Virus record (IMG/VR): IMGVR_UViG_3300005613_000223 | Span: 1 to 34,644 of that record | Origin: a virus | Lineage: Duplodnaviria > Caudoviricetes | DNA length: 34,644 nt | Strand: one strand, 5' to 3' | In this document: positions 1 to 34,644 of the stretch, in pieces | Layout of the letters: every line of letters begins with the position of its first letter | Numbering within the stretch: position 1 is the first letter of the stretch | Program-made: the position numbers and the translations under genes | Notes under the pieces: model-generated | Databases searched by the model: none | What the model was told of the DNA's origin: nothing | What the model saw: only the letters and a program-made list of their open reading frames with translations

Positions 1-243
1 TAGAAGGTCAAGCACATCCTCGCAAGCTGATTTAATCTCTTCTACTGGTTCTGTTTGATACCCGGGATAAGTCCTTCTGTTGTCTATTATTTTTACAATC
101 AGCATCCTTAGAAGGACTGATAATGGAAGTCTTTGCTGTTTGCACCATATTTGTATATCTTCCTTTAGGTCAGGGTCAACTCTAAATTGTATCATTTCCC
201 ATTTTTCCCCGTCAGTATCAAACAATCGAAGCTGTCTATCCAT
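1..243 (-). CDS. Partial ribbon-helix-helix-like DNA-binding protein (runs off the window edge; alternative in-frame ATG at 294)
   Basis: Manual translation MDRQLRLFDTDGEKWEMIQFRVDPDLKEDIQIWCKQQRLPLSVLLRMLIVKII..., open to base 1. The IQFRV strand followed by two helices fits the RHH pattern. Not in the ORF track. Confidence 0.55.
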   Translation of the reverse strand, partial: MDRQLRLFDTDGEKWEMIQFRVDPDLKEDIQIWCKQQRLPLSVLLRMLIVKIIDNRRTYPGYQTEPVEEIKSACEDVLDLL

Positions 244-400
244 ATACTTTTTTTTCCGTCCTCCGCCACCAATACTCTTTGATATCCAACCCATTGTTTA
301 ACCTTAGATCGCCACGATAATCGTCAGGTTCCCTTTTCGAGTTTAACCTTCCGCTTTCGCCATATAAACACCTCCTTGGCTCCGTATGCCGGTGACCAAT

Positions 401-565
401 TTATTGCATTATTTTTAAAAGAACAATATTCCGAATAAAAACACTTCGTTCCTTTTCGGCTTTTTCCGACATTTCCTTGACAAGTTTATATTGTTTTTCC
501 GTAAACCTGACGTTCACAATCCGTGAATAGGGTTCATCCTTTTTTGGTCTTCCCATTTTTGCCAC
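401..565 (-). CDS. Small ribbon-helix-helix (CopG/Arc-like) regulator, 54 aa
   Basis: GGAGGT RBS and GTG start. Translation MAKMGRPKKDEPYSRIVNVRFTEKQYKLVKEMSEKAEKERSVFIRNIVLLKIMQ has a GRPKK arm, VNVRF strand and SVFIR helix. Confidence 0.7.
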   Translation of the reverse strand: MAKMGRPKKDEPYSRIVNVRFTEKQYKLVKEMSEKAEKERSVFIRNIVLLKIMQ

Positions 566-608
566 GTATCACCTCCGTATTTCGGTGAGCAATACTTTTT
601 CCGGTTGT

Positions 609-812
609 CTATTCTCCCGGAACTAAACTTTTACTCAACCTCATGTTTGTTATTCCCTTTGCGCCAATAGAAAACTCTACTTTTACAAAGGTAAATTTAT
701 TCTCTATCGCCCAATTATGCACCTGATTACACAGCTGATTTAGTGCCTCTACTCTCTTACATTTTCCATCTTCATTATAGTTGCATTTGAACGGAGCGGA
801 TGCCATTCTCAC
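609..812 (-). CDS. Hypothetical protein (probable start ATG 806)
   Basis: ORF with GAGGTG RBS directly downstream of a leftward promoter. Confidence 0.55.
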   Translation of the reverse strand: MRMASAPFKCNYNEDGKCKRVEALNQLCNQVHNWAIENKFTFVKVEFSIGAKGITNMRLSKSLVPGE

Positions 813-844
813 CTCTTACTTTTTGTATGCTTCTTGTATTACAA

Positions 845-874
845 AATATACCACAAAAAGATAGAGTTTGTCAA
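845..874 (-). promoter_or_regulatory. Sigma70-type promoter for the leftward small regulator genes
   Basis: TTGACA (874-869), 18 nt spacer, TATATT (850-845) with extended -10 TG. Confidence 0.6.
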
Positions 875-955
875 GTAAAAGTTTTAAGATATTTTCAGGC
901 GGGTTTATTGAGGTATATACTATTTATCTATCCTCAATTATTTTCTTAGTTTTTC

Positions 956-984
956 TTGACAAATCGGAAGGCATATGGTATGTA
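956..984 (+). promoter_or_regulatory. Possible divergent promoter for 1005..1199
   Basis: TTGACA at 956-961, 17 nt spacer, weak TATGTA preceded by TG. AGGAGGT RBS downstream. Confidence 0.35.
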
Positions 985-1004
985 AAAGTAAATAGGAGGT
1001 ATGT

Positions 1005-1199
1005 ATGAGATTGTTGATGGCATTGGTTATACTTGTTATTCTTACTATGTTTGTAATAGGATACATCACAGAATGTAAAGCCCGTGAAAAACTTGATGAG
1101 GCATGTTTTGCAGAGTGTCTAAATATACATAATGCTTATGATTACTGCGAGAGACAATGTACATATGAGGAAGAAGAACTTAACCCAATTCTCCGTTAG
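1005..1199 (+). CDS. Small membrane-anchored or secreted Cys-rich protein
   Basis: Strong RBS AGGAGGT, N-terminal hydrophobic helix, five Cys in the C-terminal part. Convergent with the PurD-like gene. Confidence 0.65.
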   Translation: MRLLMALVILVILTMFVIGYITECKAREKLDEACFAECLNIHNAYDYCERQCTYEEEELNPILR

Positions 1200-2230
1200 A
1201 TAACCCCCCACCTGCGGAGCAGTTTCTCATCATCCTCAAATTTCCAGCCTATATCGGTTCGGTATTGCATAAAGGGAAGGGTTATATTAGACAAGGTTCT
1301 ATATACTCTTCTTCGGCACTCTATTATATCCCGCCCTCTTGCTACTACTGTCATCACCCTGCCATTACTCCCGGCTACATAGTATTTATTCTCTTCTTTC
1401 TTAACATCATGTAGCCAGATATGCTTTAGGTTTTGTTCATTTAGTCCCTCTATTTGAGCCGGTAAAGGTGCATTTCTTAAGCAGATATGGGGATAAGGGG
1501 GAACCGTGACTAGAACAGATAAGGCATAATCATTCATAAAGTCAGCATAGCCGTTAGAACCTATGGCTATACCGTGGAAAAGCCTCGTGAGACTGCCTTT
1601 ATAGAGTTCTGCGAAGGTAGGCAGTAAATCTACCTTAACAAAGAGTTTCATCGCATATAGGGCCTCTTTTGTCGCAGATACCCTTATTGTGATAGGGCCT
1701 CGGTATGATGTCTTTTTTAATAAATCCTCCATCTTCCCTACCGTTTCTCTCATAATACGAGAGTCTTTAGATACCATCTTCATAGTAACCCCGGCATAGG
1801 GAACTATAGGGCCAATATCCCCGTTCATTAACCTGTCTTCTGTCATAGTGATGGAATGGAAATGGGAGGCAAATCCATCCCACCACATTTGACAATCTAC
1901 CACAACCGAATTTGGCGGAAAATCGAGGCAAGGTTTAATCTTAGCGAGAGTTAATAACTGTTGACCATAGATGTCGTTGGTGTCGGCGTGGTCGGCCCAT
2001 CTACAAGCCCCAACGACAGGACAAGTAAAGCTATCTGCATATTTACCGTATGAAGACGTATCGAATATGGTTAAGTCATATCCCCCATTCTTATTTTTCT
2101 TGGCTATCCCCTCCCCTATTGAGCCACTTCTTTTATCAAGAGGAAGGAAATAGGGAATATGGCCTTCCTTGCCTATCCTCTGGGATAAACCTAAACAATT
2201 ACCTGATTTACTCGCTACTAATACTTTCAT
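1196..2230 (-). CDS. Divergent PurD (GAR synthetase)-like ATP-grasp-family protein
   Basis: MKVLV N-terminus. C-terminal GSNGRVMTVVARG...RVYRTL...MQYRTDIG matches the GARS C-domain. LMNGDIGP resembles the catalytic loop region. The B-domain appears absent. Confidence 0.7.
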   Translation of the reverse strand: MKVLVASKSGNCLGLSQRIGKEGHIPYFLPLDKRSGSIGEGIAKKNKNGGYDLTIFDTSSYGKYADSFTCPVVGACRWADHADTNDIYGQQLLTLAKIKPCLDFPPNSVVVDCQMWWDGFASHFHSITMTEDRLMNGDIGPIVPYAGVTMKMVSKDSRIMRETVGKMEDLLKKTSYRGPITIRVSATKEALYAMKLFVKVDLLPTFAELYKGSLTRLFHGIAIGSNGYADFMNDYALSVLVTVPPYPHICLRNAPLPAQIEGLNEQNLKHIWLHDVKKEENKYYVAGSNGRVMTVVARGRDIIECRRRVYRTLSNITLPFMQYRTDIGWKFEDDEKLLRRWGVI

Positions 2231-5200
2231 TTTACCGGTTTAAAATCTATTTTTTTTGTTTCTTCTTTCCTTATTCTATCAAGTAAATCCTGTACATTTT
2301 TACGGGCATAGGGATAGAATTTTCTTTTCTCCTCATTAGTCATTTTCTTTGTGTAAAGATAATATTGTTCTTTACTGGAAAGATTTTTAAAAGTTCTTAT
2401 ATCATCAGGAAGGGTAGCACTTTGAATAAACTCATTTATGTTTTTTCTTGTGTCTCTTGTTTCTTTCCCCGCCTTGATGACACCGTTTTCAACAGCCTCG
2501 ATAATATCTTTTTGAGTAGCTTTCCCCTTGGCTATTTTAGTTCTTAATTTTTCTCTTTCGACTCTGTATTCTGCCTTTCCTTTTCTAAGTTCAGCCATCC
2601 CCTTTTCAAGCTCGGTAGCACCTCTTTTTTTGTAAAATAGATATTCTGTCCAATGTTTATCCCCTTTTATTAAAGCTAGTGTATCTTTGGTAGATAGATA
2701 GCCCGGCACATGAATTTTTATGCTTTCTATCATCTTTCGTTTAGCCATTGCCCTTTTTCTTTTTTGCCACGAGCTGTCTCCATAAGAAGTAAAATATTCA
2801 TATAGTCCCATCATAAGCTGTGCTGTTGGGGGTACTCCCGTTGGGGCAGTTCCAAGAAGATAACTTCGCTCATAGCCTAAATTTACCAAGATTGCCCCAC
2901 CTATAATAAGATACTTAAGATAATTCATTCTATCCCCAAGGGTTACTTTTAAATTCTCATCATATCCTGTCTGTCCCGCAAAGGCTCTCGTAGCTGCTTC
3001 TCTATGAAAAACAAACCAATGATTCATCCACCAGCTTTGTAGTCTGGTAAGTGGGGCAAGGGTTTTATGCCTAAACATTTCAGGCATACCCAGACCTATA
3101 TACTGATATTGTGTAGTATGCGCCCCGTATTCCATTTCCTTACTAAGTTTTTCTTTCTCACTAGGATAGAAGAAGTTTTTATCTTCTTTATAAGTCCTCT
3201 GGGGATCCGCCCATCCAAGATGAGCTTTTCTAGGGTTTTGGATATTATCTGCTGTCCAGTGATAAGCACAATTCATGGTTTGAGAAACATTACTAATAGC
3301 TGTCCATTGATAAGGAGCTAAACTAAGTTTCTCTATTTTGTTTCTTAATCCTAATGGTAAGTCCTCAAATCCTGTATATGATTTTTTAAATAAGCTATCT
3401 GTTTTCAGCTCTTCTAATACAGGATAAGAAGATGTTGGTGTATATCCTTTTATGGTATTTTTAAAACCATATAAGGCTACGTTTTGCAATGTCTGGAATT
3501 TATTTCTGACAAGCTGCCTGGGGTTAATCCCTGACATTGCTCCATAAATGGGTAACTTACTCACTGCTGAAAGCATCATAGTCATAGGTCTTTGCCCTAT
3601 ATGCTTACCAAAGGGTTTAAGAACACTATTGGCAACATCCTTTATGGGTGAATCTACTATCCAACGATTTACGCTTTCATCTAAAGCAGATTGTCGTGAA
3701 CCCAATGCGATATTCACATAGTCAAGAAGCCACTTTTTCGTTGATGCTGGCATAGTCATTTGGGCATCATATACCTTTCGTTCTTGGGGGGTAAGACTCT
3801 TATAAACTAATTTGTCTTTTGACAATATACCCAGTTCTTTGTTGAGTATATTCTTGGGGATAGAAAGATGAATTTCTTTTAATGCCGTCCAGGTCATTGC
3901 TTTCGTGACATAGGACAAATCAGAACTGAATTTTTTTAGTAAATCATCTTTTAGTTTTCTCTGCATTTCCATAGGATTATAGACTTTCTTTCCTATGGTT
4001 TGTTCTGACCAGTATTTAAGCCCTTCAGGTAAGGGGTGTTTGCCCTGGATTACTTCATCTGACATCTTATCTGCTATGTGTCTATAATATGCCTGTCTAT
4101 AAGGTATAGGGTCTAACTCTAAAGAGGCCCTTACCTCATTTTCTCTTTTGATTAAATCCCTGCTTAAATCTCTAAAATAATTAAATGCTTGTTTACTCTT
4201 TTCAGACAAGTTAGGAGGGGCTTCTTCTTGGGTGTTTAATAGTTGGGCCATACTCTTTGTGTTGACTTTTGCCTTCTTCATTTCCGATATTACTTTATCG
4301 GTTTGATGTGTCAGCTCCGCGTATTCTAAATCTAGATTTTGTTTGCCTATTTCCATTGGCTTGACTAGCTTTTTAATCCCTAGTAATTCAGCATACCGGG
4401 TTTGAGAAGTAAGAAATTTAGCTGGAGTTGGTGTTTTAAACTTCTGCTCAAAGAGTTCTGGTTTAGCCAATTTCGTAGAAGTAGCAATTGACGGTGGAAC
4501 CATTTTCCCCTTTTTATAACGTGGTTCAGATACTTTTTCGAGAGCATCAGTAAATACATCTGCTTCTTCTTGAGTCATATTTTTCATAGAAGTTTTACCC
4601 GTCATTACCTTTGCTATTTTTCTATAACCAGGGGTAGTTTTTCCTTTAGGAGTAATAAGACCTTTCTTTTTGGCTATAAGATGAGTGTTTCTTTTTTGGT
4701 CTTGGGTAACCATTTGGGGTTTTGGTTCTTTAACTGATTGTAATAAATCTATTGCTATTGGTATCTGTTGTCCGGCAGCAGTAGCCATAATCCCTTGGTT
4801 TCCTGTTATACTTATTAGCTTACCTATTTGGTCACCAAATTTAACCATCTCTCCCACAACATAAGGAACTGGTGTTTGTGCTGAATGAGAAGCGGCTTTC
4901 ATAAGACTTCCTACTTGAGGATATTGACGGCTCATAGAAGCTAAGGTATCTACTTTCTGTAAAGGAGCCATATTTTTAGGTAAGTTTATTCCAGCATTTT
5001 TAGATAAAAAATCTTCTACTTTAGGTAAATTTTTAGTAAGATTTTCTAACTCCTTTAAACCCCTCTTCATTTGTATAGACTGTCTTAAACCCTGGATACC
5101 TTGGGTTGTTAATACTCCAACATATACCAAACCTGTAATAGTCTTTAGAAGTTCTGCGCCGTGGGTAGTAGTTACCTTGTCTTTACCTTCACCATATAAA

Positions 5201-5607
5201 GGAAATTCCTTAAACCAGTATGGATGTTTTTCAGCCATATCTGCAGTCCAAGATTCAACCCTTTTCCCTATCTTTTCAACAGGTTCTTTAAGAAACTCAG
5301 GCATTGGAAGTGGTTTTGGGTCTCCAGGGTCTTTGCTGATAAACTCTGCAAATTTATCACGTGCTTTTATTATAGCTTCACCCATACCCCTAACATCTTG
5401 TCCTGCTATTTGTAGAGATTGTTCGAATTCCTGTGCTAACTCTTTTGGTGGCGGAGAAAGAGGGTTAAGAAAGGCATCCTTAAGCATCTTACCATAGGTT
5501 TTGAATGCGTTTGGTCTCTCTTCTTTAATTTCCTCTGGTTTAAAATCTATTTTAGGTTCTTCTAATGGTTTAAATTCTATTGCCATTGGGTTAAATTCTA
5601 TTGCCAT
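2227..5607 (-). CDS. Large internal virion / DNA ejection protein (1126 aa)
   Basis: Large helical Lys-rich protein, last of three genes after the tail genes, which is the typical position of podovirus ejection proteins. Confidence 0.55.
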   Translation of the reverse strand: MAIEFNPMAIEFKPLEEPKIDFKPEEIKEERPNAFKTYGKMLKDAFLNPLSPPPKELAQEFEQSLQIAGQDVRGMGEAIIKARDKFAEFISKDPGDPKPLPMPEFLKEPVEKIGKRVESWTADMAEKHPYWFKEFPLYGEGKDKVTTTHGAELLKTITGLVYVGVLTTQGIQGLRQSIQMKRGLKELENLTKNLPKVEDFLSKNAGINLPKNMAPLQKVDTLASMSRQYPQVGSLMKAASHSAQTPVPYVVGEMVKFGDQIGKLISITGNQGIMATAAGQQIPIAIDLLQSVKEPKPQMVTQDQKRNTHLIAKKKGLITPKGKTTPGYRKIAKVMTGKTSMKNMTQEEADVFTDALEKVSEPRYKKGKMVPPSIATSTKLAKPELFEQKFKTPTPAKFLTSQTRYAELLGIKKLVKPMEIGKQNLDLEYAELTHQTDKVISEMKKAKVNTKSMAQLLNTQEEAPPNLSEKSKQAFNYFRDLSRDLIKRENEVRASLELDPIPYRQAYYRHIADKMSDEVIQGKHPLPEGLKYWSEQTIGKKVYNPMEMQRKLKDDLLKKFSSDLSYVTKAMTWTALKEIHLSIPKNILNKELGILSKDKLVYKSLTPQERKVYDAQMTMPASTKKWLLDYVNIALGSRQSALDESVNRWIVDSPIKDVANSVLKPFGKHIGQRPMTMMLSAVSKLPIYGAMSGINPRQLVRNKFQTLQNVALYGFKNTIKGYTPTSSYPVLEELKTDSLFKKSYTGFEDLPLGLRNKIEKLSLAPYQWTAISNVSQTMNCAYHWTADNIQNPRKAHLGWADPQRTYKEDKNFFYPSEKEKLSKEMEYGAHTTQYQYIGLGMPEMFRHKTLAPLTRLQSWWMNHWFVFHREAATRAFAGQTGYDENLKVTLGDRMNYLKYLIIGGAILVNLGYERSYLLGTAPTGVPPTAQLMMGLYEYFTSYGDSSWQKRKRAMAKRKMIESIKIHVPGYLSTKDTLALIKGDKHWTEYLFYKKRGATELEKGMAELRKGKAEYRVEREKLRTKIAKGKATQKDIIEAVENGVIKAGKETRDTRKNINEFIQSATLPDDIRTFKNLSSKEQYYLYTKKMTNEEKRKFYPYARKNVQDLLDRIRKEETKKIDFKPVK
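5567..5607 (-). repeat. 21-nt-period tandem duplication at the start of the large ejection protein (MAIEFNP MAIEFKP)
   Basis: ttaaattctattgccat occurs twice in tandem. Confidence 0.85.
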
Positions 5608-5608
5608 A

Positions 5609-6244
5609 TTATCTCACCACCTCATACCCTGCTTTAATTGCTTCTTCTAATTGTTCGGAAGGAATAGTTCCAAGAACTCCATCGGGTGATTTAACCTTAA
5701 CTTCTTTTTTTGATCCCCCCTTGGGTTCAATAGTAGGGGAAAGTTCTTTTTTCTTCCCCCAACTTTCCCAAGGCCACCTAAAACCTTCTTTTTCTTTTGG
5801 TAGAGGAATACCCGTAGAATAGTCTTGATCACCCAGAGCTGTGGTTGCCCCCCCCTTACTAATATACACCCCAGCCAATTTTTTAGTTTCATCCATAGTG
5901 TATCCTTCTAAGGGTTTCCCCATTGCCACAGCTTGACGGGCATTTTCTTTAGACCATTTGCTTTTTCCAGTTTCTTCACTTGCTAGTGATGTTAAAGGAA
6001 GTCCTGACCTCTTCTCTAACTCAATAGTGAATGGGTGCTCTCTTACTTTAGCTGCAACATCTTCAGGTAAATCCTTCATTATGGATTGAAGCACTTTAGC
6101 ATCATTGCGTGCATTTGTTTTTTCATCTTGTTCTCTCCCATAGGCCGCTTGTTTACCGGCAATCCACCCTTGAGATATACCCCTGGCGACATCTCCCCAC
6201 GGTTCAGGGTCTTTTGGTACTATTTGTATTGGCATACTAGGCAT
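5609..6244 (-). CDS. Internal virion / ejection protein (probable start ATG 6244)
   Basis: GGAGGT RBS before MPSMPIQ. C-terminal VKVKSPDGVLGTIPSEQLEEAIKAGY motif. Lies between the pilot-like and large ejection genes. Confidence 0.5.
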   Translation of the reverse strand: MPSMPIQIVPKDPEPWGDVARGISQGWIAGKQAAYGREQDEKTNARNDAKVLQSIMKDLPEDVAAKVREHPFTIELEKRSGLPLTSLASEETGKSKWSKENARQAVAMGKPLEGYTMDETKKLAGVYISKGGATTALGDQDYSTGIPLPKEKEGFRWPWESWGKKKELSPTIEPKGGSKKEVKVKSPDGVLGTIPSEQLEEAIKAGYEVVR

Positions 6245-6269
6245 TTTTACCTCCTGTTTAAAATTACTA

Positions 6270-7067
6270 TCATCCTCCACCCCAGGCATATCCTAATCCG
6301 GTTGATAAACCACCTGCTATCTGCGGTACTAACCCTGTCTGTCCTGGTTTATAGATACCCGTTTTTGTTTGTGTTCCTAATAGATTAGATACAAAATCTA
6401 AGATTGGGTTTAGCTGTGGATAACTCTGTCGCGTATCTTCTATCCTGCTACTTAGTTCTTGCTGTTCTATTAGTCTAGGAAGTGCACCATATTTCATTGC
6501 TGCTTCTATCTGCGGTATTCCACCCTCTTGCCACTCAAAATCTCTGGCATAAGGAAGTAGTTTAGCAGACTGTTCTTGTGACCACTTATACAAATCCCCT
6601 ATGTCTCTCATACGGGTTGCACCCATTTCCCCATAAATCTGGCCTAAACCTCTCTCTGTTCCACTACTTCTTAAATTCCCCCCAGGCACCATAGACTCTT
6701 TAAACCCTGGTATTAGTTCTTGTTGCATATACCTTTGCACCATAGGGTCATAGTGTTTCATATGAAAGGCTTCTGCTTCCTGTGGTGTAAGTCCTGATAT
6801 GCCTCTCTTGTAGGCTTCTGAAGATAAACTAGATATACTGTTAGGATCGGGGGGTGCATTTAGATATTCACCCAGTTTAGAAAGCCCCATCTGTTCATAT
6901 TGAGATAAAGGAGCAGTAAAGGCTTCTCCCCATTGGGGCAATCCCTGGCCTATCTGCCCCATAGCGTATTCAGTTCCTTTTTTCATCAAGTCACGTTGAT
7001 CTTTAGTCATTGTACTTTGGGTCTGTACTTCACCCTCGCTGCCAAATAATGAATCCCAAAAACTCAT
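6270..7067 (-). CDS. DNA pilot / ejection protein-like
   Basis: MSFWDSLFGS start, Gln/Gly-rich body, Gly-rich hydrophobic C-terminus (GLVPQIAGGLSTGLGYAWGGG). Position fits. Confidence 0.55.
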   Translation of the reverse strand: MSFWDSLFGSEGEVQTQSTMTKDQRDLMKKGTEYAMGQIGQGLPQWGEAFTAPLSQYEQMGLSKLGEYLNAPPDPNSISSLSSEAYKRGISGLTPQEAEAFHMKHYDPMVQRYMQQELIPGFKESMVPGGNLRSSGTERGLGQIYGEMGATRMRDIGDLYKWSQEQSAKLLPYARDFEWQEGGIPQIEAAMKYGALPRLIEQQELSSRIEDTRQSYPQLNPILDFVSNLLGTQTKTGIYKPGQTGLVPQIAGGLSTGLGYAWGGG

Positions 7068-7069
7068 AA

Positions 7070-7663
7070 TTACCTCCTTACTAATGCTGCCGCATCCTCA
7101 ATATCCTTTGCGGTACTTCCAATTTCTAAATATTTCGCTATTTTTTCTATCATCTTCTTTGGTTCTTTCTTCAGTTCTTCGAAATCTACCATGATATATG
7201 AATGTTTATGTTTATTAACATAGTGCATAGCTGATGAGAAGTTTGCGTTTACTCCATATAATGCTTCTCCATAAGTTCCATCAAACTCTTTATGCGTTCC
7301 GCACCAGTCCATTGAACCGGCATCAGTCAATACTTTCTGAAAAGACTTTGCGGCATCGTGTATGTCACGTGCCATTACTATATACTTATCAACAGGGAAT
7401 TGGCGGATTAACATAGGAAACACTTTAACAACCCTATCGTTATCATCTTCGTTCCACTCGAACCTCGTCTTTGCCACTTCATAGTCATGTAATTCCCAAT
7501 AACCACCAGGATTATGTTTTAGTGAGAAATGAGGCACTGACTTTTGTCCATAGATAGTACATCCTAACTTTCCTACAATTCTCATCATCAAACTTGTCCC
7601 TGCTCTTGGCATCCCTGTCACACCAACTCTTATTCCTGTTTCTACTCTGCTTTTCACCTTCAT
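7070..7663 (-). CDS. Sulfotransferase-family (PAPS-binding P-loop) protein
   Basis: VTGMPRAGTSLMM 5'-PSB loop, VVK, IVMARDIHDAAKS 3'-PB motif, FEELKKEPKKMIEKIAKYL. ATG 7663 has an RBS and overlaps the upstream stop (ATGA). Confidence 0.8.
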   Translation of the reverse strand: MKVKSRVETGIRVGVTGMPRAGTSLMMRIVGKLGCTIYGQKSVPHFSLKHNPGGYWELHDYEVAKTRFEWNEDDNDRVVKVFPMLIRQFPVDKYIVMARDIHDAAKSFQKVLTDAGSMDWCGTHKEFDGTYGEALYGVNANFSSAMHYVNKHKHSYIMVDFEELKKEPKKMIEKIAKYLEIGSTAKDIEDAAALVRR

Positions 7664-8466
7664 TCCCCCTTCCATGCTATCCAATGGTATGTGTTTCCAG
7701 ATACATTAAAGTTTACTGACCCACCGCCAGTGCCATCACCAACCGTGAAACCATCTGCGTCCAAGCTAGCAATCATGTCTGGACCATACCTGAAAGATGC
7801 ATCCCATACGGCTGTATATCCAGCCATTGTTGAGGTTGATACACCTCTCCTCGAATTTCCAGGTGTACCAATAAATACCATTACCACATCTGGTTGAAAA
7901 CCCACTCCCGTGATAGCTTGACTGTTGTTTCCATCACCATCGTATGAACCCACCTTCATCCGAGTCTTTATGTAAAGTTTGTTGGTTGTCAAGTTAGCGA
8001 ATACCGTTTCTTCATCGGTAAACTCCTCAAGGTACTCGGCATCGGTTTGAGATAACTGCATCTTCACCTTTTCATCTTCATCGCTTGGGGCTGGGATAGC
8101 GGCAATCTCCTCGTCAACATACTTCTTATTTGCAAACTCATAATTAGCGTCGGGTGCGGCACTTGGAGAAATGGGAAACTTAGAAAATGTCTTTTCTCCT
8201 GTAATCGTTTCTTCTCCCGCCAGGTGACATAATTCAGCTAAGGTTTCACCACTATCTACTAATCCCCCATCTTCATCTGTCTTTAAGATATTCCCGCTTG
8301 TCGGGCTATCAGCTGTATCAGTCTGGCGTGAGTGAAGGCGACGGAACATATCTTCCAAAGAACGAGACAACTCATTAAGATAATCCTCAAGTTCCTGCTT
8401 CTGCATTTCCGGGTCTTCACTTTTATAAGTGAACCTCTGCGGTAAATCTACACTGAACAAACTCAT
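7660..8466 (-). CDS. Tail fibre / tail-associated structural protein
   Basis: GEETITGEKTF and ANKKYVD fibre motifs. C-terminal GSYDGDG...GVGFQPDVV...DGFTVG...YHWIAW domain is of a type seen in phage tail proteins. Confidence 0.7.
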   Translation of the reverse strand: MSLFSVDLPQRFTYKSEDPEMQKQELEDYLNELSRSLEDMFRRLHSRQTDTADSPTSGNILKTDEDGGLVDSGETLAELCHLAGEETITGEKTFSKFPISPSAAPDANYEFANKKYVDEEIAAIPAPSDEDEKVKMQLSQTDAEYLEEFTDEETVFANLTTNKLYIKTRMKVGSYDGDGNNSQAITGVGFQPDVVMVFIGTPGNSRRGVSTSTMAGYTAVWDASFRYGPDMIASLDADGFTVGDGTGGGSVNFNVSGNTYHWIAWKGE

Positions 8467-9722
8467 GCGTCTATCCCCCTATCACTTGTGTCTATGTATC
8501 CTAATTCAAGGTGTCTAACCTGAAATGTTTGTCCTGCGGTGTTGTTTCTGAATCTGAATCGGACTTGTGGGTACCAGACTTCGAAGTCATACCGGTATCT
8601 TGTCCACGTTGAACTAAGTGTATATGAAGTAGTTGTACTCCATGTAGCACCGAAGTCGGTGCTATAAGATAAGGTAACAGCATCCCCCCACCCCTCAAAG
8701 TATAGACAAAACCAGTTAGTTCCATCTCGTCTGTAACCATCACCTGTTACAAAATCTTTAGTATCATGATACCCGTCTATTGCTGTTCCCGCGACATCAT
8801 GGACAATTTCTGTGTCTTTATAGATATATCCTGAACCATCCCCATACATTAAAGCTGGTGTTAAGTCTGAGGTCGTAACATCATTCCACCTGCCTACTGC
8901 TTGGTTCCAGGTTGAGGGGTGGCCATCCCAAGTTAAAGCATCTACAGCTTTGTACGTTCCCCACCCTGTTGCACTCCGTGGGCCTCTGGCCCAGGACTTA
9001 TTCCTCAGATTGTAGAGGAAATAATGGTCTGGTGTAGTTGAGCCCAACATTGGGAAATATAGTCGGACGTCCTCCCCTTCCTGTTTGTATGCAAAGAAAG
9101 AAGAACCTGCATAGGTAGGATCAATTATGCTGAACAACTCATCCCTAATCTTATCCCCTATTGGTTTTGGTTCCTTCCCCCCTTCGTATGCGTACACATT
9201 ATCGTGGCCTAAAAAGATGTGGCTGTTACCTAAATTAACCACTGCCCTTCTTGCAAGTAATCCTTGTCTGGGAGCACGGGAATAAAACGCAAACGGTGTT
9301 GATACCTTGTTCTGGTAGTCCATTAAGATGATTGATTTCTCCCCATATATAATGTAATAAGCTCCTAACTTTTGGGCGTTCATAATAAAGTCCTCTCTCA
9401 TAAAAGACTCAAGGTCACTGTACCCACTTCCTGTTGCAGTCCAATCAGTCGCTACGGGAGGAGTTGACACACCACCTGCTTTCGTATACCTAACAGTTTG
9501 AGGACATGCTGTTCCACTTTCAACTGTGTAAAATAATACTACTCTTTCACCAAACTTCCCAAGTGTTCTGGCCGAGTAGTTTTCACACCCAGGTAAAATC
9601 AGAACTTGAGAGGCAGACCCGTTCCAGTATTGGACTTTATCCACTCCATTCGAGAAGATGTAATAGTTGTTCATTACAACCCCTGAAAAGTAATCTGTTA
9701 CTGCACCTGTAAAATATGCCAT
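8463..9722 (-). CDS. Tail nozzle / stabilization protein (P22 gp10 / tail tubular B-like), main portion
   Basis: Beta-propeller-like aromatic-rich sequence (NGVDKVQYWNG, PIGDKI, YNLRNKSW, YSTDFGATWS, VRFRF). Position in the tail module. Confidence 0.65.
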   Translation of the reverse strand: MAYFTGAVTDYFSGVVMNNYYIFSNGVDKVQYWNGSASQVLILPGCENYSARTLGKFGERVVLFYTVESGTACPQTVRYTKAGGVSTPPVATDWTATGSGYSDLESFMREDFIMNAQKLGAYYIIYGEKSIILMDYQNKVSTPFAFYSRAPRQGLLARRAVVNLGNSHIFLGHDNVYAYEGGKEPKPIGDKIRDELFSIIDPTYAGSSFFAYKQEGEDVRLYFPMLGSTTPDHYFLYNLRNKSWARGPRSATGWGTYKAVDALTWDGHPSTWNQAVGRWNDVTTSDLTPALMYGDGSGYIYKDTEIVHDVAGTAIDGYHDTKDFVTGDGYRRDGTNWFCLYFEGWGDAVTLSYSTDFGATWSTTTSYTLSSTWTRYRYDFEVWYPQVRFRFRNNTAGQTFQVRHLELGYIDTSDRGIDA

Positions 9723-9732
9723 CTATTACTCC

Positions 9733-10290
9733 TTAAGTTACTGTCACACGACAGAAGAGTATTCCTTCACCTCCACCACTAACCTGGCGAACTATAACAC
9801 GTGATACTAGATTAGCCGTTCCACTTTGTAGCTGAACTGTCACTCTTGATACCAAGTTTGCTGATGCCTTAATATTTCTAGGTGTTATCCTACATACTAA
9901 ATTAGCATAGCCGGGACAACAAGTAACTGTTACCCGACAAACCAATCCTTCTTCGACATCAGTTATGTTCACGAAGGTATCATTGGTACTATCATAGTAA
10001 TACATATCTGTCGTGGTAATTACTATAAGCTTGTCGCTTCCCGTAGTTTTATAAAACTGAAAGATTTCCAATACCGTTCCCTCAAGAGGATTAGTCTCGG
10101 TATCAGCAAAGTATTGATTCCCTTTAGCTTTCTCTATTCTATGATTACGGTACCAGCACTCACTTGACCTAGGAGTTTCCTCATCCTCAATCATAGTAGT
10201 AGGAGCAGAGTAATTGAGCCCACCATTCAACCCGTAAATAGAGTGGTATTGTCTCCTTTCTTTTGGTATCTTGGTACTCTTTTTAGCCAT
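9733..10290 (-). CDS. Apparent N-terminal portion of the nozzle protein, fused to about 5 copies of the 14-aa repeat
   Basis: GLNGGLNYSAPTTMIEDEETP resembles nozzle N-termini. C-terminus has LVCRVTV / NLVSRVTV repeats. Confidence 0.55.
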   Translation of the reverse strand: MAKKSTKIPKERRQYHSIYGLNGGLNYSAPTTMIEDEETPRSSECWYRNHRIEKAKGNQYFADTETNPLEGTVLEIFQFYKTTGSDKLIVITTTDMYYYDSTNDTFVNITDVEEGLVCRVTVTCCPGYANLVCRITPRNIKASANLVSRVTVQLQSGTANLVSRVIVRQVSGGGEGILFCRVTVT

Positions 10291-10293
10291 CTA

Positions 10294-10581
10294 TTACTCC
10301 TCTTTATAGTCAGCCCGTAGTTTTCCTTTCGCTTTTAATCTCTTAATCGCATCTATCCTCTTTTGTTTGTCTATCTCCTCTTGGACAAGAGCTTCCTCTA
10401 CTTTAGCAGGGTCTTCCCATACCTTTATTGTATTAGCCTCTGCTTCACTCTCCACTTCGATGACCTTATACCCATCTTTGAATTCATGTTCCGACCCAGC
10501 ATCAAAGGCAAACTTTGATATGATGTGGTCATCTTTATCCTTTATGTAACCAAAACCACTAGTTAGTTTCAACTTTGCCAT
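10294..10581 (-). CDS. Hypothetical protein, possibly tail fibre assembly (probable start ATG 10581)
   Basis: AAGGAGGT RBS before MAKLKL. Directly follows a tail fibre gene. Confidence 0.5.
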   Translation of the reverse strand: MAKLKLTSGFGYIKDKDDHIISKFAFDAGSEHEFKDGYKVIEVESEAEANTIKVWEDPAKVEEALVQEEIDKQKRIDAIKRLKAKGKLRADYKEE

Positions 10582-10591
10582 GTTTACCTCC

Positions 10592-11395
10592 TTATGCTCC
10601 TGTTGGCATCCAATACACACCAGTTACTGTTATGGTGTCATCTTCTATTCTCCAATATTCACCCTTCTTTACGGGGAAACATATGCCTGTTACCTTCCTA
10701 ACTGATGTTTCAGAACCCGATGCATCAGTCATCCTTACTGTTGTTGGAGGACTGCTGCTATCCGTTTTCCCTGTTATCGTACCGTTTGCAGCACCAGTTG
10801 TATATACACCACAAGCAAACCCATCAGTAGCCGCTAGGTAAACTGTATCTACTGACTTAGATGCCCAACTTCCAAATACACCAAGCTGTGACGCGAGTAG
10901 ACCACCTACGTATTCTGCATTTAAGTTATCTACCTTAGTTGTTGAGTCAACCACGAAGGGTGCTGTGCCAGTTGGTACATCAGCATAGAATTGTTTAGCC
11001 CTTATTTGATAATCCCCAGCATCCCAATCTGCTGTTAATGGGACTGTCCCATCTGCTAATAGATAGTTGTCACTTCCGTAGGTAATACCATCTGCTGTTA
11101 GCTGGATAACATTTCCGGCTGCATCCATATAGTAAAGTTCTGTGTCCCCACCATCATTCTTGGTGTACAAGAAACCAAAGTCAGTAACATTAGTAGGATC
11201 AGTAGCACGTTCACCAAGGGTAACTTGCTTGTGCATACCTACATTGGTGTAGCCTGTTTCATCCGAATAGAAGTAATGGTCAACAGCCAGCCTCTCTCTC
11301 ATGCATATCTTATAATTCCTTATCGCATCGTCACCATCACGGATATAATCTGTTCCGGCTGGTACTGCTTCATTGTGTGTTTGTGCAAAAGCCAT
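10592..11395 (-). CDS. Tail fibre protein
   Basis: GDDAIR N-terminal anchor, ELYYMDAAGNVIQLT, DGTVPLTADWDAG, GTAPFVVDSTTKVDNLNA and a C-terminal FPVKKGEYWRI tip motif. Confidence 0.75.
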   Translation of the reverse strand: MAFAQTHNEAVPAGTDYIRDGDDAIRNYKICMRERLAVDHYFYSDETGYTNVGMHKQVTLGERATDPTNVTDFGFLYTKNDGGDTELYYMDAAGNVIQLTADGITYGSDNYLLADGTVPLTADWDAGDYQIRAKQFYADVPTGTAPFVVDSTTKVDNLNAEYVGGLLASQLGVFGSWASKSVDTVYLAATDGFACGVYTTGAANGTITGKTDSSSPPTTVRMTDASGSETSVRKVTGICFPVKKGEYWRIEDDTITVTGVYWMPTGA

Positions 11396-11404
11396 AATTA
11401 CCTC

Positions 11405-11641
11405 CTACTTAATCCCATTCTTGCCTAATAGTTTCTTTACATCGCTTTTGATTTCATCAACAGTGTCTTTCACGTGTCCATTTAAGACATCGCACATTTC
11501 TTTGGATTGTAAGTCTTTAACTTTCTTATCCATATCCTTCTTGATACCATTGTTCATTGATAGAACTATAATCCCAAAGCCTACTACTGGTATACCAACA
11601 GAAGCTAGTAGTGTTAAATTTTGTCCTAATTCAGGTGTCAT
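11405..11641 (-). CDS. Small single-TM protein with coiled-coil-like tail (holin-like)
   Basis: GAGGAGG RBS before MTPELG. TM segment LLASVGIPVVGFGIIVL and charged helical C-terminus. Confidence 0.5.
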   Translation of the reverse strand: MTPELGQNLTLLASVGIPVVGFGIIVLSMNNGIKKDMDKKVKDLQSKEMCDVLNGHVKDTVDEIKSDVKKLLGKNGIK

Positions 11642-11792
11642 TATCTTCCTCCTCTGGTTCTTTCCCATTCACAAATAGATCATCATGTAATTCATCAATT
11701 TCATCTTTAAGAAGCCGATACGCTGTAGATATTTTCTTCAGCGTATGTTGGAAGCGTTTCTGCATTGCTTCAGTTAATATAATATCTGGCAT
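11631..11792 (-). CDS. Hypothetical 53-aa protein
   Basis: MPDIILTEAMQKRFQHTLKKISTAYRLLKDEIDELHDDLFVNGKEPEEEDNDT fills the gap. Its start is coupled (TAATG) to an upstream open frame. Confidence 0.55.
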   Translation of the reverse strand: MPDIILTEAMQKRFQHTLKKISTAYRLLKDEIDELHDDLFVNGKEPEEEDNDT

Positions 11793-11940
11793 TAGAATCT
11801 CCAAGTCCATTTGAACCCCACATAGGGTTCACCACCTGCCCATTCAGGCATGTTTAATTTCCCTACCTTTAATCCCTTAATTTTTTCGCCATGTCTAATC
11901 AAAAATAGTGCAGCTCTACCCCTCGCGGTGAACTTGCCTC

Positions 11941-12162
11941 CTACAGGAAAAAGTTTTTGAACTTCTCAAATAGTTTTTCAAAGGTGTTAAATCCCGCACT
12001 TATCCCTGCTACGATTTTGTCATCCTTATCTCCAGGAATAACTATTGCACATAGTCGTGTAGCCACTATAAGTAACTCTCTGATGATTGGTATAGCAGTT
12101 TGAATTAAGCCCAGAATACCTGCTACATTTTTGGGCAAAAGTTTCTTTAGAAATGAATTCAT
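11941..12162 (-). CDS. Small amphipathic / membrane protein (holin-like)
   Basis: AAGGAGGT RBS. Hydrophobic helices and a PGDKDD turn. Confidence 0.55.
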   Translation of the reverse strand: MNSFLKKLLPKNVAGILGLIQTAIPIIRELLIVATRLCAIVIPGDKDDKIVAGISAGFNTFEKLFEKFKNFFL

Positions 12163-12173
12163 ACCTTACCTCC

Positions 12174-12299
12174 TTATTTCTTTTTAGGTGAGGGTTGACG
12201 TGGTGTTCCTCTATTACCAACACCTTTTCCACTACCATCTCTTCTTCTACTACCCCCACAAGCTCCACGTCCGCCTCTTCCTGCACTACCTCTTGCCAT
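12174..12299 (-). CDS. 41-aa Gly/Arg-rich basic peptide
   Basis: AGGAGGT RBS. Translation MARGSAGRGGRGACGGSRRRDGSGKGVGNRGTPRQPSPKKK. Below the ORF-track cutoff. Confidence 0.7.
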   Translation of the reverse strand: MARGSAGRGGRGACGGSRRRDGSGKGVGNRGTPRQPSPKKK

Positions 12300-12495
12300 C
12301 GCACACCTCCTTTAATTCCTTCGCTAACTCTTTAGCGAATGTCTCTATATGTATGTGAGCCCAACCCTTGGGTATATACGCTTTCTTGTATGTACAATCC
12401 AATGTCTTATTTAGTCGTTTCTTTACCAGCTCTTCTATCATGTCTGCCTTCTTTATCCTCATCAGTTTATATCTGGAACCTCTACCTTCATCCAC
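12286..12495 (-). CDS. Hypothetical protein
   Basis: ORF filling the gap in the operon. Start uncertain. Confidence 0.45.
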   Translation of the reverse strand: MDEGRGSRYKLMRIKKADMIEELVKKRLNKTLDCTYKKAYIPKGWAHIHIETFAKELAKELKEVCDGKR

Positions 12496-15416
12496 ATATT
12501 ACTCTCATCACTCATCTTTGTCCAACTCGTTGATTGGTCTGATTGTAGTGTCCAATCAGTTGACTCATCTGCTTGAATGAACCAGTTATAACAAATAACC
12601 CTAGCCATCAAGTTAATGTAAGATGGCTTGAGAACGGTTAGTCGAGAGACTAAATTTATACAATGAAATACTGTTATATAACAAGGTATATTGGCTGTCG
12701 CTGATTTAAGTGATGTTATTCTTGCTACTAAATTGACGCTGGTTGGTTTAAGTACAGTCACCCTACAGACTAAATCTGCCACATGTGGAATCTCTACCCT
12801 ACACACCAAATTAGCTGTACTTACTTGTCTGACAGTTATTCGTGATAGGAGATTTGCTTTCCAATATCCAATTACATTTACTTTCGAAGGTAAGTTAAGG
12901 GTGCTTGCCTTTAAGACGGTAATAGTACCGTTTAGGTTCTTATATCCCCATACTTTAGGTGTTACTGTCAGCCGGCATACAAGATTGATAGTTGCTGCTT
13001 TATATACCGTTATATGAGATACCAAACTTGTGGATGATGCCTTTAGAACAGTTATGGTTGCATTGAGGTTTCTATATGATGGGCCACCTGGATTGGTAAT
13101 ACGGCAGACTAAGTTAACTTGTGATTCCCTTAATACGGTTACCCTAGAGATAGCTTCTGCGTCATCTAAACATCGAGAGGTTAGCCTACACACAAGTGCC
13201 TTACCTGTAACTACTCTAGATGTGAGACGAGCGACTAAATTAACAGAGGTAGATTTTAATACCGTTACCCTCGATACCAGAGCTGATGTTGATGTTTTTA
13301 AAACAGTAACCCGTGAGACAAGACTAGCTGTATCTGTTCTAAGAGTGGTTACCCTCGACACCAGATTAGCTGTTGAGAGACATCTAACAGTTACCCGCCC
13401 AACTAAATTCGTTGATGCAGTTTTAATAGCATTTACTCTCGAAATTAAATTAGAGGTGCTTACTTGCCGAACGGTAATTCGTGAGACCAATGCAAGACTG
13501 TTCGTTTTGAGTGCGGTTACCCTTGATACCAAGCTGGCGGTACTTGTCTTTAATGCCGTTACCCTCGCTGCTAGATTGACTGTTTGGGGAATACATATTG
13601 GGGTAATTTGACAGACAAGATTGGCTGTTGATTGAGCTCGAGCAGTTACCCTACAAGGTAATGAACCAACCACAAGCCCCTCTTCAGTACCGCTTCCTGA
13701 GTTCCAAAGGGCAGTAACCTGTGTTTGATCTAATACCTCCTCAAAAACTCTTACAGAATCAATATCTCCCGTAACATAAATACCGGCAGACCCTTGATTG
13801 TTTAAAGCTCCTATAAATATGTTTCTGTCAAGGGTATCTAAGGCTACTGAGTTTTCTTGAATCTTATAGGATACTGTCTTTGAATCCCCATCAAAATAGA
13901 TGGTCATAATATCAGTTGAGGAATCCCAAGTTGCTACGATATGATGCCAATTCCCATCATATAAACTTGCATTTGCATTTGTTGTATATCCTATCACATC
14001 AAGGACACTTCCTGCAGTTGTCCGAACAAAAAACAATATCCTTCCCGGGTCTTCCAGACTTGAGCCTCTGTTTATTTCTAAATCCCATCCATCATCCGAA
14101 ATTCCATCGTAACTGCCTATAACAACCTGCCTTGCGTCACTGCTTGTTTTTACCCATACGGATACTGACAGCTTTGTCAGTCCATTCACTATAGACCTTG
14201 ACCCAACACCTAAATCAATATAATCATCTCCGTCAAAAGTGAGAGCTGTATTTATTTTCCCCGCAACTGATTTATCTTCTGTATTACCCCCGACAAAAGT
14301 CCCGTGATAGTTCCCTGTATTATCAATTACGGTAGCATTGGCAGCATTATCATTCATCTTCCAGTGGGCTATTTCGGTGGAAATACCCATCGTGTTGGTT
14401 CTAAGACAGGTTATTCTAGCCACGAGGTTAACTGATGTAGGTTTTAAGACAGTTGCCCGTGATACTAAATTGACACTTGTGGGTTTAAGAACGGTGATGC
14501 GAGCTACCAGATTGGTGGTCGCAGCCAATAATACCGTTACTCGTGAGACAAGATTGGTAGAACTAGATGCCCTTGAGGTTACTTGACATACAAGGTTAGC
14601 CGTGCTGTTAGCACGAACTGTAACTTGCGAAACCACATTTGCTGTCGCAGTTGCCCGAACCGTAATTTGAGATACAAGGTTGGCGGTGACTGCCTTTAGA
14701 GTTGTTACCCGACAGACTAAATCCTTACTTCCGGGAGTAGCACTTATATCAAGTCTTGCATTATAATCATCTACACATATACCTTCAACACTATCAATAC
14801 CACTTACATCCTTACTGGTCTTAAGAGTGACTTCAGTTTGACCTGAAGACTTATACAACTTATCAGCTTGATTCCCACCCCAAGGTGTATCGGTTCCATC
14901 CCACGAGATATCTTGTATTGAATTATCAATACTCTGTATGTCTCTAGTGTTCTTTAATGTGGCACTGAATTGGCCCGATTGAAGACACAGATAATCATTA
15001 GGTCCTGTCGACTCACACCAAGGCGTATTTGTGCCGTCCCAAGATATGCCTTTAGGGTTCACACCCAGCGACAAACTAGTTTTCATTGTCACTGATATTT
15101 TCCCAGAGTTTTTATAAAGTTTATCCCCAGTTGAACCTGACCAAGGCGTATCGGTCTCTTCACCAGTTACTCCCTCTACGGCAGTATCAACACCGCTCAC
15201 ATCCAAACTATTAGTTATTGTGGCTGTAAGTTCACCATCAGCCCACCTAATGATATCATTGACACCTTCACAATGAACGGTATAGGTTCCATCCCAGGAT
15301 ATGCCGGTAGGGTTTCTCCCGACTACTGCTCGACTATCCTTTAGTGTCGTTTCAAATTGGCCTGAGGAAATGTAAAGTTTATCACCACTGATTCCGCTCC
15401 ATGGGGTATTAGCCAT
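12462..15416 (-). CDS. 984-aa virion fibre/adhesin: N-terminal propeller-like repeats, about 34 14-aa repeats, internal LamG/concanavalin-A domain
   Basis: About 44-aa repeats (TPWSG..GDKLY.SSGQ...TLK...ISWDGT). LamG motifs AHWKMND, FDGDDYIDLG, SVSVWVK, WHHIVATWD, GDIDSVRVF. NLVSRVTVLK repeats on both sides of LamG. Confidence 0.8.
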   Translation of the reverse strand: MANTPWSGISGDKLYISSGQFETTLKDSRAVVGRNPTGISWDGTYTVHCEGVNDIIRWADGELTATITNSLDVSGVDTAVEGVTGEETDTPWSGSTGDKLYKNSGKISVTMKTSLSLGVNPKGISWDGTNTPWCESTGPNDYLCLQSGQFSATLKNTRDIQSIDNSIQDISWDGTDTPWGGNQADKLYKSSGQTEVTLKTSKDVSGIDSVEGICVDDYNARLDISATPGSKDLVCRVTTLKAVTANLVSQITVRATATANVVSQVTVRANSTANLVCQVTSRASSSTNLVSRVTVLLAATTNLVARITVLKPTSVNLVSRATVLKPTSVNLVARITCLRTNTMGISTEIAHWKMNDNAANATVIDNTGNYHGTFVGGNTEDKSVAGKINTALTFDGDDYIDLGVGSRSIVNGLTKLSVSVWVKTSSDARQVVIGSYDGISDDGWDLEINRGSSLEDPGRILFFVRTTAGSVLDVIGYTTNANASLYDGNWHHIVATWDSSTDIMTIYFDGDSKTVSYKIQENSVALDTLDRNIFIGALNNQGSAGIYVTGDIDSVRVFEEVLDQTQVTALWNSGSGTEEGLVVGSLPCRVTARAQSTANLVCQITPICIPQTVNLAARVTALKTSTASLVSRVTALKTNSLALVSRITVRQVSTSNLISRVNAIKTASTNLVGRVTVRCLSTANLVSRVTTLRTDTASLVSRVTVLKTSTSALVSRVTVLKSTSVNLVARLTSRVVTGKALVCRLTSRCLDDAEAISRVTVLRESQVNLVCRITNPGGPSYRNLNATITVLKASSTSLVSHITVYKAATINLVCRLTVTPKVWGYKNLNGTITVLKASTLNLPSKVNVIGYWKANLLSRITVRQVSTANLVCRVEIPHVADLVCRVTVLKPTSVNLVARITSLKSATANIPCYITVFHCINLVSRLTVLKPSYINLMARVICYNWFIQADESTDWTLQSDQSTSWTKMSDESNMWMKVEVPDIN
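12590..13670 (-). repeat. About 26 copies of the 14-aa (42-nt) repeat xNLVSRVTVLKxST, C-terminal block
   Basis: Counted by eye in the translation. Boundaries approximate. Confidence 0.85.
14390..14727 (-). repeat. About 8 copies of the 14-aa repeat, N-terminal block
   Basis: KDLVCRVTTLKAVT through VNLVARITCLRTNT. Boundaries approximate. Confidence 0.85.
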
Positions 15417-16071
15417 CTTTCACCCCCTCGTACATTTCTCGATATGCTCGATGCATCTCATGCATAGATAGTTCAGAAAAGTGGTCACACCAATAACCGA
15501 AGTGTGCATATATCTCAAACCCGTTCTTTCTTGCACGCTCACAGAAAGCCATATCATTTCCTCTTTCCATCAACCCTTCCTCTGTCCACCTTCTCATAAA
15601 GGGTGCTTTCCTCATCTCCGGGTTTTCAAACACTCGTCTAGCGATAAGAATACAACCCGTTCCAACCGCATCAACCTTTTGTAAGCCGTTTCGGTCTTGG
15701 TGCTCACGGTAACCAGTAGCGTCATCTACTAAGTCATAAGCGTTCCAATAGACTGGCCGCTCACCCTTCTTTTCATCTTTAAAGTGCCAGATGGGTGTGG
15801 GTACACCAATAATGTCTTTCTTGAGTTCGACGAGGTCAAGAGGGTTTTTTGATGGGGGGTTATCTGCATCTATGTTTAGCCAGAAGTCATAATCACTGTC
15901 CATGAAGTCTTTAACAATATGGTGGAGATTACACACATATGGTTTGTGGGAGGGCATGATGAGAGTTGTTTTATATCTCTTGTCACCAAGCAAGGTAATA
16001 ACCCTATTCACAACAAACTTGTGAATCCAATGCTTATTAGGGACACTAAGAAGAATTTTAATCTGGGTCAT
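15409..16071 (-). CDS. GT-A fold (GT2-like) glycosyltransferase
   Basis: DYDFWLNIDAD (DxD), VDAVGTGCILIARRVFE and GNDMAFCERARKNGFEIY motifs. Confidence 0.8.
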   Translation of the reverse strand: MTQIKILLSVPNKHWIHKFVVNRVITLLGDKRYKTTLIMPSHKPYVCNLHHIVKDFMDSDYDFWLNIDADNPPSKNPLDLVELKKDIIGVPTPIWHFKDEKKGERPVYWNAYDLVDDATGYREHQDRNGLQKVDAVGTGCILIARRVFENPEMRKAPFMRRWTEEGLMERGNDMAFCERARKNGFEIYAHFGYWCDHFSELSMHEMHRAYREMYEGVKDG

Positions 16072-16624
16072 CAGACTTCACCAACTTTATGTTGAGTGTA
16101 TCCTTGGCCTTTAAAAACTTCTTTAGTTTGTGTACTCTTATACCTGCATCTTTGCTGTTAGGGTCAAGGGCTTTTGTTATCCTCACCATTATCTCGTCAG
16201 TAGGTAACCCAGCTTCCTTCCTTAAAATTAGTTCATTCTTTAGGTTAATCAGCACTCTTTCATCAGCCTTGTATTCTGGTAAATCAACCGCATACCTTTC
16301 TTCCCAAAATGTTTCAGCTTCCGCTTCCGTCATTTCGGTGACGAGTGTTGGCCACATAGCAATAGCTTCTTTAGCAAACTGTTTGGTCACAAAAAGCATA
16401 CCCCATTGCATACCATATGGACTGTCCGGGCCTTCTTCTTTATGACCATACACGTTATCATACTTCCAGCTAGATGACATTTGCTTTGCAGCAATATTTC
16501 TTCTATCTTGATCTGAAGCACCTGCACTTGCTAAAGGAAGTAACCCCCAATTGGGGTGGTCAGCTTCACCATTGTCTCTTAACCCTATCTTTACCTTAAT
16601 AGGTACTAATTCTTGTTTAGCCAT
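16058..16624 (-). CDS. Hypothetical protein
   Basis: 188-aa ORF tightly packed in the operon, with RBS. Confidence 0.6.
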   Translation of the reverse strand: MAKQELVPIKVKIGLRDNGEADHPNWGLLPLASAGASDQDRRNIAAKQMSSSWKYDNVYGHKEEGPDSPYGMQWGMLFVTKQFAKEAIAMWPTLVTEMTEAEAETFWEERYAVDLPEYKADERVLINLKNELILRKEAGLPTDEIMVRITKALDPNSKDAGIRVHKLKKFLKAKDTLNIKLVKSDDPD

Positions 16625-16978
16625 TTACACCTTCCTCCACTTCTTCTCACCAGCTTTTCTTTCTTCAATGGTGAGTTTTACATTACCTGTCGCTTCATCC
16701 ACTTCCAACTTAATCGCATACTTGGTTTCATCTCCAACCACACAGCCTATTACACGTTCAACCAACCCTTGTTTAAGTGGTCCGACACCTGTAACAGCTC
16801 TATGTAATTGTATAATATCAGCATTTTTACCATCAACTGATAGTGTAAAATACTGATTCCCTCGCTTAAGTTGAAGGGAAGTGATGTCCTGGAGGTTGTT
16901 GGTCTCCTCCTTGATTTGCTTCCAGTCCATTTCATTTTCAGTTATTGTCCTACCGTTTCGTAGATGAACAATGTACAT
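16625..16978 (-). CDS. Hypothetical protein
   Basis: 117-aa ORF with GGAGG RBS. Confidence 0.6.
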   Translation of the reverse strand: MYIVHLRNGRTITENEMDWKQIKEETNNLQDITSLQLKRGNQYFTLSVDGKNADIIQLHRAVTGVGPLKQGLVERVIGCVVGDETKYAIKLEVDEATGNVKLTIEERKAGEKKWRKV

Positions 16979-17010
16979 TTTTATCCCTCCATTTTTTTAT
17001 CGTATACTTT

Positions 17011-17469
17011 TTATGTATACGAGTACTTTAGCTGATAACCCCAAGCTGTCCAAGCTCCGTCACCAGCTGCTGTCGCTACTTTAACTATCAAGTATACAAA
17101 ATCCCCATAGCCTCCATAAGCTACAGCTGAATATGCATAACCTGACCCAGTGGACTCTGGCATTTCTGTACCGTAAGTTGCACTACCTACAGGTGCAGTC
17201 GAACTTACTGTTACGTAAGTATTGGTAGCCGTGACCCTGTGAGCCCATGACTGACCTGTGCCTACGGTATCAGCTGAACCTGACCTTGCCCCTACTGCAT
17301 CGTACAACCACCACTTACATGACTGTAGAGAGTTGGTAGCAACCTTTGGTCTGATTACTTTCGCAACTGACCATGAACCTGCGGTAACTGTTCCAAAGTT
17401 GAGTGACTGAATTGATGTGTAAGCGTTGTTACTGATTACCTGTACCCATGTTACTGTTGGTGCTGCCAT
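17011..17469 (-). CDS. Beta-rich Ser/Thr/Gly-rich putative virion structural protein
   Basis: AGGAGGT RBS. LNFGTVTAG motif and a C-terminal YQLKYSYT strand. Confidence 0.55.
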   Translation of the reverse strand: MAAPTVTWVQVISNNAYTSIQSLNFGTVTAGSWSVAKVIRPKVATNSLQSCKWWLYDAVGARSGSADTVGTGQSWAHRVTATNTYVTVSSTAPVGSATYGTEMPESTGSGYAYSAVAYGGYGDFVYLIVKVATAAGDGAWTAWGYQLKYSYT

Positions 17470-17499
17470 CTTTGCATCAAACCTCCTTTTTGGCCTAGA

Positions 17500-18567
17500 T
17501 TAACACCCTGCTTTTAATTCAGGGCGTTTGGCACCTACTTTCTTAAACTTTTTTCTAAACGGTGGAACCAACAACTTTTCCACCGCTCCATCGCTATATC
17601 TTGCATCATGTGCTTTCATGATTTTTTCTCTAATTCCTACCAATTCTTTGCTTGCAAACTTCTCTAATGTTTCTCTAAATGGTTTCACTTTAATGCGTTT
17701 ACTCTTTAGTATTCCTTCTTCTGAACAGTTATAGACATTTACATCAGCAACCTCTATAACTTCTTTTAACCATGCCCAGAAACAAATAAAAGTGTTGTGG
17801 GTTAATCTAAACCCTCCATTGATATCAGGGAATAATCCACATCCACCCTTTAATTTAACTGCCTTCTGAAAGTTGTATTTGTTCTCTGCTATCTTATCCG
17901 CATACACCTTATCAGGGGAAGGCCAAGACAAGTCCATACCTATAAACATAATGGGTCGGGCGCCTGACATTGCCGCAAATCCGAAGCAACTGCCCGTAGT
18001 GAGTACTCCGGCTGGCAACGCCCCCTTCCTACCGGTGTGATAAGGTGCCATTTCTAACACCATACTAGAAGGGTCTTTTATGTTGTAGACTGAACATTGT
18101 CTCGGCTCAACCCGTCTAAAAACTTCAGGATGACATATCGGAGGTAATATCGAATATGTCTTCTCACAATCTATACAATCAAAATTATCCTTCTGCTTCT
18201 CTGTCGGGTCTACCACAATCACAAAATCCGGTGGTAGATTATGAGCCATATATGCCGGGAGAGCTGCATCACAAGCTATGATAATTATGTTCTTCCTATA
18301 CTCTTTCAGCAAATCCCAGTGTCTATCCAATGATGGGCCTGCCCCTGAACACACCATAGGCATCCCTTTAAATAAGTTCTCAAACCCAAGTATACCTGCA
18401 TAGTCTTTTACAATTCGGATGTTCCATAAGAAGTTTTTTAAATGTGCTTCCATTAACTGCTTAGAACACATTTCAGAATGTTCCTGCTTGTGCCTGTCAA
18501 GCACATCCCCTGCCATATACTTCTCAGGGTCAACCTTAATACTTTTTGTAGAGCTTCGCAAAGCCAT
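17500..18567 (-). CDS. DUF115 / Maf (motility accessory factor) / MptE-like protein, putative glycosyltransferase
   Basis: FKGMPMVCSGAGPSL, IIIACDAAL, PDFVIVVDP, PIMFIGMDLS and VYNCSEEG are signature motifs of the family. Confidence 0.8.
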   Translation of the reverse strand: MALRSSTKSIKVDPEKYMAGDVLDRHKQEHSEMCSKQLMEAHLKNFLWNIRIVKDYAGILGFENLFKGMPMVCSGAGPSLDRHWDLLKEYRKNIIIIACDAALPAYMAHNLPPDFVIVVDPTEKQKDNFDCIDCEKTYSILPPICHPEVFRRVEPRQCSVYNIKDPSSMVLEMAPYHTGRKGALPAGVLTTGSCFGFAAMSGARPIMFIGMDLSWPSPDKVYADKIAENKYNFQKAVKLKGGCGLFPDINGGFRLTHNTFICFWAWLKEVIEVADVNVYNCSEEGILKSKRIKVKPFRETLEKFASKELVGIREKIMKAHDARYSDGAVEKLLVPPFRKKFKKVGAKRPELKAGC

Positions 18568-19129
18568 GTTGTGCCTCCCTCGCTTTTAGGCTTGTAACTT
18601 CCTTGAGCCTATATCTGTTAATAATATTGTCCCACCACCCCTTGGGTTTGACCGTTTCATGTAACCCTAAATCAGGACGAAACATAGCCGGGACTGTCGC
18701 AACAGTTAAATAAACATATTTCTTTGCCACCCTCACTAATTCGCTTACCGCCAATGCACAATCGGGTTCTGGTATATGTTCTAAGACCTCTGTACAATAA
18801 ACAAGGTCATATGACTCAGCTTCAAAGGGGAGTTCTTGTATTCTTCCAGGTACTATCAGGTTATTCACTACAAAAGGTCTTAACATATTTTCATAGAGAT
18901 ATTTACACACCTCTACGCCCATGACCTCTTTCCCCTCTTTAAGAAAATACGTTAATGCATATGCAGGTCCACAACCTACATCAAGGACACTCTTAAACTT
19001 TATCGCTGCTGCCACGTGCGGGGCGTGGTCCAGGCCGCAACTTACCTCGTAGTACCTCATGTCCTGGTATACTATGTCGTACTTCGCCTCCGCCTTCCTT
19101 TGGTAGTCTTTTCCAATTTGCATCGCCAA
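18536..19129 (-). CDS. Class I SAM-dependent methyltransferase
   Basis: SVLDVGCG, VMGVEV, LPFEAESYDLVYCTEVLEHIP and ELVRVAK motifs. Confidence 0.9.
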   Translation of the reverse strand: MAMQIGKDYQRKAEAKYDIVYQDMRYYEVSCGLDHAPHVAAAIKFKSVLDVGCGPAYALTYFLKEGKEVMGVEVCKYLYENMLRPFVVNNLIVPGRIQELPFEAESYDLVYCTEVLEHIPEPDCALAVSELVRVAKKYVYLTVATVPAMFRPDLGLHETVKPKGWWDNIINRYRLKEVTSLKAREAQHGFAKLYKKY

Positions 19130-19159
19130 CCTCCTTTTTCCACTTCGCGTCTCCTACCT

Positions 19160-19342
19160 TCATTTCACTCTCTTGTTAAAGTACTGTAAGTTCTGATAGA
19201 ACTCTGTATATTCGTTTTCATCCATAATCTTCTTTCTAATCACGTAAAAATACTTGTCGCACTTCGGGCAGAAATGTTGTATATGGTTATCGTCTATATC
19301 AACCATTATTTCGCCGCATTTTGGACAAGTTTGTTTCTTCAA
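19160..19342 (-). CDS. Small zinc-ribbon protein
   Basis: Two CPKC motifs. ATG probably at 19339. Confidence 0.6.
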   Translation of the reverse strand: MKKQTCPKCGEIMVDIDDNHIQHFCPKCDKYFYVIRKKIMDENEYTEFYQNLQYFNKRVK

Positions 19343-20043
19343 ACTCTCCTCCCCGTAAACGGATTAGTCCACCATTGGCCTGTTAAAGGTGCTACATGAG
19401 CCTGAAATCCCCTAGCTACTGGTTTCCAATCTTCTGCACTATGATCTGTAGCTAGTGAAGCATCAAAGAGAGTAGGTACTAAATTAGCACCCCAGTAAGC
19501 TGCATCTTCTAATTCTTTAAGCATCCAAAACCCAAACGTAGTAGTCATGGCTACTACTAATGCATCCTTTCTCAAAAGCGTTAATACCTCTGCATCATCT
19601 GTAGAATCAGTTTCAAAGTCGGTAGGGTAAATTGAACACCTTAGAACTAAGGAATAAGCTGCATCTGGTATTGCAGATAACTGGAAGTTAGTCCCGTAGT
19701 CTACATACATACTAGACTTTCCCTCAGAGTAAACAGCAGGTCTTGGAATATGGGTGTCATAATCCCTAGCCCTCACATACGTCAAAATCCTGGATGAAGC
19801 ACCGTCTTGTAGTGTCATAGAGTAAACATCTTTCATCTGACTAGGAAATCCATACCTTGCTGTTCCATCGATGGTAGAGCCTGTGTAGATTTCTCTCATT
19901 TCTTCATAAGTATGCAAGTCAGCCAAATAGCCTTGAGCCCAGTTAACCCAGCGAATGATACGGGCGTTTGTGACTGCGGTAGAAGTCCTTTTGATGTTTT
20001 CTCTTACCTCGTCATAAATGTTTTCTAATGTCATAGCCATCAT
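19339..20043 (-). CDS. Head-tail adaptor (tail tubular protein A-like)
   Basis: MTLENIYDEVR...IIRWVNWAQ...GTARYGFPS...IPDAAY pattern. Lies after the capsid genes. Confidence 0.7.
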   Translation of the reverse strand: MMAMTLENIYDEVRENIKRTSTAVTNARIIRWVNWAQGYLADLHTYEEMREIYTGSTIDGTARYGFPSQMKDVYSMTLQDGASSRILTYVRARDYDTHIPRPAVYSEGKSSMYVDYGTNFQLSAIPDAAYSLVLRCSIYPTDFETDSTDDAEVLTLLRKDALVVAMTTTFGFWMLKELEDAAYWGANLVPTLFDASLATDHSAEDWKPVARGFQAHVAPLTGQWWTNPFTGRRV

Positions 20044-20531
20044 TCACCCCCTCGGATTGTAGGAGGCGGTTGAGACTTCTCTTTAAAGTAAGTATGTTCA
20101 CCAACTCTGCTAACGGCATCCATTTCTTTAGCCCAATAGGGAACACCATACTTTTCAATGTTTTCAAAGTGTGTAGCTCCATTAGTGTTGTCCGGGATTT
20201 GTCCGTTGATTACTCCCGATACCGTTTGTTTAATTTTGGCCATTACATTCCTTTCATACTGGTTCATATCCTTACCGCCATTAGCAGTAAGTTTGTACTG
20301 CTCGGAATTTTTTCTTACAGATGATAGTGACTTATTCAAAACCTCATTCCAACTTTCTCCATACTTACCGCTTTTCCTTCTGTTGTTCATGGTATGAGCA
20401 ACGGCAGCCCAAGCCTGTGGCCCACCCATAGCATCTTCGGCATAGACACCTCTAGCCAATTCCTCAATGTCCAATTCCTGCTGATTTAACGCGCGGGCAG
20501 TAAAGCTCTGTTCTTGTTGACTACTAGCCAT
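20040..20531 (-). CDS. SleB-like cell wall hydrolase (Hydrolase_2 family)
   Basis: LARGVYAE (catalytic Glu), AVAHTMNNR, PDNTNGATHF, PYWA and VGEHTYF. GAGGAGG RBS before ATG 20531. Confidence 0.85.
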   Translation of the reverse strand: MASSQQEQSFTARALNQQELDIEELARGVYAEDAMGGPQAWAAVAHTMNNRRKSGKYGESWNEVLNKSLSSVRKNSEQYKLTANGGKDMNQYERNVMAKIKQTVSGVINGQIPDNTNGATHFENIEKYGVPYWAKEMDAVSRVGEHTYFKEKSQPPPTIRGGE

Positions 20532-20541
20532 ACCCACCTCC

Positions 20542-20748
20542 TCATGCATTAATTTTGACCCAGGTCGTATTTTCAACGGTGCATATATACCAGTTGTTAT
20601 TAGTAGCGTCCAACACCAGAGTACCAACGGGGGCGTATGGAACACTTCCTGCTGAGGGTGCATCTGTTAATGTTTGTCTATCAATACATTGATAAATGTC
20701 TTTAGAACCATTGAACACCTTCTCTGCTAATCTCCGTTTCAAACTCAT
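20542..20748 (-). CDS. Small putative structural protein
   Basis: AGGAG RBS. APVGTLVLD...WYIC...TWVKI is a fibre-like motif. Confidence 0.6.
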   Translation of the reverse strand: MSLKRRLAEKVFNGSKDIYQCIDRQTLTDAPSAGSVPYAPVGTLVLDATNNNWYICTVENTTWVKINA

Positions 20749-20777
20749 TTTTTATCTCCTTTTTCTCCTGTTAAGAT

Positions 20778-20807
20778 GGTAGGAGGCCACCGAAGCGACC
20801 CCCCACC
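20778..20807 (-). terminator. Stable C(UUCG)G hairpin after the capsid/decoration genes (terminator or mRNA stabiliser)
   Basis: GGUGGGGGGUCGC-UUCG-GUGGCCUCCUACC on the minus strand, with G-U pairs. U-tail is weak. Confidence 0.65.
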
Positions 20808-20818
20808 GAATTTTCTTT

Positions 20819-21631
20819 CTATGGGTATAGATTCAGCTTTACTAAAGCTGCATCCGCTCCTGCAGTTGTGCAATCAACTAACCCATCCCCTATCCTTGGT
20901 AATGTTCCATCACTAGCATCTGCTTGACCTGCGGTTGTACTAAGCATAAGCTGTAGTCCTCCACATGCTTCGTGTCCGGTGTCAACCTGAATCATACTTG
21001 GCCCCCATGTCTGAAACCATCCAAAGGAACTAGCTGCGATTTCAACTAAAGGTACCCCTCCCGGTTGTTCGTCGACAGTCGAATCACAAGGTCTCATCTT
21101 CTTCCATGGGTTCATCATCAAAGATATTCCGGTTGTAGAGTCAGTTGTTGCTGTAACAATCGGGTCATATAACTCGATTGCGACAATATCACTTGCCATT
21201 ACTGAATTTCTTTTGATTTTGTAAATCTGGTGATAATCCACACTCGCGCTATCAGTCAGAACTACATATCCATCTACCAGTAAGTTCTTCGTGACATTGT
21301 CAAGTCTATCTGCGTGTGTAACCGCTAACCACGTATCACCAACTGCTAAAGCAGCGGTAATTGCTGGTTGGTCAGTGAAAGCTGTTCCTGCCGCTAATGC
21401 GCAACAATTCCCATCTTCCAATAAACCACCCGAACCACCTACCAACGATTGGTCGGGTCCGCAAATCTCTGCTGGCGAACAACTTGCTACAGCCTCACCG
21501 TAGTAAAATGTTCTTTCTCCAATCTTAAGCCTCGTACCAATACGGTGCAGTTGAGTGGTACTTGCCTCATAGATTGACTGTGCGGGAGTATTACTCCCTA
21601 TGTCACTACCCCATCTATTTGGTGCACTCAT
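20819..21631 (-). CDS. Putative capsid decoration/cement protein, paralog 2
   Basis: QSIYEASTTQLHRIGTRL...FYYGEA and FGWFQTWGP motifs. Downstream of the capsid gene. Confidence 0.65.
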   Translation of the reverse strand: MSAPNRWGSDIGSNTPAQSIYEASTTQLHRIGTRLKIGERTFYYGEAVASCSPAEICGPDQSLVGGSGGLLEDGNCCALAAGTAFTDQPAITAALAVGDTWLAVTHADRLDNVTKNLLVDGYVVLTDSASVDYHQIYKIKRNSVMASDIVAIELYDPIVTATTDSTTGISLMMNPWKKMRPCDSTVDEQPGGVPLVEIAASSFGWFQTWGPSMIQVDTGHEACGGLQLMLSTTAGQADASDGTLPRIGDGLVDCTTAGADAALVKLNLYP

Positions 21632-21655
21632 AATAATCCCTCCTTAATCTGTTGC

Positions 21656-22465
21656 TTACGGATAAATCTGTAAACAAACTAGACCTGCGTCCGCATCGTA
21701 ACTTGTTACGTCAACGAGACCATTTCCAATGTGTGGCAAAGTTCCATCACTCGCCACTGCCTGTCCTGCTGTGTCATCCAACATAAGTTGAAGTCCGCCC
21801 ATTGCTGCTGCATCAGCTATCTGAATCATGCAAGGACCCCAAGTTTGAAACCAACCAAACGAGTTGGCTGCAATCTCTACAAGAGGAACTCCACCTAGTT
21901 GTTCATCAACAGTTATGTCGCAAGGTCTCATCTCTTTAAATGGGTTCATCATTAGTGCTACACCAGTTGTTGCATCTACTGTTACCGTAGTGGTCGGGTC
22001 GTACAACTCAATCGCTACGATGTCAGAAGCCATTGCTGAATTTCTTTTGATTTTGTGGATTTGATGATAGTCAGCGTCTGCTGAGTCTGTCAGTAGCACA
22101 TACCCGTCTTGAAGCATGTTCTTGGTCACGTTATCCAGCATATCTCCGTGAGTAACCGCTAACCACGTTGAGCCTGCCGCTATTGCTGCTGTGATTGCTG
22201 GCTGGTCTGGGAAAGCGGTACCGGCTGCCAAAGCACAGCAAGAACCATCAGGGAGTAATCCCATTTTGCTTCCAAGTAATGAACCATCTGGCCCGCAAAT
22301 CTCTGCTGGCGAACAACTTCCTGCCGCCTCACCATAGTAGAACACCCTTTCTCCAATTTGTAGGCGTGTTCCAATCCTGTGTAACTGTGTTGTGCTTGCT
22401 TCGTAAATTGATTGAGCTGGGGTTTTTGTACCTACATCTCCACCCCATCTTTTAGGTATACTCAT
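21656..22465 (-). CDS. Putative capsid decoration/cement protein, paralog 1
   Basis: Same motifs, colinear with 20819..21631. Immediately follows the capsid gene. Confidence 0.65.
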   Translation of the reverse strand: MSIPKRWGGDVGTKTPAQSIYEASTTQLHRIGTRLQIGERVFYYGEAAGSCSPAEICGPDGSLLGSKMGLLPDGSCCALAAGTAFPDQPAITAAIAAGSTWLAVTHGDMLDNVTKNMLQDGYVLLTDSADADYHQIHKIKRNSAMASDIVAIELYDPTTTVTVDATTGVALMMNPFKEMRPCDITVDEQLGGVPLVEIAANSFGWFQTWGPCMIQIADAAAMGGLQLMLDDTAGQAVASDGTLPHIGNGLVDVTSYDADAGLVCLQIYP

Positions 22466-22549
22466 CTTTTTCTCCTGTTGTTAATAGATAGATAACCTAA
22501 CTATCTATCTGGTTCGTACGAAGGGTTAGGTCCATTAAGTCCTAGTAGC

Positions 22550-25467
22550 TTATTCAGCTATGTCGAACAATACCCCTTGTTTTCTCGCATTGTCCATACA
22601 CAAATTACCAACTGTCATGCTATGTGCCACAACATCTCGCGGTTGGTTCACAATCGGCAGCCACTCACCTAATGAGAAATTCTCAATAGGGTCAGCTACA
22701 AACGACATGTGATTTGTGTTTAAGAGATACAGTGAACCAGAGGGACAAGAAGGTGACCAAGTCATTGGTCTTCCCTTGTATGCTAATTCACCATAGCCCA
22801 TATCTGCGATTTTCTTGTCGCTAATCATTATTCTTGAAATTTCTACAAGTTCGCTCTCATAGAACTCATGAACGTCTTGAGCACATACGATTATGTCTGG
22901 GAATCTTGTAACTCCCTTTCCATACTTTCCGCACTCATTAAATGCTATGTTCATTCTCTTTCTAAGATAAATGGACGCAGCATAAGAGCTCATGTCAAAG
23001 TAGTAGTTCCTCCACCAACTATCAATTATGTTAATCTTACAGTTTTGCTTCCTGTAAGTTCAGACTATCACTTGCCTCAACTTGAGGCGTAGCTTGATTA
23101 GTCGTTACTGCTGCACTGGGAATATGCACTTTTTTTAATTCCTTCATCTTTAAATAAAAGGTTTCATATCTATCAAGAAGATACTGTGGAGAAGGTTGAT
23201 ATCTTCCATTTTTACGCTGTTGAGTTTCTCTATTTTCTTGAAATCTTATTCCAAGTTCTGCTTGTTCTTTCTTCCCTTTTAAAAATGGCAATATCTCTTT
23301 TAGAAACTTTTTAGCTTTTTCTCTGCGTATCTCCCAACGATAAACTGGCAAAGAACCTAACCCATATTGCTGTGATACATAAACCCAACCTCCAAAAGTC
23401 CCATACATAAAATCTATAGAGCCTCCATCAGTCATATTTATGTTTATTTGGAGAGAGTATTCAGCATTTCTACTTCCATTAGGGTGTTTCACTTTTTTTA
23501 TCTGAATACACCCTTCTCCATCCATTAACCCTGCTGCATATCCTCTTTGCCATGTTTTTCTACCTTTCATTGCAACTCCCATGCTTGCAAGGGGTAGCCA
23601 TTACAGGTTTTCCCCTTATTAAAGCTACTTTTAGCATCGCTATTGTTGGTAGTTAACGATGCCCTGTTAATACTTCCTATGGTTCCAGTTGCAGGTGCTT
23701 CAGCTACGAGATTTAACAACCCGTTAATCTCTTGACTGTTGTCTGCGGTTCCGTCATTAAAGAGTGAACTCTCAAGTTGGTCGGTCAAACTTGCCTGAAG
23801 TGTGTCAATATCGCTATTGACTTTATTTATTAACGCGGCCTTTCCTCTATTCTTTTGAAAATCTGCGAAGTATCGGATTATATGACCGGTTAAATATCTC
23901 CACTCAAAGTGAGCGACTGTCAATGGGTCAGTGTCTTGTAATGTAACAGAACCACCCTTACCAATGTACTGAACTGATTCATTCTTTGCGTAACGTAAAG
24001 GTATTTCGATTTTCCTTCCGCCAGTTTGGTTACCAATCTTTCCCTTCTTTTTAAGAAGATACCAGACACTATACCTACACCTTTGCTATCGATGTAGAGT
24101 GGACTGTCGCATACTTATCTTTTAACTTACTAGCTAAAATGATAAGTTCCTTTCGCTCAGTGCTCTGCAGCTGCACGGCTTCCTCAGAATCCCAACTTCT
24201 TTTATTTAAGCTTTTCATCTGAGTATGGAAAGATTTCCTTAAAGATTTGGTTTCTTCAGACAATTTATGTTCATTATTAACCGTATCTCTAAATGCTATA
24301 GCTAATTCAGCTTGCTCTTTTTTTACAATAAGATAAGGCATACATTCCTTAAGAAGTTCTGTTGATTTATCATCGTAGTGATACCATTCCCATTTAGTCT
24401 TATAGCCTTCCTTAGTTTTTCTGCGGTATATATACCCACCAAATTTGGATTTTAGCCATTTGATTAATCTCAAATCAGTGTTTACAACATATACACGCAT
24501 TCTGTAGCAATCTCTTGTAGGTCCAGAATAATTAATATTTATTCCTCCTTCACCATCTAAGATACCTGCAAGATAACTATATGCATATCTATCCACGCCT
24601 GCTTGCTGAGGATTACCCCATTCACTCATTAGAGGGCTCCCCCGTTAATCAGAAAGGATTTAGACACCGCTCTGCGCTGTGCTAACGGTGTGGCTTCAAA
24701 GATGTTGTCGATAACCTTTTTCCTACGCAAATACCAAGTCGATTTTGTTACCGTTCAGTCGTCTCTACTGAACTTCTACACATTCCTGTGTAGTCCGGGT
24801 CATATCTTCCCTGTCGGGAGGAGCGCTTATATCCGTTATTTCAGGATTGACCTCCACACCTTCTGCATCAGACTTTTTAGTAAGTGCAGCTTGGCTCGGT
24901 ATTATCCGTTCTGGATTTCCACCGAATTCACCCCTTTTTGTAGCAGGCTGATGAGTTTGCAGACTTTTAAATTCTTCATAAATAGCTTTCCGCCACTCGC
25001 GTTGTTCATCAGTAAGTTTGTGGGTTGATTTACTTTGCATATTTTTTCCCATATGATACATAAGCTCACACCTTCTTCTCTTAGTAATCGTGTAAGGGTA
25101 AATATGCTCGATTAAATCTATTACATCTTTATGAGATGTAACATTCCACAACCAATAAACAGAATCTTTTGGCTGATGTTTGGAATAGGCTTTCTGTTCA
25201 TAAACATGCCCAACTCCAGTATGTTCATATAGCCAATCAATGATTTCTTTTTCCTTACAAGTGACTTTAGCTCCAATTCTGTAACTATCAGGGGTATTGG
25301 TCTGTTTTGTCATATAAAGGCAGCCATCTGCATCGATGGAACCTGCGATATATGCAGCCTCAACATCTGATAGTAATTTTAATCTGCGAAGTATCATCCT
25401 ACTCCACCTTCTTGTTTAAAGTGGTGTACATTGTGTTTAGACTTTCTGTGTTAGTATTTACTGCCAT
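22550..25467 (-). CDS. Major capsid protein, spliced: exons 25420-25467, 24685-24739, 23656-24066, 22550-23022 (987 nt, 328 aa)
   Basis: Joined exons give one continuous frame: MAVNTNTESLNTMYTT|TWYLRRKKVIDNIFEATPF(split codon)WYLLKKKG...GGRKIEIPLRY...INRASY(split codon)SWWRNYYFD...PDIIVC...GNLCMDNARKQGVL. Follows the scaffold gene. Confidence 0.9.
23023..23655 (-). mobile_element. Group I intron 3 in the capsid gene (633 nt)
   Basis: P1 GCAUCGU/GCGAUGC with U-G splice site and terminal G. P3 GUAGCUU/AAGCUAC. P7 GACUA/UAGUC. Confidence 0.9.
23037..23582 (-). CDS. Intron-encoded LAGLIDADG homing endonuclease (probable start ATG 23570)
   Basis: YAAGLMDGEGCI, FGGWV and LPFLKGKKEQAELGI. Confidence 0.9.
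   Translation of the reverse strand: MGVAMKGRKTWQRGYAAGLMDGEGCIQIKKVKHPNGSRNAEYSLQININMTDGGSIDFMYGTFGGWVYVSQQYGLGSLPVYRWEIRREKAKKFLKEILPFLKGKKEQAELGIRFQENRETQQRKNGRYQPSPQYLLDRYETFYLKMKELKKVHIPSAAVTTNQATPQVEASDSLNLQEAKL
24067..24684 (-). mobile_element. Group I intron 2 in the capsid gene (618 nt)
   Basis: P1 ACACCGU/GCGGUGU with U-G splice site and terminal G. P3 UCCUUUC/GAAAGGA. S element GCGACAGUCC. Confidence 0.9.
24075..24629 (-). CDS. Intron-encoded LAGLIDADG homing endonuclease
   Basis: YLAGILDGEGGI, KFGGYI and PYLIVKKEQAELAI. Confidence 0.9.
   Translation of the reverse strand: MSEWGNPQQAGVDRYAYSYLAGILDGEGGININYSGPTRDCYRMRVYVVNTDLRLIKWLKSKFGGYIYRRKTKEGYKTKWEWYHYDDKSTELLKECMPYLIVKKEQAELAIAFRDTVNNEHKLSEETKSLRKSFHTQMKSLNKRSWDSEEAVQLQSTERKELIILASKLKDKYATVHSTSIAKV
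24740..25419 (-). mobile_element. Group I intron 1 in the capsid gene (680 nt)
   Basis: 5' exon ends in U paired to G in P1 (CCACU/GGUGG) and the intron ends in G. P/Q elements GAAUUCGGUGGAAA...AAUACCGAGCCAAGC. P7 GGUCA/UGACC. Confidence 0.9.
24765..25397 (-). CDS. Intron-encoded LAGLIDADG homing endonuclease
   Basis: AAYIAGSIDADGC motif, GVGHVY and IYPYTITKR. Confidence 0.9.
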   Translation of the reverse strand: MILRRLKLLSDVEAAYIAGSIDADGCLYMTKQTNTPDSYRIGAKVTCKEKEIIDWLYEHTGVGHVYEQKAYSKHQPKDSVYWLWNVTSHKDVIDLIEHIYPYTITKRRRCELMYHMGKNMQSKSTHKLTDEQREWRKAIYEEFKSLQTHQPATKRGEFGGNPERIIPSQAALTKKSDAEGVEVNPEITDISAPPDREDMTRTTQECVEVQ

Positions 25468-25479
25468 TTGTTAGCTCCT

Positions 25480-26202
25480 TTATTCATCTGATTTCTTGTT
25501 TCCAAATGACTTTCGGTACGCGAACTCGGCAGCTTGTTCAGCTGACATGTCCTTTTGTTCCGTCGTACTTCCAGCCACTCCGCCTTTCTCAGTAATGAGG
25601 TCTTCCTCTTCTTGTGCTCTTTTAGCAGCCGCTTTCTTTTCTTCCTCACTTTGAGCAAGATGTTCTAGCTTAAACTGCTTATAGCATTGTTCAGCTCCCC
25701 AAGAAGGATTTGCCTTTGCTATTGCAAAAATCTCCTTCTCGTTCTCGGTCCATGATGGTCCACCATCGCTTCCGTCATACTTAGATTTTGTCATTGAAAC
25801 ATCGAGACGGGCAAAAGCTAACCCGATTTTATCGTCTAAGGCTTTTTGATTTTTCCCGATACTTTCAGTGATTCCTCTAAGTTTGCTTTCCACGTGTTTG
25901 ACCACAAATTTCGCGACTTCCGTATTGGTAGCTCTATCAAAGTCCTCACTACCTTCAAAAGCTGACTCTTGACTACCCTTTCCCCCTCCACCTTTTTTAG
26001 ATTCAAGGTACTCAAGATAGTCCTCACCAAGAAGCTCTTTGTTAGCATCACCAAGTTGGCGTTCGAGGGATTCTTTCGCTCCCCCTAATTCTTCATTCTG
26101 TGTCTTCAACTTACCCAGCTCTTCATTCATAGCTGCTAGTTGTTGGGTCAAATCGCCTGACCCGCCATTTCCTCCGTTACCTGTCCCAGCTTCGCCTGTC
26201 AT
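25480..26202 (-). CDS. Capsid scaffolding protein
   Basis: Acidic, coiled-coil-rich protein with a short C-terminal helix, directly upstream of the capsid gene. Confidence 0.65.
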   Translation of the reverse strand: MTGEAGTGNGGNGGSGDLTQQLAAMNEELGKLKTQNEELGGAKESLERQLGDANKELLGEDYLEYLESKKGGGGKGSQESAFEGSEDFDRATNTEVAKFVVKHVESKLRGITESIGKNQKALDDKIGLAFARLDVSMTKSKYDGSDGGPSWTENEKEIFAIAKANPSWGAEQCYKQFKLEHLAQSEEEKKAAAKRAQEEEDLITEKGGVAGSTTEQKDMSAEQAAEFAYRKSFGNKKSDE

Positions 26203-26603
26203 CTATTTACCTCCACTTTTTTCTGCTTGGGTTGTTTCTTTTTAGCTACCTTTTCTCTTTCAATTCTCTTAGCTTCAGTAGCCTTCCATAGACGATACCC
26301 CCGTATCATCATCTTCCAAGCACGGTTAACATCACTACCCGTGATATTCCCTTCAAAGGTTGTCTCATATTCTTTATGAGGATAAAGAATAATGGTTATC
26401 TTCCCGTTCGATGGATACTTCCCATCCCTCTTATACATCTTGGGTTCATACTTATTCTTATCAGGGTCTAATGCTGTTCTTGCCGGCGGTGCTTTCCTAG
26501 AACCTAATTGTTCCTCTGGGGATTTCTTCTCTTGTGCTTCTTCCTGTTTTCTAAGTTCCTTAATTTTTTTATCTGTTTTTTCTAAGCCTTCGCTCATACT
26601 CAC
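26199..26603 (-). CDS. Hypothetical protein
   Basis: GGAGGTG RBS. Lys-rich ORF between portal and scaffold. Confidence 0.6.
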   Translation of the reverse strand: MSMSEGLEKTDKKIKELRKQEEAQEKKSPEEQLGSRKAPPARTALDPDKNKYEPKMYKRDGKYPSNGKITIILYPHKEYETTFEGNITGSDVNRAWKMMIRGYRLWKATEAKRIEREKVAKKKQPKQKKVEVNR

Positions 26604-26606
26604 CTC

Positions 26607-26861
26607 CTAATCTAACCTCGCGGCTTTTACGTTATGTTCCTTACATAGTTTTTTGAGTTGTCCCTTAGAGGTAACGTGAATTGGATGGTCGGTAATATCC
26701 TCATAAGTCCAGGGGGTAAAGGGGTTGTATTTACCTACATCAAGTCCAGTTTTTTTCTTTGCGTTTTCTTTAACGCAGTTACCACACAACCCTTGTTTTG
26801 TAACGTTTGTATGGTAACCATGTTTCGGACAAGCTATCCCAATGTGCGTTACTTCCTTCAT
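26607..26861 (-). CDS. Small putative zinc-binding protein
   Basis: CPKH...CGNC motifs. ATGA-coupled to the portal gene. Confidence 0.55.
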   Translation of the reverse strand: MKEVTHIGIACPKHGYHTNVTKQGLCGNCVKENAKKKTGLDVGKYNPFTPWTYEDITDHPIHVTSKGQLKKLCKEHNVKAARLD

Positions 26862-28603
26862 AAAATATTCCCCATCAACTGTGCGTTCCCTGCAGCACGT
26901 TGACCCAATTCAGCTGGATTGTTCATCAACCCTTGCTGCTGTCCCATCCATTGTTGCGCGCCCATAGGTCCGCTTTGAGTTTCCTGTGCTTCCGGTAAGA
27001 CCGCCATAGCGTCCATCCACTCATACTCTCTAAGTAACATCCTCATCAACACGTCTATATTTGCTCGCGGGTTTTTCCCCACTGCTTGTATTACTTGCAA
27101 GATGTCTCTTTTCTTCGCTGCCTTCGTCATAGGGGTCATGCTTTCTACATCGACTTTAATGTCATACTCCCCCGCGATATTTGATTTATCGTATTCAACC
27201 CAATACTTAGCACCGTCTACTCCTACTACTTGTGCTACTTGTTTCTTATCCCAGCGGTCAAAAACGATTTGGTTTATTTTTCTGATTAGTTTCTGTAAGG
27301 CTCCCGCTACTATGTCCCGTCTTTCATCCATTCGGATATCATGTGCGCGTTGGACTACATCAATTTCCTTGGCGGTTCTTCTTCCTGGTGGTAATTCACC
27401 CATCTGCTGTTTAGAGTGTCCTAAGAGTTCTCTAACGTCGCTTCTGATTATTTCTGTCCACTGGTTTATGTCTTGAGGCATATGAGGTTGAAGCAAGGCA
27501 ACGACTTCTTTAGGCGCTCCCTTAACGAATACCGCAGGGCCTACATCCTCACTTAACATCTTGTCAACCTCATCAGGATCCATCCTTCCCTGTTCAATTA
27601 AGAATTTAATCAACGCTACCCGTCTATGATACATAGCTTGCGTCCTTGCTTCATTTACTTCAAGTTGTTGTGGCTCAATGATTTGCACATCACTAGGTCC
27701 CCAGTAATATTCAGTATCTTCATTGAAAGTAAAATCAACAAAAGGTAATCCTTCTAATTGAAGTTTGTCCTCGGTGGGCGGGCGTATCCAAGACTCATAT
27801 CCGGGGACAAATGCTTTGATTTCTCCTTTTTTAAAATCTCTGATTTCGTGTATCTCACAAAGATCTACATCTTTCATTAAGTCTTGAAAAAACCTGTTAT
27901 TAGGATATTTCTTGTTTAGCATCGCCACGTGAGTTCCTTCTAACTTCGCCGTGTTGGAATAGACAGGATCATCTTTAACATCTTTTGTGGGTCTGAGCAC
28001 CACATGATCTACCCAAGGGCATTCATCTAAAGAACGAACCCCGAAGGGAACGATAAAAAAATCAGGCATAACGCGGACAGCCCAGGGCATGCCAGGTTTT
28101 ACATTCACGTTGTACTCAACCTTATCTCCCTTTTTCCCTTGGTTAAAAGGTGTTCCTAAGATTTCGGAAAGTTGAGCACCGATGGATTTCCCCGCATGAA
28201 TAGACCCCGCTAAAGAGTCATACCCGACCTTGATAATCCCTCTATTGGTGTAGTAGCAATCAAGCACACTTGTTTTAAAAGCACTCTTGATTTCCAGTTC
28301 TTGGATAAGCCAGTTGTCTATCGCCTCTAACAATTTAGCTTGTAAGGCAAGACCCGGTTTATACCTCGATGATGTAGTTACATAAGGATTCCTAAAGTAG
28401 ATATTCGGTACAAGAGTTCTACCCATAGCGTATGTGAGGTTGTAAGGAAGGATTCCATTCGCCGATGAGTTATAACCGGAAAATATCCCCCTACCGTAAT
28501 CTCTATACACGCTCCAGCGTTTAGAGTTACCGTAGTCCTCTTTGTACCTCGTCCCTGCTTCGATTAGTTCTTCCCACTTTTCTATGTCGGCTTTATGTGA
28601 CAT
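26858..28603 (-). CDS. Portal protein
   Basis: 581 aa, between terminase and scaffold. GIIKVGYD, IIEPQQLEVN, RRTAKE and EYDIKVDVES motifs, with a Gln-rich tail. Confidence 0.85.
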   Translation of the reverse strand: MSHKADIEKWEELIEAGTRYKEDYGNSKRWSVYRDYGRGIFSGYNSSANGILPYNLTYAMGRTLVPNIYFRNPYVTTSSRYKPGLALQAKLLEAIDNWLIQELEIKSAFKTSVLDCYYTNRGIIKVGYDSLAGSIHAGKSIGAQLSEILGTPFNQGKKGDKVEYNVNVKPGMPWAVRVMPDFFIVPFGVRSLDECPWVDHVVLRPTKDVKDDPVYSNTAKLEGTHVAMLNKKYPNNRFFQDLMKDVDLCEIHEIRDFKKGEIKAFVPGYESWIRPPTEDKLQLEGLPFVDFTFNEDTEYYWGPSDVQIIEPQQLEVNEARTQAMYHRRVALIKFLIEQGRMDPDEVDKMLSEDVGPAVFVKGAPKEVVALLQPHMPQDINQWTEIIRSDVRELLGHSKQQMGELPPGRRTAKEIDVVQRAHDIRMDERRDIVAGALQKLIRKINQIVFDRWDKKQVAQVVGVDGAKYWVEYDKSNIAGEYDIKVDVESMTPMTKAAKKRDILQVIQAVGKNPRANIDVLMRMLLREYEWMDAMAVLPEAQETQSGPMGAQQWMGQQQGLMNNPAELGQRAAGNAQLMGNIL

Positions 28604-28604
28604 A

Positions 28605-28781
28605 TCAACTCCTCATTGCTTTAGCTACATTAGATTCACCCTTGCTGTCTTTACGGGAATGTACTTCCGATGAATATGATTTACCTCCGATTTTGCATAT
28701 CTTAATGTACTTATCCCCTTTTAGTTTCTTGGTGAAAACTTTCCCACCTTTTCGGATGCAGTTTAAAAACTCTTTAGGCAT
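28605..28781 (-). CDS. 58-aa basic protein
   Basis: GGAG RBS. MPKEFLNCIRKGGKVFTKKLKGDKYIKICKIGGKSYSSEVH... fills the gap before the portal gene. Confidence 0.65.
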   Translation of the reverse strand: MPKEFLNCIRKGGKVFTKKLKGDKYIKICKIGGKSYSSEVHSRKDSKGESNVAKAMRS

Positions 28782-28789
28782 ATTGTCTC

Positions 28790-29113
28790 CTACGCTACCG
28801 CTACAGCAGCCTTACCAGTTCCTACCACATTAAGCGTACACACCGCTCCCGTACCTGAAATCGTAGCTGTAATATCTCGTCCACCTACAGGTACAGGGTA
28901 ATCATTGTCCGGCCATTGGACTGCTTCCCCATTGGCGCCTGCCTGTAATGCGATAGTTTCATTCCCACTTCCGTCTAACTTAGCCCACGTCAATGTAACC
29001 TTAGCCACTGCCGCTGCCGGAGTGAGACACACCTGAACTAACTTTTGAACATTGCTGATTACTTCCCCGTTGGCTATTACGTGTAATTCCGTATCTGAAT
29101 ATACTTGTGACAT
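28790..29113 (-). CDS. Small beta-rich putative structural protein (paralog of the N-domain of 29122..29883)
   Basis: Shares QVCLTPAAA, TLTW and WPDNxYPV with its neighbour. Confidence 0.7.
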   Translation of the reverse strand: MSQVYSDTELHVIANGEVISNVQKLVQVCLTPAAAVAKVTLTWAKLDGSGNETIALQAGANGEAVQWPDNDYPVPVGGRDITATISGTGAVCTLNVVGTGKAAVAVA

Positions 29114-29121
29114 ATCTCCTC

Positions 29122-29883
29122 CTATCCTTTAGTTACCTGACATACTAAGTTTGCTGTGGATGCTTTTAATACTGTTGCCCGTGAAACTAAATTCGCACTT
29201 GAATTTGCCCTAACTGTTACTTGAGAAACTAGGTTTGCTGTTGCTGGTATATTTGTTGGTGTAATCTGACATGGTAATGAAGCAGTTGATGTCTTTAATA
29301 CTGTTGACTGTGCAACCAAATTAGCTGTACTTGTTTTCAACGCTGTTGCACGTGAAACTAGATTTGCATTTGATGTTTTTAATACTGTCGACCTTGAAAC
29401 TAAGTTAGTTTGTGAGTTACATCTGGCGGTAAGTTTACTGACTAAATTGGCAGTTGATTCTCTTAATACAGTATTGCGTGATACTAAGTTCTTGGTTGAC
29501 TCTCTTAATGCTGTGACTTGAGATACCAAATTCTCAAGACCATTGACGTATATCGGTGATGTCCCGCCGCTGGTTAATTGCTGGTATCCAACTACACTGG
29601 CTGCAAGCTGTGCACCTGCGCCGGTTAAAGTAACGGTTACATTCTGCCTTCTAACAATAACTGGATAGTTGTTGTCAGGCCAGGTCACGGAAGAACCATT
29701 TGCTGCGGCTGCCAGTTTTATTGCTTTACTCCCCCCGCTTACTTTATCCGTCCAAGTCAAAGTTGCGGTTGCGGCTGCCGCTGCCGGGGTAAGACAGACT
29801 TGAAATAATTTATTAACACCTTCAATAACATCAGCATTTTCCAGACCAGATAAAACCTCTACGTCTGTTATAAGTTGTGACAT
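29122..29883 (-). CDS. Putative structural protein: about 105-aa beta domain plus about 10 14-aa repeats
   Basis: AGGAGGT RBS. C-terminal NLVSRATVLKTST-type repeats. Confidence 0.7.
   Translation of the reverse strand: MSQLITDVEVLSGLENADVIEGVNKLFQVCLTPAAAAATATLTWTDKVSGGSKAIKLAAAANGSSVTWPDNNYPVIVRRQNVTVTLTGAGAQLAASVVGYQQLTSGGTSPIYVNGLENLVSQVTALRESTKNLVSRNTVLRESTANLVSKLTARCNSQTNLVSRSTVLKTSNANLVSRATALKTSTANLVAQSTVLKTSTASLPCQITPTNIPATANLVSQVTVRANSSANLVSRATVLKASTANLVCQVTKG
29125..29535 (-). repeat. About 10 copies of the 14-aa repeat
   Basis: ENLVSQVTALREST through ANLVCQVTKG. Confidence 0.85.
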
Positions 29884-29892
29884 AATTACCTC

Positions 29893-32181
29893 CTATGAAT
29901 ATCGTTTGTTCTGAACATCAAAAGGATATAACTGTTTGCCCCTGTGTAGTTTCTGAACACTATCCCTTATCTGTTGTAGTCCAAACACATTGTATTTCGC
30001 TTCCTTTTTCTTTCCTTCAAATCTCTCATACTCGCTTGGGATATATCTTTCTATCTGCCAGGAAAGGGCATCAATGATGTCGTCATGTTTACCCATGGGG
30101 AAGGTATAAAGTTCTTCTTCAAGTTCTCTCATACCTTTCTTTAAGAAAATTACCCCGTTCTCAAACAACGGTGATAACCTGTTTTTAATCCTTCCTTCTT
30201 TAGCGATTGCCTTCGCTTTCACACAGTCAATGTTGTAGTATTCGTTTCTCCTCGCCATACACTCACGAAAACCTGCCTCTAGGTGAGCATATCTATTAGT
30301 TTCTATTCGTATCTTTACCGCCCCGTCCAGCTTCGCGACATCCATTCCTTCGTCTATAATCCCTTTATCGCTTAACCTCTTTCGTCTATACCGTCTGACG
30401 AAAACCCCTTTCTTCGTATGCTTGCAGGAAACAATGGCCGTGTAATCTTGGCGCGCCTTTCCTGTCGGCGGGTCCGCCGGGTCGATTGTAACGACGGTCT
30501 CCCCGTCTTGAGGTAACTCATCTTCTTCGTAATATCGCGTCCAGTCGGGGTTAAACGCCATAAACTCTTTGGCAAGCGGCTGGTTGAGGTAGAGAGAAGA
30601 GTTTTTACTCGCATAACCCCAGCATACATAATTCCCACTTTCTGTTTGTAACCAAAAGACTTCTTCATCTTTGTCATATTCGAATTTTTTAACCTTATCT
30701 CTTTCCTTGCAAAATCTAGCTTGGTAAAGATGTTTGATTAAATTCTTTTTATCAGCAATATAAGCCTGATTTAAAAATCTTCTTCTGTCTTCCCATTTAC
30801 AGCCAAAAACAATATCATAGTTTCCTTTATCACTCTTTTTTTCGTGCGAATTGTATTCAAAACCTAATTCTTCTAAAGCATTTATGATTCCTTCATAGAT
30901 TTCAGGATGAACCCTTTTGCTTTGAGATAATGTTATATGTTTATAACAATGCCCTTCTCCGTCATAAATACCGCCAAGCCAATCCACCACCCGTTGCTTT
31001 TTCTTATCTAAAGAAGGAATATATGGGTCACAAACATAATGCAAAGTCAATGGATACCTTTTAGAACTTTCAATAGTCCTGTAGTCGGGATGGTGTCCGT
31101 CATTTCGCCTGTTTATATTAGCCAGCCATTTATGCTCTTTTGTGCATCTGATTACTCTGCCCGACTCCATATAGACTTTATAAACTGGAGCTATCAAAGA
31201 ACCCTTTGCTATAACCTTAGAAGGAACTAATTTTGTATTTTTTCCGCTATATTTTTTTCGTAAATCAAAACCTAATACTTCATCACCGACATTTACATCT
31301 TTAATCCTTTTTGCTGTAAAATCCGCCATAGTAATTGGCGCTTCAGCAGGATTACAAAACATATACTCCCCCATAGCCTTTTTAATATTCTCAAGCCTTG
31401 CGAGAGAAAAACGCTTATACCTCGGTGAACCATCTTCCTTAAAACACGGTTTATCGTATTCGTGAAAGTTTTCATTTTCTTTTACATAGTTGATTAGGTC
31501 ATACGAAGCCCAGCGCGTGCCCACCACAATCCGATAATCCTTTTCGTCAATGAGCAGCGGCATTGTAAGTCTATGAAAACCTACTGCCTTTTCTATATCC
31601 TCTTTGGAAGGCATCGCCTCCTCTCCTGTCAGTTCATCCTTCTTGGGTGCAACTGTATCGTCTTCAATAATGAGGTTGAAATGTCGCCTGATAATATTGC
31701 TTCCAACACCTGCGGCTTCGAATGTACCTTCTGGATAATCTTCTGGCCGTTTGAGTGTTGCACAAGTGTCAGACCATCTAACTTTGGAGAAATTAGGTAC
31801 CCTATCAGGAAAAAGGAGTTGGTACTCCGAATTATTCTCAACTATCCCCCTTATATAACGTACTGTTTTACAGGCATTCGGTGTTGTATTGGATGTTACC
31901 AATATCCTTATTCCCGGGTTCCTTGTCGCTTCCCATAAACAATACAAAGAAATAAACGTCGTCTTTAAAAACGTCCTCGGTAAAACTATTAACTTATCTC
32001 CGTCCTGCCCTTCGTAATCACCTATCCCCTGGATAAACTTACACAGGTCAGTATGAAACTCGCCATCATAATAGGCGGGGTCTAGGAATGTTTGGGCAAA
32101 CACCGAGAAATCACTCAGTAATGCTTCCCTGCCCCACGCTATCAGCTGTGGCGTCGATAATGTCTCTATGCCCTCTGGCAT
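29893..32181 (-). CDS. terL: Terminase large subunit (intein-containing)
   Basis: LPRTFLKTT Walker A-like, LIIEDD Walker B, VVGTRW coupling motif, and nuclease motifs TIDPA and FPMGKHDDIIDALS. Confidence 0.92.
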   Translation of the reverse strand: MPEGIETLSTPQLIAWGREALLSDFSVFAQTFLDPAYYDGEFHTDLCKFIQGIGDYEGQDGDKLIVLPRTFLKTTFISLYCLWEATRNPGIRILVTSNTTPNACKTVRYIRGIVENNSEYQLLFPDRVPNFSKVRWSDTCATLKRPEDYPEGTFEAAGVGSNIIRRHFNLIIEDDTVAPKKDELTGEEAMPSKEDIEKAVGFHRLTMPLLIDEKDYRIVVGTRWASYDLINYVKENENFHEYDKPCFKEDGSPRYKRFSLARLENIKKAMGEYMFCNPAEAPITMADFTAKRIKDVNVGDEVLGFDLRKKYSGKNTKLVPSKVIAKGSLIAPVYKVYMESGRVIRCTKEHKWLANINRRNDGHHPDYRTIESSKRYPLTLHYVCDPYIPSLDKKKQRVVDWLGGIYDGEGHCYKHITLSQSKRVHPEIYEGIINALEELGFEYNSHEKKSDKGNYDIVFGCKWEDRRRFLNQAYIADKKNLIKHLYQARFCKERDKVKKFEYDKDEEVFWLQTESGNYVCWGYASKNSSLYLNQPLAKEFMAFNPDWTRYYEEDELPQDGETVVTIDPADPPTGKARQDYTAIVSCKHTKKGVFVRRYRRKRLSDKGIIDEGMDVAKLDGAVKIRIETNRYAHLEAGFRECMARRNEYYNIDCVKAKAIAKEGRIKNRLSPLFENGVIFLKKGMRELEEELYTFPMGKHDDIIDALSWQIERYIPSEYERFEGKKKEAKYNVFGLQQIRDSVQKLHRGKQLYPFDVQNKRYS
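30601..31356 (-). mobile_element. Intein in TerL (252 aa) with LAGLIDADG-type motif
   Basis: Block A CNPAEAPITMAD, IKDVNVGDEV, block B IRCTKEHKW, WLGGIYDGEG, block F VFWLQTESGNY and C-terminal SKN followed by Ser. Removal restores MGEYMF|SSLYLNQP. Confidence 0.9.
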
Positions 32182-32656
32182 CTTTCTCCTCTTTAATCCT
32201 CCTAAGAGCGTTTATAAACCCCTGGCTGGGCTCTACTAAAATATTCCCTGTAACCTTTTCTTCCTTGACATACCCTGTCCTATCAAGGATATTAGCTGCA
32301 GCCCTGATAACAGCGTTTATGTCTTTAGACGCTAAAGCCTCCTTCAACGCTTGGGCGGCCTCTAAGGTAGCTTCATTCAGTTCTTTACGGGTAAGGTCTA
32401 GTTCCTGGCGGGCTTGGCTTTCTATGAACTCTTTATCCATATCAGCTTCCAACTTTTCCATTTCTTGTATAAATAAGGGTGAGTTAATGATTACATAAAG
32501 CCTATGTTCACAATATCCCAACTCCTCACCCGCTTCTTTTCTCGTTTTCCCGGCAAGCAATTTCTTCATTAAAGCCCTATGCCTGGGGCTTATACTCTTT
32601 ATTTGCTCTTTTTGTATTGATTTTGGTAGCTCTTTATGTTCCATATCTCCATACAA
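32111..32656 (-). CDS. terS: Terminase small subunit (HTH; probable start ATG 32644)
   Basis: HTH-like GKTRKEAGEELGY and AANILDRTGY. Overlaps the terL start. Confidence 0.7.
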   Translation of the reverse strand: MYGDMEHKELPKSIQKEQIKSISPRHRALMKKLLAGKTRKEAGEELGYCEHRLYVIINSPLFIQEMEKLEADMDKEFIESQARQELDLTRKELNEATLEAAQALKEALASKDINAVIRAAANILDRTGYVKEEKVTGNILVEPSQGFINALRRIKEEKDARGHRDIIDATADSVGQGSITE

Positions 32657-32657
32657 T

Positions 32658-32717
32658 AAAAAAAGCCCAGTCGTATATTTTGTACATCTTTATGTACAAC
32701 TATATACAACTGAGCTT
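32658..32717 (-). terminator. Long-stem intrinsic terminator/attenuator upstream of terS
   Basis: AAGCUCAGUUGUAUAU-AG-UUGUACAU-AAAG-AUGUACAA-A-AUAUACGACUGGGCUU followed by a U tract. The two outer-stem mismatches resolve as G-U pairs only on the minus strand. Confidence 0.75.
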
Positions 32718-32756
32718 CTAGTTTATTAGATTAGCTCTGTCTTAGGGCATTAACCC

Positions 32757-32984
32757 CTAAAACGCCTGATTGTCACCCAAGGAAACTACTTGTATTCTAG
32801 TCATCCTTATTTTGGGTTTGCAGAACATCTGGACATTTGCCGCTAATGGCTTGCCCTCTTTAAAATTTATCTCTACTTTACCGTTAAAATTTAACTCTTT
32901 TAGGCGTTTAATCAAATCATGCTTCCCAAACGACTCTTCAAAATCCTGTAACCAATCTATCATACATAGTGATAATCCTATCAC
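32757..32984 (-). CDS. Small leader protein (FNGKVEINFKEG motif, reminiscent of DUF2292/YezD-like proteins)
   Basis: First ORF after the promoter, GGGGGAA RBS. Family resemblance is tentative. Confidence 0.5.
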   Translation of the reverse strand: MIGLSLCMIDWLQDFEESFGKHDLIKRLKELNFNGKVEINFKEGKPLAANVQMFCKPKIRMTRIQVVSLGDNQAF

Positions 32985-33026
32985 TTCCCCCCATATATAG
33001 TATCCTAGACCCCTAGCTCCGTATAT

Positions 33027-33055
33027 ATTCTACCACATGTAGTGGTATATGTCAA
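33027..33055 (-). promoter_or_regulatory. Sigma70-type promoter for the morphogenesis operon
   Basis: TTGACA (33055-33050), 17 nt spacer, TAGAAT (33032-33027) with extended -10 TG. Confidence 0.75.
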
Positions 33056-33350
33056 CTAAAAGGTTATTTTTTCTGGAAATTTTTTTTATTGTCGCATTTG
33101 CGATCTGATATATATTGTCATACACAAAGTAGTGAAAATTGGTCAGGTTAGTGAGGTGGGTTAATTACTATATACCATAGGGGGAGGGGGGAGGTAACAT
33201 CCTTTTTACTGTATATCCTCTATCACATATAGTGATACTTATATCACTTAAAGGAATAAGCTAAATCAAATAACTATATTCTATGAGGCAATATAACATA
33301 TACTCTATATCATTGAATATAAGGGGTGTTATGGGCTATTTAGGGGTATC

Positions 33351-33381
33351 CTAGAGGGTGTCTAGAGGGTATCTAGAGGGG
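33351..33381. repeat. Three 11-bp-period direct repeats CTAGAGGG(TRT)
   Basis: ctagaggg at 33351, 33362 and 33373. Confidence 0.8.
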
Positions 33382-33394
33382 TTCTGATAGGGTT

Positions 33395-33718
33395 TTATCT
33401 ATTATGCAATATCCTATGGCAGTTAGGGCATACTGAGATTACATTGCTTTTCTCATATTTACCGCCTTTAGACTTAGGTATTAATCTATGTATATCACAC
33501 TTTGCCTTATCCCAACCGCATATAGAGCATTTATCAGTAAACCCACTGGCCCTTAACTTCCTTTTGAAAGCATCATTGAAGGCTGTAGGCACAAGTTCTT
33601 TATAATGCTTATCACATAATCTTCGCCTTATGTTACCCCCCTTGCGCCATTTCCCCCGGGTATTGCATCCTTTTACGCTACAATGCCCTTTCTTTCCTAG
33701 TAATCTAAGCTTTTGCAT
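33395..33718 (-). CDS. HNH endonuclease
   Basis: CSICG...DIHRLIPKSKGG...NVISVCPNCHRILH, with N-terminal CSVKGC...LCDKHY. Confidence 0.88.
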   Translation of the reverse strand: MQKLRLLGKKGHCSVKGCNTRGKWRKGGNIRRRLCDKHYKELVPTAFNDAFKRKLRASGFTDKCSICGWDKAKCDIHRLIPKSKGGKYEKSNVISVCPNCHRILHNR

Positions 33719-34012
33719 ACTTTATTCTACCATATTTAATTACAATATGCAAGGTGTTTTTGCGATGGCGAGGTAGCATTTTACCCTTGATTTTATTAGC
33801 TTTCTAAAATAGGGTATTTGTCTATAATGGGGTATTTTGGGCTTTATATTGCCTGAAATTGGTCTTTTGAGACTTTATATGGCCTAAAATAGCCAATCTG
33901 GGGCTTTCTAGGGCTTGGGGATTAGTGGGAAATTGCTTACTAAATCCTTATTTTCTGCCTTATTTTCTACCTATCTCTGTCTATATCTGTCTCTAATCCG
34001 TCTCTAAGGGTG

Positions 34013-34057
34013 TATCTTCTGTATCTTCTCTATGTTCTCTATCTTCTCTATGATCTC
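34013..34057. repeat. Five tandem 9-bp repeats, consensus TATCTTCTC
   Basis: tatcttctg tatcttctc tatgttctc tatcttctc tatgatctc. Confidence 0.85.
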
Positions 34058-34191
34058 TATACTTATTATTCTTTGATGCTATCTTGGCAAGTTTTCTTCT
34101 TTTTTCCGCGGCCAGAAACCACAATATCTAGTGGTAGTCCTCTAACCTATACCATATATTGTAATTTAGGCATATTTATTTTATTCTTTGC

Positions 34192-34221
34192 TTGACTTTC
34201 TGTATTACAATATGATATACT
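34192..34221 (+). promoter_or_regulatory. Rightward sigma70-type promoter
   Basis: TTGACT, 18 nt spacer, TATACT with extended -10 TG, upstream of an AAGGAGGTG RBS. Confidence 0.6.
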
Positions 34222-34268
34222 GTGTATGAGTGAGAGAGAGAGTATTAACCAATAAAAGGAGGTGAAAA

Positions 34269-34427
34269 ATGTTACTCACAGACAAGGAGCAAACCATTGA
34301 AATTGAACCAACTCAAGAGGAATGGCTTGTTATTGTTAAACCAGTAATATTTACTATGGACTCACCAGACTTGGAGAGGTATCTCATCAAATTAAGGAAT
34401 CAAGGGTTTTTTGTAGTAGGAGAGTAG
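34269..34427 (+). CDS. Hypothetical 52-aa protein
   Basis: Strong RBS. MLLTDKEQTIEIEPTQEEWLVIVKPVIFTMDSPDLERYLIKLRNQGFFVVGE. Confidence 0.65.
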   Translation: MLLTDKEQTIEIEPTQEEWLVIVKPVIFTMDSPDLERYLIKLRNQGFFVVGE

Positions 34428-34490
34428 GAGAATAACTTTACTTTTTAAAAAATAGGTGTAGAATATAATATCCATAAAAAAGGAGAGTGT

Positions 34491-34631
34491 ATGAAATGTC
34501 CAAAGTGTAAATCAACGATGACTTATATAAGAATATCTACAGGTGAGCTAGTCTGTAGATCTTGCGGAGAGATAACGCCGAAAGGTGAGGTAGAAGAGAT
34601 TAAAAGACAAGCAGAAGATAAAGACAAATAG
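34491..34631 (+). CDS. 46-aa zinc-ribbon protein
   Basis: AGGAG RBS. MKCPKCKS...GELVCRSCG. Confidence 0.7.
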   Translation: MKCPKCKSTMTYIRISTGELVCRSCGEITPKGEVEEIKRQAEDKDK

Positions 34632-34644
34632 GGGGGATTTTCCC

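Follow-up and report, generated by a model that had tools for sequence, protein, structure and literature searches.

A split capsid gene and its intron-encoded endonucleases

The window, i.e. the whole stretch of 34,644 nt analysed here, corresponds to a 34.6-kb virus record with a completeness of 47%. Its minus strand carries the genes of a terminase with an intein-like insert, of the portal and of other virion proteins, and likely that of a scaffold protein, which was called from its position. On the same strand, a major capsid gene is split into four exons by three group I introns (Table 1). The joined exons yielded one 328-aa frame with a single stop, and the spliced protein was colinear with intronless homologs, with a best identity of 87-88% (52 homologs). 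Junctions 1, 2 and 3 were gap-free in 46, 50 and 52 of the 52 aligned homologs, respectively. Intronless alleles of the gene exist among relatives, and a PHROG search with the intronless homologs hit entry 9953 (major head protein; E-value 1e-51).

Table 1. Features of the capsid locus (positions in the window; helices given as paired strands)
Feature	Position	Strand	Remarks
Capsid exon 1	25420..25467	-	16 codons; from splice-restored frame and homolog alignment
Intron 1	24740..25419	-	680 nt, group I; same-site homolog L059
Intron 1 predicted helices	P1 25424-25420/25410-25404; P3 24935-24929/24825-24819; P4 24926-24920/24901-24895; P7 24852-24848/24802-24798	-	
Junction 1	25395..25410	-	SD-like AAGGTGGAG overlapping P1 guide strand; TAG 25401-25399; 1-nt gap; ATG 25397
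Endonuclease 1	24765..25397	-	210 aa, with one LAGLIDADG-like motif; ends 25 nt short of 3' splice site
Capsid exon 2	24685..24739	-	55 nt; from splice-restored frame and homolog alignment
Intron 2	24067..24684	-	618 nt, group I; endonuclease-less homolog L035
Intron 2 predicted helices	P1 24691-24684/24671-24664; P3 24658-24652/24154-24148; P4 24643-24639/24612-24608; P7 24165-24158/24106-24101	-	
Junction 2	24627..24643	-	SD-like GGGGGAG in P4 and J4/5; TAATG overlap in P5 loop; TAA 24631-24629, ATG 24629
Endonuclease 2	24075..24629	-	184 aa; ends 8 nt short of 3' splice site
Capsid exon 3	23656..24066	-	411 nt; from splice-restored frame and homolog alignment
Intron 3	23023..23655	-	633 nt, group I
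Intron 3 predicted helices	P1 23663-23654/23642-23633; P3 23628-23622/23095-23089; P4 23618-23612/23594-23588; P7 23105-23099/23067-23062	-	
Intron 3 P6a partner strand	23121-23113	-	
Junction 3	23567..23580	-	SD-like GGGAG in P6a helix; ATGA overlap; TGA 23569-23567, ATG 23570
Endonuclease 3	23037..23570	-	177 aa, I-CreI-like single-motif LAGLIDADG; ends 14 nt short of 3' splice site
Capsid exon 4	22550..23022	-	from splice-restored frame and homolog alignment

Each intron has an exon U at its 5' boundary and a terminal G at its 3' end. The exon U pairs with a G in P1 in all three cases, with the junctions being backed by the intronless homologs. The core helices were found as complementary strands, partly read by eye. 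When examined for P3, P4, P6, P7 and the G-binding site, introns 1 and 3 were found to carry the complementary strands; in intron 2, compared with the homologous intron of L035, P7 contains one additional C (24162) and P4 holds a C-A mismatch, and both irregularities recur in L052, a contig near-identical to the window. No match to the Rfam intron model (RF00028) was obtained in the window, where the intron cores are split by ORFs. Among ORF-less relatives, two of four loci matched Intron_gpI below the gathering score (L260, E 3.5e-5; L035, E 0.0099). All three introns would be self-splicing.

The three endonuclease ORFs extend through the 3' ribozyme core, and that of intron 1 begins directly past P1. 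Endonuclease 3 matched PF00961 above the cut-off and endonuclease 2 below it (E 0.0012), while endonuclease 1 had no Pfam match. All three matched profile A2, which matches I-CreI, I-MsoI and I-CvuI, and by family match they would all be single-motif LAGLIDADG homing endonucleases; PHROG 5046 labels the family HNH, in conflict with the LAGLIDADG matches. Endonuclease 1 is 63% identical to the ORF product of L059. At the start of endonuclease 3, the columns M-K-G-R-K-T-W are at least 90% conserved in a 20-row alignment. The start and N-terminus of endonuclease 2 are common to P0077, and the same residues also encode the ribozyme core. Scans of viral contigs with endonucleases 1 and 2 as queries gave no matches, as did a scan with a 5'-core DNA pattern. 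An N-terminal pattern hit three loci, of which L203 repeats L086 and the two others do not encode the enzyme.

Capsid-frame stops at the endonuclease start codons

In the unspliced message, the exon frame reads 6, 18 and 29 codons into introns 1, 2 and 3, respectively, before stopping. The earlier note had placed the corresponding stops (TAG, TAA and TGA) next to or overlapping the endonuclease ATGs, and every coordinate proved correct to the base. The gaps between stop and ATG are +1, -1 and -4 nt, with all three pairs falling within a spacing of about -4 to +2 nt. In introns 2 and 3 the non-exon frames stop within 0-8 codons, compared to 18 and 29 codons in the exon frame.

To estimate the likelihood of such an arrangement, the sequence from the 5' splice site to the ATG was shuffled, and stops falling within -4 to +2 nt of the ATG were counted. 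The probabilities for introns 1, 2 and 3 were 0.14, 0.14 and 0.05 with the frame randomised (joint 9.7e-4) and 0.055, 0.38 and 0.115 with the frame fixed (joint 2.4e-3). All of these are post hoc values, as it was the pattern that led to the choice of the window. The ATG of intron 1 lies 22 nt from the splice site, and two of the three frames stop there. This case carries little weight because the second frame also stops, at -4, and its start lies near the exon stop mostly by geometry. The assertion that three of three is unlikely to be chance stood in its joint form (~0.001-0.002, post hoc), but with little contributed by intron 1. As far as sequence can tell, the stop-start pattern is real and non-random, with two good cases (introns 2 and 3) and a weak one (intron 1).

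Each endonuclease SD lies inside a predicted ribozyme helix, namely the P1 guide strand, P4 and P6a in introns 1, 2 and 3, respectively. Scored against an anti-SD motif, their strengths were -9.5, -8.6 and -6.8 kcal/mol. The median of 27 phage genes of the window was -10.2 kcal/mol; the endonuclease SDs are of ordinary strength, so independent initiation would be possible. The P6a partner of the intron 3 SD lies 444 nt downstream (~430-450 nt across intron 3, L086 and L002), and due to this distance the SD would be free on the nascent RNA. The SD-bearing P6a duplex has a predicted energy of -16 to -17 kcal/mol in these three introns, although its sequence differs from one to the next. No support was obtained for weaker SDs at coupled enzymes (medians -8.35 vs. 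-4.5, P=0.21). An excess of sigma-70-like promoters was not found (5 vs. 9.5 expected) in a scan that a phage late promoter would escape.

Stop-start overlap in related introns

We have surveyed two sets of related introns. The first was built from loci retrieved with the capsid and endonuclease 3, of which 30 rows passed a P7 filter. Two rows of the window and two of L052 were left out, as were L114 (broken ORF) and L183 (apparently an rRNA intron); L059 and L139 were added by hand (n=26). The translations served to assign splice sites and frames manually, with the automatic picks, mostly wrong, being only a guide. In this protein-selected set, whose related rows are not independent, 5 introns were coupled, i.e. 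had the exon stop within -4 to +2 nt of the ATG (L002, L086 and L125 at -1, L092 at -4 and L134 at +2), against 1.1 expected (P=0.003). Near cases were L118 (-14), L138 (+15) and L059 (+15), with the remaining introns being 26-129 nt away. For ATGs at least 50 nt deep, the count was 5 of 24 vs. 0.75 expected, and 1 of 48 for the non-exon frames.

The second set came from a P7-motif scan that returned 117 loci with 94 distinct matches, including 34 non-duplicate LAGLIDADG introns with enough flank. L224 and L270, which have no ATG, and introns with other or unclear ORFs were left out (n=32). Frames were judged by eye, with the null set at a fixed 80 nt; the stop offsets of L222 and L275 were entered a few bases off, their translations showing gaps near 100 nt. 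None of the 32 introns of this ribozyme-motif set was coupled, and the combined figure became 5 of 58 vs. 2.07 expected (P=0.051). Most relatives would thus express their enzyme without overlap. In known phage introns the exon frame stops 268 nt (SPO1), 129 nt (T4 td), 167 nt (T4 nrdB) and 134 nt (LL-H) before the ORF, and the SPO1 enzyme I-HmuI was accordingly ruled out as a coupled example. The overlap is hence patchy in its occurrence and no rule of the family. Read-through alone is not special either, since in some endonuclease-less introns (L212, L214 and L227) the exon frame, read by eye, also runs ~20 codons inwards.

The overlap was most marked in the introns nearest to introns 2 and 3 by relationship. 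L086, with an intron at the site of intron 3, has TAATG instead of ATGA, despite 25 of 85 aligned positions being different; by substitution alone, indels not counted, the chance of retaining an overlap was 0.18. In L002, with an intron at a neighbouring site in a different phase, a spacer 5 nt shorter brings the stop again onto the ATG (TAATG). The endonuclease-less site-2 intron of L035 keeps TAATG and has a frame that is stop-free for 49 codons, to within a few nt of the 3' splice site. It would most simply represent an in-frame deletion relic, and its retention of the overlap relative to intron 2 is unremarkable (chance 0.69). At the site of intron 1, the exon stop of L059 lies 15 nt before the ATG. 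In the endonuclease tree, coupled cases appeared in several places, mostly with weak support. The conservation of the overlap, which the earlier note had wished to see surveyed, was thus found in the nearest relatives of introns 2 (L035) and 3 (L086, L002), but not for intron 1 nor in 53 of the 58 introns, so that the note's own ground for refutation, homologous introns lacking such an overlap, applies in part.

Probable coupling on the unspliced message and its alternatives

The restored capsid frame, the positions of its stops, the SDs, the helices that contain them and the conservation in close relatives are observed. They suggest that the endonucleases of introns 2 and 3 are probably, though by no means certainly, translationally coupled to the exon frame on the unspliced message. 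On unspliced capsid mRNA, exon ribosomes would traverse the predicted ribozyme's 5' half and melt the helix hiding the endonuclease SD. As the capsid frame ends on the endonuclease ATG, they would likely terminate and re-initiate there. Folding and splicing would remove the stop and the access to the SD, and a folded or excised intron would silence its own SD. The main source of enzyme would be precursor message of a late gene with high expression that still holds the intron, and no enzyme would be made once the message is spliced. In intron 1, exon ribosomes would probably still open the SD by unwinding P1.

For 13 of the 14 gene pairs tested, overlaps of -1/-4 were reported to couple translation strictly (PMC6728339), the efficiency of termination-reinitiation to drop steeply with distance (PMC10666635), and melting of an SD-hiding helix is a companion model (PMC12548453). 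Such pairs share with the window the geometry, the upstream SD and the structure-melting model, but they are described for neighbouring genes, and the words "intron" and "endonuclease" do not occur in the available text of PMC12548453. Translation across the 5' splice site has been reported to hinder splicing (cited in PMC3073962), which counts against coupling. The re-initiation in retained introns put forward by the earlier note was thus supported for introns 2 and 3, with their deep read-through, -1/-4 geometry and relatives keeping the overlap, but weakly for intron 1, given the 15-nt gap of L059. The competition it proposed between translation and ribozyme folding found support of a structural kind, since each SD lies in a predicted ribozyme helix.

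Alternatively, translation of each endonuclease could start independently at its own SD, on intron RNA that is nascent, misfolded or excised, or on RNA made from an internal phage promoter; the overlaps would then be an inherited accident of compact sequence. The ordinary strength of the SDs, the rarity of the overlap among relatives with its borderline combined enrichment, the lack of conservation at intron 1 and the own late promoters of T4 introns (PMC2988022) are compatible with this. It fits poorly with the joint chance in the window, with L086 and L002 keeping the overlap with different stop codons and a phase-adjusted spacer, and, given the weak support, less so with the scatter of coupled cases over the endonuclease tree; we regard it as rather unlikely. 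A further reading is that ribosome coverage is the selected function, protecting the late operon from Rho polarity or decay, with endonuclease coupling being secondary. Exon frame and ORF together leave only 26, 8 and 14 nt of introns 1, 2 and 3 untranslated, L035 keeps its overlap and open frame without an endonuclease, and indels in the window, P0077 and L035 leave the C-terminal frame intact. However, L035 is most simply a relic, most relatives leave ~100 nt untranslated at the intron's 5' end and have widely varying ORF ends, and the extension of ORFs into cores can be explained neutrally, by "core creep" (PMC3073962). We consider this reading very improbable. Synthesis of the enzymes as fusions to a capsid exon, by frameshifting or read-through, is hardly credible. 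The 5' splice site of intron 1 does hold an in-phase slippery T TTA AAC, yet a -1 shift there ends at a TGA inside ATGA and never enters the endonuclease frame. Intron 2 has no slippery site, that of intron 3 is out of phase, and upstream of the ATGs no more than 5-10 codons of the endonuclease frames are open; frameshift fusion was rejected on these grounds.

The earlier note went further and saw a splicing-ordered cascade, each enzyme coming only from an intermediate that has lost the upstream introns and still carries its own. Past endonucleases 1 and 2, the nearest capsid-frame restart is a TTG located 34 nt downstream, for which no SD is evident. With no usable restart, a retained upstream intron would cut off exon ribosomes before the next exon, and endonucleases 2 and 3 would for this reason depend partly on upstream splicing. 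As an evolved regulatory program, however, the cascade found no support in the comparison and is improbable. The overlap also occurs in L086 and L002, where the compared DNA displays a single endonuclease intron at the capsid gene, and the sites are filled independently, L059 having site 1 only and L035 site 1 plus the endonuclease-less site 2. Furthermore, the ordinary-strength SD at each ATG would permit leakage, and exon skipping, described for tandem group I introns with short exons (PMC10136302), would blur the order. Because single-intron relatives share the overlap, the ordering would be a by-product, likely a side effect of several mobile introns piling up.

Under the coupling that we favour for introns 2 and 3, the enzyme of a mobile element would be linked directly to that part of its host mRNA which is unspliced. 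The rule stated for bacterial group I introns is an immediate in-frame stop (PMC3073962, PMC3984707), which in reviews excludes ribosomes, the endonucleases being expressed separately. The arrangement in introns 2 and 3 and in several relatives is the opposite. Tentatively, and as a rather doubtful extension, a lineage of phage group I introns may have dropped the early stop and turned the 5' ribozyme half into a stop-free lane to the endonuclease start. The intron would then be a switch, either folding and splicing or being translated nearly end to end to give the enzyme, and with three such introns in one gene the endonuclease output would be ordered by splicing state. Cross-talk between exon translation and splicing has been named as an open question (PMC3073962), and the natural coupled and uncoupled relatives, together with the endonuclease-less relic, make it testable with simple reporters.

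Among the papers within reach of our literature search, none was found to report coupling between an exon stop and an intron ORF. In the available texts of PMC2988022, PMC3984707, PMC3073962, PMC11878797, PMC3428280, PMC3706429, PMC10136302 and PMC12548453, coupling is proposed only for the free-standing mobE. Three group I introns in one gene also occur in orf142 of phage Twort (PMC10136302, PMC3073962), and a capsid-gene intron with a LAGLIDADG-like ORF, on the opposite strand, in mycobacteriophage LittleE (PMC3706429), with no coupling reported for either in these texts. The T4 introns of td, nrdB and nrdD (I-TevI to I-TevIII) resemble those of the window in being phage group I introns with ORFs reaching into the 3' core and SDs hidden in RNA structure, and exon translation affects their splicing (PMC2988022, PMC3073962). 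However, the exon frame of td and nrdB ends close to the 5' splice site, and the T4 enzymes have their own promoters (PMC2988022, PMC3073962), whereas the exon frame continues as far as the ATG in introns 2 and 3. At T4 nrdA-mobE (UAAUGA), a homing endonuclease start overlaps the upstream stop as in the window, but mobE overlaps a normal gene end (PMC2988022), while the window stops exist only in the unspliced frame inside the ribozyme and vanish on splicing. The cyanophage Pf-WMP3 intron (I-PfoP3I) has its RBS in the P6b stem, recalling intron 3, but it begins with UAA, which prevents read-through, and its enzyme is HNH (PMC3428280). Organellar intron ORFs, as proposed here, give the enzyme from unspliced precursor under the control of exon translation; they do so as in-frame exon fusions followed by proteolysis (PMC3073962), whereas the window has separate out-of-frame ORFs with their own starts.

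Alternative hairpin in intron 1 and core departures in intron 2

A local hairpin can form as an alternative fold in intron 1 (z -1.98); it pairs the guide strand and Shine-Dalgarno sequence of the intron with the opening codons of the endonuclease. Its counterpart in L059, the same-site homolog of intron 1, appears weak.

Compared with L035, the endonuclease-less homolog of intron 2, the window intron 2 contains a C-A mismatch in P4, and its P7 has one additional C that adjoins the G-binding pair. Such departures would mean that the core is a variant one, that an intron within an essential gene is damaged, or that the assembly contains an error also present in the near-identical locus L052. 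The L035 intron retains the TAATG, and its entire core is spanned by an open frame of 49 codons.

Features of the window and related loci
Feature	Location	Strand
Intron 1 alternative hairpin	window 25432-25385	-
Intron 2 P7	window 24165-24158	-
Intron 2 P4 mismatch	window 24644	-
Site-2 intron of L035	125-331	
Endonuclease ORF of L107	~2488	
Capsid N-terminus copy and endonuclease arrangement of L206	~2428-2960	
Terminase large subunit	window 29893-32181	-
Tandem 270-aa gene	window 20819-21631	-
Tandem 270-aa gene	window 21656-22465	-

Layouts of the exon frame and endonuclease start in relatives

An ATG close after the exon stop opens a mini-ORF in L107 (~22 codons) and in L270 (~11 codons), with the mini-ORF stop overlapping the endonuclease start, which is TTG in L270. 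Both are possible relays between exon stop and endonuclease start. For L087 and L284, a frame other than that of the exon stays open for 43-47 codons up to the endonuclease ATG, with gaps of -4 and 0; this may be a lane left over as a relic of a site in another phase. In L216 the exon frame remains open across the whole ribozyme core, and that of L248 continues 35 nt beyond the endonuclease ATG.

Other window genes and capsid loci

The terminase large subunit gene has weak intein/Hint matches. The two tandem genes, highly similar to each other, follow the capsid gene, and neither has a Pfam match.

As implied by capsid alignment, the 3' splice sites of L090 and L091 seem to end in A or C, not G. 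In Stenotrophomonas phage StenR_269 (L206), the capsid N-terminus occurs as a short copy, followed by an annotated "intron homing endonuclease" and then by the full capsid gene.
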